This document shows positions 1-64,000 of a DNA stretch of 64,000 nucleotides, one piece after another. A model generated the notes under the pieces. That model searched no databases, was not told where the DNA came from, and saw only the letters and a program-made list of their open reading frames with translations. Where the stretch lies: sequence record NC_019538.1; one strand, given 5' to 3'. Positions within the stretch are counted from its first letter, which is position 1, and each line of letters opens with the position of its first letter. The position numbers and the translations under genes were made by a program.

Positions 1-959
1 TCACTAGCAGAACCAAGAGAACGAGCCAAGTCATCAGACAGACCTTCGGTTTGTTTGGCGATGCCACTAATATAATCCACGTCTTTCTTGACATGTAAAG
101 AATAATCGTATAGATTACCTACTGTTTGATAAGAATCTGTTTGTACATCAAGGTATTGAAGAGGGAATTCACCGTATCCAGTGTGTTCTACAAGTTCTTG
201 AACTAAAGGTGAATTTGTTTCGTCAGCCATTTCTAAATCGCTGATACGAGAATAAATGTTCCTAGTTGGATCCGGGTCTTGTCCAAGTTCGGTTCTAATC
301 TGGTTAACTTCTTCCCTCAAAGATGCAGGGGTGGAGTCTTCCCACCATTTTTCAAGAGAAGTAACGCGAACATCAAGATTAACTCCTGTGTTATAGTTAC
401 GTTCGATTTGACCTTTTACCCCAGAAGAAAGTGAACCGGGTGATGGAACTCCATCAATATCAAAATCTTTATAATTACCCAACATTTTTTTGATATGAAG
501 GTCATCTGCTCGGAGAGTTCGGAATCTAAGAGATGGATCACCAACTCCGATATTATCTGAAATTGACTGGATTTTTGCGTCGAGGATCACGTCGGTTTCT
601 TTGATGTCTTCAAGGATCCCACTATGGACATCCATTTCTGTTTCCAAATCGCCGACTCGTTGATATAAATCTCGTCCGTCACCAGCATTAATTATATCAT
701 CATGAATATTCACCTTGTCGATAACTTCCGACATCTTAGAAAGGATTGTTTCTTGGTTTTTATCCAATGTCTCTACGTTAGCAGAAATTTGAGTAGAGGG
801 GCGGTTTAAAACGCCCCCTTTATCACCAACAATAGTCGGATCCGCACCTTGCGGTTGCTCACCATTTTTAATCCATTCAACCTGTTTTTGACCAGAACCA
901 GCAACAGGCATATCAGAAGTATATTTCAGGTCATCCAATACAGGTTTAATAATTTCCAT
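1..959 (-). CDS. wac: fibritin (neck whiskers), 5' part; runs off the window start
   Basis: Read manually: ATG at 959, MEIIKPVLDDLKYTSDMPVAGSGQKQVEWIKNGE..., then coiled-coil heptads; T4 wac-like N-terminus; directly downstream of gp12. Confidence 0.85.
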   Translation of the reverse strand, partial: MEIIKPVLDDLKYTSDMPVAGSGQKQVEWIKNGEQPQGADPTIVGDKGGVLNRPSTQISANVETLDKNQETILSKMSEVIDKVNIHDDIINAGDGRDLYQRVGDLETEMDVHSGILEDIKETDVILDAKIQSISDNIGVGDPSLRFRTLRADDLHIKKMLGNYKDFDIDGVPSPGSLSSGVKGQIERNYNTGVNLDVRVTSLEKWWEDSTPASLREEVNQIRTELGQDPDPTRNIYSRISDLEMADETNSPLVQELVEHTGYGEFPLQYLDVQTDSYQTVGNLYDYSLHVKKDVDYISGIAKQTEGLSDDLARSLGSAS

Positions 960-989
960 TAGTTTTTACCCCATTCGTTTATATATTAG

Positions 990-996
990 TATTTAG
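990..996 (-). promoter_or_regulatory. late promoter CTAAATA for wac, overlapping the gp12 stop codon
   Basis: Same motif recurs upstream of many late genes here. Confidence 0.6.
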
Positions 997-2348
997 GTTG
1001 TTTGGTATATGTCATTAACACCCCAAACATGCCATATAATACAGTTGTCACCCGTGGTATGGAAATAAGTACCATTGGCGTTAAACCTACCAATCCACCA
1101 AGTAGAATCGGTGTCCGCAATCCACCAAGCGTTGGCGAAATTATCTTGAAGGATAGAAATTTGAGCCTTTGATATATAGTTAGACTTCATATGTCTACCA
1201 TCATCCCCAGAGGATACAACTATTAACCCATCGTAATTCCACCACGGCTGTGACATATTAAAGTCACCACTTTTATGACCGCCATATGGAGCAGCATTAA
1301 AAATCAATTGTCTATCAGTTCTATTAAGAGTTACTGCACTTCCACGATTAACCTTTCCATTTATTTGGTTTTGTTTATCCTCAAATGCTCCAACCGCCCA
1401 ATCATATCTCACAACCGCATTAGGTGAACCATCTTGGGGATTTGTAAGATATATATTTGGGGTAATCAACGCACCGGTCATTGTTCCACCGGTTTTTGCA
1501 ACTAAGGTTGTTGCTCCATGAGAACTTAACGCTTTATTCGTTGCCCCTTGTACAGCAACGTCTGTCAATGCAACAATACCCCACTGGGAAGACGATGCAA
1601 TCGGAAGAGTTGCGGGGCTAATGGCTACGTCAGTTGCAGTACGGGCATTAGACTCGGCTTGCGTTGCCATTTTTACTGTACCAACTCTTGATTGAGTTGC
1701 ACGAGTCTCAATAAAGCCTTTCGGACTAACTGCTACACCGTTATGCAAAGCCGCATTGATTACTGGGGATGGGGAAATCTTAACTATCCCAGAGGTCAAT
1801 TCAGTTGCGCCAGAATTTGCAGTAACTGCAAACTTATCTATCATTGCCTTAACAACATCAGGACTTGTTGCAGTAGTTGAATCAGTCCCTTGTTGTCCAA
1901 TGGTAATCGTGGATAATTTCAACGTACCGGCTTTTGTGGTAGAACCGATTGCTTTTGTTCTGATGATATCCCATATACCAGCCGTATTAATGCCTATAGA
2001 GGCGCTTGCTGCTGTTTCTAGACGTTCCGCGCTGGTAGCGTACCTAACTAGACCCTTAACCGTTTCTGATGCGTCTGGGCGCACCCATTTGGCTTGTAAG
2101 GTCTTGGGGGTAACGATTGCATCAGCCACTGTTCCTGCCAATACTTCCGCTTCCGTCGCAATCCTGAGAATACCCATTTTTGTTTCGGTCGCTTTCATAT
2201 CCTCATACCTTCCAATTGCATGGGGTTGTATGAGTTCAGCCATTTTTTGTACATCTTTAGTCGTTGCTGGGAAATTAGTGGTGCTAGGATCTAGCACCAC
2301 ATCAACAGCTTTAGAACTAATATGTTGTTCTGTATTATTAATCATCAT
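993..2348 (-). CDS. gp12: short tail fibre
   Basis: N-terminus NNTEQHISSKAVDVVLDPSTTNFP resembles T4 gp12; repeated ATxxxxG fibre motifs; position after gp11. Confidence 0.9.
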   Translation of the reverse strand: MMINNTEQHISSKAVDVVLDPSTTNFPATTKDVQKMAELIQPHAIGRYEDMKATETKMGILRIATEAEVLAGTVADAIVTPKTLQAKWVRPDASETVKGLVRYATSAERLETAASASIGINTAGIWDIIRTKAIGSTTKAGTLKLSTITIGQQGTDSTTATSPDVVKAMIDKFAVTANSGATELTSGIVKISPSPVINAALHNGVAVSPKGFIETRATQSRVGTVKMATQAESNARTATDVAISPATLPIASSSQWGIVALTDVAVQGATNKALSSHGATTLVAKTGGTMTGALITPNIYLTNPQDGSPNAVVRYDWAVGAFEDKQNQINGKVNRGSAVTLNRTDRQLIFNAAPYGGHKSGDFNMSQPWWNYDGLIVVSSGDDGRHMKSNYISKAQISILQDNFANAWWIADTDSTWWIGRFNANGTYFHTTGDNCIIWHVWGVNDIYQTT

Positions 2349-3319
2349 TAACCAATCCTTTTCCAGTAATAAAGTGTTGTTACCGTGGTATCAATTGCGA
2401 CTTTATCTTCTTTGAAAAACATTTCCCAATATCCGTAACCATAAGATGCAGGAGATCCAACAACCCAATCGACGGTCATCCCATATTCAGACCATGGTTC
2501 TGGTGTATGATCACGAAGATCTCTATATGTGAAGTTTATAGAATCACTAGAAAGTTTAGTAACATCCCTCACATATAAACCATCTACTTCAAATTGTTTA
2601 AGTAAGTCGAATACTTTATCTCTAACAAATGTCGGACTTACACCATCTGCAACTTCAATTCGAGTACCAAACACATCAAGAACAACAGGCATACCAGAAA
2701 TTGGAGATGAAATAGCACCAGAAAAGGTTAATGTGTCGATTTGTGGTTTTCCGCTTGGGTCTGTATTATCTATATTTATGATGACAGAACCTTTATTAAG
2801 TCTTCCCACATATGCAGCATCGGAAATTGCGTTTTCAACTGTCTTGAACTTGTTATGACTTCTGGCATCTTGGATTGTTAGGTTACCGATACCACCAACA
2901 ACAGATAGTGTCTCTAATGTCGGGTCTCCATTAAACTCATGGTCTGATGCTTTCCGGCTCTTAATCATAGAAGCCATTCGACTTCTAGTCATATCTGTGT
3001 TTGTTCTACCGTCAAACATAGTCACGGTTACAACAGACGAATCCAAAGAACTTAGTTCCGCACCTGACGTGGAATTAACTTCTTTAACACGACATCTGAA
3101 ATAACCATGATTATATGATGCGTTTGATGGAAGAACCCTTAGATTATCAGTTGCCGCACTAGCATCAACAACAGCAGTCCAAGCATTGCTATCTACGGAA
3201 GATTCCCAAGAATATCTAAGTTCTGCATCTACGTTGTTTGTACTTGCTAAAATAGAAAGCTGGTAGGAACTACCAGCATAATATGTTAGGCTTCTTGGTT
3301 GTTGAAAAATACTTATCAT
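2348..3319 (-). CDS. gp11: baseplate wedge subunit gp11 with an extra N-terminal Ig-like domain
   Basis: Likely start MISIFQQP at 3319 (TAATG overlap with the gp10 stop); C-terminal part ends YYWKRIG as in gp11; synteny 10-11-12. Confidence 0.85.
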   Translation of the reverse strand: MISIFQQPRSLTYYAGSSYQLSILASTNNVDAELRYSWESSVDSNAWTAVVDASAATDNLRVLPSNASYNHGYFRCRVKEVNSTSGAELSSLDSSVVTVTMFDGRTNTDMTRSRMASMIKSRKASDHEFNGDPTLETLSVVGGIGNLTIQDARSHNKFKTVENAISDAAYVGRLNKGSVIINIDNTDPSGKPQIDTLTFSGAISSPISGMPVVLDVFGTRIEVADGVSPTFVRDKVFDLLKQFEVDGLYVRDVTKLSSDSINFTYRDLRDHTPEPWSEYGMTVDWVVGSPASYGYGYWEMFFKEDKVAIDTTVTTLYYWKRIG

Positions 3320-5457
3320 TATTCTACCCTTAGCCATCTATGGGCGGTGGTTGTAGGTTGGATCACAGAGAACGGGTTTACTGTTTCGTTTGGTCTGGTA
3401 TAGACATAATCCTCTCTGTATTTCTTATAACCCGGACCACTCTCGTCTGGGTCGTATTGACACCCACCAACAAGAACATCACCATTCGGATCTGCAATAA
3501 GCGCCTTTTCCGTGCTTTTTGTTCCGGGGGTGTTATCAACCGCAAGGGTTACGTCGTTTTCACCAAAAATACTACCGGCACTGTGTCTTGGTTGTCCGTT
3601 AATATCCAAATCTTGGTTATTCAGACCGTATATCGGGTCGTTTGGATTCTGACTATTCCACCCAGCAACAACCTTACCCTCTGCCCAACGAACCCAAGTA
3701 CCAATCCCCATATAGGTTGCTGGGTTGTTCGGGTTATGTGCGTTTTCGTAGATAGTACCAACTGGATAAAACATATCAAACAGCATTGCAATAGAGTTTG
3801 CAGGAACGTTGATCAAATCGTTAGGATCTGGTTGTACTGTCTTTGGGGTTGGATTGAAAGGATCGGAATATCTAATTTTCCCGGTCAAAGTAACAGGAAC
3901 AGTATTGATATACTTTTTGTCTGTCTCTTTGATAATATCGTCAAGTTCAAGCAACGAACCAATATCATTATTAAACCAACGAATCGTAATAACGTCTTCA
4001 TGGTTGAACGGTTCGTTCACCACGATATCACGCATATAACCGTTCTCATCTTCGATAGGTCCAAAATCAACACCGGTAGGAACCCAAACACCACCATTAG
4101 CAATACAAGATTCTTGAGTTAAGCTATCCGCACCTTCACAAGTAAAAAACGGTATATCGCCCTGTCCAGATTTAACCAATTGACGACCGTTGACAATCAT
4201 CTCTAGAGTTTTTGGGTTAAAAGTCTCACTCGGTTGGAAGCCGAATTCGGAAAGGTTGAATCTAAATTTAGCAGACAGATCACCAACAAACCGACGTCCA
4301 GTTTCAGAAACATAATCAACAGGAACATATTGATCAGAATAAACCCGAATAGTCGCAGTTTCGTAAGAACTTCTATATGTAGCCAAACCATCTAAGAAAG
4401 TTTCGATAACAACAACATCACCAGCTTCACATGGCTTTTCTAGCTTAATGGTATATCCATCAAGGTCTGTTATTTTACTAACACCAACATAGTATGAAAA
4501 TTTTGTTGCTATTTTCATTTGAGCTAGAATGTCGGGGGTTTCATTCACAGAAACATATTCGCTGGTCAGTTTATCAAATTTCATGAGGTATGTTTTATCG
4601 TTATAAACACACACCAGACGGTCTTCGTTAAGTGGTTTCTTATTAAGGTCGAATTTTATGTATGTCTTTTTATCAGATTCTTTAGAATAGAAAGATACTA
4701 CAGTATTCCCTTCAACTGTTCCAAACCTAGTTCCCTTACCAACAATAGTACCCCATCTATCGCTATCGATTTTTACCGGGTTAATATCAATCTTGGCTGG
4801 GTCTGCAACAGTCTTTTGAACAATAGAACCATAGTTTGATTCGGGACCGTATTCCTGACCGTAATAAAGAATGTTACCGCGCTTATATACGTTAATCGAG
4901 TTTCTGTTATAACCAGACGAGAATATATTTTGAAAATCGGTTTGACCTTCGGTTGCAATAAATTCTTTTTTAGCAACGGTTGCTATGTCGTTGGATCTAA
5001 TTTCACCAACATATTTACTTGGTACATAATCCCAGTTACCGGGAGAGCAATATACAAGTTCAACGTCCATGAAATTGTTTTCTAATCTGTGTGTACCAGA
5101 AGACCCTTTGATGGTATTAAATCCACCGGGAACCAGAATTACAGGGTTTCCGCCCCAAGTTCCCATTACATCACGAACACGAATAACCTTACCATAATCG
5201 GCTGGTGTCCCACTCGGAAGATTGACAGTAATACGACCGGTTGTTGTATTAATTACCCAAGCCTGACCCATAATAGCTGAGAGAGTTTTTGTGTGGTCGC
5301 TATATGGTTTCCATGCACCGGCAGCATGAGGAATGTTACCATCCCCCAAGTTGTAGTAAAGTTCATTAAAGTTGTCGTTTGTCTTCTGACCACCTTTTCT
5401 AAGGTAATCACCGGTTCCGTCATCAACACGATTACCAATAATAATTTGCTGTTTCAT
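3319..5457 (-). CDS. gp10: baseplate wedge subunit / tail pin gp10
   Basis: MKQQIIIGNRVDDGTGDYLRKGGQKTNDNFNELY is the T4 gp10 N-terminal motif; 712 aa. Confidence 0.95.
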   Translation of the reverse strand: MKQQIIIGNRVDDGTGDYLRKGGQKTNDNFNELYYNLGDGNIPHAAGAWKPYSDHTKTLSAIMGQAWVINTTTGRITVNLPSGTPADYGKVIRVRDVMGTWGGNPVILVPGGFNTIKGSSGTHRLENNFMDVELVYCSPGNWDYVPSKYVGEIRSNDIATVAKKEFIATEGQTDFQNIFSSGYNRNSINVYKRGNILYYGQEYGPESNYGSIVQKTVADPAKIDINPVKIDSDRWGTIVGKGTRFGTVEGNTVVSFYSKESDKKTYIKFDLNKKPLNEDRLVCVYNDKTYLMKFDKLTSEYVSVNETPDILAQMKIATKFSYYVGVSKITDLDGYTIKLEKPCEAGDVVVIETFLDGLATYRSSYETATIRVYSDQYVPVDYVSETGRRFVGDLSAKFRFNLSEFGFQPSETFNPKTLEMIVNGRQLVKSGQGDIPFFTCEGADSLTQESCIANGGVWVPTGVDFGPIEDENGYMRDIVVNEPFNHEDVITIRWFNNDIGSLLELDDIIKETDKKYINTVPVTLTGKIRYSDPFNPTPKTVQPDPNDLINVPANSIAMLFDMFYPVGTIYENAHNPNNPATYMGIGTWVRWAEGKVVAGWNSQNPNDPIYGLNNQDLDINGQPRHSAGSIFGENDVTLAVDNTPGTKSTEKALIADPNGDVLVGGCQYDPDESGPGYKKYREDYVYTRPNETVNPFSVIQPTTTAHRWLRVE

Positions 5458-5459
5458 TT

Positions 5460-6386
5460 TTATGCCCCAATTGCATCGATAGATTTGATATATACGTCTA
5501 TCGTTGACTGACTAATGTTTTTTATGGTCAGTAAAACAGAATTACCTGTGATGCTATAAGAAGCTTCGAATAAAAGGTTTTCTTCCGCTTTATCTGGTGT
5601 TTTGGTTCGCAGTCTGGCGTATTCAGTAGAATAAACTTTGGTATCTGCGGTACTGGTATTATTTACCATCAGTAAAGTTTCGCATGATTCTTGAAGGGCA
5701 CCAACACCACGTTGAGTAACAAAGACCATGTGTTTAACGGCGTTGAATTGTGGCTTACTAAACAAAACTACGTTTCGGTCAGCACCAACAGCAATCCCAG
5801 TAATAGTGGCGCTATATGAAGTTGCAGAATCGCCATAAATCGATTCAAGCTTATAGTTCCATTTCGAACCCGCTGGGCTTGCTTCTGCTACCCATATGGT
5901 CAATTTGAAATTGGAACGGTTTACAACCAATCTATTCCCACTAGCACCGATGGTATCACCAGAACCACTAGTCCGAATGATCACTTCTTTACCAGCACCA
6001 AACCCCACAGAACCGTCTGTATTGACGAATTCTATGCATTCCCCACCATGACCACTACCTTGGGGAAGAGTTATAGTAAGGTCTCCTGTACCGTCTCTGA
6101 TAACAGATAGGTCGTGCATAGAACCAAATTCTACTGGGTTACCAGATGGCTGTTCTGCCCCCGCATAGTATGCCCGAGTGTGTTTCTGATAATATCCAGT
6201 ACCATGGAGGGTTTGGACGCGATTACCAAAACCAGAAGTCTTACCAATTCTGTAGTCCCCGAACACGTTCCAAATACTGTTTATATCTTGGTTTAATTTT
6301 AAGCCGCCGTCATGAAGGGTATCACCTGTTCCTTCTTGACCACGGACGCCAGTATCAACTAGCTCTTTAGGCTTTTGTACAGACAT
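5460..6386 (-). CDS. gp9: baseplate wedge tail fibre connector gp9
   Basis: MSVQKPKELVDTG...GTGDTLHDGGLKLN matches the gp9 N-terminus. Confidence 0.92.
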   Translation of the reverse strand: MSVQKPKELVDTGVRGQEGTGDTLHDGGLKLNQDINSIWNVFGDYRIGKTSGFGNRVQTLHGTGYYQKHTRAYYAGAEQPSGNPVEFGSMHDLSVIRDGTGDLTITLPQGSGHGGECIEFVNTDGSVGFGAGKEVIIRTSGSGDTIGASGNRLVVNRSNFKLTIWVAEASPAGSKWNYKLESIYGDSATSYSATITGIAVGADRNVVLFSKPQFNAVKHMVFVTQRGVGALQESCETLLMVNNTSTADTKVYSTEYARLRTKTPDKAEENLLFEASYSITGNSVLLTIKNISQSTIDVYIKSIDAIGA

Positions 6387-6422
6387 TATTTTATATCCTT
6401 TATTTTATAGGGTTCACCCTTG

Positions 6423-6429
6423 TATTTAG
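6423..6429 (-). promoter_or_regulatory. late promoter CTAAATA for genes 9-12
   Basis: Motif lies between the gp8 terminator and gp9. Confidence 0.7.
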
Positions 6430-6437
6430 GAGAAAAT

Positions 6438-6467
6438 AAAAAACCCGACCTGACGGTCGGGTTTTTT
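6438..6467 (-). terminator. intrinsic terminator after gp8
   Basis: AAAAAACCCGACC-TGAC-GGTCGGGTTTTTT perfect hairpin with A/T tails. Confidence 0.85.
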
Positions 6468-7449
6468 AGAAACTAAACACCACGTTAAATTCTTCCGTTT
6501 GATCTCTAGAACGAATTACCGGTTGTCTATTATCCATATAGATAACATTACCGCTATGTCTTTCTAGTTGTGACGGATCGTAACTGAGTGCAGTTGCTTT
6601 TACATCTGGGTCCGCTGGTGTATTTTTCACCAACAGTGGGTTGTTTATAATTCCCATCTGTCGAAAACCAGTGTTACCTATTTTACTAGATGCTGGGAAA
6701 TTATAACTGTCGAAATAAGACCTAAACCTAAGTGTATTACATTTTATCCTACCAATTAGGTTATAATCATTTGGATACCAAGTTATAACATGTTGGTATC
6801 CCCACACATCGGGAGATGTTTTTAGTTCATCGGGGGTTGGCACTACGATATATTCATTTGAACAATCGTTTATTGCAACGTCGGTTGGTATTGTGTATAG
6901 ATATTCCCATATATAACCATCTTGCATGTTTACGCCATCAGAACGTCCAATCGGGAGTATGCTGAATATTGATGGAGTCCATTTACCACCAACTTTCAAA
7001 CACTCTTCCTTGTCTTTAATGGTTTGAATCGAACACATACCATCTGATGGTACATCGACACAACGATAAACCATCCACCCAGACCCAATTTCAGTTGTGT
7101 TATATGGTGCTGAGTTGGTAACTACAATGTCACCGATATGGAAAGTGTATGGGTCTGCATATCTCTGGTCACCCCAATCTTTACGAGGCACCACCGGACG
7201 GATAAGTTCTTTTTGGATCTTAACTGCTCCGAGCATCCTAGACCAAATATCCGAATACCCCTCCGATGTATCGTCAGGATATGGCGGTGCAAATTTTGGA
7301 TCCGACTCGTTATCCGCCCATGCTTCACTTCTTCCGAAATATGCATAGAGGGTATTTTGTGTATTACCATCTCCGATAAGAGAATAAAAGTTTAAAAGGT
7401 TAGCGACCCGAAAGTCGCTAGTAACCATTGCTCTATAAATCACTGACAT
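6466..7449 (-). CDS. gp8: baseplate wedge subunit gp8
   Basis: SVIYRAMVTSDFRVANLLNFY resembles T4 gp8; synteny. Confidence 0.95.
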   Translation of the reverse strand: MSVIYRAMVTSDFRVANLLNFYSLIGDGNTQNTLYAYFGRSEAWADNESDPKFAPPYPDDTSEGYSDIWSRMLGAVKIQKELIRPVVPRKDWGDQRYADPYTFHIGDIVVTNSAPYNTTEIGSGWMVYRCVDVPSDGMCSIQTIKDKEECLKVGGKWTPSIFSILPIGRSDGVNMQDGYIWEYLYTIPTDVAINDCSNEYIVVPTPDELKTSPDVWGYQHVITWYPNDYNLIGRIKCNTLRFRSYFDSYNFPASSKIGNTGFRQMGIINNPLLVKNTPADPDVKATALSYDPSQLERHSGNVIYMDNRQPVIRSRDQTEEFNVVFSF

Positions 7450-10136
7450 TATTGTTCTACCTTAACTTGGGTAGGCGGTACTGGCACAAGGAGTTTACTT
7501 ACATCACGAGGATTGCCTATATCATCCTTAAGCCGTTTTTCTGACAACCGTTTAAGGTCAGAATACCTACTACTGAAATCGCTAAACAAGGGACTACCAT
7601 CAAGCCTACGCGCCGATGGGGTATAAACAACACCGTCAACAGTCCAATTTTGTTCATCTTGGTCATAATTTCTGACCTCAAATACATTACCGGTACTTGT
7701 ATCAATTGCGTTATTCCACTCAGACACATCAAATGGCGTTTGTGGTTGTTCCACTTCCATTAATTCCCCTGTTATCGGGTCGAATAGAGGTACTGGATCT
7801 GTAAACGAACCATTGGGGTCTGGTACTGTTCTATATTTAGGGGTTAGGCTAGGTAAACCTGAATCCCACCGATATGATTTATTTATATCGACGATAGTCT
7901 CTATGTGTTTCATAGAAATACCACCGTTAACCATAACAGTTAGTAGAGTAATACCAACAAATCCAAATCCAACTGGATGAACAAACCGAATAACATCATC
8001 CTTATATCGAGATGTGTTCAATTCAGAACGAATTCTCATCATATAGTAAGATCTGTTTCTGTTTATATAATCTATGTCGGAATATGCCAGCTCTTTACCC
8101 TTAACTCCCCGCGTGACTTCACCAACAAAAGAACTTGATTCAGATTTTATTTCTTGCCCAACTTCCAACTTACCAATAAGGTTATGAATCGTTATTTTCC
8201 ATCTTAACTGACCATCAACAAACTGACGCTCAATATAGGTAACGTTGGCTCGACCAGTTTTGGTAAATATCGTTCTTCCAACAAGATCAGTACTGATATT
8301 AGACGACTTAACCAGTATATCATAATCTATCCCAACTTGAGATTCGATTTCAATATCTACATCGGCATCATATAGCAGTTTGAACAAGAACTTATAACTA
8401 TCCAGAGTTCCCTTTGAGCTATAAAAGTTATTGGCGTTAGCTTCGAAGAATTTAACAACCTCATCTCTCTTGTTTTGGTCTAGATATATATTCCGTCTTC
8501 TCATCTCAGACCACAAAAATACGAAAGAATCTTTTTCTCTCGGGTATTTCAGTTTGATGAAATTGAGAAGCTTGCCATACATCGAATCAGTACCATCAGA
8601 TAGGAATTGAAGATAATATTCAGCAAACTTAGAGTAATTTGAATCATTGAAATAATGTTCAGGCCCCATAATTCTCAACATAGGTGCGATATTTGGGTCA
8701 ATAATTCCTGTATCATCCTTCTTCTCTTCAACAACTTCTCTTTCTTGGTTTATCAAAGAAGCTTGCAACGCGATATATTCTGGTCTCCAAAATACAGATG
8801 CTTCGTCTCTAACACGATAAGGGAACTCATAGTATCCAAATATCTCTCCACCAAGACCATTCTCTCTATTATAAGCAGTATGGATCAAAATACCGTTACA
8901 ATACTTACTAAAGTTTTTGAAATTGATATTGTTCAGATAAAATTTTACAGAACCTTTATTCCAAACTTCTTTGTTATATACCCGTGTAGGGTCTATGTTA
9001 TATTGGTATTTGGTGGAAGGTGTTATAAGAACTATTCGGTTTTCATGGTTTTTCCAAACCCTCTCCCCAGTCATAGCCATATAATCAAACCCAGCCTCGT
9101 TATAATATCTAGCTGGTCTTAAGGAGAAAACATCACCATCTTCGGTTTCCCATTGATACATGAAAACTTTCTTTTCACTAAGATATCCAAAGTCGGAACT
9201 GTATTTCACCGCATAGGTCACATCATCCGGGTATTTATTAACGGTATCAAGATCTTCGATAGTATTGGTGTATTTGTAAGTTGCACCTGATACAAATAAT
9301 TTAGTACCATCAACACTCATATCTGAATATTTGTGTTCGATATTATACCGTTCATCCTCGGTATTCCCAAATACTCTTTCCCATGAACCACCATCCGGAA
9401 CAGAAGGCTTTACTATCTGTCCATCTTCTTGGTAAAGGTCAAAAATATTAGGATAGGCAAAATCGTCAACAAACCGACTATATTTCACCGGGTCTACTAT
9501 CTTTTGTACAGGGTCAGAATAGATATCAGCAATAAACTCAAATGAGTCGTGGCTATCACTTGGTACAAAGTTGACTTTCATTTGCATTCCATGGGTTCTA
9601 CCTTGGAATATCCTAGATTCCCATCGTGTAGAAACTTTACCAACGTGTGTACCGTCAGGAAGGAAAGTCACCATCTCACGACCAACGTCAATACCATTGA
9701 TAAAACTAATATCTTCTGCTGGGTCGGAGAAGTTCATATTCCCCAACATAAAATCTTCTTTCTTGTATTTTTCGTTGAGACGATATACACCAGAATATGT
9801 AGATTTCTTTACGTTTTTCGGATCTCTTTTATCTTTCCCTGCGTCTACTTCACCGGATACCAGCGCATAACAAACCTCGTTAAGCACATCCATTTTCTTA
9901 ACTACTACGTTTGGATTATCACAGATCGTAAAGACTTCCGGATCCCATATGATATTACCTTCATTATCGGTTGGGCCACCAGATACACGTATACGTCTAG
10001 CAACACCATTTGCAGAGGCATATAGCCACATATTAGAGGACGTTTGAGCTTCTACTTTTCTTCTGATGTCGTCGGGGTACTTGGCAAAAGTCCCAAAGAA
10101 CATAGTAGGAAATGGGATAGACGAATCAGTATCCAT
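7449..10136 (-). CDS. gp7: baseplate wedge initiator gp7, C-terminal segment (continues the upstream ORF after a frameshift)
   Basis: WERVFGNT, VIRFVHPVGFGF and RLKDDIGNPRD are gp7 motifs; the frame stays open upstream to FYGRNVDEVRFSS near 10215. Confidence 0.9.
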   Translation of the reverse strand: MDTDSSIPFPTMFFGTFAKYPDDIRRKVEAQTSSNMWLYASANGVARRIRVSGGPTDNEGNIIWDPEVFTICDNPNVVVKKMDVLNEVCYALVSGEVDAGKDKRDPKNVKKSTYSGVYRLNEKYKKEDFMLGNMNFSDPAEDISFINGIDVGREMVTFLPDGTHVGKVSTRWESRIFQGRTHGMQMKVNFVPSDSHDSFEFIADIYSDPVQKIVDPVKYSRFVDDFAYPNIFDLYQEDGQIVKPSVPDGGSWERVFGNTEDERYNIEHKYSDMSVDGTKLFVSGATYKYTNTIEDLDTVNKYPDDVTYAVKYSSDFGYLSEKKVFMYQWETEDGDVFSLRPARYYNEAGFDYMAMTGERVWKNHENRIVLITPSTKYQYNIDPTRVYNKEVWNKGSVKFYLNNINFKNFSKYCNGILIHTAYNRENGLGGEIFGYYEFPYRVRDEASVFWRPEYIALQASLINQEREVVEEKKDDTGIIDPNIAPMLRIMGPEHYFNDSNYSKFAEYYLQFLSDGTDSMYGKLLNFIKLKYPREKDSFVFLWSEMRRRNIYLDQNKRDEVVKFFEANANNFYSSKGTLDSYKFLFKLLYDADVDIEIESQVGIDYDILVKSSNISTDLVGRTIFTKTGRANVTYIERQFVDGQLRWKITIHNLIGKLEVGQEIKSESSSFVGEVTRGVKGKELAYSDIDYINRNRSYYMMRIRSELNTSRYKDDVIRFVHPVGFGFVGITLLTVMVNGGISMKHIETIVDINKSYRWDSGLPSLTPKYRTVPDPNGSFTDPVPLFDPITGELMEVEQPQTPFDVSEWNNAIDTSTGNVFEVRNYDQDEQNWTVDGVVYTPSARRLDGSPLFSDFSSRYSDLKRLSEKRLKDDIGNPRDVSKLLVPVPPTQVKVEQ

Positions 10137-10189
10137 CTTAACAAATGTAAGCTGATCATCAGACCAAAAATGAAGATCTGAGCTAAATC

Positions 10190-10951
10190 TTACTTCATCA
10201 ACGTTTCGTCCATAAAAGCAAAATCATATCCAAGAAGGAAAGATGTATTCCTGTTTTGGCTCATTACGGTATTACCGGTTGGATATCCAACACGGTCAGA
10301 AATAGCTTGGTAGTAATACCAGTTCTGCCCACCGTCGTTAGTTACCTTACAGTAGTTTTGATATTTTTCAAATGCATATACAACACGGCGATTCGCACCA
10401 AGGTAAACACTATTAATATCCCGACAAATTTTTGATACAGAACCCAAAATCTCATGATATTCGTCGTCGCTAGTAACAAAGTTTTCTATATTTGTGACGT
10501 TCGAGATGCTAGGGTCATATATAAAGTTTTCATTCATCAAACTAGCCTGAATTACATCACTATTGAGGTTGATATAATCCATCTTGTTTTTATGCAACTT
10601 CATATCAATAAACTTAAACGACGGAATGAATTTCTCCATGGTAGATATTTGATATGCGTTTGTTGTGAATGATTCGATTACATCACTAACAACCCAATCA
10701 GACGGCTCCAAACCGGGATGAGTTGTAGATATTCTAAATTTATATTTTGTATCTGGGATGAGAGATGAACTGAAAAATTCGGGGGAATATTCCACCCCCA
10801 ATTGTGTCCAACTATCTACCCCAGTACCTGAAACGATGGTGTATTCGACAATATAAAAATAGTTCGAACCTACATCATCCCATTTTAGGTGAACGAAGTT
10901 CGCGCCGAGCATGGCGACGCGAAGACTTGTTATTGTTGGAGCTTTTATCAT
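10190..10951 (-). CDS. gp7: baseplate wedge initiator gp7, N-terminal segment
   Basis: MIKAPTITSLRVAMLGANFVHLKWDDVGSNYFY is the gp7 N-terminus; similarity ends at LGYDFAF. Confidence 0.9.
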   Translation of the reverse strand: MIKAPTITSLRVAMLGANFVHLKWDDVGSNYFYIVEYTIVSGTGVDSWTQLGVEYSPEFFSSSLIPDTKYKFRISTTHPGLEPSDWVVSDVIESFTTNAYQISTMEKFIPSFKFIDMKLHKNKMDYINLNSDVIQASLMNENFIYDPSISNVTNIENFVTSDDEYHEILGSVSKICRDINSVYLGANRRVVYAFEKYQNYCKVTNDGGQNWYYYQAISDRVGYPTGNTVMSQNRNTSFLLGYDFAFMDETLMK

Positions 10952-10953
10952 TT

Positions 10954-12909
10954 TTAAATTACCACCGAGTTCATTTCAATTGTTGTGTATTGAGGACGTA
11001 GGTTATTCTCAAAAACGATCAATGTGCCATCCGACGGGAATATATTAAGTGAAGTTGGTTCACTATGTAATTCAATATATGCCGCAATAAACTGATCTGG
11101 GTCTTTATTGAGAACACCAAGGTCAAATGTGATTTGGTCTATTTCATAATTTATAGACCCAACTACATAGTATTTACTGCGCCCATCAATTACTTTCCTG
11201 TCAAAGTCGCTTCCGGTATATTCTTGAACACCGGATATATGACCAGCAGCAAAGGGTCCAACCAACATCAATCCAGTATTTACACTGTGTACACCAGACG
11301 GATCAGGAATATCGTTCTTCTTAGTACCAACATAATGAACATCATAACTTGTTGTTGTGTTATGGATATATTTTATTTCGGTGCTATAGATAGAACCTTC
11401 AACTAGGTCGTTATTGTACTGGATACCATTCATAGGACTAACTAGATAGTTGTCGATTTCTCGAACAAGTCCAATTTTTGTTTCCGTACCAAGAATAGAC
11501 ACATCAGTATTATCAATACGACTGTTCATTTTTGATGTATAGAAACCAGCATTGAAGATTTCAACCTCTTCCGTATAATAACGGTCTATGGAATTCAAGA
11601 TCTGACCTTGTAACCATTCTTCGGTTTGTGGGAGCTGGTTTATTGCGTAGGTAACCTTGGCATTGGTTTTCACATACATATAATTTGGACTATGAACAAC
11701 CGGTGTGATCGTACTAACGTTAAACGGTCTCAGATAGTTTTGGATGTCTTCTTTCTGAACAGTAGTCAGATATAAACCATCTTGAGGCTTTATCGCAATG
11801 AATGCATAACCCGGCTTTTCCGGGTTGGTATAACACTGGATAGCCTGAACAATGTTACCGAACCGACTGGATATGAAAGTTTCGTAATCGGAAGCAGTAA
11901 CACAACGACGCTGTGTCTCTCTCATTACCGGGCCTAGTGAACGAATACGTTCTATATCCTCAACTTCACCACCACCAATAGATCCAACATAATTCACATC
12001 GTTGATTCCGTCAGGATGAGTTGGGTTTTCTCTGATCTCTTCAACAACCAAGTTAGGAATTGTATCAACATAATCAAAACCACGAGAACCGTTAGCGGCG
12101 GTTCCTTTGGTGCTTATGTATTCCAAAACGATGGTATCACCTACAGAAGGCTTTAAACCACCAACGTAGTTACTGCGGAGCATACCGTTAGTATCAACGG
12201 TAGAGTCGCCTTCCCCGAAATATATTTCAGTGAAGCTATCAATTGTTTCTCGTTGATAAAAAACAGTCGAAGTACCACCAACACGAACAATCGGTTTATT
12301 AGACCAGTCTTCCCATTTAGCCCCGTTCACATAAACGTTAACATATCTACGGTCAATATTTGGATCCTGAATTACAATAGTTCCATCCTGACCAAACGTC
12401 ATTTGGTTTCTGATAATTCTACCCTGAACTAAGTTAAGATCGGTAATGTATCGTTTATCTATACCACGTATTACCTCAACATCTTCCCAAGTGACATAAT
12501 CATAAAATTCAACTTCTTCAATAGAAGCGGTAAATTTAGTACCCTTCGGAATTGTAATAGAACGAGGACTACTATCAATCGGGCTATAATACGCTTGGAT
12601 CTGTATCATATTAGTACTAGCACTCATACCCCAAGGCATATACCCATTGTCTTGTGCGTGTTGAACCACAGAAGAACGAAGGCGGGCTGTTTGGTTATAC
12701 CCTTCAAATAAAGCCCCGTTTGCAAATTGCTGATGATACAGCATAGCATAAGCCATCGATTCAATTAGAACAGTCAATCTTGACCCTTCAAAATCATAAT
12801 CTTTAAATTCATATTGGTTTTTAAAGAAATCCCGCAATCTGGTTTTGAAACCTTCAAAGGTACTCTCTTTGAATACGTTGGGGATTTCAACTGAGTTAAT
12901 ATTAGCCAT
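10954..12909 (-). CDS. gp6: baseplate wedge subunit gp6
   Basis: DYDFEGSRLTVL, TARLRSSVVQHAQDNGY and QRRCVTASDY motifs; 651 aa. Confidence 0.95.
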   Translation of the reverse strand: MANINSVEIPNVFKESTFEGFKTRLRDFFKNQYEFKDYDFEGSRLTVLIESMAYAMLYHQQFANGALFEGYNQTARLRSSVVQHAQDNGYMPWGMSASTNMIQIQAYYSPIDSSPRSITIPKGTKFTASIEEVEFYDYVTWEDVEVIRGIDKRYITDLNLVQGRIIRNQMTFGQDGTIVIQDPNIDRRYVNVYVNGAKWEDWSNKPIVRVGGTSTVFYQRETIDSFTEIYFGEGDSTVDTNGMLRSNYVGGLKPSVGDTIVLEYISTKGTAANGSRGFDYVDTIPNLVVEEIRENPTHPDGINDVNYVGSIGGGEVEDIERIRSLGPVMRETQRRCVTASDYETFISSRFGNIVQAIQCYTNPEKPGYAFIAIKPQDGLYLTTVQKEDIQNYLRPFNVSTITPVVHSPNYMYVKTNAKVTYAINQLPQTEEWLQGQILNSIDRYYTEEVEIFNAGFYTSKMNSRIDNTDVSILGTETKIGLVREIDNYLVSPMNGIQYNNDLVEGSIYSTEIKYIHNTTTSYDVHYVGTKKNDIPDPSGVHSVNTGLMLVGPFAAGHISGVQEYTGSDFDRKVIDGRSKYYVVGSINYEIDQITFDLGVLNKDPDQFIAAYIELHSEPTSLNIFPSDGTLIVFENNLRPQYTTIEMNSVVI

Positions 12910-13342
12910 TTGATAGTTCCATTTTTAGTTCAACAACAGTTGATAAATTTGTGATAAGAGAATAATAAATAGAAACTATATATTCGTTTCTGTCGTATAA
13001 AGGAACGACTTGTACCTGCCTCAATTTTACACGAGGTTCATAGTTTCTTATTGCATCATATATACTTCGTTCAACTGCACTAGTTGACGCATCATTCATT
13101 AATTCAAATAGTTCCGCACTGATATCACAGCCAAAATCAGGATCAAACGGTTTTTCTCGCTTCCTAGTTGCTATAATACCAGCCATTGACAATTGCACCG
13201 CACCGATATTCTGTGTCATAAGAACATCGTTTGTCTTTATATCACGACGAAAATTAGGGTCTATATCTGTATAATAGACAGTCTTCTCGTTGGTGATAAT
13301 TTTTAATCTGTTTCCAAAAAATCCAGCCATAATAAACCTCAA
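12902..13342 (-). CDS. gp25: baseplate wedge subunit gp25
   Basis: YYTDIDPNF...GEKPFDPDFGC-like...IRNYEPRVKL gp25/TssE-family motifs. Confidence 0.92.
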   Translation of the reverse strand: MRFIMAGFFGNRLKIITNEKTVYYTDIDPNFRRDIKTNDVLMTQNIGAVQLSMAGIIATRKREKPFDPDFGCDISAELFELMNDASTSAVERSIYDAIRNYEPRVKLRQVQVVPLYDRNEYIVSIYYSLITNLSTVVELKMELSNG

Positions 13343-13641
13343 ACAACAAATACATTAGATGAACATTCCACAATAACTTCCCCTTCTGTACAAAGATCTG
13401 CTAATTGTGCAACCCGTTTCCCCTCGATGAATACTTTCGCACTACTGGCGATAACAAGCCCAGACTTCGGACTCGGATCATCACCGGGTTTTATGTGAGT
13501 AACCACCCTATCATCTTCTCTAACTAGAATTTGTTTTCCGTTAGCAAATACCGTGGTTGTGGTTCCAATAACCTGACTTGGTAACCAAGGCCCCGGTCCA
13601 ACAGTTTTTGCTCCATTTAATACTAAACCTGCCATTTTCAT
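13339..13641 (-). CDS. gp5.4: PAAR-like spike tip protein
   Basis: 100 aa; VFANGK, VFIEGKRVAQLAD and SSNVFV are PAAR-family repeats; position after 5.1. Confidence 0.85.
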   Translation of the reverse strand: MKMAGLVLNGAKTVGPGPWLPSQVIGTTTTVFANGKQILVREDDRVVTHIKPGDDPSPKSGLVIASSAKVFIEGKRVAQLADLCTEGEVIVECSSNVFVV

Positions 13642-14150
13642 ATCCCCAATTTTGGAAAAGGCCCAGATGAAGATACATACGCCCTAAATTTTGCAACCCA
13701 ACCATCAAAAGAACCTATGATAGTCATATTTATAGAATCACTAACTGTTTTTCTAACTGGTAGTACAGGATCTGTAATATCGTCATAAACCAACGTCTGT
13801 GTATAAGCAACAACCTTTTTTAATTCGCTTGGTGGATTAAATGCTACGAGGTCACAAGTAGTTGGTTCTGGTAAAGAAGCGAACGAATTTGTTTGTGATA
13901 TATGTAGAGATGTTCTATCTCTATACTTTAGAACCAAATCTACTTTTCCATCAAAATAGTCATTGACTTTCCCATGTAACCTGTTACCATCAAGAAAAAT
14001 CCCGTCTGGTGCTAGGTCTTCTGACGGAACTACCGCAAAACTCACAAGTTGTTCAGATGCGGTTAGTGTATAGCTAAACAAGCTATCCACGGAAGTTTCC
14101 CCATCAAAAATGGTTGATTTCCAGTTGGTAGGTGTGTTAATTTGCGCCAT
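13638..14150 (-). CDS. gp5.1: gp5.1-like conserved baseplate-region protein
   Basis: Start MAQINT at 14150 has a GGAGG RBS; C-terminal PVRKTVSDSINMTIIGSFDGWVAKFRAYV resembles T4 5.1. Confidence 0.8.
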   Translation of the reverse strand: MAQINTPTNWKSTIFDGETSVDSLFSYTLTASEQLVSFAVVPSEDLAPDGIFLDGNRLHGKVNDYFDGKVDLVLKYRDRTSLHISQTNSFASLPEPTTCDLVAFNPPSELKKVVAYTQTLVYDDITDPVLPVRKTVSDSINMTIIGSFDGWVAKFRAYVSSSGPFPKLGI

Positions 14151-14172
14151 ATAAAAATCCTCCATTATGGAG

Positions 14173-14179
14173 TATTTAG
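14173..14179 (-). promoter_or_regulatory. late promoter CTAAATA re-starting the wedge operon at gp5.1
   Basis: Motif just upstream of the 5.1 RBS. Confidence 0.7.
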
Positions 14180-14208
14180 GGTTGTTCATATAAAATAGAG
14201 GGTATAGT

Positions 14209-14577
14209 ATGCTAATGTGCAATAAATTCAAATTCAAAAACGAAGAAGCAATGGAAAAATTTATACGGCTTGGAAAAAAAGATGACAACGAAGAAAACAA
14301 TCGTATCATAGCGGAAACACTCGGTATGGATATCTTTTTTGTCGATGAAAAACAGGCAGATGAAATCTATAAAATAGAAGGATATGAAAATCTAAATGAA
14401 TTCAGCCCAATCTTTACTTCGAAAGAGATGAAAGAATGCCTTATGATAGCCGAATCAGATGATGAGGAATCGTATGAACCTCCGAAGGTAAACAAAACCA
14501 AAAATGATTTATTGGTTTTGCGTAAAGAACTGATGAAGCAAGTACATCGAATTGATGAAATGTTGGAATCTCTATAA
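14209..14577 (+). CDS. hypothetical protein (FKFK..F N-terminal family), inserted opposite to the structural genes
   Basis: 122-aa ORF with a GAGGG RBS. Confidence 0.75.
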   Translation: MLMCNKFKFKNEEAMEKFIRLGKKDDNEENNRIIAETLGMDIFFVDEKQADEIYKIEGYENLNEFSPIFTSKEMKECLMIAESDDEESYEPPKVNKTKNDLLVLRKELMKQVHRIDEMLESL

Positions 14578-14589
14578 GGGGAAATAAAT

Positions 14590-14865
14590 ATGAAACTAAT
14601 TTATGTAGGAACTAATTTTGCTGGTTTTAAAGAAAATCAGGTTCATAATTTTCGAGTTCGTCGAGAACTAAAAAACTTTATCGAAAAGAACTTTGATAAA
14701 GTGGAAGATGAAGAACTTCTGATGGAAGTAAAGATGAAAGAAACCATTTATTGGGATTTCTGTCCATATGAACTTGATGTAGGTAGTGGCACTCTATCTT
14801 TTGTGTGGGGACTTGAAAAAGAAGCACTCCAAGAATATATCAAACAAAGCGCCGACGACATCTAA
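14590..14865 (+). CDS. hypothetical protein
   Basis: 91-aa ORF, AAGGG RBS, followed by a terminator. Confidence 0.75.
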   Translation: MKLIYVGTNFAGFKENQVHNFRVRRELKNFIEKNFDKVEDEELLMEVKMKETIYWDFCPYELDVGSGTLSFVWGLEKEALQEYIKQSADDI

Positions 14866-14868
14866 AAC

Positions 14869-14897
14869 AAAAGGGATCCCGATGTGGGATCCCTTTT
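14869..14897. terminator. bidirectional terminator between convergent genes
   Basis: AAAAGGGATCCC-GATGT-GGGATCCCTTTT. Confidence 0.85.
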
Positions 14898-14899
14898 CG

Positions 14900-16738
14900 T
14901 TAGTTAATACTAACAGTAGAACCACTAATCTCGGTCGTACCTTGAGAGGTAATAAGAGATTGAGCAGCTTGCGATTTATAGCTACCAGATACAGTTACTG
15001 TATAATCACCCAAAACGTTAAGATTCATATCACCCTCAACATTCTGATTGCAGTTACCTTGAACTGTTGCAGTTAGATTCCCTTCTATGTCACTAACAAC
15101 ATCACCGCCTACAGATAGGGTCACATCGGCGTCTATACGCGATTCTAAGCCACCGTTAACAGTTTGCTTAACGTTCCCCTTCACCGACTGTTCAACGTTG
15201 CCATAGACCGATTCAGACACATTTCCTTTGACAACCTGAGTCAAGTTTCCATCAACTTGCTGGGTACAGTTTCCCATAACGTATACGGTCGCGTTACCTT
15301 CAACAACTACCTGATAATCACCCTTTACGTTGATCATCCTGTTTGCCATATCGATAACATAGTCGTCACCCATAACTTTGTTTACTTGACGACCACCACC
15401 AGAGATCTCAATATAGGTTCCTGATGTATGTTTCAGGTTATATCGTTCTTTCCCCGGAGTATCGTCAAATTCCTGAATGTGACCACTCTCCGATTCATAT
15501 ACATGGTTATATGGGTATTCAGCAGCATATGCGCTTGGTGGTTCTTCGAAAAGAAGACCATCGGTGCGAGGCGGTGGCGGAACGGACGGATCATCTGGGT
15601 CGATTTCATCAGCAAAAACAACCGGAGAGGACAATGCCATAATAGAACGCTTCATTCTTCCTGATATTGGGGGAATGGGTGGTTCCTCTGGTTTTGGTTT
15701 GACACCGTAAGACTCTAGGTTTCCGGTTAAAATAATCTTGGCGACACGATTCGCTCTCCCCGGAGTTTGTCTAGCCCAAAGAGAGTCAAGCATACCATTA
15801 TATGCATCCCGCCAACGTTCTTCATACATAGCGTTTAGCGTATTTTTGAATTTTGCTAATCCGCCAGCTCCCATCTGAAACGCCATATTTTCTAAAGCCA
15901 TTTGACGACTTCTATTTTCCTTGACGTAGACACGACGTATATTTTCGAATCTCATCATATCGGCACGAGTCTTTTGAATGTCCTCGTTAAACAGCTTTGT
16001 AACGTCTTCTGGGGAGATTACACCACCTTGCACAGGATGACCTAACTGTTGAGTTAGAATCGCATCTATACGGGCTACGTTTCGTGTATTCTCATGTATG
16101 ATTAAATGACCAATACCTATGGTTGGATATCCAAGGGAATCAAGATACCATTTGTTCCTAACCCCTTCATCACCCTTCAACATTTTTTCAATTGTGAAAT
16201 CCGGATCATCATCTGCGATTGCATCTTCAAATGATTTGTCATCAGGGGCTAATGCACCAGAAGTATTTTCATCCTGAGTATAAACCGATAACGGCTTCCC
16301 ATCAATAGAAACTGGTGCCGTTCCATGGATTCCATCCCCTTTTTGTCCACCACCGGCTAATATATTAACGTCATTACCAATATAACGAGGATATTGACCG
16401 GTTGGGTCACAGAAACCCCGCAGAGTATTTGGTTTCTGGACATAGGATCCGGGTATAGAAAAAAGTATTAAACCATCCTGTTTAAACTCATCCTTGAAAA
16501 CCCCCATAACCCATACACCCTCTACTAGGTTTGTTGGGCTATTTCCTACACCAGATATAGAGGCTGAATCCGTTGATGTGGCACAACGCATCCAAAGAAG
16601 TTCATCAGTAGGTATACCAATTAAATCATCTTTTGATTTTTGATCTGTGTGGTATCCCATCACACGAACTCTATATCTCCCTTGACTAAGAGGATCAAAC
16701 CGATCCTCTACAACTCCAAAAAAGAATTCAAATTTCAT
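14900..16738 (-). CDS. gp5: baseplate hub needle / tail lysozyme gp5
   Basis: OB-fold (FFGVVEDRFDPLSQGRYRVRV), T4 lysozyme domain (DEGVRNKWYLDSLGYPTIGIGH), C-terminal VxGxxxxx beta-helix repeats. Confidence 0.97.
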   Translation of the reverse strand: MKFEFFFGVVEDRFDPLSQGRYRVRVMGYHTDQKSKDDLIGIPTDELLWMRCATSTDSASISGVGNSPTNLVEGVWVMGVFKDEFKQDGLILFSIPGSYVQKPNTLRGFCDPTGQYPRYIGNDVNILAGGGQKGDGIHGTAPVSIDGKPLSVYTQDENTSGALAPDDKSFEDAIADDDPDFTIEKMLKGDEGVRNKWYLDSLGYPTIGIGHLIIHENTRNVARIDAILTQQLGHPVQGGVISPEDVTKLFNEDIQKTRADMMRFENIRRVYVKENRSRQMALENMAFQMGAGGLAKFKNTLNAMYEERWRDAYNGMLDSLWARQTPGRANRVAKIILTGNLESYGVKPKPEEPPIPPISGRMKRSIMALSSPVVFADEIDPDDPSVPPPPRTDGLLFEEPPSAYAAEYPYNHVYESESGHIQEFDDTPGKERYNLKHTSGTYIEISGGGRQVNKVMGDDYVIDMANRMINVKGDYQVVVEGNATVYVMGNCTQQVDGNLTQVVKGNVSESVYGNVEQSVKGNVKQTVNGGLESRIDADVTLSVGGDVVSDIEGNLTATVQGNCNQNVEGDMNLNVLGDYTVTVSGSYKSQAAQSLITSQGTTEISGSTVSIN

Positions 16739-17973
16739 TGTATATCCTTCCCTCTAGTATCGGAATCAGATATCAATTCTAAGTTCATGATATAAGAGCC
16801 CTGTGTACAGACATGATTTATTGAGTTGATAAGCCAGCGTCCTGCATCTTTTGATGTCATTTCACCATTCATATCACCCGCAATAATATTTACCACTTGA
16901 CCACAACTCAGGTCCGAATTACCGGCAACTTGGATAAGCATTCTTTTTGCGTTTAGTGATGTTCGGTTTGTTGCTCTTATACCAAGAGAGTTACCATTAG
17001 AACCCATATTGATATACTTATACATCTGATCTTCTGTTGTGAAATAAACACAAGCATTTCTTTCTGGTTTTATATCACCACCAAACCATGGCTCTGGGTT
17101 TAGTGTTGGATATACATCTTTTACAGACGTATAATCCTGATAACTATTTGTATAAAGCTTTTTATCCAAAGACATCGAATGAACGTTAACGCCAAGACCA
17201 CCATTCCTATATTGTTCTGGTATGTTGTATCCCTTAACACGCTGCATCTTGATTATCTTGTTATACATTGTCGTGTCGTGGGTTGCTTCAAATATCAGAT
17301 CGACTACAGGGTCTCCAACCATCATTGATGTACCAGTTCTGAATTTGGCTCCATCTACATCCTCATAAAAATAGAAATTACTATCACCCTTTGAATTAAC
17401 ATCTGATGATTGTGCAGAAGAAGCCAAGAAATTAATAACTGATATCGGTGTTAAATTTGGAATTACAATATCCCGGTTATAAAGCGTTGGTTCAACAAAT
17501 ATAGTTTCATCAGTGAATCCAATCACCCGGAGCATATCAGAAACTATTGCATGAATGGATGTCCCTTTATAGCTTTTACTGATCCGACTGTATTCATTCT
17601 TATGGTCTTGTTCGGATACAAGATGAAGCCTTACAAACTTTTGGGTTTGTGTATTTGGGTTTGTAATATCTTCATAACGAGTAACCTTGAATATTTTAGA
17701 ATACGTTTTTGCATCAGTTCCGTTTAAATGGACAGACCTAAAACTTATTTGTACCTTCTCATCACCTCTTGGATTAATTGAGTTTATTAAATTCATGAAA
17801 TCAACAAATTCAAGGGTGCCTTTCAGCAACCCTTGACTAATCCCTTCATATATGGAGAAGGATTTGAATATATCAGTTATATCAAACCCTTCACTATCCA
17901 AGCTTTGAAAGAAAACAATACGCTCAATGGTAAAGTTTTCATACGCCGCCGTACTGCGTCTACTTATTCCCAC
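16735..17973 (-). CDS. gp27: baseplate hub protein gp27-like
   Basis: 412 aa, FYFYEDVDG, IQVAGNSDLSCG and GRWLINSINH hub-family motifs; between gp53 and gp5. Confidence 0.75.
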   Translation of the reverse strand: MGISRRSTAAYENFTIERIVFFQSLDSEGFDITDIFKSFSIYEGISQGLLKGTLEFVDFMNLINSINPRGDEKVQISFRSVHLNGTDAKTYSKIFKVTRYEDITNPNTQTQKFVRLHLVSEQDHKNEYSRISKSYKGTSIHAIVSDMLRVIGFTDETIFVEPTLYNRDIVIPNLTPISVINFLASSAQSSDVNSKGDSNFYFYEDVDGAKFRTGTSMMVGDPVVDLIFEATHDTTMYNKIIKMQRVKGYNIPEQYRNGGLGVNVHSMSLDKKLYTNSYQDYTSVKDVYPTLNPEPWFGGDIKPERNACVYFTTEDQMYKYINMGSNGNSLGIRATNRTSLNAKRMLIQVAGNSDLSCGQVVNIIAGDMNGEMTSKDAGRWLINSINHVCTQGSYIMNLELISDSDTRGKDIQ

Positions 17974-18526
17974 GGATACGCTCCATTAATCTTGTATATT
18001 CATCCATAAACCTACCCAGATCAGACGGATTTAAAACGTTTATGGTTCTCTTGGATTCGTTGGTTGCTAATTCATGTTCTATAGCAGTAACAGGGACTAA
18101 AGTCCCGGTATGCTGTTTATATAGATGAGCGGTATCCCCTTCATCATACCAAACACCAGAACCAACAGGATATTCTTTCATACGAAAATACATCTCACCA
18201 TTTTCATCAATATGATATAAAACAGTTCCCTCTTTTGCTGGAAGGTTTTTATATTTTTGTGCTGTATATTGATGAACTATTTCTTCCTCACATATCCAAT
18301 CATAAAAAGGATCGTATACTTGGTTAAGAAATAGTAGGATCCAATAATATTTCGTATCCCCATATAAATCATAGGAAACAACTTCTGGTCTGGGAGAACC
18401 AGATACGATATATTTTCTTACAATGAATTTGCTCAAAATATCATCAAAATAGTTACCATGTGGACGAAATATATCAGCAGTTGGTGCCCCATTATATTTT
18501 ATAGGGGGGAAATAGTTAAATAACAT
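17960..18526 (-). CDS. gp53: baseplate wedge subunit gp53
   Basis: MLFNYFPPIKY...RPEVVSYDLYGDTKYYWILLFLN LysM-like gp53 motif. Confidence 0.93.
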   Translation of the reverse strand: MLFNYFPPIKYNGAPTADIFRPHGNYFDDILSKFIVRKYIVSGSPRPEVVSYDLYGDTKYYWILLFLNQVYDPFYDWICEEEIVHQYTAQKYKNLPAKEGTVLYHIDENGEMYFRMKEYPVGSGVWYDEGDTAHLYKQHTGTLVPVTAIEHELATNESKRTINVLNPSDLGRFMDEYTRLMERIRGNK

Positions 18527-19584
18527 TATCTCTTACCTCCATACGATCCGAAGAAGAATTCACCAGAATCGGGATTACCCAAATCTGATGTAAGAGCTTC
18601 CCAGTAATCGCGATAAACCGGACGAAGTTCTGTAACAGTGATTTCTAGATCTATTGCAACAGAATCAGCAGCCGTTGACGCGAATGTATCATATATTTGG
18701 TCTGGGGTTTTGTTGATCCGGATATTACTAATACCGGCTGGACCCATTGCAAATTTAGGTGTAAATCTAATCTTCTGTTCTTGACTTTGACTTACCCTTT
18801 CCTCGATAAACCATAGAGGGGGAACTTCTAGATAAGTATACCCTTCCCCAGCTCCGAGTTCTGAATCCGTACCAATTCCAAGAGAAGCAAGATCTACAGC
18901 CCCTTTGTTTTCAGCAGCACTAAGAACCATAAAAGTTTTGATTATTTGCCCAACCTCTTTTAATTCTGCCATAGATCTTGGTCGGAATTGAAATATAAAT
19001 GTTTGGGAACGTACACCAGTACCACGATACATTTGAGCGGCTCGGTCACCAAGCAAATTACCAGTCACCTGAGAATTATATCGTTGTGCAATACCACCAG
19101 TAGAGACAATGACCTTTTGAGCCATTGCGTTTACAACGGCTTTGCCGCCGTTTGCAATACTATCCAATGTACCATCTCTTTCTGATGCGTTAGCTTGATA
19201 GTTCATAACTATATCTTGAAGGAATCCACCATCATTATCTTCATAATTATGACTAATGTTTTCGTTCATGTTTGGCATATATAACTGAATAACTGCTAGG
19301 GTTTCTTCGTTGAATTTACCCTTAACAGACCTCATAGAACGTTCGTGGATATCACTATTTTTAAGCCCCCCATTTGTTGGTTTTACGGCATAGAAAACTA
19401 GATAAGAAGAGTGTTTGTTGTCACTACCCTTCATGGTTAATGGGTACTGCAAAGCCTTTATACCGGGTTTCTTAGAGTTTTTATTTTCTATAATAAGATC
19501 TGTTCCCTCTGACTTAGTGTCAGTGAGTGGGTTGAAACTACCACCGGTAGCTCGGTTAACCCCATTGAGAATATTAACTTTCAT
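18526..19584 (-). CDS. gp48: baseplate tail tube cap gp48
   Basis: MYRGTGVRSQTFIFQFRPRSMAE and GPAGISNIRINKTPD match gp48. Confidence 0.88.
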   Translation of the reverse strand: MKVNILNGVNRATGGSFNPLTDTKSEGTDLIIENKNSKKPGIKALQYPLTMKGSDNKHSSYLVFYAVKPTNGGLKNSDIHERSMRSVKGKFNEETLAVIQLYMPNMNENISHNYEDNDGGFLQDIVMNYQANASERDGTLDSIANGGKAVVNAMAQKVIVSTGGIAQRYNSQVTGNLLGDRAAQMYRGTGVRSQTFIFQFRPRSMAELKEVGQIIKTFMVLSAAENKGAVDLASLGIGTDSELGAGEGYTYLEVPPLWFIEERVSQSQEQKIRFTPKFAMGPAGISNIRINKTPDQIYDTFASTAADSVAIDLEITVTELRPVYRDYWEALTSDLGNPDSGEFFFGSYGGKR

Positions 19585-19609
19585 TTTTAAACCTCATGTT
19601 GTTTACTTG

Positions 19610-19632
19610 TATTTAGGGGCAAACCCTAAATA
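19610..19632. promoter_or_regulatory. back-to-back divergent late promoters (CTAAATA minus 19610-19616, plus 19626-19632)
   Basis: TATTTAGGG-GCAAA-CCCTAAATA palindrome between divergent g48 and g4. Confidence 0.75.
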
Positions 19633-19653
19633 AAACAAATAGGAGAATTTATT

Positions 19654-20124
19654 ATGGCCGGAAATAACACATACAAAGGTCAATACTTTGTAAAGAATAG
19701 AGAAAAATATAAAGGTGATCCAAAAAAGGTTACCTACCGTAGTTCGTGGGAAAAGTATATAATGGAGATGCTGGATAATAATCCAGACGTTAGATATTGG
19801 AATAGTGAATGTATGGTTATTCCGTATTTTTCTAATGCAGATGGAAAGAAACGACGTTATTTTATGGATATGTGGATACAGTGGTCTGACGGTTCTATTT
19901 CTCTCTGGGAAGTTAAGCCTAAAAAAGAATGCTTTCCACCAGTACCACCAAAAAGGAATACATTAAAAGCAAAAAATGCTTATATTCAAGCTGTGTATAC
20001 ATGGCAAGTCAATAACGACAAATGGAAAACCACCGCAGAATTATGCAAGAAAAAAGGGTGGAGATTTAATATAATTAATGAGGACTCATTGAAAGCAATG
20101 GGTTTCAAAGGACTTACTAAATGA
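19654..20124 (+). CDS. gp4: head completion nuclease gp4 (TnsA-like)
   Basis: YKGDPKKVTYRSSWE, PYFSNADGKKRRYFMD and EVKPKKE motifs. Confidence 0.95.
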   Translation: MAGNNTYKGQYFVKNREKYKGDPKKVTYRSSWEKYIMEMLDNNPDVRYWNSECMVIPYFSNADGKKRRYFMDMWIQWSDGSISLWEVKPKKECFPPVPPKRNTLKAKNAYIQAVYTWQVNNDKWKTTAELCKKKGWRFNIINEDSLKAMGFKGLTK

Positions 20125-21119
20125 TATTCGAAATAACGGAACGTGCAGAGTCCACAACAGAAAAACGCAATAGAAAACAATGGATTGATGTTGGTGTTGA
20201 TTATATGAACGCCAAGAAAAAGAACCCAAGTCTTACTGCAAAGAAATATGCAGAGGAAAAAGGGTTGAATTATGAAACATTCAGTAGAGCTATGCGCAGG
20301 CACAGAGAAGAAATAAAGACTTATTATTCTCTGGTGAATCCAAACAAGAATAAACAACAATGGATTGAGCTTGGTGTTGATTATTTGACACAAAAAGAAA
20401 AGAGTAGCATTACTCTAAAAAATTATATTGAAGGACGGGGACTTAATAAAGAAACCACGGAGCGGGCATTCAGAAGATTCAAGCAAGATATTCTATTGGC
20501 TAAGAAATTAAAAGACGCACAAATAAGCGGAAGAAAACTATCTAAAGCCGAAAAATATCAGATGCTATTGGCTGACTTTAGAAATAAAGTAAGACAACAT
20601 GAAAAAGAGCCAGTCAAGTCTCAGAAGAAGTCAACGGAATGGTTTAACAATTTCATAAAGAAAAACGTTCGGGGACACCAAGTAACAAGACCTATTGCTG
20701 GTCGATTGTATACTTTCGCATATGATGCAAAACATAAAGCAACCCTACCATACTGGGATAAATTCCCCCTGATAGTATATCTTGGTCTTAGTGCAAAACA
20801 CAAAGGTTTGATGTTGGGTCTCAACCTCCACTATATTCCGGTAAAAGCCCGTAAAGAATTTATGGAAGAGTTGCTGAAACATGCAACCACAGAGAGGATT
20901 ACCAACCGTACATCCCTAAATATCAACTGGGGTAAGGTTAAGGGAATGAGGGGTGCAGACCATATGATCAAAGCGTATTTGCCGGGTCATATTAAGGGTC
21001 CATTAATGGAGATTAAGCCGCAGGATTGGAGTTCTGTTATTAATCTACCGACTCAACGGTTTGTATCTGGTGTTCCTCCGAAGACCTATAATACGAATTC
21101 CGTTTGGAGATCATACTAA
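20121..21119 (+). CDS. gp2: DNA end protector gp2
   Basis: YDAKHKATLPYWDKFPLI and GLNLHYIP motifs; N-terminal module duplicated. Confidence 0.95.
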   Translation: MIFEITERAESTTEKRNRKQWIDVGVDYMNAKKKNPSLTAKKYAEEKGLNYETFSRAMRRHREEIKTYYSLVNPNKNKQQWIELGVDYLTQKEKSSITLKNYIEGRGLNKETTERAFRRFKQDILLAKKLKDAQISGRKLSKAEKYQMLLADFRNKVRQHEKEPVKSQKKSTEWFNNFIKKNVRGHQVTRPIAGRLYTFAYDAKHKATLPYWDKFPLIVYLGLSAKHKGLMLGLNLHYIPVKARKEFMEELLKHATTERITNRTSLNINWGKVKGMRGADHMIKAYLPGHIKGPLMEIKPQDWSSVINLPTQRFVSGVPPKTYNTNSVWRSY

Positions 21120-22075
21120 TGAATTTAATACCACCTATTCCAACCATAGATACGTTGCAAAATGCGTTTGACCGGACACTTGAGTCCGGTCTTAATTCAC
21201 TAACAAATTTATCAATAGATGCATCAGATGAAATACCAGACCTAACTAGGTTCATGAGAAAAGTAGAAAATTCGGATTTGGCTAGACCTAACATGTTTAT
21301 TGTTCGGTTTGGGGATTTCCGAACATCTATATTCAGTGATGGTGTTTTTGACCGAGATCTTCCGATATTTCCGGACTCAAATAGTGGGATGGACGTCAAC
21401 GACAGCCTTTTCTCTGGTACAAGTTATGCTTGGCATAGAGTTCAGGATATTGCATTGGGACAAGCGCACAAAATCCTCACACCTAGCATGAAGAAGATTT
21501 TTGGTGCTTGGGATCCGTCCTTGATCCGAATCATACCGGGTGCAGGAGAGATCCTTGACGGATTTTTGGGAACTGATTACGATGTAAACCGTGATCTTGC
21601 ACTTATGGTAAAGAGTGTCGGTCTTCCTAGTTCTACTTTAGAAACGACAATCAACCGTACAGACAAACTACCTCGACATGAAGTACGGGGTAGAAACTAC
21701 GGAACCATGAGTATGACGTTTTACTGTTCCCCTTCTTACGAGGAACGTTCTTTGATGCTAACATGGCAGAATACAATTGTCAACCCAAGAAATGGACAAT
21801 TTGGATTTTATAATACGTATGCAAAGGATATTGACGTCATCACATTAGACCGTCATGGAGTTAAGCAATCCACCGTACATAATACAGGGTGTTTTCCCAT
21901 AGAGGTAGGTGAAGTCCAACTAGATTTTGAGAACAATTCTCAAGTAGCGACCTTTACCGTCACATTCGCTGTATCAACCACAGTGCATGTTCCTACTAAG
22001 GGTGAAGAGAACGGTATAGACTCTATAGAGAGTATCATAAGACGTACTACAGGCGTTGTGAAAGCCATACGTTAA
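21119..22075 (+). CDS. gp54: baseplate tail tube initiator gp54
   Basis: DLARPNMF...VKSVGLP...GCFPIEVGEVQLDFENNSQVATFTVTF tube-like fold; start at the TAATG overlap. Confidence 0.85.
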   Translation: MNLIPPIPTIDTLQNAFDRTLESGLNSLTNLSIDASDEIPDLTRFMRKVENSDLARPNMFIVRFGDFRTSIFSDGVFDRDLPIFPDSNSGMDVNDSLFSGTSYAWHRVQDIALGQAHKILTPSMKKIFGAWDPSLIRIIPGAGEILDGFLGTDYDVNRDLALMVKSVGLPSSTLETTINRTDKLPRHEVRGRNYGTMSMTFYCSPSYEERSLMLTWQNTIVNPRNGQFGFYNTYAKDIDVITLDRHGVKQSTVHNTGCFPIEVGEVQLDFENNSQVATFTVTFAVSTTVHVPTKGEENGIDSIESIIRRTTGVVKAIR

Positions 22076-22079
22076 TACT

Positions 22080-22104
22080 AAGCCATCCTACGGGGTGGCT
22101 TTTT
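22080..22104 (+). terminator. intrinsic terminator after gp54
   Basis: AAGCCATCC-TACG-GGGTGGCTTTTT. Confidence 0.8.
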
Positions 22105-22167
22105 CATATCTATAGATCTCGAACGTAGTGAGACGGCGTAGCCGCCTGTTCGCTTCGCTCACACTCT

Positions 22168-22220
22168 TTCTAATTATAGATCTTCTATATAAATACTTAT
22201 AGAGACTTTATAATTTGATT
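22168..22220 (+). repeat. 53-bp intergenic element, copy 1 (copy 2 at 52102-52154)
   Basis: 35-bp identical core TTCTAATTATAGATCTTCTATATAAATACTTATAG, 6 variable nt, then TATAATTTGATT. Confidence 0.9.
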
Positions 22221-22272
22221 ACAAGTGAAACCATCTAAGATCAAGTCTTGAAGAACATCATGTTACAATGTA

Positions 22273-22279
22273 CTAAATA
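22273..22279 (+). promoter_or_regulatory. late promoter CTAAATA for 26-29-3
   Basis: Motif upstream of the gp26 RBS. Confidence 0.65.
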
Positions 22280-22307
22280 AGTATAGATCTATAAGGGATT
22301 TTTAACT

Positions 22308-23093
22308 ATGACAAACAAAACCACGATTGACAAGAGTGTACTTCTTGCTGCTATGCAGAAAAACGTACAACAGACCAATGTGACTTTATCAGATGGTAGG
22401 AAGATCAAGGTTCGTGCTTTCTTGATGAAAGAAATGAAACTGTTGATGCTGGCTAACGAAGCTAATACTGGAATCGATGATGCAATCATTCAAATCGTAA
22501 AAAACTGTATCCTAACCGATAATGTTGATGTAGACCTTTTACCTGTGTTCGACTTAGAGGCTGTTTATCTAGCTTTGTATAAGCTATCAAAAGCCAGTCC
22601 TACTGTCCCAGTTATGTTTACTTGTGCTAACGAAATTCTTGATGAAGATGGTAATGTCCAATATGATCAATATGGTGAAATTGTTCGTTGTGGTTCTGAT
22701 ATCAAAGTAAACGTAAACTTGAATAATGCTAAATTGTCTGATGCACCAGATAACAAAATTGTTCTGAATGAGAACATGACCGTTTATATGAGATATCCTA
22801 ATATCAGCGAGGTTGAATATTTCAACGTAGAAGTTGAGTCTGACTTGTTTAACTTAATAAATCGCTGTATTGACGAAGTTCATATGGGAGATCAGGTTGT
22901 TAAGGTTGGTGTTGATATTCCGTATGAGGATATTTCGGAAATTATGGAATATGCCGATTCAGTTGCTTTGACCAAAATGGGAACATTTGTAACGGCTCTC
23001 CCCCAACATACTCTAAATATACCTGTAAAGTGTAAAAAATGTGGACACCAAGAAATTGTTACACTTAAAGGGGTAGAAAGTTTTTTCGCATAA
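22308..23093 (+). CDS. gp26: baseplate hub assembly chaperone gp26
   Basis: KIKVRAFLMKE...MRYPNI...IPVKCKKCGHQEIVTLKGVESFFA matches the gp26 family. Confidence 0.9.
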   Translation: MTNKTTIDKSVLLAAMQKNVQQTNVTLSDGRKIKVRAFLMKEMKLLMLANEANTGIDDAIIQIVKNCILTDNVDVDLLPVFDLEAVYLALYKLSKASPTVPVMFTCANEILDEDGNVQYDQYGEIVRCGSDIKVNVNLNNAKLSDAPDNKIVLNENMTVYMRYPNISEVEYFNVEVESDLFNLINRCIDEVHMGDQVVKVGVDIPYEDISEIMEYADSVALTKMGTFVTALPQHTLNIPVKCKKCGHQEIVTLKGVESFFA

Positions 23094-23257
23094 CGCTTGT
23101 TAACCATACCATATACGATCATTTTAATACGGTATATAAGCTTAGAAAAGATGGATGGAGCCATTCAGACCTTGAGGATATGACCCCCTTTGAATTTGGT
23201 GTTTATGTTCACCTCTACCTAAACGATCTTAAAGAACAGGCGAGAGAAAAGGACTAA
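23081..23257 (+). CDS. gp51: gp51-like C-terminal segment in the -1 frame of gp26; no usable start, probable frameshift extension
   Basis: Manual translation FFRITLVNHTIYDHFNTVYKLRKDGWSHSDLEDMTPFEFGVYVHLYLNDLKEQAREKD resembles the C-terminus of T4 gp51; begins at T TTT TTC. Confidence 0.75.
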   Translation, partial: FFRITLVNHTIYDHFNTVYKLRKDGWSHSDLEDMTPFEFGVYVHLYLNDLKEQAREKD

Positions 23258-25120
23258 GTGATGATTGACAAGCAGAAACAGAACGAACTTGATAAATCGG
23301 TTCGAGATGTCACGGATGCTATGGATATTGTTTCTGATTCGATGCTTAAGTTGGACGACAAGACAGAAAAGTTGTCCAACTCAACAAAAGACCTTACCGC
23401 GTCTTATGATATTACCTCTGATTCCAGTCTGGAAGTCGCACAAGAACAAGAAAAATTAGCGAACCAGATAAAAGGTGCAAGAAAGGATAATAAGCGTAGT
23501 AATAAGGTTGAAAACGAATTAGTTTCAGCTAGACGAAAGCAACTGGAAGACATTTTAAATAATAAACAACCCCTAGTGGATTATAGCCAAGGTGTAAAAA
23601 GTCAGAACCCGGAACAGGGGGAAACTGCCAAACCTATGCAGGAAGACACTAGGGAGACTTTGAAAGAATTTATACAGCGCGAAGTTGGTGATCGCCGCGA
23701 ATTTGTGGAAAATTTCAAAGAAGAAAATCAAAAAACTGGTAAATTTGTTCGAGAGATAGCAAAAAAAGCTAATATAGTTGATCGAATGAAGAAATCAGAA
23801 ACATCAGCAACAGCGAAAATACTTGGTCATACCATGTCCGCTGGTATCGGTATGGTTACTGGAACCATAAACGATTTGTTATCAACTATTCCCGGTTATA
23901 ATCAGGCCGCTAATGCAACGAAGTTTGTTGGTGGGTCTATTATTGATGCACATAACGCACGTAAGGAAAAGAAATTAGATGCAAAAGCGAATGCGGCTTA
24001 TGAAGAGAAGAAGGCTGATGCTACTTCTAGATTCCAACAGATCCCACAAAACAAACCAGAAGACAAAGTAAAAACAGATAGAAATAACCAAGAGCAAAAG
24101 AAAGAAAGACAAGAAAATGGAAGAGAACGAGAGAATAACGAAAAGCGTCATAAAAGCTTAATCGATGTTCTTAAAGGTATCCAGATGTCCATGTTGATCG
24201 GTAAACTGATTGGTGGTGTTGGATTTGTTCTTAGTGGTCTTGTTTCTGGTATCAGTGTTCTATCTGGTGCAGTTCTCGGTTTGGCCCCTATGATTGCGGG
24301 TGCCCTATCTGCTGCTGTTGGTGGTTTAATTGCTAAGTTTTCGGGGTTGTTTGATAAGATACCGGGATTGGGAAGTAAGACCCCAACACCATCGTCTGGT
24401 GGAGTTAATCCAAACGATGTGTCTAAGGATCCTAAGAAGTCTCCGAAAACTACACAGCCGGATGGAAAGAAGCCACCAACCCCAGAACCAAGACCGGGAC
24501 AACCAGCAAAAATAGAGACACCTAAGACAAAGACTCCTACCCCTAAAGGGAAAGCTGGTATTTTGTCAAAGGCTGCGGATCTTGGTAAAAAAGGTTGGTC
24601 TGTTGCTACTGATGCTGCAAAATCAGCCTCTAAATTTATACCAAAAAGCGCACTAACTGGTGCCGGTATGGCGGTACGTGTCGCTGGTAGAGCAATTCCT
24701 TTTGTTGGTGCTGGCTTGATGGCTTATGAGTTGTATAACTTCGCCAAAGAGAATCCAGAGCTGTTAGATAAGGGTGTTGATGCTGCGAAGGGTGCTTGGG
24801 AAAGTCTTACCGGATCATTGTTTGGAAAAGCTAATGCTAGTGAAGCTCAACCGGAATCTAAATTAGGGAATGAAATTAAGGCTGGTGAAAATGAGCCTGT
24901 ATTTAAAACCCTTGAGAAAAGAAACCAAGAGGTTGAAGAATTCCGAGCTAAACAACAACGTGAAAAGGAAGAACGAGACGCACGACGTCAAGAAGGTGCG
25001 TTAATGGCTGCTGTAAATAATACCACATATAACAGTATGAATTCCGTTCTACCGTCTGGTTTTGGTGAATTTAGACCAGACCAACCACAATATTCATATG
25101 GGGTTCAACCGTCAACATGA
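23258..25120 (+). CDS. gp29: tape measure / baseplate hub protein gp29
   Basis: 620 aa helical protein with a hydrophobic Gly-rich segment and RAIPFVGAGL motif; follows 26/51. Confidence 0.75.
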   Translation: MMIDKQKQNELDKSVRDVTDAMDIVSDSMLKLDDKTEKLSNSTKDLTASYDITSDSSLEVAQEQEKLANQIKGARKDNKRSNKVENELVSARRKQLEDILNNKQPLVDYSQGVKSQNPEQGETAKPMQEDTRETLKEFIQREVGDRREFVENFKEENQKTGKFVREIAKKANIVDRMKKSETSATAKILGHTMSAGIGMVTGTINDLLSTIPGYNQAANATKFVGGSIIDAHNARKEKKLDAKANAAYEEKKADATSRFQQIPQNKPEDKVKTDRNNQEQKKERQENGRERENNEKRHKSLIDVLKGIQMSMLIGKLIGGVGFVLSGLVSGISVLSGAVLGLAPMIAGALSAAVGGLIAKFSGLFDKIPGLGSKTPTPSSGGVNPNDVSKDPKKSPKTTQPDGKKPPTPEPRPGQPAKIETPKTKTPTPKGKAGILSKAADLGKKGWSVATDAAKSASKFIPKSALTGAGMAVRVAGRAIPFVGAGLMAYELYNFAKENPELLDKGVDAAKGAWESLTGSLFGKANASEAQPESKLGNEIKAGENEPVFKTLEKRNQEVEEFRAKQQREKEERDARRQEGALMAAVNNTTYNSMNSVLPSGFGEFRPDQPQYSYGVQPST

Positions 25121-25674
25121 TACATAATCAAGCACACATAACAAACATGCGTCTGGAAATCCCAGACGCAAACACAACAGCTAACTTTGTTACATCAGCT
25201 CAATCCGTTGTACTTCCAACTATGGAAATGGATATAACAAGGGTTTCGATAAATCAGATGACGTCCGGACTTATGCCGGGTTCGAAGATCATTTACGAAC
25301 CATTTAGGATTAGATTTTTGATTGATGAAAATTTCGAATCTTATAAAGAGTTATATCAATGGATGATCTCTGTTACTGATAGTAGAACTTTCAATTCCAC
25401 CGCCCATCTACCGGGGGCTAGACCTAGATCTATTTTGGTTCATATTCTAGACAACTCAAAAAAGAATATAGTGTTGACTTTCAAGTTTCACGACCCGTTC
25501 CCAAGTTCTTTGGACGATATAGAATTGTCCTATGTTGATGATGGAAACCCAGCCCTTATAGGTAATGTAACGTTTAGTTACTCATCTATGAGTGTTGTTG
25601 GTGTCAACGATTTGGAAATTCTACCAAAACAAAACCCGGTCGGTATCGGTGCAGGGCACCCATTCCAAAAGTAA
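25117..25674 (+). CDS. gp3: tail tube terminator gp3
   Basis: MIHNQAHITN...YEPFRIRFLIDENFESYKELYQWM...LHILDNS-like motif matches gp3. Confidence 0.92.
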   Translation: MIHNQAHITNMRLEIPDANTTANFVTSAQSVVLPTMEMDITRVSINQMTSGLMPGSKIIYEPFRIRFLIDENFESYKELYQWMISVTDSRTFNSTAHLPGARPRSILVHILDNSKKNIVLTFKFHDPFPSSLDDIELSYVDDGNPALIGNVTFSYSSMSVVGVNDLEILPKQNPVGIGAGHPFQK

Positions 25675-25727
25675 AATCTAAAGGTACTTCGTCTTGGGGT
25701 ATAATAAACAAAAAGATGAGGTACTAT

Positions 25728-26459
25728 ATGATATACGCTATTTCTGGTTTGAAACGAACAGGTAAAGACACAGCCTCTAAGTTCATTCAAGAACTTACTG
25801 GGGCTGTTCCATATGCTCTAGCTCACCCAATTAAAAAATCTATCCATAGTGGATTACAACGTATTCAGAAAACAAAAGATATCAGCTTTGCTGATGTTAA
25901 TGGTGAAACTGAGTATGACAGAGAACAAGATTTAGGTTTGACTACTTTAGAATTAAAGAGTCTTCTAAATAATGCTATAATGTTTTGCCATAGACACAAT
26001 ACTTTCACATTTGGTGAAATGCATAAACTTTTCAATTCTGTTTCTGATCTTAGGTCAAGTGACAAAATGACAATAAAGGATATGTTGTGTATTGGTTTTG
26101 CTGAATTCTTTGGTAATAAGAAAAAAGCAGCAGAAATCGAAAATAAATATAAATGGTCTATTCGTAGACTGATGCAAGTTCTTGGTACGGATCTAGTTGT
26201 CAATGTAAGACGCGATTATTGGTTAGAGTGTATACCAGATGATGGGAAAGACATCATTATAACCGACGTAAGACAGGTTCACGAAATGCAATTTTGTCGT
26301 GCTGCTGGTGCCAAAGTAATCTTTATTTGTAAGACTGGTATTGTATCAACCGATTCACATATCACCGAGCGTGGTTTAGAACCATCGGCAAGTGATATCA
26401 TAGTTTTTAATGATGGTACATTAGAAGCTCTTAAGAAAAACATCAAATCAATTATTTAA
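25728..26459 (+). CDS. gp1: deoxynucleoside monophosphate kinase
   Basis: ISGLKRTGKDT P-loop, RRLMQVLGTD, IIITDVRQVHE; GAGGT RBS before ATG 25728. Confidence 0.95.
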   Translation: MIYAISGLKRTGKDTASKFIQELTGAVPYALAHPIKKSIHSGLQRIQKTKDISFADVNGETEYDREQDLGLTTLELKSLLNNAIMFCHRHNTFTFGEMHKLFNSVSDLRSSDKMTIKDMLCIGFAEFFGNKKKAAEIENKYKWSIRRLMQVLGTDLVVNVRRDYWLECIPDDGKDIIITDVRQVHEMQFCRAAGAKVIFICKTGIVSTDSHITERGLEPSASDIIVFNDGTLEALKKNIKSII

Positions 26460-26472
26460 TAGGAAAAATAAA

Positions 26473-26697
26473 ATGCAAGAACAAATTCAAAAACTGTCTA
26501 GTGACATCATCGTACTGAAAGCCCGGATCTTTGATATGAGCGAAGAATCAGTGGCAATTAGCCAACAGAATGCTAAAATTTTTAGTATGCTTGCGGAAGC
26601 ACTCGAACTAGATAAAGAAGAATCTTCTGACATTCAGTTCTATCTGAATAAAATCAACCACCTGAAACAAAATCAGGTTGAAGTTGTAAAAGAATAA
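26473..26697 (+). CDS. gp57A: tail fibre trimerisation chaperone gp57A
   Basis: EQIQKLSSDIIVLKARIFD resembles T4 57A; follows gene 1. Confidence 0.85.
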   Translation: MQEQIQKLSSDIIVLKARIFDMSEESVAISQQNAKIFSMLAEALELDKEESSDIQFYLNKINHLKQNQVEVVKE

Positions 26698-26754
26698 TGT
26701 TATAAAGGGGTTGCTTTAATTAGCAATCCCTTTTCTTTTATGGAAGATAATAAA

Positions 26755-26895
26755 ATGGATGACTACTTTGATTTTGATCTTGAACGGATGCGAGTTGCTG
26801 TTGAAGGAGATACAATTTATAAACCAGAAGGTATGACTGTACGGGAGTGGCTGGATTGGTTAAAAACAGTTGACAACGAAAACAAAGAGATGTAA
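26755..26895 (+). CDS. small hypothetical protein (46 aa)
   Basis: Manual translation MDDYFDFDLERMRVAVEGDTIYKPEGMTVREWLDWLKTVDNENKEM. Confidence 0.6.
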   Translation: MDDYFDFDLERMRVAVEGDTIYKPEGMTVREWLDWLKTVDNENKEM

Positions 26896-26909
26896 CCTAT
26901 AGTTGTTGC

Positions 26910-26916
26910 CTAAATA
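26910..26916 (+). promoter_or_regulatory. late promoter CTAAATA for the J-domain gene
   Basis: Motif followed by an AAGGA RBS. Confidence 0.65.
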
Positions 26917-26931
26917 CTGTTTTATAAAGGA

Positions 26932-27954
26932 ATGATTTTTATGTCTAAGATGTTTAATGAGCTGTTTGAATCTATGACTCAAGCAGTCGCGATGAAAGCT
27001 CTTGGTTTGACTGGTAAGTTTACTGATGACCAACTAAAGGCTGCATATCGCAAGGCAGCAAAGGATAACCACCCAGACCGTGGTGGTTCCACCGAAAAAA
27101 TGCAGGCAGTAAACCAAGCTTACGAAGAACTGAAAAAATCCGGCTCTCCTGCAACCCAAGAAGCCACATGGGCGCAGCGCAAGCAGAAACAGGAAGAAGA
27201 GAAACACGTTGTAACTAACTTCGTGACTCATATGTTTGACAAGTTTTTTGATACACAGGCTTATCTTGACTACTTCCAAAAGATGAGCGGTAAAAAGTTC
27301 ACATTTGAACGGAAAATTACCGTTGGTACTTGGGGAACCTCTTCTGTTGATTATAAATTTACGTCGGAAGACCGTACAGTTTTCTTTGACCTGAATGCAA
27401 TGGCTCATGTGTTTATCACCAAAGCTCTGGGTGCAGGTATTGATAAACCTGAGTTGGATAAAATGGGTGTTTTCACAGAGGTTCTTATTGACCGTAAAAA
27501 AGTAAAAATGACCCAAAGCAATTACAACCAATCCGAAACTGAAAAGTTTATGAAGGATCCGAAAATCCTTTTCCCAGAAACTAAGCTAAAGAAAGCTTTT
27601 TCTGGTGATAAAAAGGTCAAGCCGCTCAAGAAAGCCGATTATGTTCTTTTCGTCAAAAAAGAGCTTGAAGGGAAACATTTGGGTGGTGATGATTTCGCAG
27701 TTGACATTGGTAATGGTTCTGTGATTTACTTCTCTCGAATGACGTGGATGAGAAAGGGTGTATGGAATATCAGTGGTCGGACTGGTACTAAAGAACGTTG
27801 GTCTGTAACTACTCCGTTCTACGAGACCGAAACCCCGGAAAACATGGATGTAATGAAAGAACTTGTACATACCATGAAATCCCATAGTTCTTCTGGTGGA
27901 GCACAGATGGAAGCTCTTGTAAAGAAATTTATGTTGAAAGCCAACAAAGTTTAA
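26932..27954 (+). CDS. J-domain (DnaJ-like) co-chaperone protein
   Basis: LKAAYRKAAKDNHPDRGGSTEKMQAVNQAYEEL with the HPD motif; unknown C-terminal ~270 aa. Confidence 0.9.
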   Translation: MIFMSKMFNELFESMTQAVAMKALGLTGKFTDDQLKAAYRKAAKDNHPDRGGSTEKMQAVNQAYEELKKSGSPATQEATWAQRKQKQEEEKHVVTNFVTHMFDKFFDTQAYLDYFQKMSGKKFTFERKITVGTWGTSSVDYKFTSEDRTVFFDLNAMAHVFITKALGAGIDKPELDKMGVFTEVLIDRKKVKMTQSNYNQSETEKFMKDPKILFPETKLKKAFSGDKKVKPLKKADYVLFVKKELEGKHLGGDDFAVDIGNGSVIYFSRMTWMRKGVWNISGRTGTKERWSVTTPFYETETPENMDVMKELVHTMKSHSSSGGAQMEALVKKFMLKANKV

Positions 27955-28015
27955 AATTAAAAATAGGAGATTATAGTGTTATAATCTCCTTATAAAATAA
28001 CAAAAGGAAAGATAA

Positions 28016-28240
28016 ATGATTTTTATTGCTGATATTGTGGATCCATCTGAATTGGGTGGTGCGACTCGTACCGTTATTGACACCAAATTTATCAAAGGAC
28101 TATCCGAGAAGAACGGTGTTTCTTACATCACCTTTGATGTTCGTGGAACCGATAAGCAAAAAACTATTGCAATCCATCAGGATTTCGAAGCAATTTTCTC
28201 ATATATGCAGTTTGATGAACGGATCAAACTTAGCCAGTAA
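28016..28240 (+). CDS. hypothetical protein
   Basis: 74-aa ORF with AAGGA RBS, followed by a hairpin terminator. Confidence 0.7.
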   Translation: MIFIADIVDPSELGGATRTVIDTKFIKGLSEKNGVSYITFDVRGTDKQKTIAIHQDFEAIFSYMQFDERIKLSQ

Positions 28241-28298
28241 AACGTATTAACACCCCTAGCGATTTTCGTTAGGGGTTTATTTTTTGATAGGATGGTTT

Positions 28299-28433
28299 AT
28301 GAAAGTAGTTCTTAAAAATGGTCAAGTAATCGAAGCGAAAGATGTAGTAAAATCAAAATACGATCACCTTGTTGTTACTGAACGCGCTGCATTTTGGATT
28401 GATAACAAAGAAATCAAAACCGTGGTGGTGTGA
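28299..28433 (+). CDS. small hypothetical protein (44 aa)
   Basis: Manual translation MKVVLKNGQVIEAKDVVKSKYDHLVVTERAAFWIDNKEIKTVVV; AGGA RBS. Confidence 0.6.
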   Translation: MKVVLKNGQVIEAKDVVKSKYDHLVVTERAAFWIDNKEIKTVVV

Positions 28434-28434
28434 T

Positions 28435-29424
28435 ATGGGTAGTTTTAATACTGTTTGTTCTGTTAGTCGTCAAATCGTTCAAGGTGGTGATAAAGTTCGC
28501 TTGATCCCAGTTGCTGGTAATCACTGTATTAGTGCTTTCCCACTAACTGCGGTGTATGACGATTATGGTGAGTTTGACATTGATGATAATCTTGCATTAG
28601 AATGCTTAATGAAAAACGTATCTATGTTTAACGATGGTGTCTCTAAAGAGAACTTAGCCCATGGGTTTTATCCATACGATGAAAATCGTTGGACAATTCC
28701 AGACCTATGGAACAAAACAAAACACGAGACTTCTTTTATTGTAGTAAAGTCTGATGTATATGATCTCGTCTCGGAGTTTGGTATTACTTGTTGGTGGGAG
28801 AAACCTGTATACGACGTTTCTGATGCAGATGACTGGCTACCGGTAACACCAGAACGAGTCGCTAGGCATCTTGAAACTCTCCAAGAAAGACTGAAAGAGT
28901 TGATCGAAGATAGTGAAGACCCAGAAGATGACATCCTTGTGAATCATGTTAAAATGATGATTGATAGTGTTCATATTGGTAATGCAAAACATTATAGACT
29001 TAACGAATTGATGAAAACCCAAGATCAGATTAATGATTATGCTCATCACGACGATACAACTTATGCAATTTTCAAAAATATTGAAGAATTTGCAAAATTA
29101 GAAAATTTTTATGCCGGTTGCAACAACTTGGATATTGTGTTAACATCACAGGAATATGGTCGTCAGACATGCAAACAGTTTGAAAAGGTTCGTATGATGA
29201 CAAAAATCCAGATTACTGGGTTTAACCAAACAGAAAAAATTCAGTTGACTCCGGTTGAGTGGGATGTTAAAATTCCTTACTCTATGGTTGTGGAATCAAC
29301 TAAACCCAATTGGTCAAATGAAGTTGATTTGATTCGAGTTGGCGACGGTCTTGAAATTACGGACTCTAAATACAATGAGTTCAAAGAGTATAAACACGAT
29401 GATGTCTATCTGAGTGAGAAATGA
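28435..29424 (+). CDS. hypothetical protein (MGSFNTVC family)
   Basis: Likely start ATG 28435 just after the upstream stop; ~329 aa. Confidence 0.75.
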   Translation: MGSFNTVCSVSRQIVQGGDKVRLIPVAGNHCISAFPLTAVYDDYGEFDIDDNLALECLMKNVSMFNDGVSKENLAHGFYPYDENRWTIPDLWNKTKHETSFIVVKSDVYDLVSEFGITCWWEKPVYDVSDADDWLPVTPERVARHLETLQERLKELIEDSEDPEDDILVNHVKMMIDSVHIGNAKHYRLNELMKTQDQINDYAHHDDTTYAIFKNIEEFAKLENFYAGCNNLDIVLTSQEYGRQTCKQFEKVRMMTKIQITGFNQTEKIQLTPVEWDVKIPYSMVVESTKPNWSNEVDLIRVGDGLEITDSKYNEFKEYKHDDVYLSEK

Positions 29425-29674
29425 TATGATGGTTTTAGAAACAGAAAAAGTAAATTTAGCTGGAAGAATATACCCACTAGATATAGCAAACCAAATATGT
29501 TCTGTTCAACCTATAGATCCTGAGCCATTTCGAAAACTGTATGAGCGGGCTAAAGAGAACGAACGTATTAAGATTCGTCTTGCTAAAACCTTTATGGTCC
29601 CTGTATCGAGGATCGATGCATACTGCGTGGAAGCATATCGAATTGGTATAAAAGAAAGTAAAAATAAAAGTTAA
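29414..29674 (+). CDS. hypothetical protein
   Basis: 86-aa ORF overlapping the upstream stop. Confidence 0.65.
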   Translation: MRNDMMVLETEKVNLAGRIYPLDIANQICSVQPIDPEPFRKLYERAKENERIKIRLAKTFMVPVSRIDAYCVEAYRIGIKESKNKS

Positions 29675-29711
29675 ACATTCTTTCTTGTTGTGATATGATG
29701 TTTATATAAAT
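29666..29711 (+). promoter_or_regulatory. sigma70-type early promoter driving the tRNA cluster (copy 1)
   Basis: AAAAGTTAAACAT, 17-nt spacing, TGn-TATGAT, then GTTTATATAAAT; near-identical copy at 30823-30868. Confidence 0.75.
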
Positions 29712-29713
29712 GA

Positions 29714-29806
29714 GCGTGAGTGGCGAAGTTGGTTGAAACGCATCGGACTTAAAATCCGATACTGCATAATGGCACATCGTGGGTTCGATTCCCACCTCAC
29801 GCACCA
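29714..29806 (+). tRNA. tRNA-Leu(TAA)
   Basis: GCGTGAG/CTCACGC acceptor, TCGGA-CTTAAAA-TCCGA, long variable arm, CCA. Confidence 0.95.
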
Positions 29807-29811
29807 AATAC

Positions 29812-29878
29812 GAGATGATAAACTCAAATTCCTTTTTGTTGAATGAGATTTTTGGACGTTATATGAGTTTATCATCTC
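29812..29878. repeat. 15-bp perfect inverted repeat with 37-nt spacer
   Basis: GAGATGATAAACTCA ... TGAGTTTATCATCTC. Confidence 0.85.
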
Positions 29879-29903
29879 TCAAATTTAATATGAGAGGCTT
29901 AAT

Positions 29904-30041
29904 ATGAACGTATACATCAGAAATTACATGTGTGAAGTCCTTTGGGTTAGTATCTTCAACGAAGATCACTGTAAAGGTAAATGTGTTAAGATTATGCGTG
30001 GTAAACATTTGAAGCCTTTCTATCAAAAATCGAGATATTAA
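29904..30041 (+). CDS. small hypothetical protein (45 aa)
   Basis: GAGG RBS; MNVYIRNYMCEVLWVSIFNEDHCKGKCVKIMRGKHLKPFYQKSRY. Confidence 0.6.
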   Translation: MNVYIRNYMCEVLWVSIFNEDHCKGKCVKIMRGKHLKPFYQKSRY

Positions 30042-30042
30042 A

Positions 30043-30432
30043 ATGAAAGTGAAGCTTGGTGCCTATAACCTTAATGAAAAAAGTTCTTTGGTTAATACGA
30101 ACGGTATAAAATTCATTTTGAGTGAACAAGTTATAGATGAATTTTCTAAAAAACTACCTGTTCTAATCAATTTTGGTCAAAAATGTTTTAACATCGATAA
30201 TGTTAGAGATACACCCGATCCGGTTGGTATTCTAAATTCAGTAGAAACTTACAAGAAAGATAATATCATTATTGTTACTGGTGATGTAGAAATAACCAAT
30301 GGTAAAGTATATGATGTTCATGGATGTTTACCTTCTTTTTGTGTCAGAACTTTAACTAATCGTCATGGTGATACTTGCAAAGTTATCGAAATCATTGCAT
30401 GGGACGTGGAAATATATGAAGGTTTATCATGA
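30043..30432 (+). CDS. hypothetical protein
   Basis: 129-aa ORF tightly packed with neighbours. Confidence 0.7.
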   Translation: MKVKLGAYNLNEKSSLVNTNGIKFILSEQVIDEFSKKLPVLINFGQKCFNIDNVRDTPDPVGILNSVETYKKDNIIIVTGDVEITNGKVYDVHGCLPSFCVRTLTNRHGDTCKVIEIIAWDVEIYEGLS

Positions 30433-30824
30433 ATAAACGTGATATCCATCTCATTGGTATTAGTAAGTTTGTCAAGAAAGGTCTCACTGTTATTCAATCT
30501 AGTTTGATCTTCAAGCAAACAAGTGATGAATGGAAAAATCTCCATGATGTTGATGTGGACAAAATTTATTGCTATATTAACAATGATGGTAAGGATATCT
30601 ACGCAATTGGTAGACTCAAATCCTGTTGTGGGCCTTGGTTGAGTGTTAGTTGTCGTTCTCTTCGTAAAAAAGGTTATATAGCATTTGACTTTAACGATGA
30701 AATTGAGATACCATATGGTTCTGGGATGAAAACTGCTTATAGGGTGTTGTTTTCTGATACCCCTAAATACGAGTATGAAGAAGCCAGACATCCAGTCGCT
30801 TACTTCGAAAAATACTTCAAATAA
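30429..30824 (+). CDS. hypothetical protein
   Basis: 131-aa ORF, ATGA overlap. Confidence 0.7.
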   Translation: MNKRDIHLIGISKFVKKGLTVIQSSLIFKQTSDEWKNLHDVDVDKIYCYINNDGKDIYAIGRLKSCCGPWLSVSCRSLRKKGYIAFDFNDEIEIPYGSGMKTAYRVLFSDTPKYEYEEARHPVAYFEKYFK

Positions 30825-30868
30825 AAGTTAAACATCCTTTCTAACTATGATATGATGTTTATATAAAT
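30823..30868 (+). promoter_or_regulatory. sigma70-type early promoter driving the tRNA cluster (copy 2)
   Basis: Same architecture as 29666-29711; tRNA-Arg starts 2 nt later. Confidence 0.75.
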
Positions 30869-30869
30869 T

Positions 30870-30946
30870 GCGCTGTTAGCTCAGTTGGATAGAGCAACGT
30901 TCTTCTAAAGCGTGGGTCACTGGTTCGAATCCAGTACGGCGCACCA
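30870..30946 (+). tRNA. tRNA-Arg(TCT)
   Basis: Cloverleaf, loop CTTCTAA, TTCGAAT, CCA. Confidence 0.95.
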
Positions 30947-31030
30947 CGGGATGTGGTGAAATTGGCAGACACACTAGATTTAGGTTCTAGCGCCATAGGC
31001 GTGACGGTTCGAGTCCGTCCATCCCGACCA
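30947..31030 (+). tRNA. tRNA-Leu(TAG)
   Basis: CTAGA-TTTAGGT-TCTAG, variable arm, CCA; abuts tRNA-Arg. Confidence 0.95.
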
Positions 31031-31031
31031 A

Positions 31032-31107
31032 GCGGGTAAGGTGTTTATGGATACATGCAAGCCTTCCAAGTTTGAGTAGACCGGATCGTTACCGGCTACC
31101 CGCTCCA
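31032..31107 (+). tRNA. tRNA-Gly(TCC) with atypical T-loop
   Basis: GCGGGTA/TACCCGC acceptor, loop CTTCCAA, T-loop ATCGTTA, CCA. Confidence 0.85.
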
Positions 31108-31118
31108 AAATTTAAAAT

Positions 31119-31188
31119 TGATGTGTTACAGCTATCAGCTCACCGTTGAAAAAATACGGATAAGTCGGCTCGACTAAAGAACATATCA
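31119..31188 (+). ncRNA. compact tRNA-like cloverleaf without CCA (degenerate tRNA or mimic)
   Basis: 9-bp closing stem plus three short hairpins. Confidence 0.4.
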
Positions 31189-31191
31189 TTT

Positions 31192-31268
31192 GGCCCCTTA
31201 GCTCAGTTGGTTAGAGCAGCCGACTCATAATCGGTTGGTCACTGGTTCGAGTCCAGTAGGGGCCACCA
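31192..31268 (+). tRNA. tRNA-Ile2(CAT, lysidine type) / Met
   Basis: GGCCCCT acceptor and overall sequence resemble enterobacterial ileX; loop CTCATAA. Confidence 0.9.
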
Positions 31269-31286
31269 GATAAAGGGAAACGTGAT

Positions 31287-31526
31287 ATGAAAATGGAATA
31301 TGTTGGTGATAACGGATTAAAGTCATTTGATGTAAATTCTCCAACCGAATTGATTTCATATAAACATATCGGGTTTTCTGATTGGGATATCGATATTATA
31401 TCGAATTCCATATCTAAACTATCTGTTATTTATTGGTCCGATACACCTCCTTGGATAAAAGAAAATAAGATATCATGGTGTGTTGATAAAGAACGGTTGA
31501 TAGATTATATTAATAAGAGCTGTTAA
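31287..31526 (+). CDS. hypothetical protein within the tRNA cluster
   Basis: 79-aa ORF, AAGGG RBS. Confidence 0.65.
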   Translation: MKMEYVGDNGLKSFDVNSPTELISYKHIGFSDWDIDIISNSISKLSVIYWSDTPPWIKENKISWCVDKERLIDYINKSC

Positions 31527-31633
31527 GAGTTCCATAGCTCTCTAAATTATCAAAAGGGATGTTGATGCGCGTGTGTAGCCGGGTTATAATGACCAAGATT
31601 CATGAAGGGTGAAAGACCACCCTAAATATTCAT

Positions 31634-31711
31634 AGCGGGGTGGAGAAGTCAGGAGTTCTCACCAGACTCATTATCTGGAAATCGGTGGTTCAAATCCACC
31701 TCCCGCTTCCA
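31634..31711 (+). tRNA. tRNA-Met(CAT), fMet-like body with atypical identity elements
   Basis: AGCGGGG..TCCCGCT acceptor, CCAGA-CTCATTA-TCTGG, CCA. Confidence 0.85.
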
Positions 31712-31712
31712 A

Positions 31713-31789
31713 TGGCGTGTAACTCAGTAGGTTAGAGTGGCGGACTGTTAATCCGTATGTCGTGGGTTCGAATCCCACCTCGCCAGCCA
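31713..31789 (+). tRNA. tRNA-Asn(GTT)
   Basis: GCGGA-CTGTTAA-TCCGT, TTCGAAT, CCA. Confidence 0.93.
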
Positions 31790-31794
31790 ATTCT

Positions 31795-31885
31795 GGATGT
31801 TCGGCTACGATGGCGGTGTAGCGGCGGACTGTAAATCCGTTCCCTCTGGGTAAACAAGTTGGTTCGAATCCAACAGCATCCACCA
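31795..31885 (+). tRNA. tRNA-Tyr(GTA)
   Basis: GCGGA-CTGTAAA-TCCGT, long variable arm, CCA. Confidence 0.92.
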
Positions 31886-31892
31886 AATAGAA

Positions 31893-32037
31893 GAAGTTAG
31901 AAGACGTTCTGATAAAATCCTCGGAGACGATGCCCCCTTGCGGTTTTAGACCGTTACGGATAAGCACGGGGTAATCCAAATCAACCATTATAGGGATGTG
32001 GTCATCTGGTATGCGAATACAGTTGGTTTGGAACTTT
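31893..32037 (+). ncRNA. candidate structured ncRNA between tRNA-Tyr and tRNA-Pro
   Basis: No ORF; TCCAAATCAAC/GTTGGTTTGGA stem and further hairpins. Confidence 0.4.
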
Positions 32038-32038
32038 T

Positions 32039-32114
32039 CGGTGATTAGCGCAGTTGGTAGCGCGTCTGGTTTGGGACCAGAGGGTCACAGGTTCGAGTCC
32101 TGTATCACCGACCA
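32039..32114 (+). tRNA. tRNA-Pro(TGG)
   Basis: CGGTGAT/ATCACCG acceptor, loop TTTGGGA, CCA. Confidence 0.95.
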
Positions 32115-32390
32115 CTTAGCACAAAGAACGGGTAATGACGTATGCCCCGGAATAAGCCAGCCATAGAGAATCTGGATATCCTGAAACGTGCCATTAGGTT
32201 TCAGGCGGGATTGGTAGTATAAAGACGATATGGTAACTACCCCTTGACAGGCAGGGTGAAACTTGAGGTAACAGTCCTTTACCAAACAACGAACAGATGG
32301 ACAAAAATCGGTTGAACGTCCTTCCTCCTTGTGATAGCATGTCAACCAAGGATATAATCACAGTCTAAGGATCCTGATTATATTCCGCCT
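32115..32390 (+). ncRNA. candidate structured ncRNA between tRNA-Pro and tRNA-Thr
   Basis: ~275 nt, no plausible plus-strand ORF, multiple stems. Confidence 0.4.
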
Positions 32391-32466
32391 GCCGGGTTAG
32401 CTCAGTTGATAGAGCGACGGTCTTGTAATCCGTAGGTCGTGGGTTTGAGTCCCACACTCGGCTCCA
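32391..32466 (+). tRNA. tRNA-Thr(TGT)
   Basis: GCCGGGT/ACTCGGC acceptor, loop CTTGTAA, CCA. Confidence 0.9.
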
Positions 32467-32472
32467 AATTTT

Positions 32473-33020
32473 GGATTCTCGTCAATAGTCCGGTCTATGA
32501 GAATCGACGCTTTAAGTGGCCCACCGGTATTTGTAAAGAGTGACTGTCTCTAGTGGAAGCTAGAAAATAAAAACCGAACCCCGACCTCTCCCATTACTCA
32601 AATGGTGATGTAGGTTCCTTTCCTGTAATAAGGTTCCTGTCCGCGACGGGTAAAAGGTTACATAGGGAGTCTGCTTGTGAATGACCACTGATCCAAGCCA
32701 TCACATAAGCGCGTCTGTAATGACGTTAAATATAAAGGCTTAGATTCCCGAAAGGGCCTAAGCGTAAAAGAAGGAGCCAGCGAATTTATTTTCTGGTGTA
32801 CCGAGAAACTAGTATATTATTCCTTCCATATAATGTTATATGTTCTGGTTGATATACGTTAGGCGAAAAGGCTTAGATTATCCCTCTGGGATCCTAAGCG
32901 TAAAAGTAACGAGCAAGACCTTCTTGTAGGCTTAACTCATTGGGGTGTTTGAGGTTTACATGTGTGGGCTCGGGTAGCCAATGCTATTAAGTCCGGTGAT
33001 GGTGCGACCGGATCGATTCT
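32473..33020 (+). ncRNA. candidate large structured ncRNA(s) between tRNA-Thr and tRNA-Trp
   Basis: ~550 nt without an ORF; many stems; duplicated hairpin motif at 32734-32770 and 32867-32906. Confidence 0.5.
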
Positions 33021-33095
33021 AGGGTGTTAGTATAGTGGTATTATGCCGGATTCCAAATCCGTGCGACTGGGGTTCGAATCCTCAACGCCCTGCCA
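33021..33095 (+). tRNA. tRNA-Trp(CCA)
   Basis: AGGGTGT/ACGCCCT acceptor, loop TTCCAAA, CCA. Confidence 0.9.
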
Positions 33096-33274
33096 ATTTA
33101 CGGAACCACAACAACAAGTATGTGCCTTGGTGGTTCGACCTGCTTTGCAGCCGCACATGAAGCTAAAACTTAAAAAGAGAGGTTGTATATGTCACCGCTA
33201 AACGCAAGCCGTTAGGACGTAAAGGTAAAAATAGTGTTTTTGTAAATGGTTATACCAATAGTGGTATTCCGGTT

Positions 33275-33511
33275 TTGTGTAATGTATTTTATCAGTTTGA
33301 AACAAATGGTATTCCGTTGGATATTCTGATAGAGAAATTTTATAATTCCGGTTATATTATTGATTGGGTTTCTTTCGTTAATGATGCTTTCAAGATCGGA
33401 TGGAAGAAAGAAACTGTAATAAAAAAGATAAAGTATGCATTTGATGATATTGAGATAAATGATTCAGATGAAATACTAAACCGAGTGATTAAATACATAG
33501 AAAGCCTGTAA
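33275..33511 (+). CDS. hypothetical protein (FETNGIPLD motif); true start uncertain
   Basis: Frame is open from 33167; only a TTG start is available. Confidence 0.55.
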   Translation: MCNVFYQFETNGIPLDILIEKFYNSGYIIDWVSFVNDAFKIGWKKETVIKKIKYAFDDIEINDSDEILNRVIKYIESL

Positions 33512-33521
33512 GGAACGATAT

Positions 33522-33773
33522 ATGGGTAAGACATTTCGTCGTAAAAATGAAAAACATCTGGACAGTTGGTATGGTGATGAACTTAAAGTGAATCGGGATC
33601 TGGGAGATAAATATCCTAGTTATCCAGAATCGGGTGTCAAAGATCGTTATAATACATTGAGTCGTCAAAGGGATCGTAAATTGAAACATGATATCATGCA
33701 TGGAAATCACGATGTTTTTGTTGATGATGATTACGAAATGAAAAAGGCTAACGCCGGTTATCAATATAGTTAA
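33522..33773 (+). CDS. small basic hypothetical protein (MGKTFRR family)
   Basis: AAGGA RBS, 83 aa. Confidence 0.75.
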   Translation: MGKTFRRKNEKHLDSWYGDELKVNRDLGDKYPSYPESGVKDRYNTLSRQRDRKLKHDIMHGNHDVFVDDDYEMKKANAGYQYS

Positions 33774-33788
33774 GATTTTAAAGTGTAC

Positions 33789-34019
33789 GCGCCCCAAGAG
33801 TGGCGCAGCGGCGTCAAACAATACGAGTCAAGGGTAAAGGTGATATCCTGTATTGTCACTAGACGAAAAGAGATCATATTGCCTCGATTATGATCCCCGT
33901 TTTAAAGAGGGTGGTGTGACCTACCACTATCAAAAGGTTGTCGTCTGACACCAAAGACGACGTTCGGCAACGGGGACTTTATCTTGCTTTGACTGGCTTG
34001 ATATAGTCCCCGTTTTTCT
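33789..34019 (+). ncRNA. candidate multi-hairpin ncRNA ending in a terminator
   Basis: At least 6 hairpins; the last is AACGGGGACT/AGTCCCCGTT followed by TTT. Confidence 0.45.
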
Positions 34020-34035
34020 TTTTATTAACGGAGAA

Positions 34036-34227
34036 TTGGATATGTGGACTGGAATTTTTATTGTGTATTTGATTGGTGTTCTGGTATTCATTACCGCATT
34101 TGGGATTACCGATCATCAAGACCGAGAAGAGGATAGGATCCCTACTTTTAAAGAGGCTATGGATTATCTTGCGGTCTCTGCGTTTTGGCCCGTTTTGATT
34201 GCCATGTCGATTATTCGTAGTCTGTAA
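34036..34227 (+). CDS. small two-TM membrane protein
   Basis: Two hydrophobic segments; FWPV motif. Confidence 0.65.
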   Translation: MDMWTGIFIVYLIGVLVFITAFGITDHQDREEDRIPTFKEAMDYLAVSAFWPVLIAMSIIRSL

Positions 34228-34265
34228 CCCCTAAATATGTTCATAACAACTTTAGGAGAATTTAA

Positions 34266-34472
34266 ATGGCTATGATGCATGAGAAAAGTCATGCCCGAGA
34301 GGGTCGTGGTGGTGCCAATGGTGGCAATGAAAAATGGTATAACTCCAAGCTATGGGAAAACGTAGAAGCCAAACAGGTTAGTCTGGATGCAAAGCCGGAT
34401 GAACTGTTGAAAGAGAAAGAAGGTGAAGACCTTCGGGCAAAACAGCGTCGCATGTTCGCGATGGCTTATTAA
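34266..34472 (+). CDS. hypothetical protein with late promoter (CTAAATA 34231-34237)
   Basis: AGGAG RBS, 68 aa. Confidence 0.75.
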   Translation: MAMMHEKSHAREGRGGANGGNEKWYNSKLWENVEAKQVSLDAKPDELLKEKEGEDLRAKQRRMFAMAY

Positions 34473-34500
34473 AATAAACTAATAAGAAGGTAAAACAGAT

Positions 34501-35055
34501 ATGATGATATCGCCAAACAGTTTCTTTAGAGACGAATATGTTAGTATGGTAAACAAAAAATTAAAATTATTTAAAAGATCTGAATATATAGACAGGAGCC
34601 GATTGATGATGTCTCCTGATGCATTCCAACAAGAGTTGGGGACTATATGCTTGGATATGGGAAGACAAACAGGAAAAACATCTGCTGCTATTATGTTGTT
34701 AGAAGAACATAAAGACGCTTTGTATGTTGTTCATAACCATCCTACTATCAGATCTATATTGTCGGTGGCACCACATTTAAAAGACCAAGTGTTGTCGATT
34801 AGCGACTTTGTTAATAGGTTTTATTCTCGTGGTACATACAATCATGTTATTCATGGAAGTAGGATTGAAAAATATAGTATGATCATTATTGATGAACCGT
34901 ATTTCACATGTACCAATGGTCAGAGACAATTTACTAATCGTAATAGTTGTTCATATCACTTGGATGGTGGTAAAGAAATAAATACCACATACGGTCTAAT
35001 TAGTTATGCCGCATTTAGGATGGATTCATTAATCGTTAAATTGGGAATGCAATGA
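34501..35055 (+). CDS. small P-loop NTPase-like protein
   Basis: Walker A GRQTGKT and Walker B IIIDE; 184 aa. Confidence 0.7.
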   Translation: MMISPNSFFRDEYVSMVNKKLKLFKRSEYIDRSRLMMSPDAFQQELGTICLDMGRQTGKTSAAIMLLEEHKDALYVVHNHPTIRSILSVAPHLKDQVLSISDFVNRFYSRGTYNHVIHGSRIEKYSMIIIDEPYFTCTNGQRQFTNRNSCSYHLDGGKEINTTYGLISYAAFRMDSLIVKLGMQ

Positions 35056-35453
35056 AAATAGCTTATAAATATGATATGAAACGAATCTCAGATAGAGTAT
35101 CTATATTCGTTACTCTTGGATTGAAGACTGTTGCAAAGATTCACTATCTCCATCTTACAACCAACAATTATGCGCTTCATATGGCACTGGATGAGTTCTA
35201 TAAAGAATTCCCAGATGACTACCTTGATTCGGTAGCAGAAAGCGCCTTGGCTAACGATATCGAGTTGGTATACAACCACTTCGAAGTTGCGTCAGACGAT
35301 GCCCTAGGTGTGTTACAGGGGCTATATGACAACGGTTCGGAGTTGGCTGAGTTACTTGATGGAAAACCAGAGTTTAAAGGAACTTTAAACGCACTTGAGG
35401 ATTCATTGGAGTTCATTAAGCTGGTGATCTACAAGGTAAAACGTTTCAAATAA
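35052..35453 (+). CDS. hypothetical protein
   Basis: 133-aa ORF, ATGA overlap, followed by a hairpin. Confidence 0.7.
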   Translation: MKIAYKYDMKRISDRVSIFVTLGLKTVAKIHYLHLTTNNYALHMALDEFYKEFPDDYLDSVAESALANDIELVYNHFEVASDDALGVLQGLYDNGSELAELLDGKPEFKGTLNALEDSLEFIKLVIYKVKRFK

Positions 35454-35489
35454 AAACATCCCTCGTCTATTGACGGGGGATTTTCATTT

Positions 35490-35783
35490 GTGTATAGTGA
35501 AGAAACTATAAGAATAAAAAGGAATAAAAAGATGTACGATGTAAAACGTGTTATTGAAATCTGCGAAGAAGCTTACGAAAAGGTAGAAGTTGTTGATATG
35601 GGTAACTATACCAAGATCAAAACTTTCTACACTAAAGTTTGCTTTTTTGATGAACCATGTGAAATGGTATGTGAATATATTGTTGGTGTTATGGAATCCG
35701 GTATTGTTGTTACTAGATTCAAAGACAAACGGATGATGGTATTCAAGACGATTGAAGAGTTTTCTTATTGGGTAGATGCCTAA
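35490..35783 (+). CDS. hypothetical protein
   Basis: 97-aa ORF (start may be ATG 35532); stop overlaps a CTAAATA. Confidence 0.65.
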   Translation: MYSEETIRIKRNKKMYDVKRVIEICEEAYEKVEVVDMGNYTKIKTFYTKVCFFDEPCEMVCEYIVGVMESGIVVTRFKDKRMMVFKTIEEFSYWVDA

Positions 35784-35816
35784 ATACCAAGGTAATCAAC
35801 CTATAGGAAAATTAAA

Positions 35817-36668
35817 ATGAAAATGAAATTTAGTGAATTCGTTCAATTGGAAGAAAAATTGATGGTATTCGGAAAGAAGGCATACCCTAAGTTTAACAAC
35901 GTCTTGATCTTGGCTGGTGGGGCCGGTTCAGGAAAGGGATTTGTTACTTCTAAACTAGTTGGTCTGGAAGGTATTACCCTAGACGTAGACCGTGTAAAAG
36001 AGCTTGCTATGGCATCCACAAAGCTCGCTGGACGCATTAAAGCAGAAACCGGACACGATATATCAAAGTTTGACTTGAAGAAGCCAGAAAACGTTTCTAC
36101 TCTGCATAACCTTCTATCTGATGTATACAAGACAACCAAGAACATGGATAAACGTGTTTTTAATGGTGTATTGGCTGCTCCGGAAGATCGTAAACCTAAT
36201 TTGATCTTCGACGTTACCCTTAAAGATATGGGTAAGATGGCTCAAATTGCAAAACAGGTTCGTGAACTTGGTTATAACAAGGAAAACGTTCATATCGTGT
36301 GGGTAATGAATGATATCAACGTTGCTATGAAACAAAACGCCGAACGTTCCCGTACTGTACCGGTTGAGATTCTTGTTGCAACTCATGAGGGTGCAAGTAT
36401 GACCTTCAAAAATCTAATGGCTATGGGTGAAGGTGCTCGGAGTTATGCCGATGGAGATTGGTATATTGCCTTCAATAAAATCGGGGTTGACTCTTCTATT
36501 GCTAAATCTGGTAAGGGTGGTTCTTATGTTAAAGAAGCAAACTACATCAGAGTGAAACAACAGGGCAAAGCTCCGATGAAAGCAACTGAACTTGATAAAC
36601 AGATTGTGAATAAGATTTCTGATTATATTCCAAACCCAGAAACATGGGCTATGGTAATGAAGAAATAA
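35817..36668 (+). CDS. P-loop kinase (zeta toxin/AAA_33-like) with internal-protein-like N-terminus
   Basis: ILAGGAGSGKG Walker A, LDVD, LIFDVT, NAERSRTVP; late promoter at 35780-35786. Confidence 0.75.
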   Translation: MKMKFSEFVQLEEKLMVFGKKAYPKFNNVLILAGGAGSGKGFVTSKLVGLEGITLDVDRVKELAMASTKLAGRIKAETGHDISKFDLKKPENVSTLHNLLSDVYKTTKNMDKRVFNGVLAAPEDRKPNLIFDVTLKDMGKMAQIAKQVRELGYNKENVHIVWVMNDINVAMKQNAERSRTVPVEILVATHEGASMTFKNLMAMGEGARSYADGDWYIAFNKIGVDSSIAKSGKGGSYVKEANYIRVKQQGKAPMKATELDKQIVNKISDYIPNPETWAMVMKK

Positions 36669-36720
36669 AGGTACTAAATAAAAGGGGCATGATGCCCCTT
36701 TATCTTTTGAGGTATTATAA

Positions 36721-37488
36721 ATGAAATTTTATTCTAAAGGTTCGTCTGTCACCTTGAGTTCAGAAATTACCACCGAAGGTGCAACTTATGTGTGGAAAAA
36801 AGGGTCTACCGTCATTTCCGGTAAAACAGAAAAAGACCTTATTATTAGTTCTTTCGGGGCTTCTGATGTTGCCACTTATACAGTAACTGCAACAGTAGAT
36901 ACTACCGACACCGACACGGTTTTTGAAGTTGGTATGGCTGAATTGGATCTTACACCACAACCACTACAAACCATTACCCTTGAGGAAGGTGGTAGTTTTA
37001 CATCTACTATGACGGCAGTCGTTAAATTTACCCCAGATACCGCTGGTGATAATAAGTCTGATTTTACGATCAAATATCAATGGAAGAAAGGCCCCATTAA
37101 CGTATCTGGTGCAACCTCTGCGGTATTAACAAAAAACAACGTCGTTGTTGCGGACTCTGGTAATTATCTGGTTGAGGTAACTCTGATGGATAAAACTACT
37201 TCTGGTCAAATGATTTCGACTAGAATGGTTGATCTAACCGTTGTTACGAAGGTTCTTGAGTCTCTATGGAAAGTTATCCCTCTTGAGTATAGAGGAACTA
37301 GCTTTACTTGGATTGGATACTGGGTTATTGATGAAATAAAGAAAAATCCATCATGGTTTACAGACTATAGCTCTCTGAAATATAAAGACGAAATAGAAAC
37401 CATAGTTAAAGCGTTTGATGAATATGGGGAAGTTGAACTACAAGAATCCAGAAATGGTCGGATCCTAAAGGTTAGTGACTTAAAATAA
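36721..37488 (+). CDS. hoc: Hoc outer capsid protein with two Ig-like domains
   Basis: Two Ig repeats (YVWKK, YQWKK); C-terminal capsid-binding motif WVIDEI...VELQESRNG; late promoter at 36674-36680. Confidence 0.88.
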   Translation: MKFYSKGSSVTLSSEITTEGATYVWKKGSTVISGKTEKDLIISSFGASDVATYTVTATVDTTDTDTVFEVGMAELDLTPQPLQTITLEEGGSFTSTMTAVVKFTPDTAGDNKSDFTIKYQWKKGPINVSGATSAVLTKNNVVVADSGNYLVEVTLMDKTTSGQMISTRMVDLTVVTKVLESLWKVIPLEYRGTSFTWIGYWVIDEIKKNPSWFTDYSSLKYKDEIETIVKAFDEYGEVELQESRNGRILKVSDLK

Positions 37489-37511
37489 AAAGAGCCTTCG
37501 GGCTCTTTTTT
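37487..37511 (+). terminator. intrinsic terminator with cUUCGg loop after hoc
   Basis: AAAAGAGCC-TTCG-GGCTCTTTTTTT. Confidence 0.85.
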
Positions 37512-37554
37512 TCATTTCATAATCTCTAAATATGTTATATTAAGGAGAATTGAA

Positions 37555-37971
37555 ATGAAATATGAAAACAGTAAAGGTATAGATAGACAAAATATGCCTC
37601 AAATTGCAGCAGAGAACGTCCCCGGATTTTTGGATTGGTGTACAACAAACGGGGTCGGGTTCGTTAAGGAGAGGGTTAAAGTAAAGACTTTACTTCCGAC
37701 GCAATCAGAGTATAATGAAGAAAAAGTGGAAAAGATGAGAAGTGCGCCATATAGTGTGTTATCAAAACCTATTGTTGTTTCTGATGATAACTATATTCTA
37801 GACGGACATCATCGGTATAGTGCGTTATTAGCCAATGATGGTAATAACCTGATTGAAATATATCGGGTACGTTGTGATATTGTGGAGCTATTGATTGCGG
37901 CTCATAAATTTCCACTAACCTTTTATAAAGGGCTCAAAGAGAGTCGCAAAAAGTTTTCTGATTTTATCTGA
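37555..37971 (+). CDS. ParB/Srx-like domain protein
   Basis: LLPTQ...PIVVSDDNYILDGHHR motif; late promoter at 37526-37532. Confidence 0.75.
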   Translation: MKYENSKGIDRQNMPQIAAENVPGFLDWCTTNGVGFVKERVKVKTLLPTQSEYNEEKVEKMRSAPYSVLSKPIVVSDDNYILDGHHRYSALLANDGNNLIEIYRVRCDIVELLIAAHKFPLTFYKGLKESRKKFSDFI

Positions 37972-37979
37972 GGTATGAT

Positions 37980-38555
37980 ATGTCTAGTTTACATTTCCAT
38001 CATTCCGCAATGAATGCGGGAAAAAGTTCTCATTTATTGCAAGTTGCTTATAATTATGAAGAAAGAGGGATGGGAGTTTTAGTTTTAAAACCGTGTATTG
38101 ATACTCGTGATGGAGAAATGGTTTCTTCTCGATTGGGTGTTTCTCGTCCATCAATTATGTTTTCTAATAGAGAAAATTTAACCGATCTTTATTTGAGTTA
38201 TAAGATCGGAAAGAAAATAGATTGTATTCTTATCGATGAAGCCCAATTTATGACGGTTGAACAAGTAAAACAACTGGCTTTTATTGTTGATAACTACGAT
38301 GTTCCTGTTATGTGTTATGGTCTTATGTCTGACTCCAATGGAGAGATGTTTGATGCAAGTCGTCAACTTGTGGTTATGGCGGAGCAAATCGTGGAACACA
38401 AAACAATTTGTTGGTGTGGTTCGAAAGCAACAATGAACCTTCGAGTTGATGAAAACGGTAAAAAAGTTATTGGTGATCAAGTTTGTATTGGCGGAAACGA
38501 TAGATACATTTCTGTTTGTCGCAAACATTGGGTTGCTGGTATGAGTGGAAAATGA
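37980..38555 (+). CDS. tk: thymidine kinase
   Basis: SAMNAGKSSHLL, ILIDEAQF, Zn-binding CWCG and VCRKHW. Confidence 0.97.
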   Translation: MSSLHFHHSAMNAGKSSHLLQVAYNYEERGMGVLVLKPCIDTRDGEMVSSRLGVSRPSIMFSNRENLTDLYLSYKIGKKIDCILIDEAQFMTVEQVKQLAFIVDNYDVPVMCYGLMSDSNGEMFDASRQLVVMAEQIVEHKTICWCGSKATMNLRVDENGKKVIGDQVCIGGNDRYISVCRKHWVAGMSGK

Positions 38556-38584
38556 AAAAGGGATCCCTATTTGGGATCCCTTTT
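38556..38584. terminator. bidirectional terminator between tk and endolysin
   Basis: AAAAGGGATCCC-TATTT-GGGATCCCTTTT. Confidence 0.85.
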
Positions 38585-38587
38585 TGT

Positions 38588-39088
38588 TTATGCGAATGGA
38601 TAACCTTTGTAAGTACCAGTCTCAATAATGTCTGTAACTCTCTTAGCGCGATTTGGTGTTTGTCTCGCCCAAGCACTAGCAAGACCGTGCTTCTTGGCTT
38701 CTACCCAGTTCTTGGAGCGCATAGCGCGAAGCATTGACGGGAACCCATTTACACCTTTAGCACCCATCTGAAAAACCATATTTTCCAATGCGGTTTTTCT
38801 AACCTCATCTAATCCGACATATGTAGACCACAAATCGACATACCCCTTCATAGAATTTCTAACTACTTCAAGGTCTTTAGAAAAAAGTTGACTTTCTTCT
38901 AACTGAGTAATCTTCCCATCGGTAATAACTCTCCCAACATGAGAACTTAACTCGCGGTTAATTTCTCCCATGTCTTTGGTACGGAGCCTTTTTATTAAAT
39001 GTCCGATACCAATTGTTGGGTATCCTTCGGTGTCCCAATAAACTACTAGCTTACTACCCTCATCAAATTTAAGCATTTTCTCTAACAT
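38588..39088 (-). CDS. e: T4 lysozyme-type endolysin
   Basis: MLKFDEGSKLVVYWDTEGYPTIGIGH; WARQTPNRAKRV. Confidence 0.95.
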   Translation of the reverse strand: MLEKMLKFDEGSKLVVYWDTEGYPTIGIGHLIKRLRTKDMGEINRELSSHVGRVITDGKITQLEESQLFSKDLEVVRNSMKGYVDLWSTYVGLDEVRKTALENMVFQMGAKGVNGFPSMLRAMRSKNWVEAKKHGLASAWARQTPNRAKRVTDIIETGTYKGYPFA

Positions 39089-39133
39089 ATAAACCCCTTG
39101 AAATAAGGCTCCCGAAGGAGCCTAATTAATTAA

Positions 39134-42100
39134 TTAAGTAATGCGTTGTGCAAGTGTGACGTTCCAAGAACCCCAACCATCAGAGTTTTGTGATTGTGCT
39201 CTTGACACCCCCATCAATCTCCAAGTTCCATAGTTACAAGCAACGAGGTTAGTACCTTCTGCGTTAGAAAACTGGATCTGTGTCCCTTGTAGGACCGCAC
39301 CCGGACCAAGTGGACCAAGGTTGGCTTTAACCGTGATCATTGCATAAGATCCAATATCCATATTACCACCACCGTTAACAACGGAACGTAATATCACACC
39401 ATCTGGGATTGGGTTTGATGCAGAGTAAACACGGTTACCAGCGTCATAAACACCATTTCCTGTAACGTTGGTTCCTGCATTCAACGCACCTCTTAATGCA
39501 ATATTACCATCGGTATCCAATTGCATTCTTAAAAGCGTTTCACCAGCAGAACCATTTGAAGTAACAAATCTCAGATTGCCATCTTGTCCTTTGTAGATCA
39601 TTGCTGCTGTCCTACCCGGTGTATGAAACTCAATTAATGTATTACCGGCACTCGTGAGTGAAATATAACCACCTACATCAATGCTACCAGTACGTATCGA
39701 GCCATTCACGGTAGCATTATTGGCTACTGTTAACGTTGTTGCGTAAAGACCTGCATTAGCTTTAAATGTTCCATCTGTTGCAATAGTAACCGGTAACTGT
39801 TGCAACACACCATCCAAATATCTATGGATATTAAATTCCCGTGTGCTTGCATCAATACCCATCCCCCACGTTACGCCGGTACGAGAAGTATTTGGTGCAA
39901 GAACCAGACCACCGTTATTTTCAATCAGCATTGACGGAGAAACTAGAGTATCCGTCGCAACACGAATGGCACCTTTTTCGAATGTCATTGCAACTCGGTT
40001 TACGGTATCACCCGTCGCACGAACAGCAATATATGGGTTAGCGTTAGCTGGGGTTTCCATACTCAACCATTTAGTACTGGTTGAATCTTGAGAGATCAAT
40101 CCACCTCTTGCAAAAACAGTAGTACTCGACTCAACACCAGCAGCACTAATTTGCAAAATCTGGTTTTCACCTGCATTACCATGTTTAACTTTTAGGTAAT
40201 TACCCTCGGCAAACAAGTGATACATTGTATTGGCTTGGTCTTGGAAACTAATAGATTTCTGGTTATCAACTTTAATTGCGCCTTTAGTATTAGCAACAAT
40301 TATAGGTCCAGTCATTGTTCCCCCAGAAAGAGGTAAACCCGTTGATACTCGGCTATCAACATAATCTTTGCGAGTAAGTGCTGATGCATGATCATATTGA
40401 GACGTCGATGATACTGGGTTTGCAATGGCGAATGTTCCATCCGTTTGATATTTGAAAATAGCAAGACCGCTTGATGTATCCTTGTTTAAACGGATAGTGG
40501 CCCCATCTACTACAAAACCAAATTTACTGGAACTGTTGTCGGTTTCATCCATCCAAATTTGCGGGGCGCTGGCTTGAATTGTCAAAGTACCGGTCAATGT
40601 CCCACCAGACAAATTAAGCTTTTTGTTAAGCTCCGTATTGATCTGTGCGGTTGTCATCGTTCCAACATCAACCGCAGTTGGTTTATTACCAACATGATAG
40701 ATATCATAGTCGGTGTTATTAACTCTAACCTTCGGATTAATAGTACCAGAAGCTAATGTTAAACCAGATGGCGAACGTTCAACGTAATAATCAGATCCAC
40801 TACCAAGAGACAATCTTGTTGTGTTACCAGAGTTAAATCTAACATCCCCGGTTACAGTACCACCAGTTAAAGACAACGCTCCAACATCAGCAGAAGTAGG
40901 TTTAAACTCTTCGTTATAATCACGATACCATGGTTTCCATGCCCCTGTATTATATTGAGCACGAGACCAAACCTCGGATGAGTTATATACCCAATATTTT
41001 TGAATTACACCAGCAGAAGTAGTAACAATCAAGTTACCTGCTTTCTCAACTGGATAGTTCAAACTAGTCAATGCTTTAGCGTTGGCAACTTGGCTATATA
41101 TACCAGAGGTTTTTATATCGTTGAGGTTATCAGTATCTTTCAATGTAATAATAGAACTAAAACCACCAAGAGCAACACCATCAACATATGCCTTATTGGT
41201 AAGGTTATTTGAAGATGAAGGTGCTTGGTTATTGGATATTGTACCATTCGAGTTAAATGTTGTCTCACCAGTTGCAGTTCCGGAACCATTTGGTCTGATT
41301 ACAACACCAGATGTATTATTCGAAGCCCCGCCCAAAATAGTTCGGTTATCAAAATAAACACCTTGTTGTGCATTTGCTTCATATTGTAGTGCATAACCAG
41401 AAGCAGTTACTGAGTATTTTTCCGCACTAACAACGCCAGTATTAATACCTACTTTCTTGCCAGCATGAGTGAATTCCGCACCAGAAGCTCTACTTAAAAC
41501 CAACGTACTTGTATCACCTGTCGATCCGTCAGAACCACGACGCCATCTGGAAGCTAAGAACAAACGACCTTCATATTCGTTAGGGATTGTTGTATTTTCT
41601 GCCTGACCAATTATTCTAGCTAGTAGATCCGCGCTATGTGGGTCATATCTATTAGTTGCCCCAGCTCGGAATCCTAGTTCACCTATTGTATAAGCAATAC
41701 CAGCAGCAACACCATCACGATACTTTTCCTTGGTATAAGATACGTAAGGATAAACCGAATCGTCATTAGTTGAGTTATTGTGTCTTAATACCCCAGATCT
41801 ATAGGTGTTAACTTGTTCCCAAACACCAGTAGGTATCCAAGGACTCCAACCAGTAGACGCATTCTGCCAAATCCGTGTGTATGCACGTTGTGTGGTTAGG
41901 TCTGCAACATTCACATGATAATAGAATGTCTGAATAGTCATATTATCAAAAGAACGTTGCTTAACTTCTACCATACCAGTATGTGTGGATGCAGTTGGTG
42001 AATTATCAATACCATTTGCCCAACTACCATCAACAGTAAACACACCAGTTGTCTTAACTAGGTTGAAATCACGAACCCCACCAGTTACGGTTGTTGCGTT

Positions 42101-43123
42101 TGGACCATCACCAACACCAAGACCCATACCACCAACAGGTTGTTTGTTCAAAGATGTATACATCTCAGCCCAAGGCTGCCAAACACCGATATATTGACGA
42201 CGAACCCATACTCTATTTTCTGTATAAGAAAAGAATATTTGAGCATTAGCCCCATTACCCCATTTGGTAACAAGAAGAGTCGAACCACTAGGACCAGTTC
42301 CATTTGGTGTATTTTTGGTATTGGCAAAGATACCATAGTTACCGGGCATAATTGCTTTATCGCAATCATCTTCTGGTGGACGCTCATATACCGCCATCGC
42401 CTTTACTTCTTCCGCACTAGGCAAATTACCTTTATGGAAAATATCATAGTTTGTATTTCCATAGGACACTTGAGGATTAACCCCAGTAGCCATATTAAAT
42501 CTTACTTGAGTGAGAGGTGTACCATACCAACCACTAAAGGCAATTCTTTGGTCTGTGACGTCTCTATCTACTTTACCACCTTGGAAATAAAGTAAGGAAC
42601 CAGATGCAACCAGACGTTGTGCATATGTATTGGTAGCAGAATCATAAACTTCAACTTGACCGTTGGACTTGATTCTATTCGCCTCGACTTGACCGTTAAC
42701 CATTAGGTTTCCAGTCATAGTGTCGCCATCTCTATTAACAGCTCGAACAGGCAAACCGTCAAGTTTTGTTTTGTCTTCTTTACTCATTGCCCCATGGGCG
42801 GTTTGTGTTGCGTTATTAATTGAAACTCGCGGACTTACACCGGTTGTAACGACGATTGGGAGAGTCCCTGTTACAGATTTCACCGATGAACTATCTAGGT
42901 TATCAACATAACCTTTAATGGCAACTTCATTAGAATTGACAGGAGTTTTATATGTCAATGTTCCGGTAAAGGTTTTAGCCCCACCAATAGATTGATTACT
43001 AACACTATCAATAACCTCATTACCATTATAAAACAGCTTAACGTCTTGCGGGGAAAATGGTAGGTTAGTCTGTGTCCAAACTAATCCACCCCCAGCGGTA
43101 GACGAACTCTTAAGGTCTGCCAT
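39134..43123 (-). CDS. long tail fibre protein with gp36-type N-terminus (1329 aa)
   Basis: MADLKSSSTAGGGLVWTQTNLPF resembles T4 gp36; GDTMTG and LTRKDYVD fibre motifs; knob-like repeats; late promoter at 43162-43168. Confidence 0.88.
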   Translation of the reverse strand: MADLKSSSTAGGGLVWTQTNLPFSPQDVKLFYNGNEVIDSVSNQSIGGAKTFTGTLTYKTPVNSNEVAIKGYVDNLDSSSVKSVTGTLPIVVTTGVSPRVSINNATQTAHGAMSKEDKTKLDGLPVRAVNRDGDTMTGNLMVNGQVEANRIKSNGQVEVYDSATNTYAQRLVASGSLLYFQGGKVDRDVTDQRIAFSGWYGTPLTQVRFNMATGVNPQVSYGNTNYDIFHKGNLPSAEEVKAMAVYERPPEDDCDKAIMPGNYGIFANTKNTPNGTGPSGSTLLVTKWGNGANAQIFFSYTENRVWVRRQYIGVWQPWAEMYTSLNKQPVGGMGLGVGDGPNATTVTGGVRDFNLVKTTGVFTVDGSWANGIDNSPTASTHTGMVEVKQRSFDNMTIQTFYYHVNVADLTTQRAYTRIWQNASTGWSPWIPTGVWEQVNTYRSGVLRHNNSTNDDSVYPYVSYTKEKYRDGVAAGIAYTIGELGFRAGATNRYDPHSADLLARIIGQAENTTIPNEYEGRLFLASRWRRGSDGSTGDTSTLVLSRASGAEFTHAGKKVGINTGVVSAEKYSVTASGYALQYEANAQQGVYFDNRTILGGASNNTSGVVIRPNGSGTATGETTFNSNGTISNNQAPSSSNNLTNKAYVDGVALGGFSSIITLKDTDNLNDIKTSGIYSQVANAKALTSLNYPVEKAGNLIVTTSAGVIQKYWVYNSSEVWSRAQYNTGAWKPWYRDYNEEFKPTSADVGALSLTGGTVTGDVRFNSGNTTRLSLGSGSDYYVERSPSGLTLASGTINPKVRVNNTDYDIYHVGNKPTAVDVGTMTTAQINTELNKKLNLSGGTLTGTLTIQASAPQIWMDETDNSSSKFGFVVDGATIRLNKDTSSGLAIFKYQTDGTFAIANPVSSTSQYDHASALTRKDYVDSRVSTGLPLSGGTMTGPIIVANTKGAIKVDNQKSISFQDQANTMYHLFAEGNYLKVKHGNAGENQILQISAAGVESSTTVFARGGLISQDSTSTKWLSMETPANANPYIAVRATGDTVNRVAMTFEKGAIRVATDTLVSPSMLIENNGGLVLAPNTSRTGVTWGMGIDASTREFNIHRYLDGVLQQLPVTIATDGTFKANAGLYATTLTVANNATVNGSIRTGSIDVGGYISLTSAGNTLIEFHTPGRTAAMIYKGQDGNLRFVTSNGSAGETLLRMQLDTDGNIALRGALNAGTNVTGNGVYDAGNRVYSASNPIPDGVILRSVVNGGGNMDIGSYAMITVKANLGPLGPGAVLQGTQIQFSNAEGTNLVACNYGTWRLMGVSRAQSQNSDGWGSWNVTLAQRIT

Positions 43124-43174
43124 TTTTAAATTCCTCTATTTTGAAATTGTTTCTACTCTTTTATTTAGGTAACA

Positions 43175-43202
43175 AAAAAGTCCCTTATTTGGGGACTTTT
43201 TG
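43175..43202 (-). terminator. intrinsic terminator after the spanins
   Basis: AAAAAAGTCCCT-TATTT-GGGGACTTTTTT. Confidence 0.8.
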
Positions 43203-43484
43203 ACATTGTGGTTCTTTCAGATCCTTTCTATAAGAACATAACATTCTATTTTGAGAATCTATATAAACACCTATTTTTTCAAGCCAAGCCCTATATCTTA
43301 AACTGTCTTCATATGACATCCCGACATAAGTTGTTTCACCTTCCTTAATAACAGTCCATTTAGGAATATAAGTTTTTACAGGGGTTGGTCTATTTGGATG
43401 AAACACTAATACCGGATCTGGTTTCGGTGGAGTTGAACAGGCAGCCAAAACCACTATACACATCATAATTAGAATTTTTTTCAT
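43185..43484 (-). CDS. o-spanin (Rz1/pseT.2-like lipoprotein)
   Basis: Signal peptide with lipobox LAAC followed by a Pro-rich segment. Confidence 0.85.
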   Translation of the reverse strand: MKKILIMMCIVVLAACSTPPKPDPVLVFHPNRPTPVKTYIPKWTVIKEGETTYVGMSYEDSLRYRAWLEKIGVYIDSQNRMLCSYRKDLKEPQCQKVPK

Positions 43485-43858
43485 TTACATTCCCCTAGAG
43501 TAAGGCAATCCATTCTGTTTCCGAACTCTTCATAATCCTTCTGGATTATCTTCTCTACTAGCTTAGGTTTCTTGTTTATTGCATCCTTACCGCGACTGGC
43601 ATTAGATTCCAGTGTACCAATGCGCTTAGAAAGCTCTCTGTTCGATTTCTCTTCCGTCTGACTATACTCACTAGACTGTTGTTTGAAATCGCTTATACTC
43701 AATTCTATGGCTGATAGTCTGGACGTCGTTATTTCTAGTTGTTGGGTCATCTCTCCGATTGTTATAGCCTGTGATTCGATCTTGTTGAACATATACCAAG
43801 CAGATCCACCAACCAGAATAAGAAGAACTCCAAATATAATTGCCTTGTATCGTACCAT
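43481..43858 (-). CDS. i-spanin (Rz/pseT.3-like)
   Basis: Start MVRYKA with GGAGAG RBS; N-terminal TM plus coiled coil; overlaps the o-spanin start. Confidence 0.85.
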   Translation of the reverse strand: MVRYKAIIFGVLLILVGGSAWYMFNKIESQAITIGEMTQQLEITTSRLSAIELSISDFKQQSSEYSQTEEKSNRELSKRIGTLESNASRGKDAINKKPKLVEKIIQKDYEEFGNRMDCLTLGECK

Positions 43859-43877
43859 TGTTAATCTCTCCAAATAA

Positions 43878-43910
43878 AAAGGCTCCAACCTTATTTAGGT
43901 TGGAGCCTTT
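43878..43910 (-). terminator. terminator hairpin with late promoter CTAAATA (43892-43898) in its loop
   Basis: 13-bp stem AAAGGCTCCAACC/GGTTGGAGCCTTT. Confidence 0.8.
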
Positions 43911-43923
43911 GGGAGAAAAATGA

Positions 43924-44418
43924 TTACTTTTTATCCCATTCAACACAAATCAATTCTTCGAAATCGTCTTCATCAAAACAATTTTCAATAACTTGCGAAA
44001 TGATGTCCCAATCTCCACCGGCAACACCCGCGCCAATTTTTGGAAATACAAGGCGATATCCTTCATATCCAAAATCTTCTGCCAGTTGAATGAATCCATC
44101 CTCCAACGCATCCAATCGAAGATCTCGACCGGGGAAATATTGTGTGTATAGGTTGATTAAGCGAGAATCGTATTTTAATGGGGTCCAGCTATATTGACCA
44201 AGCATTCCAATATCCACTTGACCGTTTGTCTTAAACAGTCGTTGGAAATGTGCGTCTACAATAGGTGCATCTGGAAAATTCATGGCAATACCAGCAGCAA
44301 TACCGGAACCCATTGCAGTATGACAATTACACCCATGAACGAACAGGGTTGGGATCTTCAAAACTTCTGGGTCTTTCATCATGGCGATCATATCGCCTTT
44401 AACATAACGAATTTTCAT
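43924..44418 (-). CDS. macrodomain protein (T4 tk.4-like ADP-ribose-processing fold)
   Basis: YVKGDM, VHGCNCHTAMGSGIA, NLYTQY, FPKIGAGVAGGDW. Confidence 0.9.
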   Translation of the reverse strand: MKIRYVKGDMIAMMKDPEVLKIPTLFVHGCNCHTAMGSGIAAGIAMNFPDAPIVDAHFQRLFKTNGQVDIGMLGQYSWTPLKYDSRLINLYTQYFPGRDLRLDALEDGFIQLAEDFGYEGYRLVFPKIGAGVAGGDWDIISQVIENCFDEDDFEELICVEWDKK

Positions 44419-44696
44419 TCAATAATATCCTTATGAAATTCACCAATAACTTTTTCTGGTGAATGACCCAACACAACCATATTGACTGGATGGGAAATGG
44501 TATGGACACCGCTAACAAAATAAAATTTAACTACGTTTGTTTCTGCAATACCACGAGATTCGTCAAGGGTTACGAAATCATACATCCAATCGTTGAATCC
44601 GCGATATTTTGCATTGTTCAAAATAATTTCAGCAGCAAGCCCGAAAGACCGAGCTTTATCCTTCAATTCTTTAACTGTCATATTTAACACCGACAC
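44415..44696 (-). CDS. hypothetical protein
   Basis: 93-aa ORF in a packed operon. Confidence 0.65.
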   Translation of the reverse strand: MSVLNMTVKELKDKARSFGLAAEIILNNAKYRGFNDWMYDFVTLDESRGIAETNVVKFYFVSGVHTISHPVNMVVLGHSPEKVIGEFHKDIIE

Positions 44697-44965
44697 GGAA
44701 TAAAAAGAAAACTCTCTTTTTGGTTAATAAAAACGGTTCCATCATTGATATAGATTGGATTTTTCTTTTCCTTATCTTCAATATCACAAACCGCGATTAC
44801 GTTTTCATCATCGTCGATATGAAATACAATGAATCCATTCTTGAGAATTTCATAATTATAAAAATTACGTTCGCAACTGGTACGATATTCTTGAGCCGCT
44901 TCGGCAGACCGAAAACGGTAAATGGTATCAAAGTTCATACGTGGGTATTGATCATTTGGATACAC
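44684..44965 (-). CDS. hypothetical protein (YRFRS family)
   Basis: 93-aa ORF. Confidence 0.65.
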   Translation of the reverse strand: MYPNDQYPRMNFDTIYRFRSAEAAQEYRTSCERNFYNYEILKNGFIVFHIDDDENVIAVCDIEDKEKKNPIYINDGTVFINQKESFLFIPCRC

Positions 44966-45533
44966 TGAATGTCACCTTACCATTTTTAATGGAAATTTTG
45001 ATTTCCATATCTTGAGAAAGTTTACCTTGTGTGTTAACTAGATTGAAAATTGCTTGATCTAATGGTGCTAATTGGCAATTACCAATTTTTAGGTTTCCGG
45101 TAATATTAAGACCTTCATCGTTTTTCTTCAACGGTTTAGTTACATCCCCAAAAGGGGCGGGCTTGATCTCCCCGAACTTAGAAACTACTGGTGTTTTATT
45201 GAGAATAATTTCATTACAGACCCCACCCATTAGTTCATCATCACTAATCTGACGAGGTTTTGGGAGATCTTCAAGCTCAACCTCTTTATCCAGTGTAAAA
45301 TATTTATCAAATTCGTCACGTTCAATGGTATTGAATTCGTCTACCTTCAATACACCATTAACAATAAAACGACTAATGTAACCATCGCTATTAAGCCGGG
45401 TCAAGCTGTCTTGGTTAACTGTCAGACTATAATCAACCAGATAATTAGAAACAATCCAATCATTAATTTTGGCGAGACCGATAAACTCTTTCCGGTCTTT
45501 TGGAGTTTTGAATTTATAAACAAATGCTTTCAT
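44952..45533 (-). CDS. hypothetical protein (YKFKT family)
   Basis: 193 aa, AAGGA RBS. Confidence 0.75.
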   Translation of the reverse strand: MKAFVYKFKTPKDRKEFIGLAKINDWIVSNYLVDYSLTVNQDSLTRLNSDGYISRFIVNGVLKVDEFNTIERDEFDKYFTLDKEVELEDLPKPRQISDDELMGGVCNEIILNKTPVVSKFGEIKPAPFGDVTKPLKKNDEGLNITGNLKIGNCQLAPLDQAIFNLVNTQGKLSQDMEIKISIKNGKVTFSVSK

Positions 45534-45547
45534 TATTTTTCCTTTTA

Positions 45548-46108
45548 TTAGTCCATGTAAGAGCTGCGATATGCAACTTTTTCACCTACCACATCATTAA
45601 TTTCGTCACAAATAATCTGCATGATTTCCTCTTTGTAAGTCAACGACTGATGACCACAATATGGGATCTTGAATTTTGGTTCCAAGAAAGATTCTTTCCC
45701 TGATTTATACGCAATGTCAAACCCAAGACCCAAAACAAGGTCTTTTACTTTTTTCTTTCTTCCAAATTCAACATACACAGAGGAAAATCCACAACAGTCC
45801 CAATCGTGGGGATGACGCTCAAGATAATCCTGATGATATTCATTGATTTTCTCGATTACTTTTCCAACAAAAGAAACATCATATCCAGATTCCGGTTGTA
45901 GTACTGCCGGAAGTGGTTTCTTCTCTTCCTTGTCAATACAAATCAGTTCATTTTCTTCGTATGCACTGATAGTACCATTGGGCCAAGTAACCTCAACCCA
46001 AACCTCCGGATTGTAGTATGATACTACACCAACGACACCAATCAAGTGACGCTGACCATCGTCGTTCATCACATTAGAATTGATCTGAACATTGCTACCT
46101 TCTTTCAT
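45548..46108 (-). CDS. hypothetical protein (SH3-like N-terminus, DCCGF...QSLTYKE C-terminal domain)
   Basis: 186 aa; sigma70 promoter TTGACA...TATTCT upstream (about 46139-46170). Confidence 0.75.
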   Translation of the reverse strand: MKEGSNVQINSNVMNDDGQRHLIGVVGVVSYYNPEVWVEVTWPNGTISAYEENELICIDKEEKKPLPAVLQPESGYDVSFVGKVIEKINEYHQDYLERHPHDWDCCGFSSVYVEFGRKKKVKDLVLGLGFDIAYKSGKESFLEPKFKIPYCGHQSLTYKEEIMQIICDEINDVVGEKVAYRSSYMD

Positions 46109-46177
46109 AGTAATTTCCCCTTTGTTGTTTACGAGATAGAGAATACCAGATTGTGGTTTGTTATGTCAAACACTTTA

Positions 46178-46693
46178 TTACATTAGTTTCAGTTTCAGTG
46201 ACTTTAGTTGGTCTCGGTCGTTTCGGTTGATGAAATATGATTTACCATTGTAATCGGTTGCAAGTGCGGACCCATCTTGACCAATAAACGAAACGGAAAT
46301 ATCTTTTGGTTTTTTGTTTCGACGAAGACCAATAGTGAGAAGGTCACCAACTTCCAGTTCCAGAAACTCAGTTACTTTCTCTTTCTTGGTTGTAAACAGA
46401 TCACCGTTCAGGGTCATTCCAAACATAGACACATCAGTTACATAGGTAACAGTACCACCAGAATGATACTCGGTAACACGAACACCGCCAGCCAGATTAA
46501 ACTGGTCTAAAATAATAGTAATCCCTGTATTACACGCAATAAGTTGCGACACTACCCCATTCTTTTTGCTAATAACGGAAACGACTAGTAGTTTCGATTT
46601 ATAGTTGAATCCGCTACCCTCTTCAACCATAACCCCCGAAACGTCTTTCATTACTTGTTTTTCTACATAAAGTTTTTTCATTACATACCCCAT
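46178..46693 (-). CDS. hypothetical protein
   Basis: 171-aa ORF. Confidence 0.7.
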   Translation of the reverse strand: MGYVMKKLYVEKQVMKDVSGVMVEEGSGFNYKSKLLVVSVISKKNGVVSQLIACNTGITIILDQFNLAGGVRVTEYHSGGTVTYVTDVSMFGMTLNGDLFTTKKEKVTEFLELEVGDLLTIGLRRNKKPKDISVSFIGQDGSALATDYNGKSYFINRNDRDQLKSLKLKLM

Positions 46694-47055
46694 TCTTTTT
46701 CAATTACATCGTTGCAAAAATCAACTGAATTTTCGAAATCATACATTTTGTTCATCAAATCACCAAATTTGGATTTGATAAGTTGTTCCGCCGCTTCTCG
46801 TACCCGTTGATCAAACGCCTCAACGTTGTATTGTTTTTTGATCCGGTTTTCCATCACTTCATACTGGTACTTCATGAAGTTTTCGTAAGACTCAACATGT
46901 TCAATCTCAACACCATTTATCAAAATAGTTAGCTTGAACGGTTCATCCTTGATATCGTTTTTTCGAGTGTCGCGAATTTTTTCCAAAATTTCGTCTGATT
47001 GGTCAAGAAAAAGATGGTTCACAACGAGGTTAGCTTCATCAAGTCCAAATTTCAT
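46681..47055 (-). CDS. hypothetical protein
   Basis: 124 aa, GAGG RBS. Confidence 0.75.
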   Translation of the reverse strand: MKFGLDEANLVVNHLFLDQSDEILEKIRDTRKNDIKDEPFKLTILINGVEIEHVESYENFMKYQYEVMENRIKKQYNVEAFDQRVREAAEQLIKSKFGDLMNKMYDFENSVDFCNDVIEKEWGM

Positions 47056-47067
47056 AATAATTTCCTC

Positions 47068-47406
47068 TTAATCACTGAGTTTACCGAATGGGATTTGTTC
47101 AACAAAAGCCCAAGCGGCATGATAAACGGTAGCACCGGGGGTTTCGCTCATAAATACAGTGTCAACTGGGGCCACAACACGAAACAAAGTTGGCTCTCCG
47201 CCAATCGAGCGAGCCGCCCGTCGTGCATATACTTTAGCCAGCCCACGGTCTTTAGTAAAGAACACACGATCTAGGTTTTTCTTACGACCTTTCTCTGAAA
47301 TTGTATCAGTCATCTCAGGAGGAAGCAACATATTACCTTTCAAACCAAGAGTACAGGAACCGTGATAGAACTCAACATAATCTGGTTTGCAGTGAATAGT
47401 TGTCAT
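47068..47406 (-). CDS. Arr-like ADP-ribosyltransferase-fold protein
   Basis: FYHGS...LLPP...RVFFT...AKVYA...PTLFRVVAP pattern. Confidence 0.65.
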   Translation of the reverse strand: MTTIHCKPDYVEFYHGSCTLGLKGNMLLPPEMTDTISEKGRKKNLDRVFFTKDRGLAKVYARRAARSIGGEPTLFRVVAPVDTVFMSETPGATVYHAAWAFVEQIPFGKLSD

Positions 47407-47446
47407 ATCTTCTCTCCATCAACGTTATGACCCATATTCTACACTT

Positions 47447-47863
47447 TCATCGTTTGGTGTCAACATGTTTTTTGGAAATAAAATTTATTACCCCATCATC
47501 TGGACGCTCAAACAACCAAATGCAGTTTAGATATCCAGAAGAACGTGGATCCTCTGGATCAATGCGCCCAACTGGGATTTCACTATCATATCCAAACTTA
47601 CCATCACCACATACATAGAACCCACAATGGATACTATAGACGATCCCAACGTCAATACAAGATTCCGACCAGAGTTCTACGAGTCCATCGTTATTAACTG
47701 TAATTGCGAATTTGTCGTATTTGTGTTCGTTTACTGGGAGTTGAAGGAACAAATTATCAATTACGACAGAAATGTGGAAACTCTTAAAAATTGGCGCATA
47801 CATTTTTAGTACCCCTAAATATAAATGAATAATATAAGCTATAACTTGACTGATAGTAACCAA
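47447..47863 (-). CDS. hypothetical protein (start probably MYAPIF)
   Basis: ORF downstream of asiA. Confidence 0.6.
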   Translation of the reverse strand: MVTISQVIAYIIHLYLGVLKMYAPIFKSFHISVVIDNLFLQLPVNEHKYDKFAITVNNDGLVELWSESCIDVGIVYSIHCGFYVCGDGKFGYDSEIPVGRIDPEDPRSSGYLNCIWLFERPDDGVINFISKKHVDTKR

Positions 47864-47869
47864 GAGGTT

Positions 47870-48142
47870 TTATTCGTCAACCATACAGTTTATCAAATGG
47901 TCAATTCTACCAGCATCAAATTCTTTTATAATCTCTTTTTTCTGATATTGGGTTAGACTACTTACCATAACTCTGAAATTGAAAATCGTTAGTGGTTTAC
48001 CTCGCACGGTAGTAAACCCTAGTTCATTTAGAAAATCTACAAACCCAGATTGAGTATCTAGAATGTCATCACAGCCATATTTTGCTAGGATAGATGCGGT
48101 AGCTACAATATCTTTCATCAATTCAACTTTTGTAATTTTCAT
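47870..48142 (-). CDS. asiA: anti-sigma70 factor AsiA
   Basis: DIVATASILAKY...FVDFLNELG...LTQYQKKEIIKEF aligns with T4 AsiA; 90 aa. Confidence 0.9.
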   Translation of the reverse strand: MKITKVELMKDIVATASILAKYGCDDILDTQSGFVDFLNELGFTTVRGKPLTIFNFRVMVSSLTQYQKKEIIKEFDAGRIDHLINCMVDE

Positions 48143-48387
48143 ATTTTATAATCTTTATCTCTTAGGATCACATCAGTTCGATTTCGAACATCACCAATAA
48201 ATCTTGCAGTACTACCACATGGAAAAATAATAATACTTACTTCATACCCAAACGCATCTTTTTGGATAGATAGCTTGACCGTTTCCATGGAATGGTCTTT
48301 GAGGTTGATATGGGTAGGTTTTCCATCTTTTGTAAGACCAGACACTACCCCACCACCAAATAATGTCATATCAATCATAATCACCAA
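48139..48387 (-). CDS. hypothetical protein
   Basis: 82-aa ORF upstream of asiA. Confidence 0.65.
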   Translation of the reverse strand: MVIMIDMTLFGGGVVSGLTKDGKPTHINLKDHSMETVKLSIQKDAFGYEVSIIIFPCGSTARFIGDVRNRTDVILRDKDYKI

Positions 48388-48491
48388 CCCTCTGATTTCT
48401 TATGCTTTTTTCCACGAATTTTCTTGGAATTCTCTTTCTTGTCCTTCATAACAGAAGGACGATTGAAATTATGTTTAGCTACTGGATTCAT
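48381..48491 (-). CDS. small basic protein (MNPVAKHNFN family)
   Basis: Manual translation MNPVAKHNFNRPSVMKDKKENSKKIRGKKHKKSEGW; AAGGA RBS. Confidence 0.7.
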   Translation of the reverse strand: MNPVAKHNFNRPSVMKDKKENSKKIRGKKHKKSEGW

Positions 48492-48575
48492 TTTCTATTC
48501 CTTATGTTATGAAAGAGGGGGCGAACCCCCTTGATGTGGTTATAGTCTCATAACCAATACATGTTTGCAAGTGGT

Positions 48576-49025
48576 TTATACTGGGAGAATCCAGAAAAGA
48601 CCGCAGAAGAATCCAGAAACGGCAGCAATAAGAGCCAAAAGAGCCACTACCGTGATTACATTGATTCGTTTGTTTGCGGCTTCTCGTTCATCGTCGGTCA
48701 TTGCTTCCCACTTTCGAATTGACTCTTCGAGGTCTTTAACCCCATCAATACCGCTCTCTATGTAGATCAGTGTCATAGGGTTAGCATATGCCTTACCAAG
48801 ATAGCCGACGCGCTCTTTGGCATAAGATATCATGGTCAGATACTGGAACATCACCATCACGATAGCGCCAACAATAATAGGGCCATACATAGTGGATGCA
48901 GGGATTGATGCAAGGGCTGCTGCCATGAAGAACAGGCCCCAAGTAACAATCGCATTCGACTTGACCCGCTGGGTTTCTTCATGAATGCGTTGTTTTACTT
49001 TTGTTACACGAGTTTCAATAGACAT
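48576..49025 (-). CDS. membrane protein
   Basis: Three hydrophobic segments. Confidence 0.7.
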   Translation of the reverse strand: MSIETRVTKVKQRIHEETQRVKSNAIVTWGLFFMAAALASIPASTMYGPIIVGAIVMVMFQYLTMISYAKERVGYLGKAYANPMTLIYIESGIDGVKDLEESIRKWEAMTDDEREAANKRINVITVVALLALIAAVSGFFCGLFWILPV

Positions 49026-49052
49026 TTTATTTTCCTTTTTACAAAACTATAT

Positions 49053-49481
49053 TTAGAGGAACAACCAAGAGGATATCATTACAGGAACACCAAATAAACC
49101 AAGATAAAATACAAAAACACCAACATATATTACTAATCCAGCTATAGTAATTCTCAGATTAAAGTTTGATGTATTTTTATAAATATGAATGTATTTCCCA
49201 ACGTTATTATCACAAAGGGAATAAAGCATACACATAGATAGAGGATGTTTGAACTCTTTGCCGTAATCTGGGCGGTTAATCCAGTTAACCGTCATAATCA
49301 CAATATCAAAGAGAACATAAAACATGGCACATAATAGTACATATAGATTGACTTCCGGTACAAATCCACAACCAACAAGTACACTCGCTACCAATGCACC
49401 CATACAAGACGGAATAAGCATAGGTAACATCGCATTTGTTTCTGTTTCTGCCTGCTTCTTAATGTTTATTTCTATAGACAT
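49053..49481 (-). CDS. membrane protein
   Basis: Three hydrophobic segments. Confidence 0.7.
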   Translation of the reverse strand: MSIEINIKKQAETETNAMLPMLIPSCMGALVASVLVGCGFVPEVNLYVLLCAMFYVLFDIVIMTVNWINRPDYGKEFKHPLSMCMLYSLCDNNVGKYIHIYKNTSNFNLRITIAGLVIYVGVFVFYLGLFGVPVMISSWLFL

Positions 49482-49484
49482 TTA

Positions 49485-50828
49485 TCAATTACCCTTCAAT
49501 TTATTTTTCAAAGTAGTCAAATCTTTCAGATATTCTTTTTTGGAGTTTGTACTTTTCCAATAAGCTAGATCTTTTTCTGCTTGTTCGTATTCTTTAACCA
49601 GTTTTTCTACTTCGTCTTCTGTCATGTTAAAGATTGGAAGACCAACCACCTTATCAGCATAAACCGCAAGATCTGGTTCCAGAAGGGTTTTGACTTGTTG
49701 GATCATAGATTTCTTCGGTTGATTGTAACCGATTTTTCCATCACGAGCCAGACGAATAAATTCTGCCTTCGCTTTAAGTTCTGGAATCAAATCGGTTAGA
49801 TTTTTGATCATATTTTCAATACGACGATCAACGACCGTCATGCGATAATCGACAAATTCGCACACAAGTTGACTAGTATTGTCGTATTTTCGCAGATCCA
49901 TATCCTCTGTAACCATGTTGGAGTTTGGACCAATCACGTTGATATTCTGATAGATATTCTCAGACAGAGAGAACTGTTTCATGATATTTTCATGAGAAGT
50001 ATCAAAATCACGTTTCAAAGTGACTCGGAATGTAAAATCACCTTCACCCTCAATCTCATCATAACTAACAATCTGATCTTTTTCAATAAGATTATTCAAA
50101 ATAGCCACATATTTGATTCGATTAAAACTAACTGGAATCTCTGTGATCAGAAGCTTGGTTTTACCTTGAAGTTCGTAAACCCCTTCGTTTGTCCATTGTT
50201 CTCCGGTAGTGTTAACCTTCCCAATAAAAGACGGAAACTTGATTTTTGGTTCGTTACACTTCCCGGTCTTCACATAAGAAATACATTCATCAATAACGCT
50301 GTGGATGTCATGTGGTAGGATATGAGTCGCGTAACCGGTTGCAACACCACGAACCCCATTGATCAGCACAAACGGAATGACAGGGAGATAAAATTTTGGA
50401 ATAGAATAAGAATCAATCTCGCTAGGGAGAACCAAATCCAGATCTTTAAATAGTAGGTCAAAATTATCATCCAGTTTACCAAATATATAACGTGGTTCTG
50501 CTGCTGCTGGGTTCTGTCGTGAACCAAAGTTACCACGACCCTTGATAACTGGGAAGTTGTTTGCATATTGTGTCGCCATACCCGCTAGAACATCATACCC
50601 GCTTGCTTCACCATGGGGATACCCGTAGTCAGAGATAACACCACAAAGGAATGCAGATTTCTTGAAGTCCTTACTTGCGTTTTTTATTGTGGAGTACAAA
50701 ACAAAACGTTGGGATGGTTTGAACCCATCTATCATAGAAGGCAATGCACGGTTTACGATGGTGTAAAATGTATATTCTTTTGCTTCGTTATGAATATAAC
50801 TTGAAATAGTACGATCTACGAATTTCAT
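49485..50828 (-). CDS. gp52: DNA topoisomerase II medium subunit (GyrA-like)
   Basis: NRALPSMIDGFKPSQR, YPHGEAS, catalytic AAEPRY. Confidence 0.97.
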   Translation of the reverse strand: MKFVDRTISSYIHNEAKEYTFYTIVNRALPSMIDGFKPSQRFVLYSTIKNASKDFKKSAFLCGVISDYGYPHGEASGYDVLAGMATQYANNFPVIKGRGNFGSRQNPAAAEPRYIFGKLDDNFDLLFKDLDLVLPSEIDSYSIPKFYLPVIPFVLINGVRGVATGYATHILPHDIHSVIDECISYVKTGKCNEPKIKFPSFIGKVNTTGEQWTNEGVYELQGKTKLLITEIPVSFNRIKYVAILNNLIEKDQIVSYDEIEGEGDFTFRVTLKRDFDTSHENIMKQFSLSENIYQNINVIGPNSNMVTEDMDLRKYDNTSQLVCEFVDYRMTVVDRRIENMIKNLTDLIPELKAKAEFIRLARDGKIGYNQPKKSMIQQVKTLLEPDLAVYADKVVGLPIFNMTEDEVEKLVKEYEQAEKDLAYWKSTNSKKEYLKDLTTLKNKLKGN

Positions 50829-50858
50829 ATCATTCCTTATTTTTAATTTATTTTATGT

Positions 50859-50890
50859 ATTATACCACACATGAATACAAACTGTAAAGC
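50859..50890 (-). promoter_or_regulatory. T4-early-like promoter for g52
   Basis: GCTTTACA...TGTGGTATAAT on the minus strand. Confidence 0.7.
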
Positions 50891-50912
50891 CCATCAAAAG
50901 ACGGGCTTTGTT

Positions 50913-51317
50913 CTAGCTTACCATTCGACCATGGATGATAAATTTGTTTCGGATCTTTCCAGTCAACTCATGACCATTATTCATCTGTCCGTACTCTTCG
51001 ATCCCAAGAAGATGGCGAGCTTGGCTATATTTAAGGAAGTAGAGTTTTACGGTTTTTCCTGTCATCAGGTAATCATGAACATCTTTAGCCTGTCCGGTGC
51101 GGGGTTTTCGAAGTCGGATCATGGTTTCACCAAAACCACGTTTTCGCTGTTGATTTCCAACATGTGTCATATAAACAACAGAACTAGCAGGGGCAGATAT
51201 GAAGTAAAACCCTTCTTTTGTTACGTCGCCAGTTTCGTTAAGGTTGATACCATTAAAGTTACCAACAACAACTGCACCAGACTTGACAAGCTCCTTTGTA
51301 GTTAAATTCTTTTTCAT
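50913..51317 (-). CDS. ndd: nucleoid disruption protein Ndd
   Basis: LTTKELVKSGAVVVG, EGFYFI and HVGNQQRKRGF align with T4 Ndd; upstream of g52 as in T4. Confidence 0.85.
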   Translation of the reverse strand: MKKNLTTKELVKSGAVVVGNFNGINLNETGDVTKEGFYFISAPASSVVYMTHVGNQQRKRGFGETMIRLRKPRTGQAKDVHDYLMTGKTVKLYFLKYSQARHLLGIEEYGQMNNGHELTGKIRNKFIIHGRMVS

Positions 51318-51318
51318 A

Positions 51319-51531
51319 TCAATCCTCTATCATTTCAATGTGTTCAAATGAACCAAACGCTTTAAACTTTGGGTGGTCAATTCGCTCGAAGTTAACAACG
51401 ATTGAAGTACCACATCCATACATACGAAAAGGCATAGACCAGTGAGTAAAATGTTTCGCAAAAGTTGCAAAATAAGGGCCTCGACAATGCTCTATAAATG
51501 CCTGCTTACTTTTAAATCTATAAGTTTTCAT
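51319..51531 (-). CDS. hypothetical protein (YRFKS family)
   Basis: 70-aa ORF. Confidence 0.65.
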   Translation of the reverse strand: MKTYRFKSKQAFIEHCRGPYFATFAKHFTHWSMPFRMYGCGTSIVVNFERIDHPKFKAFGSFEHIEMIED

Positions 51532-51722
51532 TGCATCGACATATTAAAAATTAAAAACAAGACAATACCAAGACCCAGTATTTTAATAAACCATCCAGTT
51601 GGAGTGACCATCATTGATTCTGGATGATACATTTCTTCTGGTATATCTCTTTCATTGCCACGACGATCATGGGTATCCATCGACCTAGGGCCTTCATCCT
51701 CATCATATGGTTGATATCTCAT
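51528..51722 (-). CDS. small membrane protein
   Basis: C-terminal TM segment. Confidence 0.65.
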   Translation of the reverse strand: MRYQPYDEDEGPRSMDTHDRRGNERDIPEEMYHPESMMVTPTGWFIKILGLGIVLFLIFNMSMQ

Positions 51723-51967
51723 TCGCCTACCCGAAAAAATTTTCCATCTCGAACCAGTACATGATTCAAATTATAGATGATAAACCCTTTAGTTTCATAT
51801 GGGGTAACAACACGATATTCAACGTCTTTGGAATCGTGGTTTACATGAAAGGAATACACCCAGTCTTTAACCTTTAGTTGGAGACTGGTATAACCAGACA
51901 CAAACGGCATTACTTCCTTATAGCCTTCACTTTTCTTAATGTTTACGAAACTCTCGATAGAAACCAT
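51719..51967 (-). CDS. hypothetical protein
   Basis: 82 aa, GAGG RBS. Confidence 0.7.
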   Translation of the reverse strand: MVSIESFVNIKKSEGYKEVMPFVSGYTSLQLKVKDWVYSFHVNHDSKDVEYRVVTPYETKGFIIYNLNHVLVRDGKFFRVGE

Positions 51968-51988
51968 GATTAAACCTCTTGTAGGGTG

Positions 51989-52052
51989 CCTAGAATCAAT
52001 TCCTGCGAAGAATACATAACATTGTATGAGATAACAAGGAATTGATTCTAGG
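51989..52052. repeat. 16-bp perfect inverted repeat enclosing a minus-strand sigma70 promoter
   Basis: CCTAGAATCAATTCCT...AGGAATTGATTCTAGG; TTGTTA-17-TATTCT lies between the arms (the -35 box overlaps one arm by 1 nt). Confidence 0.8.
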
Positions 52053-52101
52053 AAGATTGGTGAGCTTTAGCGAACCGGCTACGCCGTACTCGTTTCACTC
52101 G

Positions 52102-52154
52102 TTCTAATTATAGATCTTCTATATAAATACTTATAGGGGATCTATAATTTGATT
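52102..52154 (+). repeat. 53-bp intergenic element, copy 2
   Basis: 35-bp core identical to 22168-22202. Confidence 0.9.
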
Positions 52155-52571
52155 TCATTTGATATTAAGTACTTTTTTAACAAGGTTACCATCAAACAAA
52201 AGACCTTTAGTCGCCGCAGCTTTCTTACATGCGCCCATCACCTGACCAATGGTAGAACCATCCACTAGTTTATTGAGTACTTCTTTGATTTCGTCTTCTC
52301 CGAATACTTGGGGGAGATATGAAGTATAAAGAGCCCTTTCTTTTAGAAGTAGTTCTGTTGGTCCAACCTCTTTGATAGTATCATCAATGTTCTTTACAAA
52401 CTTACTTACAACGGCTTGTACTTGTTCGTCGGTTACTGTTTCGTTACCGGCTGGGCTCGCTTCACCGAGAAGAGTGGTGAGAGCCTTGATATGCATCTGT
52501 CCTACTTCGGTAGAACGAGAGAACGATTTACGGGCTTTAATTTGGTCTTTCTTAATTTGTTCAAGTAGCAT
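52155..52571 (-). CDS. GatB/YqeY-domain protein
   Basis: LLEQIKKDQIKARK...VTDEQVQAVVSKFVK...YLPQVFGEDEIK. Confidence 0.85.
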   Translation of the reverse strand: MLLEQIKKDQIKARKSFSRSTEVGQMHIKALTTLLGEASPAGNETVTDEQVQAVVSKFVKNIDDTIKEVGPTELLLKERALYTSYLPQVFGEDEIKEVLNKLVDGSTIGQVMGACKKAAATKGLLFDGNLVKKVLNIK

Positions 52572-52818
52572 TTAATACACCTTTCATATATTGGATAGTT
52601 GATTTGAGGGTTTCCAGATCTTCTTTGCAAGAGTTGTTTTCAACCCAAGCAATAAACGCCATAACTTCTTGAGCTTCCATAACGTTTAGAGATTTCTGAT
52701 GCATCATACGATTATAAACAGCTTCGATTGCATACTGGGAAGGGTCTTCAATACAAACCCACTCTTGATAACGCGGATAAAGTTCATAAAACTCATGCAT
52801 GTTCAGACGAATAATCAT
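52561..52818 (-). CDS. hypothetical protein
   Basis: 85-aa ORF. Confidence 0.65.
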   Translation of the reverse strand: MIIRLNMHEFYELYPRYQEWVCIEDPSQYAIEAVYNRMMHQKSLNVMEAQEVMAFIAWVENNSCKEDLETLKSTIQYMKGVLNAT

Positions 52819-52877
52819 GGTAAACCCCTTTGTTTTGTACTTTTAAATTAAAATACTATGTTGTTAATGTCAATCTT

Positions 52878-53255
52878 TTATCGGATGGAAATGAAGCCAT
52901 ACACACCAGAGGAAGAACCAACAGACATTGCTTCCTTCCAGTTGTCGATGTGACCACGGACATACTTAGAAGCACCTTTCCAGCCATTTCCTTTGTGAAT
53001 ATCACCGGTTTCCATGTTTACAAACCAAACCATCGACCCGGTAGTTTCTTCTCTCCCATAATCGTGCATCACGATTCGAGCAAACTTACGGCCTGTTTGA
53101 TAAGAGTAAGAACGACGGTTGAGATTTGCAGAGATAAAAGATTCTACATGTTCTTCACTATAACGAGCCCGCATTTCGGGGAGAACACGATTGAACCAGT
53201 TATCCTCTGAAAAGGCATTCATTTCAGCAACCATAGTTTCGATTTTGTTCAACAT
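52878..53255 (-). CDS. conserved phage hypothetical protein (GRKFARIV...GDIHK...VRG family)
   Basis: 125 aa, AGGAG RBS, own promoter. Confidence 0.75.
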   Translation of the reverse strand: MLNKIETMVAEMNAFSEDNWFNRVLPEMRARYSEEHVESFISANLNRRSYSYQTGRKFARIVMHDYGREETTGSMVWFVNMETGDIHKGNGWKGASKYVRGHIDNWKEAMSVGSSSGVYGFISIR

Positions 53256-53310
53256 AGTTATTCTCCTAATTGGTGTCTCGTCTCAACAGGGATAGTATCT
53301 CATAACAGTG

Positions 53311-53622
53311 TTATTCGATCAAGTACTTTTCTACAAAAGTTTTAGCCAATTTTAGTTCGGAAACGATTACATCAAAGTATGCTTGTCGCACATCCACATC
53401 TTGAACATTAAAAAATTCGTTTTCTGTTGCGATCTGATACTTATTGAAAACTTCACTTGCCCGCACTAAAGCCTGAAAAGAGAATGTGTGGTGTTCGAAA
53501 TAAGGACCACCATTCAAAGAGAACATTGCCACACTAATACAATCATTAGTACCTTTAAACAGAGATTCGTTTTCGAAAATACCTATTGCACTATTGATAT
53601 CATTGATAATTTTCTTTTTCAT
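53311..53622 (-). CDS. hypothetical protein
   Basis: Likely start MKKKII at 53622. Confidence 0.65.
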   Translation of the reverse strand: MKKKIINDINSAIGIFENESLFKGTNDCISVAMFSLNGGPYFEHHTFSFQALVRASEVFNKYQIATENEFFNVQDVDVRQAYFDVIVSELKLAKTFVEKYLIE

Positions 53623-53623
53623 A

Positions 53624-53851
53624 TCAAACCTCGTAATCCAGAACATCTTGAAAATCAAAGGATTCAACACCGCCACCGGACACTTTGTCATAGTAGCAAT
53701 GCACATCACCTTCGAAATCTTCGTCGTAATAGCTTTCATATACCATTTCAACACCAGATTTCAGAACAACAACGATCTTGTCCTCAAATTGAGTCAAATC
53801 GATATGCTTGAAACCTTTGACATCATGCAGAGCAGCCAATACGTTATCCAT
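53624..53851 (-). CDS. acidic hypothetical protein
   Basis: 75 aa, GGAG RBS. Confidence 0.7.
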   Translation of the reverse strand: MDNVLAALHDVKGFKHIDLTQFEDKIVVVLKSGVEMVYESYYDEDFEGDVHCYYDKVSGGGVESFDFQDVLDYEV

Positions 53852-53928
53852 CTTAATCTCCTTTGGGAACCATTTCCCGACAAAGCTAGTGTCTCATAGG
53901 CCGAAACCTAGGTCAACTACTTTTTAAG

Positions 53929-54246
53929 TTATTTTTCCAAATTAATGTAAGCGGCACGAAGATTAGCCACAACCAGATCCATGTAAATGCGAAACACTTC
54001 GGTAATTTCTCCGTCGTGGGCAGCGCACTCATCGTGACAGTTTACAAACTCAATCAACGCACGTTCTACATAGTCACGAGAAGGACACGGACCAATAGCA
54101 ATCATGAGATCCTGCATATCTGTGGCAGTCTGTACGAAAGTAAAGTTGGAACTCGTTCCTGTAACCACTTTGGCATTAACCATTACCAGAGTGGATTGAA
54201 TGTCCATGATGGATTCACGAAGGCTTTGCATAGTGATGTGAGTCAT
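53929..54246 (-). CDS. hypothetical protein
   Basis: 105 aa, GAGG RBS. Confidence 0.75.
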   Translation of the reverse strand: MTHITMQSLRESIMDIQSTLVMVNAKVVTGTSSNFTFVQTATDMQDLMIAIGPCPSRDYVERALIEFVNCHDECAAHDGEITEVFRIYMDLVVANLRAAYINLEK

Positions 54247-54258
54247 AGTGTGTTCCTC

Positions 54259-54486
54259 TTATTTGACGATGGTGAAACCAGATTGTACCAGACTTTCCAC
54301 TTGACCAGCACCAACACGACCAACGGTGTTCATTGAAAAGTCTGGACTGTGAGTGATCCCCTGAGATTCGAGATAATCTAATACGGTGATATATGCAACT
54401 TTCAAGCTTACTGCTTCCACTAAGAAATCTTTCATATTGGTAGAACCCAGAACCTTGATAGACACAGCGTAATTGAACTTTTTCAT
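54259..54486 (-). CDS. hypothetical protein
   Basis: 75 aa; TTGACA-type promoter upstream (about 54530-54558). Confidence 0.75.
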   Translation of the reverse strand: MKKFNYAVSIKVLGSTNMKDFLVEAVSLKVAYITVLDYLESQGITHSPDFSMNTVGRVGAGQVESLVQSGFTIVK

Positions 54487-54553
54487 TTCTCTCTCCTTAA
54501 GGGGAACACTCCCCGTTTCGACAAGACCTATATTATCAGAATACGACTAGATG

Positions 54554-54760
54554 TCAACGCTCTAATTGCGATTGTTTGCAAATATTTTTATATCGTGCTT
54601 CTAAGCAATCCAACCAGTGACGATGCACAGGATCCGGATTCTTTTCCAGATGTTCTGTCAACATATCGATCATTAGCTGGAAATTATCAATCAGATATGC
54701 TTGGTCGTCAAACTCTAGTGGGATGAATGTAACCCCTTGATTCCACGAATATTTTTTCAT
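54554..54760 (-). CDS. hypothetical protein
   Basis: 68 aa. Confidence 0.65.
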   Translation of the reverse strand: MKKYSWNQGVTFIPLEFDDQAYLIDNFQLMIDMLTEHLEKNPDPVHRHWLDCLEARYKNICKQSQLER

Positions 54761-55314
54761 ACAAATACATCTTCCATAGTGAAGTTGATAGAGCCTAACG
54801 CTTCTTTGAGGATATCAACCGTTTTGTATACTGCTGGGATTGTCTGATAGTCCTCCAAACCCCGATGACGATACAGATGGTGGCGGATCATCATATCAAT
54901 GACGCTACTGGTAATCGTCTTGATATCACTGGGGTATTTGCTGCCGATATACCGTTTGTATTCCTTGATGAACCATTCTTGAGAACGAAATTTAGTTCGT
55001 TTCAGAAATTCCGTGGGGATCGTGATACTCATTTCTGAGGTAATCCACACCTTGGTATATTCGCGACCTACAATATATTCCTTTTCTTCACGAACAAACG
55101 CTTTATAAACGGTATCTCCAATAGAAGAGTTAGGTTCAAATTCCCAATGAGAGATAACACCATCATTGTTTATCTCGATTGTACCAGCTTTGTGGTCAAC
55201 AGTACAATCATCAGGATTGTACCTAATTGCATCTTTGAATTCGCCACTTTCGCCGACCCAAACAACCCATTGACTCATGAATGTACCGTAGTGGCAGTAA
55301 CCAATTTTCATCAT
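54757..55314 (-). CDS. hypothetical protein
   Basis: 185 aa. Confidence 0.7.
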   Translation of the reverse strand: MMKIGYCHYGTFMSQWVVWVGESGEFKDAIRYNPDDCTVDHKAGTIEINNDGVISHWEFEPNSSIGDTVYKAFVREEKEYIVGREYTKVWITSEMSITIPTEFLKRTKFRSQEWFIKEYKRYIGSKYPSDIKTITSSVIDMMIRHHLYRHRGLEDYQTIPAVYKTVDILKEALGSINFTMEDVFV

Positions 55315-55709
55315 TAACCCTCGATTTTGAACTCGTTGTAACCGATAAGAGATACCTTACGTTCTTTCTTATGGTACACCAGTTGGCGAATTACATCAAC
55401 TTCTTTAACGTGATTTCGAATATAGTTGTCAAGATCCATCATGGAGTAACCTGAAATTCTAACCCCGTTTATAACTCGGTCTGATGGCATCGATACGGTA
55501 TCAAATACATTAACACACAAAGTACGAGCTTCTTGCCAAGACAGGTTAATCATAGCCTGTTGTTGCCCACCACGAGTATCGTAGTATCCTGTCCAGCCCT
55601 TTCCATTGTTCGGACGATAACCAATCAACCACATAAGGTTATCCATATGTTCCATTACTACTTTAGCATTAGGCCATTTGTCGAAGTTTTTCATTTTACT
55701 TGTACCCAT
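55314..55709 (-). CDS. hypothetical protein
   Basis: 131 aa. Confidence 0.7.
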   Translation of the reverse strand: MGTSKMKNFDKWPNAKVVMEHMDNLMWLIGYRPNNGKGWTGYYDTRGGQQQAMINLSWQEARTLCVNVFDTVSMPSDRVINGVRISGYSMMDLDNYIRNHVKEVDVIRQLVYHKKERKVSLIGYNEFKIEG

Positions 55710-56188
55710 TCGTTGTTTTCATGATAAATAGAGTCTGATTCGCGGAAGAATACCGGAAGGTCGTCGAATTCTTGAACAAGGCTTTCAGCAATCATCTTCA
55801 TAATCTCGATACCTTCTTGGTTGTGACCAATAGAGATATAAACCTTATCTCCCTCGTAAACAAATCCATCGATTTCCTCTTTCTGAGAAACGGTACACAT
55901 AAACATGTTTCGTTTTCCACTCTCTGAGTTAAAGACGACGGAAAAGTTTTTGAAGTCGTAAGAATGAATCGTTGCAAATCCACCAACGCCACTGGTATTC
56001 TTCGCATGAATCCGTTGAACAAGATTATGAACAACGTGGCCGATGTCGGTGATGTTCATGTTATGATTGCTGATGTCAACAAAAATAGAAGTACATACGC
56101 TCATAATAAAATTCCTTAATTGTGTTTTGTTTCGACAAATAGAGGATACCTTTATTGATATCCTCTTGTCAACATGTTTAATCAACAA
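55691..56188 (-). CDS. hypothetical protein
   Basis: 165 aa. Confidence 0.65.
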   Translation of the reverse strand: MLIKHVDKRISIKVSSICRNKTQLRNFIMSVCTSIFVDISNHNMNITDIGHVVHNLVQRIHAKNTSGVGGFATIHSYDFKNFSVVFNSESGKRNMFMCTVSQKEEIDGFVYEGDKVYISIGHNQEGIEIMKMIAESLVQEFDDLPVFFRESDSIYHENNEWVQVK

Positions 56189-56612
56189 ATTTCAGGGAAG
56201 GACAGAATTTTTCTTTCTTCGCTTTCAGGAAAGATACAATCAACGATTCTTTATATTCTCCATTGGCTTTTTCTTCTAGCTTCTTGGCGTCCCGCTTCCA
56301 TTTCTTTTGGCGGGCAGAACTCTTAACATGGTCGTATAGAATGGCTACCCCAACCATAATTGTAACAAAAATTGCAATCAATACAGCACCAATCAAAGGA
56401 GAAGTTACCAAAACAATACCACTTGTGATACCAAATGCTTTCAGAGTAGCCAACCCAACACTCGCCATTGCAAAAATAAATAGGGTTGCTAATCCAGATA
56501 CCATAACCAAAGCCCAAACAGTTTTCCAAAAATATGGACACAAACTAGTCGGGATTTTGTTGAACAGTGTGTTAAGTAGACGATAATGCCAGCTTGATTT
56601 GTTAATATTCAT
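56178..56612 (-). CDS. membrane protein (SWHYRL...SLCPYFW family)
   Basis: Two TM segments. Confidence 0.75.
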   Translation of the reverse strand: MNINKSSWHYRLLNTLFNKIPTSLCPYFWKTVWALVMVSGLATLFIFAMASVGLATLKAFGITSGIVLVTSPLIGAVLIAIFVTIMVGVAILYDHVKSSARQKKWKRDAKKLEEKANGEYKESLIVSFLKAKKEKFCPSLKFVD

Positions 56613-56614
56613 TT

Positions 56615-56998
56615 TTATTCCTTTTCAATTTTCCAGTTGATGATGAGATTATCTAATGTACTCATCTTTTTATCGCCGCGATTATAACCTATATGATCAT
56701 AAAAGTCCCATACACTATCAAAATAAATTTCTTGATTTTTGTAGTAGTCTGTTTCTCCAATAGATTTATTCAACCGTTCATTACTACCGGGATCGCTCGT
56801 ATCATACCGACCGAATACACCCTTGTCAATGACCCCCATATGTTTGTCATACCACCGGTTTAGGATACGACCGACAAACCCCTCAATAGAGGTAAGTTGA
56901 CGATACCAACCGCCTTTTGGGTGTCCGTCATAAATCCGGATCCGATATAGCTGTGTGATCGGGTGTTCATAAAATTTATAAGTATAAACTTTATCCAT
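56615..56998 (-). CDS. hypothetical protein
   Basis: 127 aa. Confidence 0.7.
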   Translation of the reverse strand: MDKVYTYKFYEHPITQLYRIRIYDGHPKGGWYRQLTSIEGFVGRILNRWYDKHMGVIDKGVFGRYDTSDPGSNERLNKSIGETDYYKNQEIYFDSVWDFYDHIGYNRGDKKMSTLDNLIINWKIEKE

Positions 56999-57347
56999 TA
57001 CTGAGTTCCTTTAAGATACGAATAGACTCTTCACGCATTGCCTTCATTTGGGTTGTCCACCAGTGCCAATGAAGGGTCTTACATTGGGCAGCCGCTTCAT
57101 TTGCTTTCTCTTCTGAGTCAAAAACATACTTGACGGTTTTGAATCGGATGAAAGAGTCTTCCACCAACTCACCTTCTGTTTGGTCAACAGGACAATAATC
57201 CCGTTTGGAAATGTATATCCGGTCACCAGAAACCTTGGTTACTAGGTTTGGTTTTGAAGAAACCACGCCACCATGGAAAATCGATTCAGTTAAAATCCAT
57301 TTGTCAACTAGATGTGCGTGTTTTTCTACTTTTTCTTTCTTACTCAT
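56991..57347 (-). CDS. hypothetical protein
   Basis: 118 aa. Confidence 0.7.
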   Translation of the reverse strand: MSKKEKVEKHAHLVDKWILTESIFHGGVVSSKPNLVTKVSGDRIYISKRDYCPVDQTEGELVEDSFIRFKTVKYVFDSEEKANEAAAQCKTLHWHWWTTQMKAMREESIRILKELSNG

Positions 57348-57660
57348 TTACCACCTCAAACTTGTCAGTGTTCATCTCTTCGAGATGACCCCATTCACTA
57401 GTACCCAACGAGATGACTTTCCCTTCTTCTGTGACGATTACGTAATCACGAGCACAAATATCCAAACAATCACCATCTACTGTTGGAGGATTATAAGCCT
57501 CTTGACCATCAAATGGAATCTGTTTCAGAACATAAACCCATTTGATGTTAGGAAACAACCCTTTCAGGTTAGCCAATGCATGTTCACATTTAACATACTT
57601 ATATGAATCGACATGCCAACTTTCGCCATAGAATTCATTTACATTATCAAAATCAATCAT
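57340..57660 (-). CDS. hypothetical protein
   Basis: 106 aa. Confidence 0.7.
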   Translation of the reverse strand: MIDFDNVNEFYGESWHVDSYKYVKCEHALANLKGLFPNIKWVYVLKQIPFDGQEAYNPPTVDGDCLDICARDYVIVTEEGKVISLGTSEWGHLEEMNTDKFEVVNE

Positions 57661-57668
57661 AAATTACC

Positions 57669-57911
57669 TTAAAATTGAATACTCGGAGAAACCATATAAC
57701 TTTCGACATCCATATGTGGGAAGTACGTGATTGTCAAGGTATCAACCCCTTTAACCATTCGATCCTCGACTGGAACAAGACGGTTAATCTCCTTCCGGAT
57801 CTCCTTGAGGTCATCTTTAACACTATGAGTTTTCCCACGGACCTTTTTACCAGAAAGGCTAATTGTGGTTTTTCCAAGTACATTACTATAATATGAAGTG
57901 ATATAAACCAT
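57669..57911 (-). CDS. hypothetical protein
   Basis: 80 aa, AAGGAG RBS. Confidence 0.7.
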   Translation of the reverse strand: MVYITSYYSNVLGKTTISLSGKKVRGKTHSVKDDLKEIRKEINRLVPVEDRMVKGVDTLTITYFPHMDVESYMVSPSIQF

Positions 57912-57971
57912 ACTTTTCTCCTTTGTCGGTGTATTGGTATGTTCTCATTCAATACACCTTTTGTCAACTAC

Positions 57972-58163
57972 TTATACAGACAAACACCAAATATCTTGAG
58001 TCTCTGTGTCGTCTCGAACTACATCTAGTTCGCCCCAACAATCAGTTTTCTTCGCAATTTCAATTGCTTCCTCTTCTGAGTTTGCATATACATAAGCAGT
58101 CTTGTGCCCGCGAACGTATCCACTAATCTCTTTTCTTACCTCATATTCTTTCATCTGGCTCAT
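57972..58163 (-). CDS. hypothetical protein
   Basis: 63 aa; ANSEEEAIEIA motif. Confidence 0.7.
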   Translation of the reverse strand: MSQMKEYEVRKEISGYVRGHKTAYVYANSEEEAIEIAKKTDCWGELDVVRDDTETQDIWCLSV

Positions 58164-58166
58164 CTT

Positions 58167-58445
58167 TTACCCCTTATAATTCTTTTCAAGTACATCAATG
58201 ACGTGAGAAACCATAGCTTTGTTTTTATTCTTTTCCCTACTGAATTCCCTGATATCCATAGAGAAAAGACTTTTTGGGAGAGAGAATGCTCTCATCAAAA
58301 ATCCATCACCCCGAGCTGATGAATCATCAATAAAGAAGTCATATTCATCTTCCCAAACACGAATTTCTCGTAGATATTTCTTGACAAATTGAGAAATTGT
58401 AATCTCAATTGTTTTTGTTGTTACTACTTGATATGTATATTTCAT
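58167..58445 (-). CDS. hypothetical protein
   Basis: Start MKYTYQ overlapping the MTase stop (TGATG). Confidence 0.65.
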   Translation of the reverse strand: MKYTYQVVTTKTIEITISQFVKKYLREIRVWEDEYDFFIDDSSARGDGFLMRAFSLPKSLFSMDIREFSREKNKNKAMVSHVIDVLEKNYKG

Positions 58446-59161
58446 CAGTAAAATTCCGCTGTTGCTATTTCGACCATAGGACTTACCCCATGCCATTCAG
58501 AAAGATAAATCGACGTGTCTACACCACATCCCGGATCAAGACGGATACCGGTTTGTTCGGTGAACTTCAAATACTTGTTTGATTGTTCTTTGTCACAAAA
58601 TGAACGTACACCACTATATTTAAATCCAGCACTCATTTGCGGGATAATAAAGACCCCGTATTCAGATACCTTACTAGCGGCCTCTATTACCTTATATTCG
58701 AATTCTGCCCCAGTATACCGACCTTTATAACCAGATGTATTGATGTTACCAAAAGGTGGGTTGCTAATACAAAAATCAAACCGGTCATTAGTGTTATCAC
58801 AGTATTCCAGTGCGTCACCACGGATCCAGTTTGCATTAGGTACGACTCGTTTACCAACCTCAAAATACTCGTGGTTCAATTCAACACAAGTAATATCGTT
58901 GTCATACAACCAGAAAGACAGGCCACCAATACCAGCACACAGATCCAATACAGAGCGATCTGGATTGACTTCAATCATTGCATCACGAGCTAACATGACT
59001 GGGGTGAAGAATGCACCAGCAAGTCCATTCATCTGGGTTGCTCCCTCTTGGTAATTCTCAAGGATAAAACAACGTTCATCCCATGAGAGGACTTTATCAG
59101 AGTGAACAAGATCCATAGCCTTGTTATGGAGTTTCAAAGCCTGTTTGCTGATCTTAGCCAT
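58445..59161 (-). CDS. N6-adenine DNA methyltransferase-like protein
   Basis: GAFFTP, SAM motif VLDLCAGIG, motif IV ISNPPFG. Confidence 0.88.
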   Translation of the reverse strand: MAKISKQALKLHNKAMDLVHSDKVLSWDERCFILENYQEGATQMNGLAGAFFTPVMLARDAMIEVNPDRSVLDLCAGIGGLSFWLYDNDITCVELNHEYFEVGKRVVPNANWIRGDALEYCDNTNDRFDFCISNPPFGNINTSGYKGRYTGAEFEYKVIEAASKVSEYGVFIIPQMSAGFKYSGVRSFCDKEQSNKYLKFTEQTGIRLDPGCGVDTSIYLSEWHGVSPMVEIATAEFY

Positions 59162-59164
59162 TGG

Positions 59165-59467
59165 TCATTTACTCCATCGCTTATATTCAGTTGGGCAAAT
59201 GTCTTGGACCGGACATTCATCACAATAGCCTGATGTATGCATCACTTCTACACCGGGCTTGGTCACTTCTTCCCATACATCATTATCAAGTGTCTCGTTA
59301 TGGATACAGCCCCAGATTTCTGCTTCTTTCCGTCCCCAGTAAAAGATTGGCATTGTGTTAGCAATCTTGGTGCACAGTTTTTGAAGCTTCTTCTTATCGT
59401 TCATCACATTACGTTTTTGAACGGCTTTCAGTTCTTTGTACTCTTCTTCTGTCAAAATATATTGCAT
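59165..59467 (-). CDS. hypothetical protein with Cys motifs
   Basis: WGCI...YCDECPVQDICP. Confidence 0.7.
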   Translation of the reverse strand: MQYILTEEEYKELKAVQKRNVMNDKKKLQKLCTKIANTMPIFYWGRKEAEIWGCIHNETLDNDVWEEVTKPGVEVMHTSGYCDECPVQDICPTEYKRWSK

Positions 59468-59700
59468 TACACAAACTCCAATTTAAGGAAAGACCCTTGG
59501 AGATGACCGACGTTTCGGCCACCCATAGATGGAACACCAAGATAAGAATCCCAATCAATTCCGTACTGAGATTTTTGTGGGAAAAGAACAACAATAATAG
59601 AACGAATATCTGGCTCGTTCGTGGTCCCGCTATTCCACAAGTAGGTTCCGGGGGTTTTTGGTGTATAAGGTGAAAAACTACTCAGGTTAATCTCCATCAC
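59467..59700 (-). CDS. hypothetical protein
   Basis: 77 aa. Confidence 0.65.
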   Translation of the reverse strand: MMEINLSSFSPYTPKTPGTYLWNSGTTNEPDIRSIIVVLFPQKSQYGIDWDSYLGVPSMGGRNVGHLQGSFLKLEFV

Positions 59701-59948
59701 TTACCCTCTTTCAACATATCGATAAACGCACCACGAATTGATTCTTTGCATTCGTCTGTGTTTTGGTTACTACCACACCAGATAGACTCCGCAACACCTT
59801 TAAGGCCCTGTTCCTGCACGTTAACGGCGGCATAACCAACGAGAGCAAATTGTGCGACAACCATCAAGAGGATACCAATAATGAACACGGTAAAGATCTT
59901 GTTGAAGTGACGGAAAAACCAAGGCTGGTTACTGTTAAAATTGCGCAT
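59697..59948 (-). CDS. small membrane protein
   Basis: TM segment; GLKGVAESIWCG. Confidence 0.7.
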   Translation of the reverse strand: MRNFNSNQPWFFRHFNKIFTVFIIGILLMVVAQFALVGYAAVNVQEQGLKGVAESIWCGSNQNTDECKESIRGAFIDMLKEGK

Positions 59949-59951
59949 ATT

Positions 59952-60440
59952 TTATTCCTCAAGATTAATATAAAAATTTGATGGTGTGATATTTGAGCCG
60001 ATTGACTCAAGTTCTTTATAAATATCACGTTCGCGAATCTTAAGCTGTTTAATCTCTTTTGTCAACGCGATCTCTTTACTTTTAATATGGCGGCTCAGAT
60101 CGAATTTTTTCTTGATATACTCAGATACTTCTGGGTCATTCATAGCCCATTCCATCATCATGGTCTTTGTGAATTTCGGTTGTCCACGCAAAATAATTTC
60201 TTCTGAATCAAGAAAAGCTTCGATCTCCGTCTTAGAAAATGGCATGGTGTAACCCGGATGATAATTCACTGTTTTCCTGTCTTCGCTAATGACAACTGGT
60301 CGGAAGAATTCATCCTCTTCAATAGTAAACCATTTCGGATATGCACATACATCTCTGATACTATTATATAAATCGATATTGTTGTTGGCGATAAACAAAT
60401 CCCAATTCTTTTGACTTTTAAACTTATATTTCTTTTTCAT
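59952..60440 (-). CDS. hypothetical protein (YKFKS family)
   Basis: 162 aa. Confidence 0.7.
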   Translation of the reverse strand: MKKKYKFKSQKNWDLFIANNNIDLYNSIRDVCAYPKWFTIEEDEFFRPVVISEDRKTVNYHPGYTMPFSKTEIEAFLDSEEIILRGQPKFTKTMMMEWAMNDPEVSEYIKKKFDLSRHIKSKEIALTKEIKQLKIRERDIYKELESIGSNITPSNFYINLEE

Positions 60441-60441
60441 C

Positions 60442-60660
60442 TTATTTTCCGTTCAAAAATTGTTTCAGTTGTTCTTTACATTGGTCGAGTTCAATACGAG
60501 CTTGTGCTTTAGCTGCCTTATTGACTTCATTCCGAATAGTATTGCTGTAGATCCAATGGTTATCAGTACCACCAGAAGTCGTTACAGAGATACCATTTTT
60601 GATAATATCTTCTAAAACTTTGATTTGGTCAATGATTTTATGGGATTGTTCGTAAGTCAT
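60442..60660 (-). CDS. hypothetical protein
   Basis: 72 aa, GGAG RBS. Confidence 0.7.
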   Translation of the reverse strand: MTYEQSHKIIDQIKVLEDIIKNGISVTTSGGTDNHWIYSNTIRNEVNKAAKAQARIELDQCKEQLKQFLNGK

Positions 60661-60674
60661 GTTATATCTCCTAA

Positions 60675-60935
60675 TTATCCAAGGTCTTGAAGGATGAGGA
60701 TGGTTCGGTTAGCTGGGTCGGCGTGAACATCATAGAACCCTTTATATTGACCGTCTGTGATGACGAAAGAGTTACCCCAACCGATGGATACCTTTTGGTA
60801 ATTGATATCGTGGCGCTTGAAGAAACGTTCTGCCATTTCTTCGCTGTGACCAGACAACCATTTGACTTCAACTGCGTAAGCACCAGTAGGAAGGAGTTCG
60901 AAATTTTTCATGATATTACCTCTTAGTTGAACCAT
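60675..60935 (-). CDS. hypothetical protein
   Basis: Start probably MKNFEL. Confidence 0.6.
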   Translation of the reverse strand: MVQLRGNIMKNFELLPTGAYAVEVKWLSGHSEEMAERFFKRHDINYQKVSIGWGNSFVITDGQYKGFYDVHADPANRTILILQDLG

Positions 60936-61123
60936 GGGTCGTTAATCATTTCTTCTAAACGAGCTTGGATTTCTTTAATCTCTTGCTCGTAATCAGCGAG
61001 AAGACCAGCATATTCTTTTTTGGCGTTATCGTCAAGGTCTTTTGACAACATATTTCGACAGTATGCGGCCTGTTTGTCAAGCGATTCTAACTTCTTCATG
61101 TTCAGTTCAACGTAATGGTTCAT
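60923..61123 (-). CDS. coiled-coil hypothetical protein
   Basis: 66 aa, GGAGG RBS, own promoter (TTGCAT...TAGAAT). Confidence 0.75.
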   Translation of the reverse strand: MNHYVELNMKKLESLDKQAAYCRNMLSKDLDDNAKKEYAGLLADYEQEIKEIQARLEEMINDPWFN

Positions 61124-61199
61124 ATCGTTTCCTCCGAATCAACAAAGCCCATTCTACATGAACGGGCTTAAAATGCAACTACTATTTTTGGAAACTATC

Positions 61200-61430
61200 C
61201 TAATTCATGTAAGCCTGATATAGATAAATTTTTGGACCATAATGAGAATATTTCTCAATCCACAAAAATTCATGCACCAGACCAAACTTGTTTGTGGCTT
61301 CCCAGATATACCCATCGTCACGATTTGCGTTAACCTTGGTAAATTCTGGTTTCTTTGTGCACTTGAATGGACCAAAGCGACCATCCCAAAACTCAGTACC
61401 GATATCAATTTTTTCGATTATGTCTTTCAT
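61200..61430 (-). CDS. hypothetical protein
   Basis: 76 aa. Confidence 0.65.
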   Translation of the reverse strand: MKDIIEKIDIGTEFWDGRFGPFKCTKKPEFTKVNANRDDGYIWEATNKFGLVHEFLWIEKYSHYGPKIYLYQAYMN

Positions 61431-61876
61431 AGTTGAACCTCGTAATATGACTGTATGATATCATTGACTGTTCCAATAGAACAAGACTTGATATTATCCT
61501 TACTGGTGTAGTATGTCATTACTAAAACATCTTCGCCTTGTATGCACATTTCAGATACAAAGAAATCGTATGTGTCATCATATCCATATTCGGTGATTTT
61601 ACCAGTGGACCCTACTTGTAGTCGATCTGTTATCACCCTGTTTACATCATGTCCGGGTGGGGTGTTGATCCCATGTTCGACATGTTCGATATCATCACCG
61701 TGTTTTTCTTGAAACTCAGTACTAGACATATAGACAGGGTGGTTTCCGAATGGATTAGGTGTGATCTGACGTCCATTGGTAACATGAACAAAAATTTGGA
61801 TATCACCTTTCATATAGACTGTATAATAACCGAACGTCATTTTCTTGACAAAATCATTTAGCTTTATATTCATCAC
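61427..61876 (-). CDS. hypothetical protein
   Basis: 149 aa. Confidence 0.7.
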   Translation of the reverse strand: MMNIKLNDFVKKMTFGYYTVYMKGDIQIFVHVTNGRQITPNPFGNHPVYMSSTEFQEKHGDDIEHVEHGINTPPGHDVNRVITDRLQVGSTGKITEYGYDDTYDFFVSEMCIQGEDVLVMTYYTSKDNIKSCSIGTVNDIIQSYYEVQL

Positions 61877-61882
61877 AAGTCC

Positions 61883-62113
61883 TCACAGAGTAACAAAGTA
61901 ATAGATACCGTAATACCAAAGGATCTCAGTAATAGTACCAATTGGGTGTTGACTAACAGTCAGTTTGCCATCACCAAACAACTTGTTATTGATTACCGCA
62001 ATACGAAGAAATGGTGCATTCCAATGGAAGTATGTACCAATAACCATAAGTACCAGAGAAAAACATTCCCAAGCAGACAAAGTAAACAACCAAGTATTGA
62101 TAGATTCGAACAT
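61883..62113 (-). CDS. small membrane protein
   Basis: Hydrophobic segments. Confidence 0.65.
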   Translation of the reverse strand: MFESINTWLFTLSAWECFSLVLMVIGTYFHWNAPFLRIAVINNKLFGDGKLTVSQHPIGTITEILWYYGIYYFVTL

Positions 62114-62123
62114 AATAATTTCC

Positions 62124-62507
62124 TCAGTTAAATTTGGCTACAACAGCCATAAAGTTTTCGACGTTTTCATTAAAGAACTTGATTACCGCATCACATGCTT
62201 CGAGTTGAGTTTTCTTCTTACGAAGAACCGGCTTACCAACACTACTCAGTAGGACTTTAAACTTGGTTTCGTCTTCGTGTATGATGAATTGAATGATGCG
62301 CCCGTTGAAATATTTTACACCAGTTTCAACCTCTTTACCAGTTGCAATGAATGCAACGGTAGTATCAGCTTGTCCAATACACCAGCTAGGATATGCCTGA
62401 ATGTATGGAAGAAGAACAGGATCTACCTTAGAAAGGATATAATCCGCATTCTTTTGCATTTCTGCGAGACGGGTGGCCTTGTTTACTTCATATTCGTTAG
62501 CAGTCAT
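62124..62507 (-). CDS. hypothetical protein
   Basis: 127 aa, GAGG RBS, promoter upstream. Confidence 0.75.
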   Translation of the reverse strand: MTANEYEVNKATRLAEMQKNADYILSKVDPVLLPYIQAYPSWCIGQADTTVAFIATGKEVETGVKYFNGRIIQFIIHEDETKFKVLLSSVGKPVLRKKKTQLEACDAVIKFFNENVENFMAVVAKFN

Positions 62508-62553
62508 GATTTCTTCCTCTTGTTTCGATATGGATAATGTAACCTATCTATTT

Positions 62554-62745
62554 TTAAAAAGCAATAGCCATCTCATCACAATGTCGATAAACATATGATT
62601 TTCTTCCAACGAATACGCGATAGCTTCCACCAATGGTTACTTTGACGTCAGTAATTACACCGACATCAACTCCATATCGAAGAAGGTTTTTATCAACAAG
62701 TTCTTTCTTGATGATGTTAACGAAGTCCACTGACATAATTTTCAT
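62554..62745 (-). CDS. hypothetical protein
   Basis: 63 aa. Confidence 0.6.
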   Translation of the reverse strand: MKIMSVDFVNIIKKELVDKNLLRYGVDVGVITDVKVTIGGSYRVFVGRKSYVYRHCDEMAIAF

Positions 62746-62849
62746 AGCTACTTTTCCTTACGAACTTCAAGCCAGACCAACAAACCAAATATTACTGCAA
62801 CACCAACCAAAGTTTCAAGAACAAAAACATTAAAAAATGTCATAAAATC

Positions 62850-63047
62850 TCACATATCCAAATAAATATTGCTTGCTTTTTCTAGGTCTTCTTCACCGAA
62901 AAAACTGTAAACAAGACCGTCCATTCCCATGGTGGATTCATCCCCTTCCCGTTCTTCCCACTCGTATTTTATTCCGGATAGTTCGAGTTGAGTTTCAAAC
63001 ATAGAAGCTGAATTATTCCAGTGGTCAAACCATAATGTATAATACAT
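62850..63047 (-). CDS. hypothetical protein
   Basis: Likely start MYYTLWF next to the upstream stop. Confidence 0.6.
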   Translation of the reverse strand: MYYTLWFDHWNNSASMFETQLELSGIKYEWEEREGDESTMGMDGLVYSFFGEEDLEKASNIYLDM

Positions 63048-63048
63048 T

Positions 63049-63258
63049 TCACACCCCATATTCTCTTTTGTAAAGTTCAATATCATCATTGGTAAGGTAT
63101 GATGAACTACATTTTGTCATATAGCAAGCACTTTCATTATTCATCTTAAAGATTCTGGCCGAACCTATTGATAAATAAGGAATTTTATTAAGGTTGAGGA
63201 ATGAGTCAACCCATTCCTCTTTACCTTCAACCTCAAGTTTAACAAGTCCGTCGTTCAT
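63049..63258 (-). CDS. hypothetical protein
   Basis: Likely start MNDGLV. Confidence 0.55.
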   Translation of the reverse strand: MNDGLVKLEVEGKEEWVDSFLNLNKIPYLSIGSARIFKMNNESACYMTKCSSSYLTNDDIELYKREYGV

Positions 63259-63751
63259 CTCGGATCCTCTCAACCAGACCACCAACACCAACCTCAAGAT
63301 CGTTACAAAAATAAGAAGGTAGATCGTCGTTGTAAAGTGTAATCAAATGACCGTAACCGACAGTCAAGATCTCTTCATTACCTTCAATATCAACGATAAT
63401 AGAGTCCGATTTGAAGAAATCTTTTACCTCAAACCATACATGTTTAAGTCGGTCTGCATCGTCATAATAAGAAGCTCGTACAACGTCACCAACCTTAAGT
63501 TCTTCACGTTCACCAAACGTATACAAACAACCGTCAATAAAGGCGTAATGCCACTGAGTTGTGTTACAGTGAGATGTAGGTGTTTTGTAATAGTAACTAT
63601 GAACAGAATCAAATTTGATGTCTACACCGTTTTCTAACTTGATCTGACCATACATATGATTCAGATCGACAATTTTTGATTTCAGGTTACCATCATTGAA
63701 CGAGTCACCAATAACCAATCGTTTCCAAGTATTCTTTTTCCAGAAAATCAC
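63239..63751 (-). CDS. hypothetical protein
   Basis: 170 aa. Confidence 0.65.
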   Translation of the reverse strand: MIFWKKNTWKRLVIGDSFNDGNLKSKIVDLNHMYGQIKLENGVDIKFDSVHSYYYKTPTSHCNTTQWHYAFIDGCLYTFGEREELKVGDVVRASYYDDADRLKHVWFEVKDFFKSDSIIVDIEGNEEILTVGYGHLITLYNDDLPSYFCNDLEVGVGGLVERIRDERRTC

Positions 63752-63981
63752 ACGTCTTCCCTCAGTTTTTCGATATCTTGTTCGATATCATCAATCTGAC
63801 CACGGAGTTTTTCCCGCTCCCAATAATGGTCAACTCCCGTCATCGCCTCGATATTGAAATATTCTTCAATATCGTTATCAAGTTCACGAACTTTAAAATA
63901 GAGATCCATGATCTCAGACTCATGCTTATGACCAACCGGGAGAAAACGAGATGGATAGACCAGATTTTTAATCCCTACCAA
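63748..63981 (-). CDS. hypothetical protein
   Basis: 77 aa. Confidence 0.65.
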   Translation of the reverse strand: MVGIKNLVYPSRFLPVGHKHESEIMDLYFKVRELDNDIEEYFNIEAMTGVDHYWEREKLRGQIDDIEQDIEKLREDV

Positions 63982-64000
63982 TTCAACAAGATTCTCAGTC

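What the first reader, a model, noticed from the sequence alone, without database searches (positions are those of the whole stretch)
23066..23260. Candidate programmed -1 frameshift making gp26 and a gp51-like fusion from one locus (lambda G/GT-like chaperone switch in a T4-like phage)
Seen: gp26 ends GAA AGT TTT TTC GCA TAA, containing an X XXY YYZ-type slippery heptamer T TTT TTC (23081-23087) one codon before the stop. The -1 frame is open from 23069 to TAA 23255-23257 and reads FFRITLVNHTIYDHFNTVYKLRKDGWSHSDLEDMTPFEFGVYVHLYLNDLKEQAREKD. It has no ATG/GTG/TTG until a Met 25 codons from its end, and it stops immediately before the tape measure gene. An SD-like AAGGGG sits about 7 nt upstream of the slip site. 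Knowledge: T4 gp51 is a gp26-like protein with an extra C-terminal ~55 aa resembling this peptide (recalled, not aligned). Long-tailed phages make G and GT tail chaperones by a -1 frameshift just upstream of the tape measure gene. Inference: this phage makes gp26 and gp26-51 in a fixed ratio, and T4's separate genes 26 and 51 would be a duplicated, hard-wired version. I am not aware of this being described for T4-like phages.
Basis: partly seen in the sequence, partly recalled or inferred. Interest (0 to 1): 0.88.

Follow-up and report, generated by a model that had tools for sequence, protein, structure and literature searches.

The report
Unannotated gp26 frameshift, already published
Aeromonas phage CC2 almost certainly makes a short and a long form of its gp26 tail/baseplate assembly chaperone by a -1 ribosomal slip on T TTT TTC; the signal is real and strikingly conserved, but it was already described for T4-like phages in 2022, so only the database annotation is missing.

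Summary
The window is Aeromonas phage CC2 (100% identity). Gene 26 (22308-23093) ends AGT TTT TTC GCA TAA, with T TTT TTC (23081-23087) in X XXY YYZ register one codon before the stop. The -1 frame then runs 56 codons to TAA 23255-23257 with no start codon for 31 codons, ending next to a 620-aa tape-measure-like gene.

It is not chance. The same heptamer, in the same register, occurs in 13/13 annotated loci from diverse lineages and 84/84 viral-contig loci. The start-less part of the -1 ORF shows coding periodicity. T4 gp51 is colinear with gp26 body plus this extension. T4-type phages, which carry separate genes 26 and 51, have lost the heptamer (0 of 6 lineages).

The best explanation is a programmed -1 ribosomal frameshift making gp26 and a roughly 316-aa gp51-like long form. 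Transcriptional slippage on the T6 run and separate initiation are weaker rivals. The SD-like element is not specific to frameshifting lineages, and CC2 has no detectable downstream RNA structure.

The idea is not new. [quoted passage not shown] Citing papers summarise both the poly-T frameshift signal and the separate short and long genes of some T4-like phages. I could not read that paper itself. Verdict: real, well supported, already known; CC2 and its relatives lack the annotation.

The parts
21119..22075 (+). gp54-type baseplate-tail tube initiator (tail-tube family), the upstream neighbour
   Evidence: phrog_45 'tail tube' E=2.2e-48. Annotated gp54 in the CC2 records. The ORF listing gives an alternative TTG start at 21104.
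22308..23093 (+). gene 26, zero-frame product gp26 (261 aa), the short form (TAC-N-like baseplate hub assembly chaperone)
   Evidence: PF12322 E=2.5e-54 and phrog_150 E=2.9e-58. The AF2 model has pLDDT 85.9 and matches the gp26/gp51 family in BFVD.
23067..23073 (+). purine-rich/G-run (AAAGGGG), SD-like, 7 nt upstream of the slip site; a stimulatory role is not supported as specific
   Evidence: Present. It encodes the conserved K-G-V/L motif, and the third position of the Gly codon varies. The same kind of sequence occurs in non-frameshifting T4-type gp26 genes.
23081..23087 (+). slippery heptamer T TTT TTC in X XXY YYZ register
   Evidence: Invariant in 13/13 diverse annotated loci and 84/84 IMG/VR loci. 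All seven columns have zero entropy although three are third-codon positions. Absent from 6/6 T4-type lineages.
23091..23093 (+). zero-frame stop of gene 26, one sense codon after the heptamer (conserved spacing)
   Evidence: The spacing is one codon in 103 of 104 heptamer-bearing loci examined and two codons in ORM_20.
23087..23257 (+). -1 frame extension ORF (56 codons plus TAA), gp51-tail-like 'C' part of the long form; no start codon in its first 31 codons
   Evidence: phrog_634 E=1.7e-11. tblastn finds it next to gp26 in 38 phage records. It aligns with the T4 gp51 C-terminal tail. Variability peaks at the -1-frame third codon position in the start-less region. It is the single copy in the window. 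It is unannotated in both CC2 records.
23258..25120 (+). 620-aa tape-measure-like protein (gp29 analogue, inferred); the annotated start is ATG 23261
   Evidence: phrog_11300, function unknown. BLASTP to T4 gp29 is weak, E=0.012. The positional counterpart in ValKK3 hits TMP phrog_58 at 1.6e-6, and the Cr30 counterpart is annotated TMP. Its size is similar to T4 gp29 (590 aa).
25117..25674 (+). gp3-type tail completion / sheath stabiliser protein, the downstream neighbour
   Evidence: Annotated gp3; phrog_45 E=7.8e-35 and PF06841.

Best explanation
Gene 26 of phage CC2 is decoded in two ways. Most ribosomes read it to the TAA at 23091 and make the 261-aa gp26. A minority slip back one base on T TTT TTC (23081-23087): the two tRNA-Phe re-pair from TTT-TTC to TTT-TTT. 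These ribosomes continue in the -1 frame for 56 more codons to TAA 23255 and make a long form of about 316 aa. Its added tail is homologous to the C-terminal tail of T4 gp51. The two forms would act as the short (TAC-N) and long (TAC-NC) tail/baseplate-hub assembly chaperones for the tape-measure-like protein encoded immediately downstream. This is analogous to lambda gpG/gpGT. T4 and its close relatives have replaced the recoding with two separate genes, 26 (short) and 51 (long, in frame). Shown here: the signal, its conservation, coding constraint in the start-less -1 region, and homology to gp51. Inferred: that the slip is ribosomal, its efficiency, and the chaperone function.
For: (1) The heptamer is in the correct register. 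(2) It is invariant across Straboviridae, Kyanoviridae, Cr30, pf16, Moby, Xanthomonas X1, ORM_20 and metagenomic relatives: 13/13, 84/84. The preceding codon switches between AGT, TCT, GCT, GAT and AAT but always ends in T, and the first Phe codon is always TTT. By contrast the third base of the following codon varies freely. (3) The base after the heptamer is G in 83/83 TTTTTTC loci although the zero-frame residue varies (A/D/G/E/V). This fits a constraint from the first -1 codon, CGN = Arg. (4) Codon-position entropy in the -1 frame upstream of any ATG is 0.50/0.35/1.20, matching the gp26 body at 0.51/0.23/1.33. (5) T4 gp51 is colinear with body plus extension, and all 13 aligned family members fall in PF12322. 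(6) As a natural control, 6 T4-type lineages with separate 26 and 51 keep the F-F residues but encode them as GAA/GAG TTC TTY or G TTT TTT, with no X XXY YYZ site. Counting lineages gives 18/18 versus 0/6, Fisher exact about 7e-6 (my hand calculation). (7) There is only one gp26-like body and one extension in the window and one place per CC2 genome record by tblastn, so the long form has no other source. (8) Literature: poly-T -1 frameshift signals in TAC-N genes of T4-like phages, and separate short and long genes in some T4-like phages, are attributed to Vladimirov et al. 2022. An A-site TTC-to-TTT slip has a precedent in T7 gene 10 (cited).
Against: There is no protein, ribosome-profiling or transcript evidence for CC2 or any relative in the material I could read. 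CC2 has no detectable downstream stimulatory structure (z = 0.03 and -0.2), and the SD-like element is not specific, so no stimulator is identified apart from the nearby stop. The F-F residues are themselves conserved, so part of the T-run is forced by the protein. [quoted passage not shown] Some lineages have an ATG at -1 codon 3 that overlaps the gp26 stop, which allows separate initiation there.
Confidence: 0.75

Rival explanations
1. Transcriptional slippage. RNA polymerase occasionally adds one extra U on the T6 run, so a fraction of mRNAs encode the long form in a single frame. The protein products would be identical to those of ribosomal frameshifting.
For: A conserved homopolymeric T run (six T, seven in Cr30 and pf16). 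No stimulatory RNA structure in CC2. The title of Vladimirov et al. [quoted passage not shown]
Against: From established knowledge, bacterial RNA polymerase slips appreciably only on runs of about 8-9 or more A/T, and six is short. Selection for slippage should favour longer runs, yet the run is capped at exactly six by a C in 83/84 IMG/VR loci and most others. The conserved feature is the tandem-slippage register, including the T that precedes the two Phe codons.
Confidence: 0.1
2. Separate translation of the small ORF. The extension is made as a free peptide of about 55 aa, by non-canonical initiation or by termination-reinitiation at the gp26 stop, and is not fused to gp26.
For: In ValKK3, Cr30, Moby and VP-1 an ATG sits at -1 codon 3, overlapping the gp26 stop (TAATG/TGATG), and PX29 has TTG at codon 2. 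Annotators have called such small ORFs. T4 gene 26 has a second annotated product, 26', from internal initiation.
Against: CC2, phage 65, Aeh1, phiAS5, Ahp1, Ci1 and most cyanophage loci have no start codon there: CC2 has ACG at that position, and the first ATG lies at codon 19-33. The peptide is nevertheless conserved and under coding constraint from its first codon. This model does not explain the invariant heptamer. The in-frame fusion in T4 gp51 shows that the extension functions attached to a gp26-like body.
Confidence: 0.08
3. Artefact or decay. Either a homopolymer sequencing error splits one long ORF, or the -1 ORF is a chance or decaying remnant.
For: Homopolymer runs are error-prone in some sequencing chemistries. 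The stretch is unannotated in CC2.
Against: Exactly six T in independently sequenced genomes from different laboratories. The same two-frame geometry occurs in about 100 loci, including metagenomes. There is strong purifying selection in the -1 frame.
Confidence: 0.01

Closest known systems
TAC-N / TAC-NC genes of T4-like phages (Vladimirov, Gautam & Davidson, Virology 2022; 566:9-15)
   Same: This appears to be the same system: a gp26-family short form, a long form with a gp51-type tail, and a poly-T -1 shift signal at the 3' end of the short gene. Some T4-like phages carry separate short and fused long genes instead (as summarised).
   Different: I know of no biological difference. The CC2 locus, and those of all relatives I inspected, simply lack the joined annotation. 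I could not read the primary paper, so I cannot say whether CC2 or the Emmerichvirinae were in its data set or which mechanism it favours for them.
T4 gp26 and gp51 (baseplate hub assembly proteins)
   Same: The CC2 gp26 body falls in PF12322 and phrog_150 with both T4 proteins. The CC2 -1 peptide falls in phrog_634 with the T4 gp51 tail, and the order is colinear.
   Different: T4 has two divergently transcribed genes, no slippery heptamer and no overlapping -1 ORF, and gene 26 is followed by gene 25. Pairwise BLASTP between the CC2 and T4 proteins is not significant, so the link holds only at profile level.
Lambda gpG/gpGT and the conserved tail-assembly frameshift of long-tailed phages (Levin et al. 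1993; Xu, Hendrix & Duda 2004)
   Same: A -1 shift on an X XXY YYZ heptamer near the 3' end of a gene lying between a tube-family gene and the tape-measure(-like) gene. The extension has no start codon, and no strong stimulatory structure is present. The lambda products are made at 30:1 and are absent from virions.
   Different: The slippery sequence differs: T TTT TTC here, G GGA AAG in lambda (my knowledge). gp26 is about twice the size of classical TACs and carries a four-Cys zinc-ribbon-like motif. No significant sequence or fold match to TAC families was found.
T7 gene 10A/10B -1 frameshift
   Same: A T-rich shift site ending TTTTC, with tRNA-Phe slipping in the A site from TTC to TTT in a phage structural gene (cited; otherwise my knowledge).
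   Different: It concerns a capsid protein, not a chaperone. The heptamer is G GTT TTC rather than T TTT TTC, and the T7 site depends on distant downstream sequence (my knowledge).
E. coli dnaX -1 frameshift
   Same: A bacterial -1 frameshift producing two forms of one protein.
   Different: dnaX uses A AAA AAG with an SD-like stimulator about 10 nt upstream and a strong downstream hairpin (my knowledge). In CC2 the SD-like stretch is explained by coding and the hairpin is absent.

Membership tests
T4 gp26/gp51 family (Pfam PF12322 T4_baseplate; PHROG 150 + PHROG 634) | Body matches the gp26-family profile | tested here: met
   PF12322 E=2.5e-54 over residues 25-261; phrog_150 E=2.9e-58. The AF2 model matches family members in BFVD, best E=1.3e-28.
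T4 gp26/gp51 family (Pfam PF12322 T4_baseplate; PHROG 150 + PHROG 634) | Long form carries the gp51-type C-terminal tail, colinear with the body | tested here: met
   The -1 peptide hits phrog_634 positions 58-112 (E=1.7e-11), and T4 gp51 residues 147-246 hit positions 2-103. The alignment is colinear from the first residue after the slip site. Direct BLASTP is not significant.
Frameshifted tail assembly chaperone pair (lambda G/GT type; TAC-N/TAC-NC) | Two overlapping ORFs, the second in the -1 frame, lacking its own start and under coding constraint | tested here: met
   no start codon for 31 codons in CC2, and third-position variability in the -1 frame.
Frameshifted tail assembly chaperone pair (lambda G/GT type; TAC-N/TAC-NC) | [quoted passage not shown] | tested here: met
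   T TTT TTY in 13/13 and 84/84 loci; zero entropy at all 7 positions; lost in 6/6 two-gene lineages.
Frameshifted tail assembly chaperone pair (lambda G/GT type; TAC-N/TAC-NC) | Position between a tail-tube-family gene and the tape measure gene | tested here: inconclusive
   The upstream neighbour is gp54, of the tail-tube family (phrog_45, 2.2e-48). The downstream 620-aa protein is tape-measure-like only by position, size and weak similarity.
Frameshifted tail assembly chaperone pair (lambda G/GT type; TAC-N/TAC-NC) | Sequence or fold membership in a recognised TAC family | tested here: inconclusive
   No Pfam Phage_TAC hit for CC2 gp26, and one of 13 family members hits Phage_TAC_3 at E=0.045. 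No PDB hit by sequence. Foldseek against PDB gives nothing at E<=1e-3, though the highest-probability weak hits are the two solved TACs, HK97 2ob9 (prob 0.28) and YqbN 3klu (prob 0.23).
Frameshifted tail assembly chaperone pair (lambda G/GT type; TAC-N/TAC-NC) | Two proteins actually made in a fixed ratio, binding the tape measure and tube proteins, and absent from virions | not testable with these tools
   This requires proteomics, ribosome profiling or immunoblots of infected cells, plus interaction or structural data.

The most novel reading that the evidence does not exclude
The recoding signal is a self-contained, structure-independent module (T TTT TTC, then G, then two more bases, then the stop). 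In it the zero-frame stop one codon downstream, rather than an RNA hairpin or an SD-like element, would be the stimulator. The module has been kept for a very long time across several phage families. In lineages with an ATG at -1 codon 3, a third product (a free tail peptide) would also be made. This goes beyond what the citing papers attribute to the 2022 study, but I could not check the study itself.
Probability: 0.2. Interest if true: 0.45.

Novelty: already known. Interest (0 to 1): 0.25.

Why it matters
This answers a long-standing question: where the tail assembly chaperones of T4-type phages are, and why T4 seemed to lack the frameshift that is otherwise universal in long-tailed phages. 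Gene 26 and its -1 extension fill that role, and T4's genes 26 and 51 are a hard-wired version. That answer has been in the literature since 2022. What remains useful here is practical. CC2 and every relative I inspected lack the joined CDS, or carry spurious short ORFs in its place. The data here give a clean rule for finding the site: gp26 ending xxT TTT TTY plus one codon plus stop, followed by a -1 ORF of 55-70 codons. They also give a natural control set (the Tevenvirinae) for annotation pipelines and frameshift predictors.

Tried and rejected
- **Pairwise BLASTP.** T4 gp51 against CC2 gp26 and against the -1 peptide was not significant. Only profile searches and multiple alignment show the relation.
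- **Downstream stimulatory structure in CC2.** The MFE fold is no better than shuffles (z 0.03 and -0.2). Other lineages do show stable folds, but there is no common structure, so I did not build a covariance model. Pseudoknots were not tested.
- **SD-like stimulator.** Rejected as specific evidence, because it is equally present in non-frameshifting T4-type genes.
- **TAC membership.** Sequence searches against PDB, NCBIfam and Pfam gave nothing significant. By fold the result is inconclusive.
- **Tape measure identity.** Pfam and NCBIfam gave nothing useful for the 620-aa protein, and the similarity to T4 gp29 is weak.
- **Primary paper.** Vladimirov et al. 2022 is not held, so I relied on citing papers.
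- **Homopolymer sequencing error.** Rejected.
Full report
**Identity of the window.** The region 21000-25700 is 100% identical to Aeromonas phage CC2 (JX123262 / NC_019538; Straboviridae, Emmerichvirinae, Ceceduovirus) and 95-97% identical to about a dozen related Aeromonas phages. The local gene order is gp48(-), gp4, gp2, gp54, gp26, an unannotated 164-nt stretch, a 620-aa 'hypothetical protein', gp3 and dNMP kinase.

**Check of the observation.**
- ORF 22308-23093 (261 aa; PF12322 E=2.5e-54; phrog_150 E=2.9e-58) ends AGT TTT TTC GCA TAA.
- T TTT TTC lies at 23081-23087 in X XXY YYZ register, one sense codon before the stop.
- The -1 frame is open from 23069 to TAA 23255-23257. After the heptamer it encodes 56 residues beginning R-I-T-L-V-N, and its first possible start codon is the Met at codon 32.
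- AAAGGGG lies 7 nt upstream of the heptamer.
- The next ORF begins at GTG 23258 / ATG 23261.
- From base composition, 56 open codons has P about 0.025. The peptide hits PHROG 634, 'baseplate hub assembly catalyst', at E=1.7e-11.
- Neither CC2 record annotates anything between gp26 and the 620-aa gene.

**Conservation of the arrangement.** tblastn with the -1 peptide finds it next to gp26 in 38 phage records. I read the junction in loci from many lineages:
- CC2, phage 65, Aeh1, phiAS5, PX29, Ahp1, Citrobacter phage Ci1 and Synechococcus phage S-H38;
- ValKK3, Syn33, Caulobacter phage Cr30, Pseudomonas phage pf16 and Stenotrophomonas phage Moby;
- Xanthomonas phage X1 and Ochrobactrum phage ORM_20;
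- two metagenomic relatives;
- 84 IMG/VR loci, retrieved with peptide patterns that did not include the C-terminus.

Every one of these has T TTT TTY in the same register. The zero-frame stop follows one codon later everywhere except ORM_20, where it follows two codons later. The codon before the two Phe codons changes between AGT, TCT, GCT, GAT and AAT but always ends in T. The first Phe codon is always TTT. The third base of the codon after the heptamer varies freely. In the cyanophage set all seven heptamer columns have zero entropy, whereas ordinary third positions in gp26 average 1.33 bits. The base after TTTTTTC is G in 83/83 loci although the zero-frame residue there varies, which fits a constraint from the first -1 codon, CGN.

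**Coding constraint in the start-less region.** After the gp26 stop, and upstream of any ATG, column entropy by -1-frame codon position is 0.50/0.35/1.20 in 79 cyanophage-type loci and 0.81/0.57/1.20 in the Aeromonas/Citrobacter group. This is the same pattern as in the gp26 body. The -1 peptides align without gaps from their first residue. So this stretch is translated in the -1 frame from the slip site onward, although it has no start codon in CC2 and most other lineages.

**Relation to T4.** In T4, gene 26 (208 aa) and gene 51 (249 aa) are divergently transcribed, and 51 is followed by 27, 28 and 29.
- T4 gp51 matches the gp26-family profile phrog_150 end to end (positions 13-280 of 282, E=2.6e-84). 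T4 gp26 stops at position 235.
- T4 gp51 residues 147-246 also match PHROG 634.
- All 13 aligned proteins, including both T4 proteins, hit PF12322.
- In the alignment, gp26 proteins end with G-[LIV]-x-x-F-F plus one residue. T4 gp51 continues in frame past that point with K-L-L-V-N..., which aligns with the R-L-T-L-V-N... start of the -1 peptides.

T4 gp51 is therefore the single-frame equivalent of what a -1 shift at the heptamer would produce in CC2. Pairwise BLASTP does not see this; it is a profile-level relation.

**Natural control.** In T4 and five other T4-type lineages (X20, vB_KpnM_5N, STML-198, SonariX, and an IMG/VR contig 58% identical to T4 gp26), gene 26 is followed by gene 25. 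Where the record is annotated, a separate long gp51-type CDS is present. In these lineages the F-F residues are kept but are encoded as GAA/GAG TTC TTY or G TTT TTT, so no X XXY YYZ site exists. Counting lineages gives 18/18 with the -1 ORF carrying the heptamer, against 0/6 of the two-gene type (Fisher exact about 7e-6, my hand calculation). The heptamer is thus tied to the overlapping -1 ORF and not merely to the protein motif.

**Possible stimulators.** The SD-like purine-plus-GG stretch encodes the conserved [K/R/E]-G-[L/V] motif. It also occurs in T4-type genes that do not frameshift, for example AGA GGC and AAG GGG. It therefore cannot be counted as evidence. Downstream of the site, CC2, phage 65 and the cyanophages fold no better than shuffled sequence (z from -0.5 to +1.1). 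ValKK3, Cr30, pf16, Moby and Aeh1 show stable folds (z from -2.5 to -4.0), but these do not share a common structure. The only invariant context is the stop one codon downstream.

**Mechanism and rivals.** I consider a -1 ribosomal tandem slip most likely (0.75).
- Transcriptional slippage would give the same protein. It is disfavoured because six T is short for bacterial RNA polymerase (established knowledge), and because the run is capped by C in almost all loci instead of being lengthened (0.10).
- Separate initiation is conceivable where an ATG overlaps the gp26 stop (ValKK3, Cr30, Moby, VP-1). It does not explain CC2, which has ACG at that position, nor the invariant heptamer (0.08).
- Sequencing error is excluded by six T in independently sequenced genomes.

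The window holds only one gp26-like body and one extension, and tblastn finds one place per CC2 record. The long form therefore has no other source.

**Function.** gp26 gives a confident AF2 model (pLDDT 85.9, pTM 0.75). It matches gp26/gp51-family models in many myoviruses (40 hits at E<=1e-3). Against solved structures nothing is significant; the highest-probability weak hits are the two solved tail assembly chaperones, HK97 2ob9 and YqbN 3klu. The chaperone assignment therefore rests on T4 genetics (gp26 and gp51 are hub assembly factors; annotation), on synteny, and on the 2022 paper, not on my fold test. The 620-aa downstream protein is tape-measure-like by position, size and weak similarity only.

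[quoted passage not shown] It cites Vladimirov, Gautam & Davidson, Virology 2022. [quoted passage not shown] The 2016 recoding review does not mention T4-type phages in this context. The 2022 paper is not in the library, so I know it only through its title and these summaries. The finding is a correct rediscovery and an annotation gap, not a new phenomenon.

Noticed in passing
L010:4303-4929 (T4 gene 26) and L107-L110, L105: T4-type gp26 proteins end F-F-[K/E/R]-x-x-stop (for example K-L-L or E-L-L). This resembles the first residues of the extension (K-L-L-V-N in T4 gp51, R-L-T-L-V-N in the -1 peptides). It suggests that T4 gene 26 descends from an in-frame long-form copy truncated three codons after F-F, and not from the short frame of a frameshifting gene.
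   Followed up: partly
L011:3320-3410, L013:3206-3296, L014:3155-3245, L015:3200-3290, L004:1502-1592: Stable predicted RNA folds (z from -2.5 to -4.0) start a few bases after the slip site in ValKK3, Cr30, pf16, Moby and Aeh1, but not in CC2, phage 65 or the cyanophages. In the Aeh1/phiAS5/PX29/Ahp1 group a CCCUC...GAGGG long-range pairing recurs. No covariation test was done.
   Followed up: partly
L011:3325, L013:3211, L015:3205, L113:2475: In ValKK3, Cr30, Moby and Vibrio phage VP-1 an ATG sits at -1 codon 3, overlapping the gp26 stop (TAATG/TGATG). A free small protein could therefore be made in addition to, or instead of, the fused form. PX29 has TTG at codon 2, and RefSeq uses it as the start.
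   Followed up: partly
L113 (Vibrio phage VP-1, Ackermannviridae), gp26 end at 2475: The gp26 homologue ends CAC GTT TTT CGC TAA. This is a GTTTTT-type site, not T TTT TTY, and is followed by a 60-codon -1 ORF. It resembles the GTTTTT motif reported for Vandenendeviridae and Andersonviridae TAC genes (PMC12846349).
   Followed up: no
L112 (Ochrobactrum phage ORM_20), gp26 end at 2484: This is the only locus where the zero-frame stop lies two codons, not one, after the heptamer.
   Followed up: no
window 23258-25120: The 620-aa 'hypothetical protein' is probably the tape measure (gp29 analogue). It is low-complexity, with a Gly/Ala-rich hydrophobic centre and a Pro/Lys/Thr-rich stretch. The start is ambiguous (GTG 23258 or ATG 23261), and an AAGGA lies inside the end of the -1 ORF. 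In 9 of the 13 annotated loci read, the -1 ORF stop overlaps the start of the next gene (ATGA or TAATG).
   Followed up: partly
window 20121-21119: The gp2 DNA end protector (332 aa) has an N-terminal extension of about 135 residues with two repeats matching an HTH DNA-binding PHROG (phrog_32288, 2 stretches), ahead of the gp2 domain (phrog_429).
   Followed up: no
window 22308-23093 (gp26 protein): Four invariant cysteines (C106, C128, C242, C245), with weak zinc-ribbon Pfam hits, suggest a zinc-binding site in the gp26 body. Classical small TACs have no such feature.
   Followed up: no
L001 and L002 (CC2 records), L116 (AP1 record): Annotation oddities. In the AP1 record the tape-measure-like gene is annotated as two CDSs (one break, kind not determined). 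AP1 also holds the gp26 region and the rest of this block at distant places in a 254-kb record.
   Followed up: no

Follow-up and report, generated by a model that had tools for sequence, protein, structure and literature searches.

A modular spacer in the tRNA cluster of Aeromonas phage CC2 and a pseudoknotted RNA module that it shares with many other phages

In the T4-like Aeromonas phage CC2 (Straboviridae, Ceceduovirus), the 554-base spacer that separates two tRNA genes is more probably a chain of separately inherited, folded RNA modules than one RNA. This corrects the picture of the spacer from a single molecule to a modular one. One of the modules, here called B, belongs to a far larger family than CC2 alone revealed. 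The family crosses phage families (Straboviridae and Demerecviridae, with the inner core also in Vequintavirinae). Covariation strongly supports a complex pseudoknotted fold for it, and there is no Rfam entry for it. Ever since the T4 species 1 and 2 RNAs were described, structured RNAs in phage tRNA operons have raised the question of what they do, and B shows how widely one such module can be distributed.

The window, by which we mean the whole 64,000-nt stretch of CC2 DNA that was analysed, contains the spacer at 32467-33020, which corresponds to 200210-200763 of record NC_019538.1. Together with its flanking tRNAs the spacer forms the end of an 11-tRNA cluster. The features that bound it are these:

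32329-32358, + strand: sigma-70-like promoter match TTGTGA-18-TATAAT, a match to the consensus only, just 5' of tRNA-Thr
32391-32466, + strand: tRNA-Thr (TGT), left boundary of the spacer (ARAGORN, Rfam)
33021-33095, + strand: tRNA-Trp (CCA), right boundary of the spacer (ARAGORN, Rfam)

The promoter-like site is, on its sequence, a possible start of a transcript that runs from tRNA-Thr through the spacer to tRNA-Trp. The spacer is free of open reading frames, as the earlier note on this DNA had stated: none of at least 60 aa lies inside it, and the longest that overlap it have 34-42 aa. At the gathering score, Rfam 15 matches only the two tRNAs and nothing within the spacer, and at E <= 10 the single sub-threshold match in the spacer is to a minus-strand snoRNA model (E 8.3), which is at chance level. 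Inside 32467-33020 no cloverleaf is called by ARAGORN or by the Rfam tRNA model.

Some features of the surrounding cluster deserve mention in their own right. For NC_019538.1 196210-204763 the RefSeq record of CC2 gives no tRNA features; ARAGORN finds eleven tRNAs in the window and Rfam nine. Directly upstream of two tRNA subclusters stand the copies of a 61-nt repeat (29651-29711 and 30808-30868, 84% identical), each with promoter-like hexamers and then TATAAAT. After tRNA-Trp, at 33096-33165, the interleaved strings GAACCAC/GTGGTTC and ATGTGC/GCACAT form a candidate H-type pseudoknot, and this stretch is conserved at 93-100% in P19, G2 and phage 65, whether or not tRNA-Trp is present.

To compare the spacer among phages, we searched it by blastn against 50,697 phage records, of which 26 contain matches. 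The order of modules was derived from an alignment of eight relatives and from module-by-module blastn. The modules of CC2 and the arrangements found are as follows:

32467-32545: module A
32546-32735: module B
32723-32866: segment C, a partial duplication plus insert found only in CC2
32867-33020: module D
CC2: Thr-A-B-C-D-Trp-E
P19 and AS-szw: Thr-A-B-D-Trp-E
G2, AS-zj and Asswx_1: Thr-A-B-D-E, with tRNA-Trp lost
Phage 65: Asp-A-D-E; avDM6: Asp-A-D
ZPAH1 and Aswh_1: x-B-D-Trp, where x is a different upstream sequence
T5-like phages AhSzw-1, Akh-2 and Mru1, and also Ahp1_CNU, Ci1 and S13: B core alone

In other words, parts of the spacer are present or absent independently of one another across relatives. 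Because the arrangements differ in this way, the single noncoding RNA of about 550 nt that had been proposed for this region is unlikely. What holds of that proposal is a conserved structured RNA on the tRNA strand, since both covariation and conservation are found in relatives. Separately, close relatives of CC2 are losing tRNA genes of the cluster: tRNA-Trp is internally deleted in AS-szw (L020:1910-1963) and absent in G2, AS-zj and Asswx_1 (L012, L021 and L022, around 1904).

The stems of the RNA had been read in the earlier note from complementary strings, every one of which lies exactly where it had been placed:

32474-80 and 32499-505: GATTCTC and GAGAATC
32549-53 and 32560-64: TCTAG and CTAGA
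32592-97 and 32605-10: CATTAC and GTGATG
32588-92 and 32665-69: CTCCC and GGGAG
32673-80 and 32701-10: GCTTGTGA and TCACATAAGC

Several of these stems give way to other pairings that do covary. CTCCC/GGGAG and CATTAC/GTGATG do no better than shuffled alignments, with 57.6% of cells paired and no compensatory change, and the partner of the GGG in GGGAG is instead CCC at 32580-82 (PKb, below). GATTCTC/GAGAATC is supported by a single compensatory pair, at which phages 65 and avDM6 have C-G in place of U-A. Both strands of the TCCGGT/ACCGG pairing, proposed as a pseudoknot, are invariant.

The pairings that covary most extensively lie in the core of module B, a member of the unnamed widespread phage RNA family. 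Its parts in CC2 are:

32549-32564, + strand: TCTAG/CTAGA, a small hairpin that separates A from the B core and does not vary in close relatives
32569-32667, + strand: B core
32572-75 with 32613-16: PK1, AACC/GGUU in CC2
32580-82 with 32665-67: PKb, CCC/GGG in CC2
32591-93 with 32603-05: P3, a variable hairpin
32617-21 with 32653-57: P-alpha
32622-24 with 32631-33: P-beta, the invariant CCU-GUAAUA-AGG
32635-37 and 32639-41 with 32645-47 and 32648-50: P4
32673-32726, + strand: two hairpins (32673-32710, 32712-32725) 3' of the B core, with conservation limited to CC2-type phages, ZPAH1 and Aswh_1

We model the fold as a three-way junction of P-alpha, P-beta and P4, crossed by PK1, which would join the 5' end to the strand before P-alpha, and by PKb, which would join the 5' region to the 3' tail. 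The predicted result is a nested double pseudoknot. Two crossing long-range helices are a feature of the family, and the CC2 copy has both; it also carries the signature hairpin of the family, CCU-GURANA-AGG, in the junction with P-alpha and P4.

The six helices were first read from 13 distinct sequences. In that alignment 94.6% of cells are paired, compared with 84.9% in shuffles, and both partners have changed at 9 of the pairs. For covariation the score is 0.269 as opposed to 0.105; none of 500 shuffles reaches the former value, and all controls in which the pairing was slid score far lower. A covariance model built from the 13 sequences (R1) was then applied after a pattern scan of IMG/VR, which gave 47 matches, 42 of them distinct. 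In this larger set, whose 47-row alignment was fitted to R1, 89.2% of cells are paired as opposed to 70.1% in shuffles, and 13 of the 20 nested pairs carry compensatory changes, with a covariation score of 0.478 as opposed to 0.152. P-beta is identical in all 42 distinct sequences, many of them from loci retrieved by a pattern that fixes 20 core bases, whereas P-alpha and P4 covary. Each position of PKb and P-alpha takes three to five kinds of pair; the two variable pairs of PKb in the 47-match set are CG/UA/AU/GC/UG and GC/CG/AU/UA. PK1 takes forms that include AACC/GGUU, AAGC/GCUU, AAAGG/CCUUU, AAAGA/UCUUU and GGGAA/UUCCC, and its longest helix has a mean of 4.98 pairs with its own partner compared with 3.90 +/- 0.14 when partners are swapped.

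The alignment also indicates which strand is folded. The + strand has U-G pairs, and at one pair in P4 these account for 26 of 29 scored cells (13 gaps). Such pairs would be A-C mismatches on the opposite strand, and the folded molecule is therefore RNA of the tRNA strand. RNA-type libraries contain divergent B cores, and a wastewater metatranscriptome yielded a 210-nt contig that equals 32522-32731 with one mismatch, although contigs from RNA libraries cannot show transcript ends and may stem from DNA carry-over. In the literature, neither sequence-word nor topical searches turned up an account of the motif; a catalogue from 2023 with 10,006 candidate phage RNAs (PMC10690425) lay outside this comparison.

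Looking across phages, the B core recurs at 84-89% identity in genomes that are otherwise unrelated. Its carriers include the T5-like Aeromonas phages AhSzw-1, Akh-2 and AhP_Mru1, Ahp1_CNU-2021, Citrobacter phage Ci1, Cronobacter phages S13 and LPCS28, and metagenome contigs, and in the Aeromonas, Citrobacter and Cronobacter phages and the contigs it is always on the same strand as neighbouring tRNAs. With R1, T-even relatives reach 41-55 bits (E about 1e-6 to 1e-9); Erwinia phage Virsaitis27 has 51 bits and the Mosigvirus PNJ-6 has 45 bits (E about 1e-9 to 1e-10). In Vequintavirus only the inner three-way junction is kept. The scan of metagenomes added only 4 loci and one new type of variant. 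In two T4-like phages of IMG/VR the core occurs in tandem, with copies about 21 nt apart (L054:5082-5305 on the - strand, L057:8966-9190 on the + strand), the second copy having a minimal P3. Bacterial genomes gave 37 pattern hits, of which one is real (112 bits) and all others score at most 22 bits. That one (L083:2950-3052) sits on a 4.9-kb contig binned into a Phocaeicola MAG and is probably mis-binned phage DNA.

The settings of B are as varied as its carriers. In Aeromonas phages of both the T4-like and the T5-like kind it lies in tRNA arrays. In T4-like phages of Cronobacter and Citrobacter it lies behind a lysozyme gene and before a promoter-like site, which in Ci1 and S13 is 3' of the element. 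In T-even relatives it always precedes vs.8 (phrog_1488, weakly P-loop-like) in the same orientation, with a variable gene upstream. We looked for vs.8 in five phages that bear the RNA (CC2, AhSzw-1, Ahp1_CNU, Ci1 and AlexBoehm) and found it in none of them; B is thus not tied to vs.8, and a coupling of B to the Vs.8 protein was rejected on the same ground. The B RNA is phage-borne, portable and independent of any single neighbour. A reading of B as a tRNA mimic or T-loop was also rejected, the UUC-containing stretch not being conserved across subgroups.

The family extends to T4 itself. The best match of R1 in the whole T4 genome is at the denV/vs.8 junction (NC_000866.4 64847-64940 on the - strand, equivalent to L036:1048-1141), and its 24.8 bits are counted in the range of pattern-only false positives from bacteria, at about 16-22 bits. 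This copy is the most divergent of the family, and it is synteny and a chain of blastn matches, not score, that link it to the rest. Rfam gives no match to it either at the gathering score or at E <= 10. With the T4 element as query, blastn matches 1097 phage records, most of which carry no annotation at the matched position. In T4 itself, vs.8 has an annotated start that overlaps the element, and the PHROG match begins at residue 43 of the protein. This suggests an annotated start that runs over a noncoding element: annotated codons 1-42 are probably part of the RNA and its conserved noncoding tail, not of the protein, and the start probably lies about 42 codons too far upstream. T-even-type copies (for example L039:1255-1300, L044 and L048) are followed by a conserved AUGGA.. 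and then by a GCCA-NGGAA-UGGC hairpin before vs.8. A small leader peptide at this place was considered and rejected, because the frame is not conserved and one phage stops at codon 3; the conserved stretch looks like RNA rather than a leader peptide.

How such modules would act can be outlined. We suggest that they would be transcribed on the tRNA strand within the tRNA operon, with co-transcription presumably from 32329-32358, and that processing of the flanking tRNAs would release them or leave them as stable pieces. B would be a self-contained folded domain that binds a conserved partner, either a protein or a small ligand, and not the regulator of a single gene. An autonomous domain of this kind is suggested because the same RNA sits in very different neighbourhoods. 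From this autonomy and the invariant nucleotides of its junctions, we tentatively read B as an autonomous partner-binding RNA.

Alternatively, B may be a cis-acting leader, such as a riboswitch-like aptamer or a protein operator, that controls a downstream gene or RNA, vs.8 in the case of T-even phages. We regard this as unlikely, but it accounts for several observations. In all T-even-type loci the element is directly upstream of vs.8 in constant orientation whatever gene lies on the other side, and 3' of it stands a conserved hairpin whose loop is GGAA. A Shine-Dalgarno sequence and an ATG lie within about 50 nt 3' of the element in the metagenome contigs L028 and L029, and aptamers are typically compact, pseudoknotted folds of this kind, with junction bases that do not vary. 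Counter to this, about 600 nt downstream of the element in CC2 are free of annotated genes, and about 520 nt are free of open reading frames of at least 60 aa. A strong Vequintavirus promoter, TTGACA-17-TAAAAT, intervenes before the next gene, and the promoter-like site after the element in Ci1 and S13 would likewise separate it from what follows. The absence of vs.8 from five phages with the RNA argues in the same direction, and no expression platform based on alternative pairing was found. The probability left over by the readings of B belongs to others, among them a protector of RNA ends.

The predicted topology of B invites comparison with ribozymes, and B might be a self-cleaving HDV-like ribozyme that would cut polycistronic phage transcripts, including tRNA precursors. 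HDV-like ribozymes have a P1 of 6-7 bp whose first pair, at the cleavage site, is a G-U wobble. Their catalytic cytosine is the first position of J4/2, and HDV-like 'theta' ribozymes are documented adjoining phage tRNAs, with the cleavage site of this subgroup within about 5 nt of the tRNA (PMC10879173). B resembles them in its nested double pseudoknot, with the same order of strands (P1, P2, hairpin, P1', P4 domain, P2'). The existence of tandem copies and a PK1 that reaches 6-7 bp in a few members would also suit a ribozyme, as would the precedent of theta ribozymes beside phage tRNAs. In most members, however, PK1 has 4-5 bp, its first pair is A-U and not G-U, and no P1.1 can be drawn. The last junction, before PKb, reads UUACAUA (UAAAUA in the T4 group) and so begins with U where the published criterion places the catalytic C (PMC10879173). 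A three-way junction replaces P4, and a variable hairpin replaces P3/L3. The nearest tRNA end is at least 66 nt from the element in all tRNA-bearing loci, the T-even copies have no tRNA nearby, and no Rfam ribozyme model matches at E <= 10. We therefore rejected membership of B in the HDV-like or theta ribozymes, since the defining features are missing even though the topology fits; cleavage by an HDV-like ribozyme is, in our judgement, improbable.

A more far-reaching reading is that the B family is a new class of catalytic (self-cleaving) or ligand-sensing RNA, built on an HDV-like double pseudoknot, that moves between unrelated phages by acting on a conserved component of the host. We give this little credence. 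If it were true, such a class would have been overlooked in T4 and in more than a thousand lytic phages.

It is also conceivable that the spacer apart from B is largely non-functional, made up of duplications, scars left by recombination and the remains of decayed genes in a tRNA region that changes quickly. The region is plastic: tRNA-Trp is deleted or broken in relatives, the B/D junction of ZPAH1 contains a different insert, and a private duplication is present in CC2. Homing-endonuclease genes lie near the region in P19 and ZPAH1, and segment C has no relative anywhere that we searched. The remaining two modules argue the other way, and we consider the idea quite improbable. Their features are:

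32467-32545, + strand: module A, with a 5' hairpin (32474-32482 with 32497-32505) and a second small hairpin
32867-33020, + strand: module D, a four-helix RNA (RNAalifold)
Module D, helix 1: GCTTAG/CTAAGC stem with a CCC/GGG tip
Module D, helix 2: CGAGC/GCTCG multiloop with a long covarying hairpin
Module D, helix 3: TAGC/GCTA hairpin
Module D, helix 4: GTCYGGT/ACCRGAT hairpin

Module D is present in 20 of 20 Emmerichvirinae records at 84-94% identity over 150 nt, and four of its pairs have compensatory changes, for example GTCCGGT/ACCGGAT to GTCTGGT/ACCAGAT. Module A, whose first hairpin begins directly after the 3' end of tRNA-Thr, keeps that hairpin through a compensatory change, with one further change to a wobble. 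It occurs in CC2, P19, AS-szw, G2, phage 65 and avDM6, and the 5' hairpin is absent in ZPAH1 and Aswh_1. Both modules are confined to close relatives of CC2. A blastn search of the phage collection found D in no record outside Emmerichvirinae, and a model of D (R2) matches D of CC2 and its partial duplicate and nothing in T4, AhSzw-1, Ahp1_CNU or Ci1. We regard A and D as lineage-restricted structured RNAs of one operon, with modest covariation among few distinct sequences.

Segment C is a different case. It includes the first copy of a motif repeated at 32734-32770 and 32867-32906, as had been observed before; in full the repeat covers 32723-32780 and 32856-32918, with a local alignment score of 56 against 21 +/- 3.8 in shuffles.

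32723-32780, + strand: repeat copy 1, which duplicates in part the 5' hairpin of module D (R2, 38 bits; alignment)
32781-32855, + strand: 75-nt insert between the repeat copies, private to CC2

The apical hairpin of this motif had been described as co-varying between the copies. Its CCC/GGG pairs are in fact identical in both copies and in all relatives; the copies differ only in the loop, and the second has two additional A-T pairs. Copy 1 repeats in part the first ~60 nt of module D, and among properly assembled genomes CC2 alone has two copies, relatives with clean assemblies having one. We sought a second copy of the insert (32771-32866) in the CC2 genome and in relatives and found none. 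Judged from its sequence, segment C is a partial tandem duplication of the first hairpin of D, private to CC2, together with a unique insert, and nothing suggests a function of its own. The UNVERIFIED Assk record has a run of N flanked on either side by identical D-hairpin sequence (L008:1808-1893), and its apparent duplication may be an assembly artefact.

ROOL and GOLLD are large RNAs, with families in Rfam, that occur near phage tRNA genes, and the spacer resembles them as a long, ORF-free, structured stretch beside phage tRNAs. That the whole spacer is one ornate RNA of ~550 nt comparable to them is nevertheless very improbable: its size, its location next to the tRNAs and a minimum-free-energy fold that pairs both spacer ends would fit, but the end-to-end pairing is lost in phage 65 and avDM6, the energy of the whole-spacer fold is a weak signal (z = -1.79; 5 of 100 shuffles fold equally well), relatives that lack A, B or C in varied combinations keep the rest, and no ROOL, GOLLD or other Rfam covariance model matches at E <= 10, the chance-level snoRNA match apart. 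The CC2 stretch splits instead into independently inherited modules.

The closest historical parallel is T4 itself, to which the earlier note had pointed. In reviews of T4, rnaC and rnaD are the only small RNAs of unknown role (PMC3014915; PMC9697503). There is no resemblance in sequence: the T4 RNAs have tRNA-like ends, the T-arm-like GGTTCGAATCC in rnaC and ...CACCA in rnaD, with nothing comparable in the spacer, and by blastn, R1 and R2 no module matches the T4 tRNA/rnaC/rnaD locus. The T4 homologue of B lies away from these genes, at the denV/vs.8 junction. The part of the analogy that stands is position, since the species 1 and 2 RNAs (rnaC and rnaD), like the CC2 spacer, are non-tRNA folded RNAs on the tRNA strand of a tRNA operon. 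Because B is present in T4-type model phages with easy genetics and biochemistry, its function can be tested directly.
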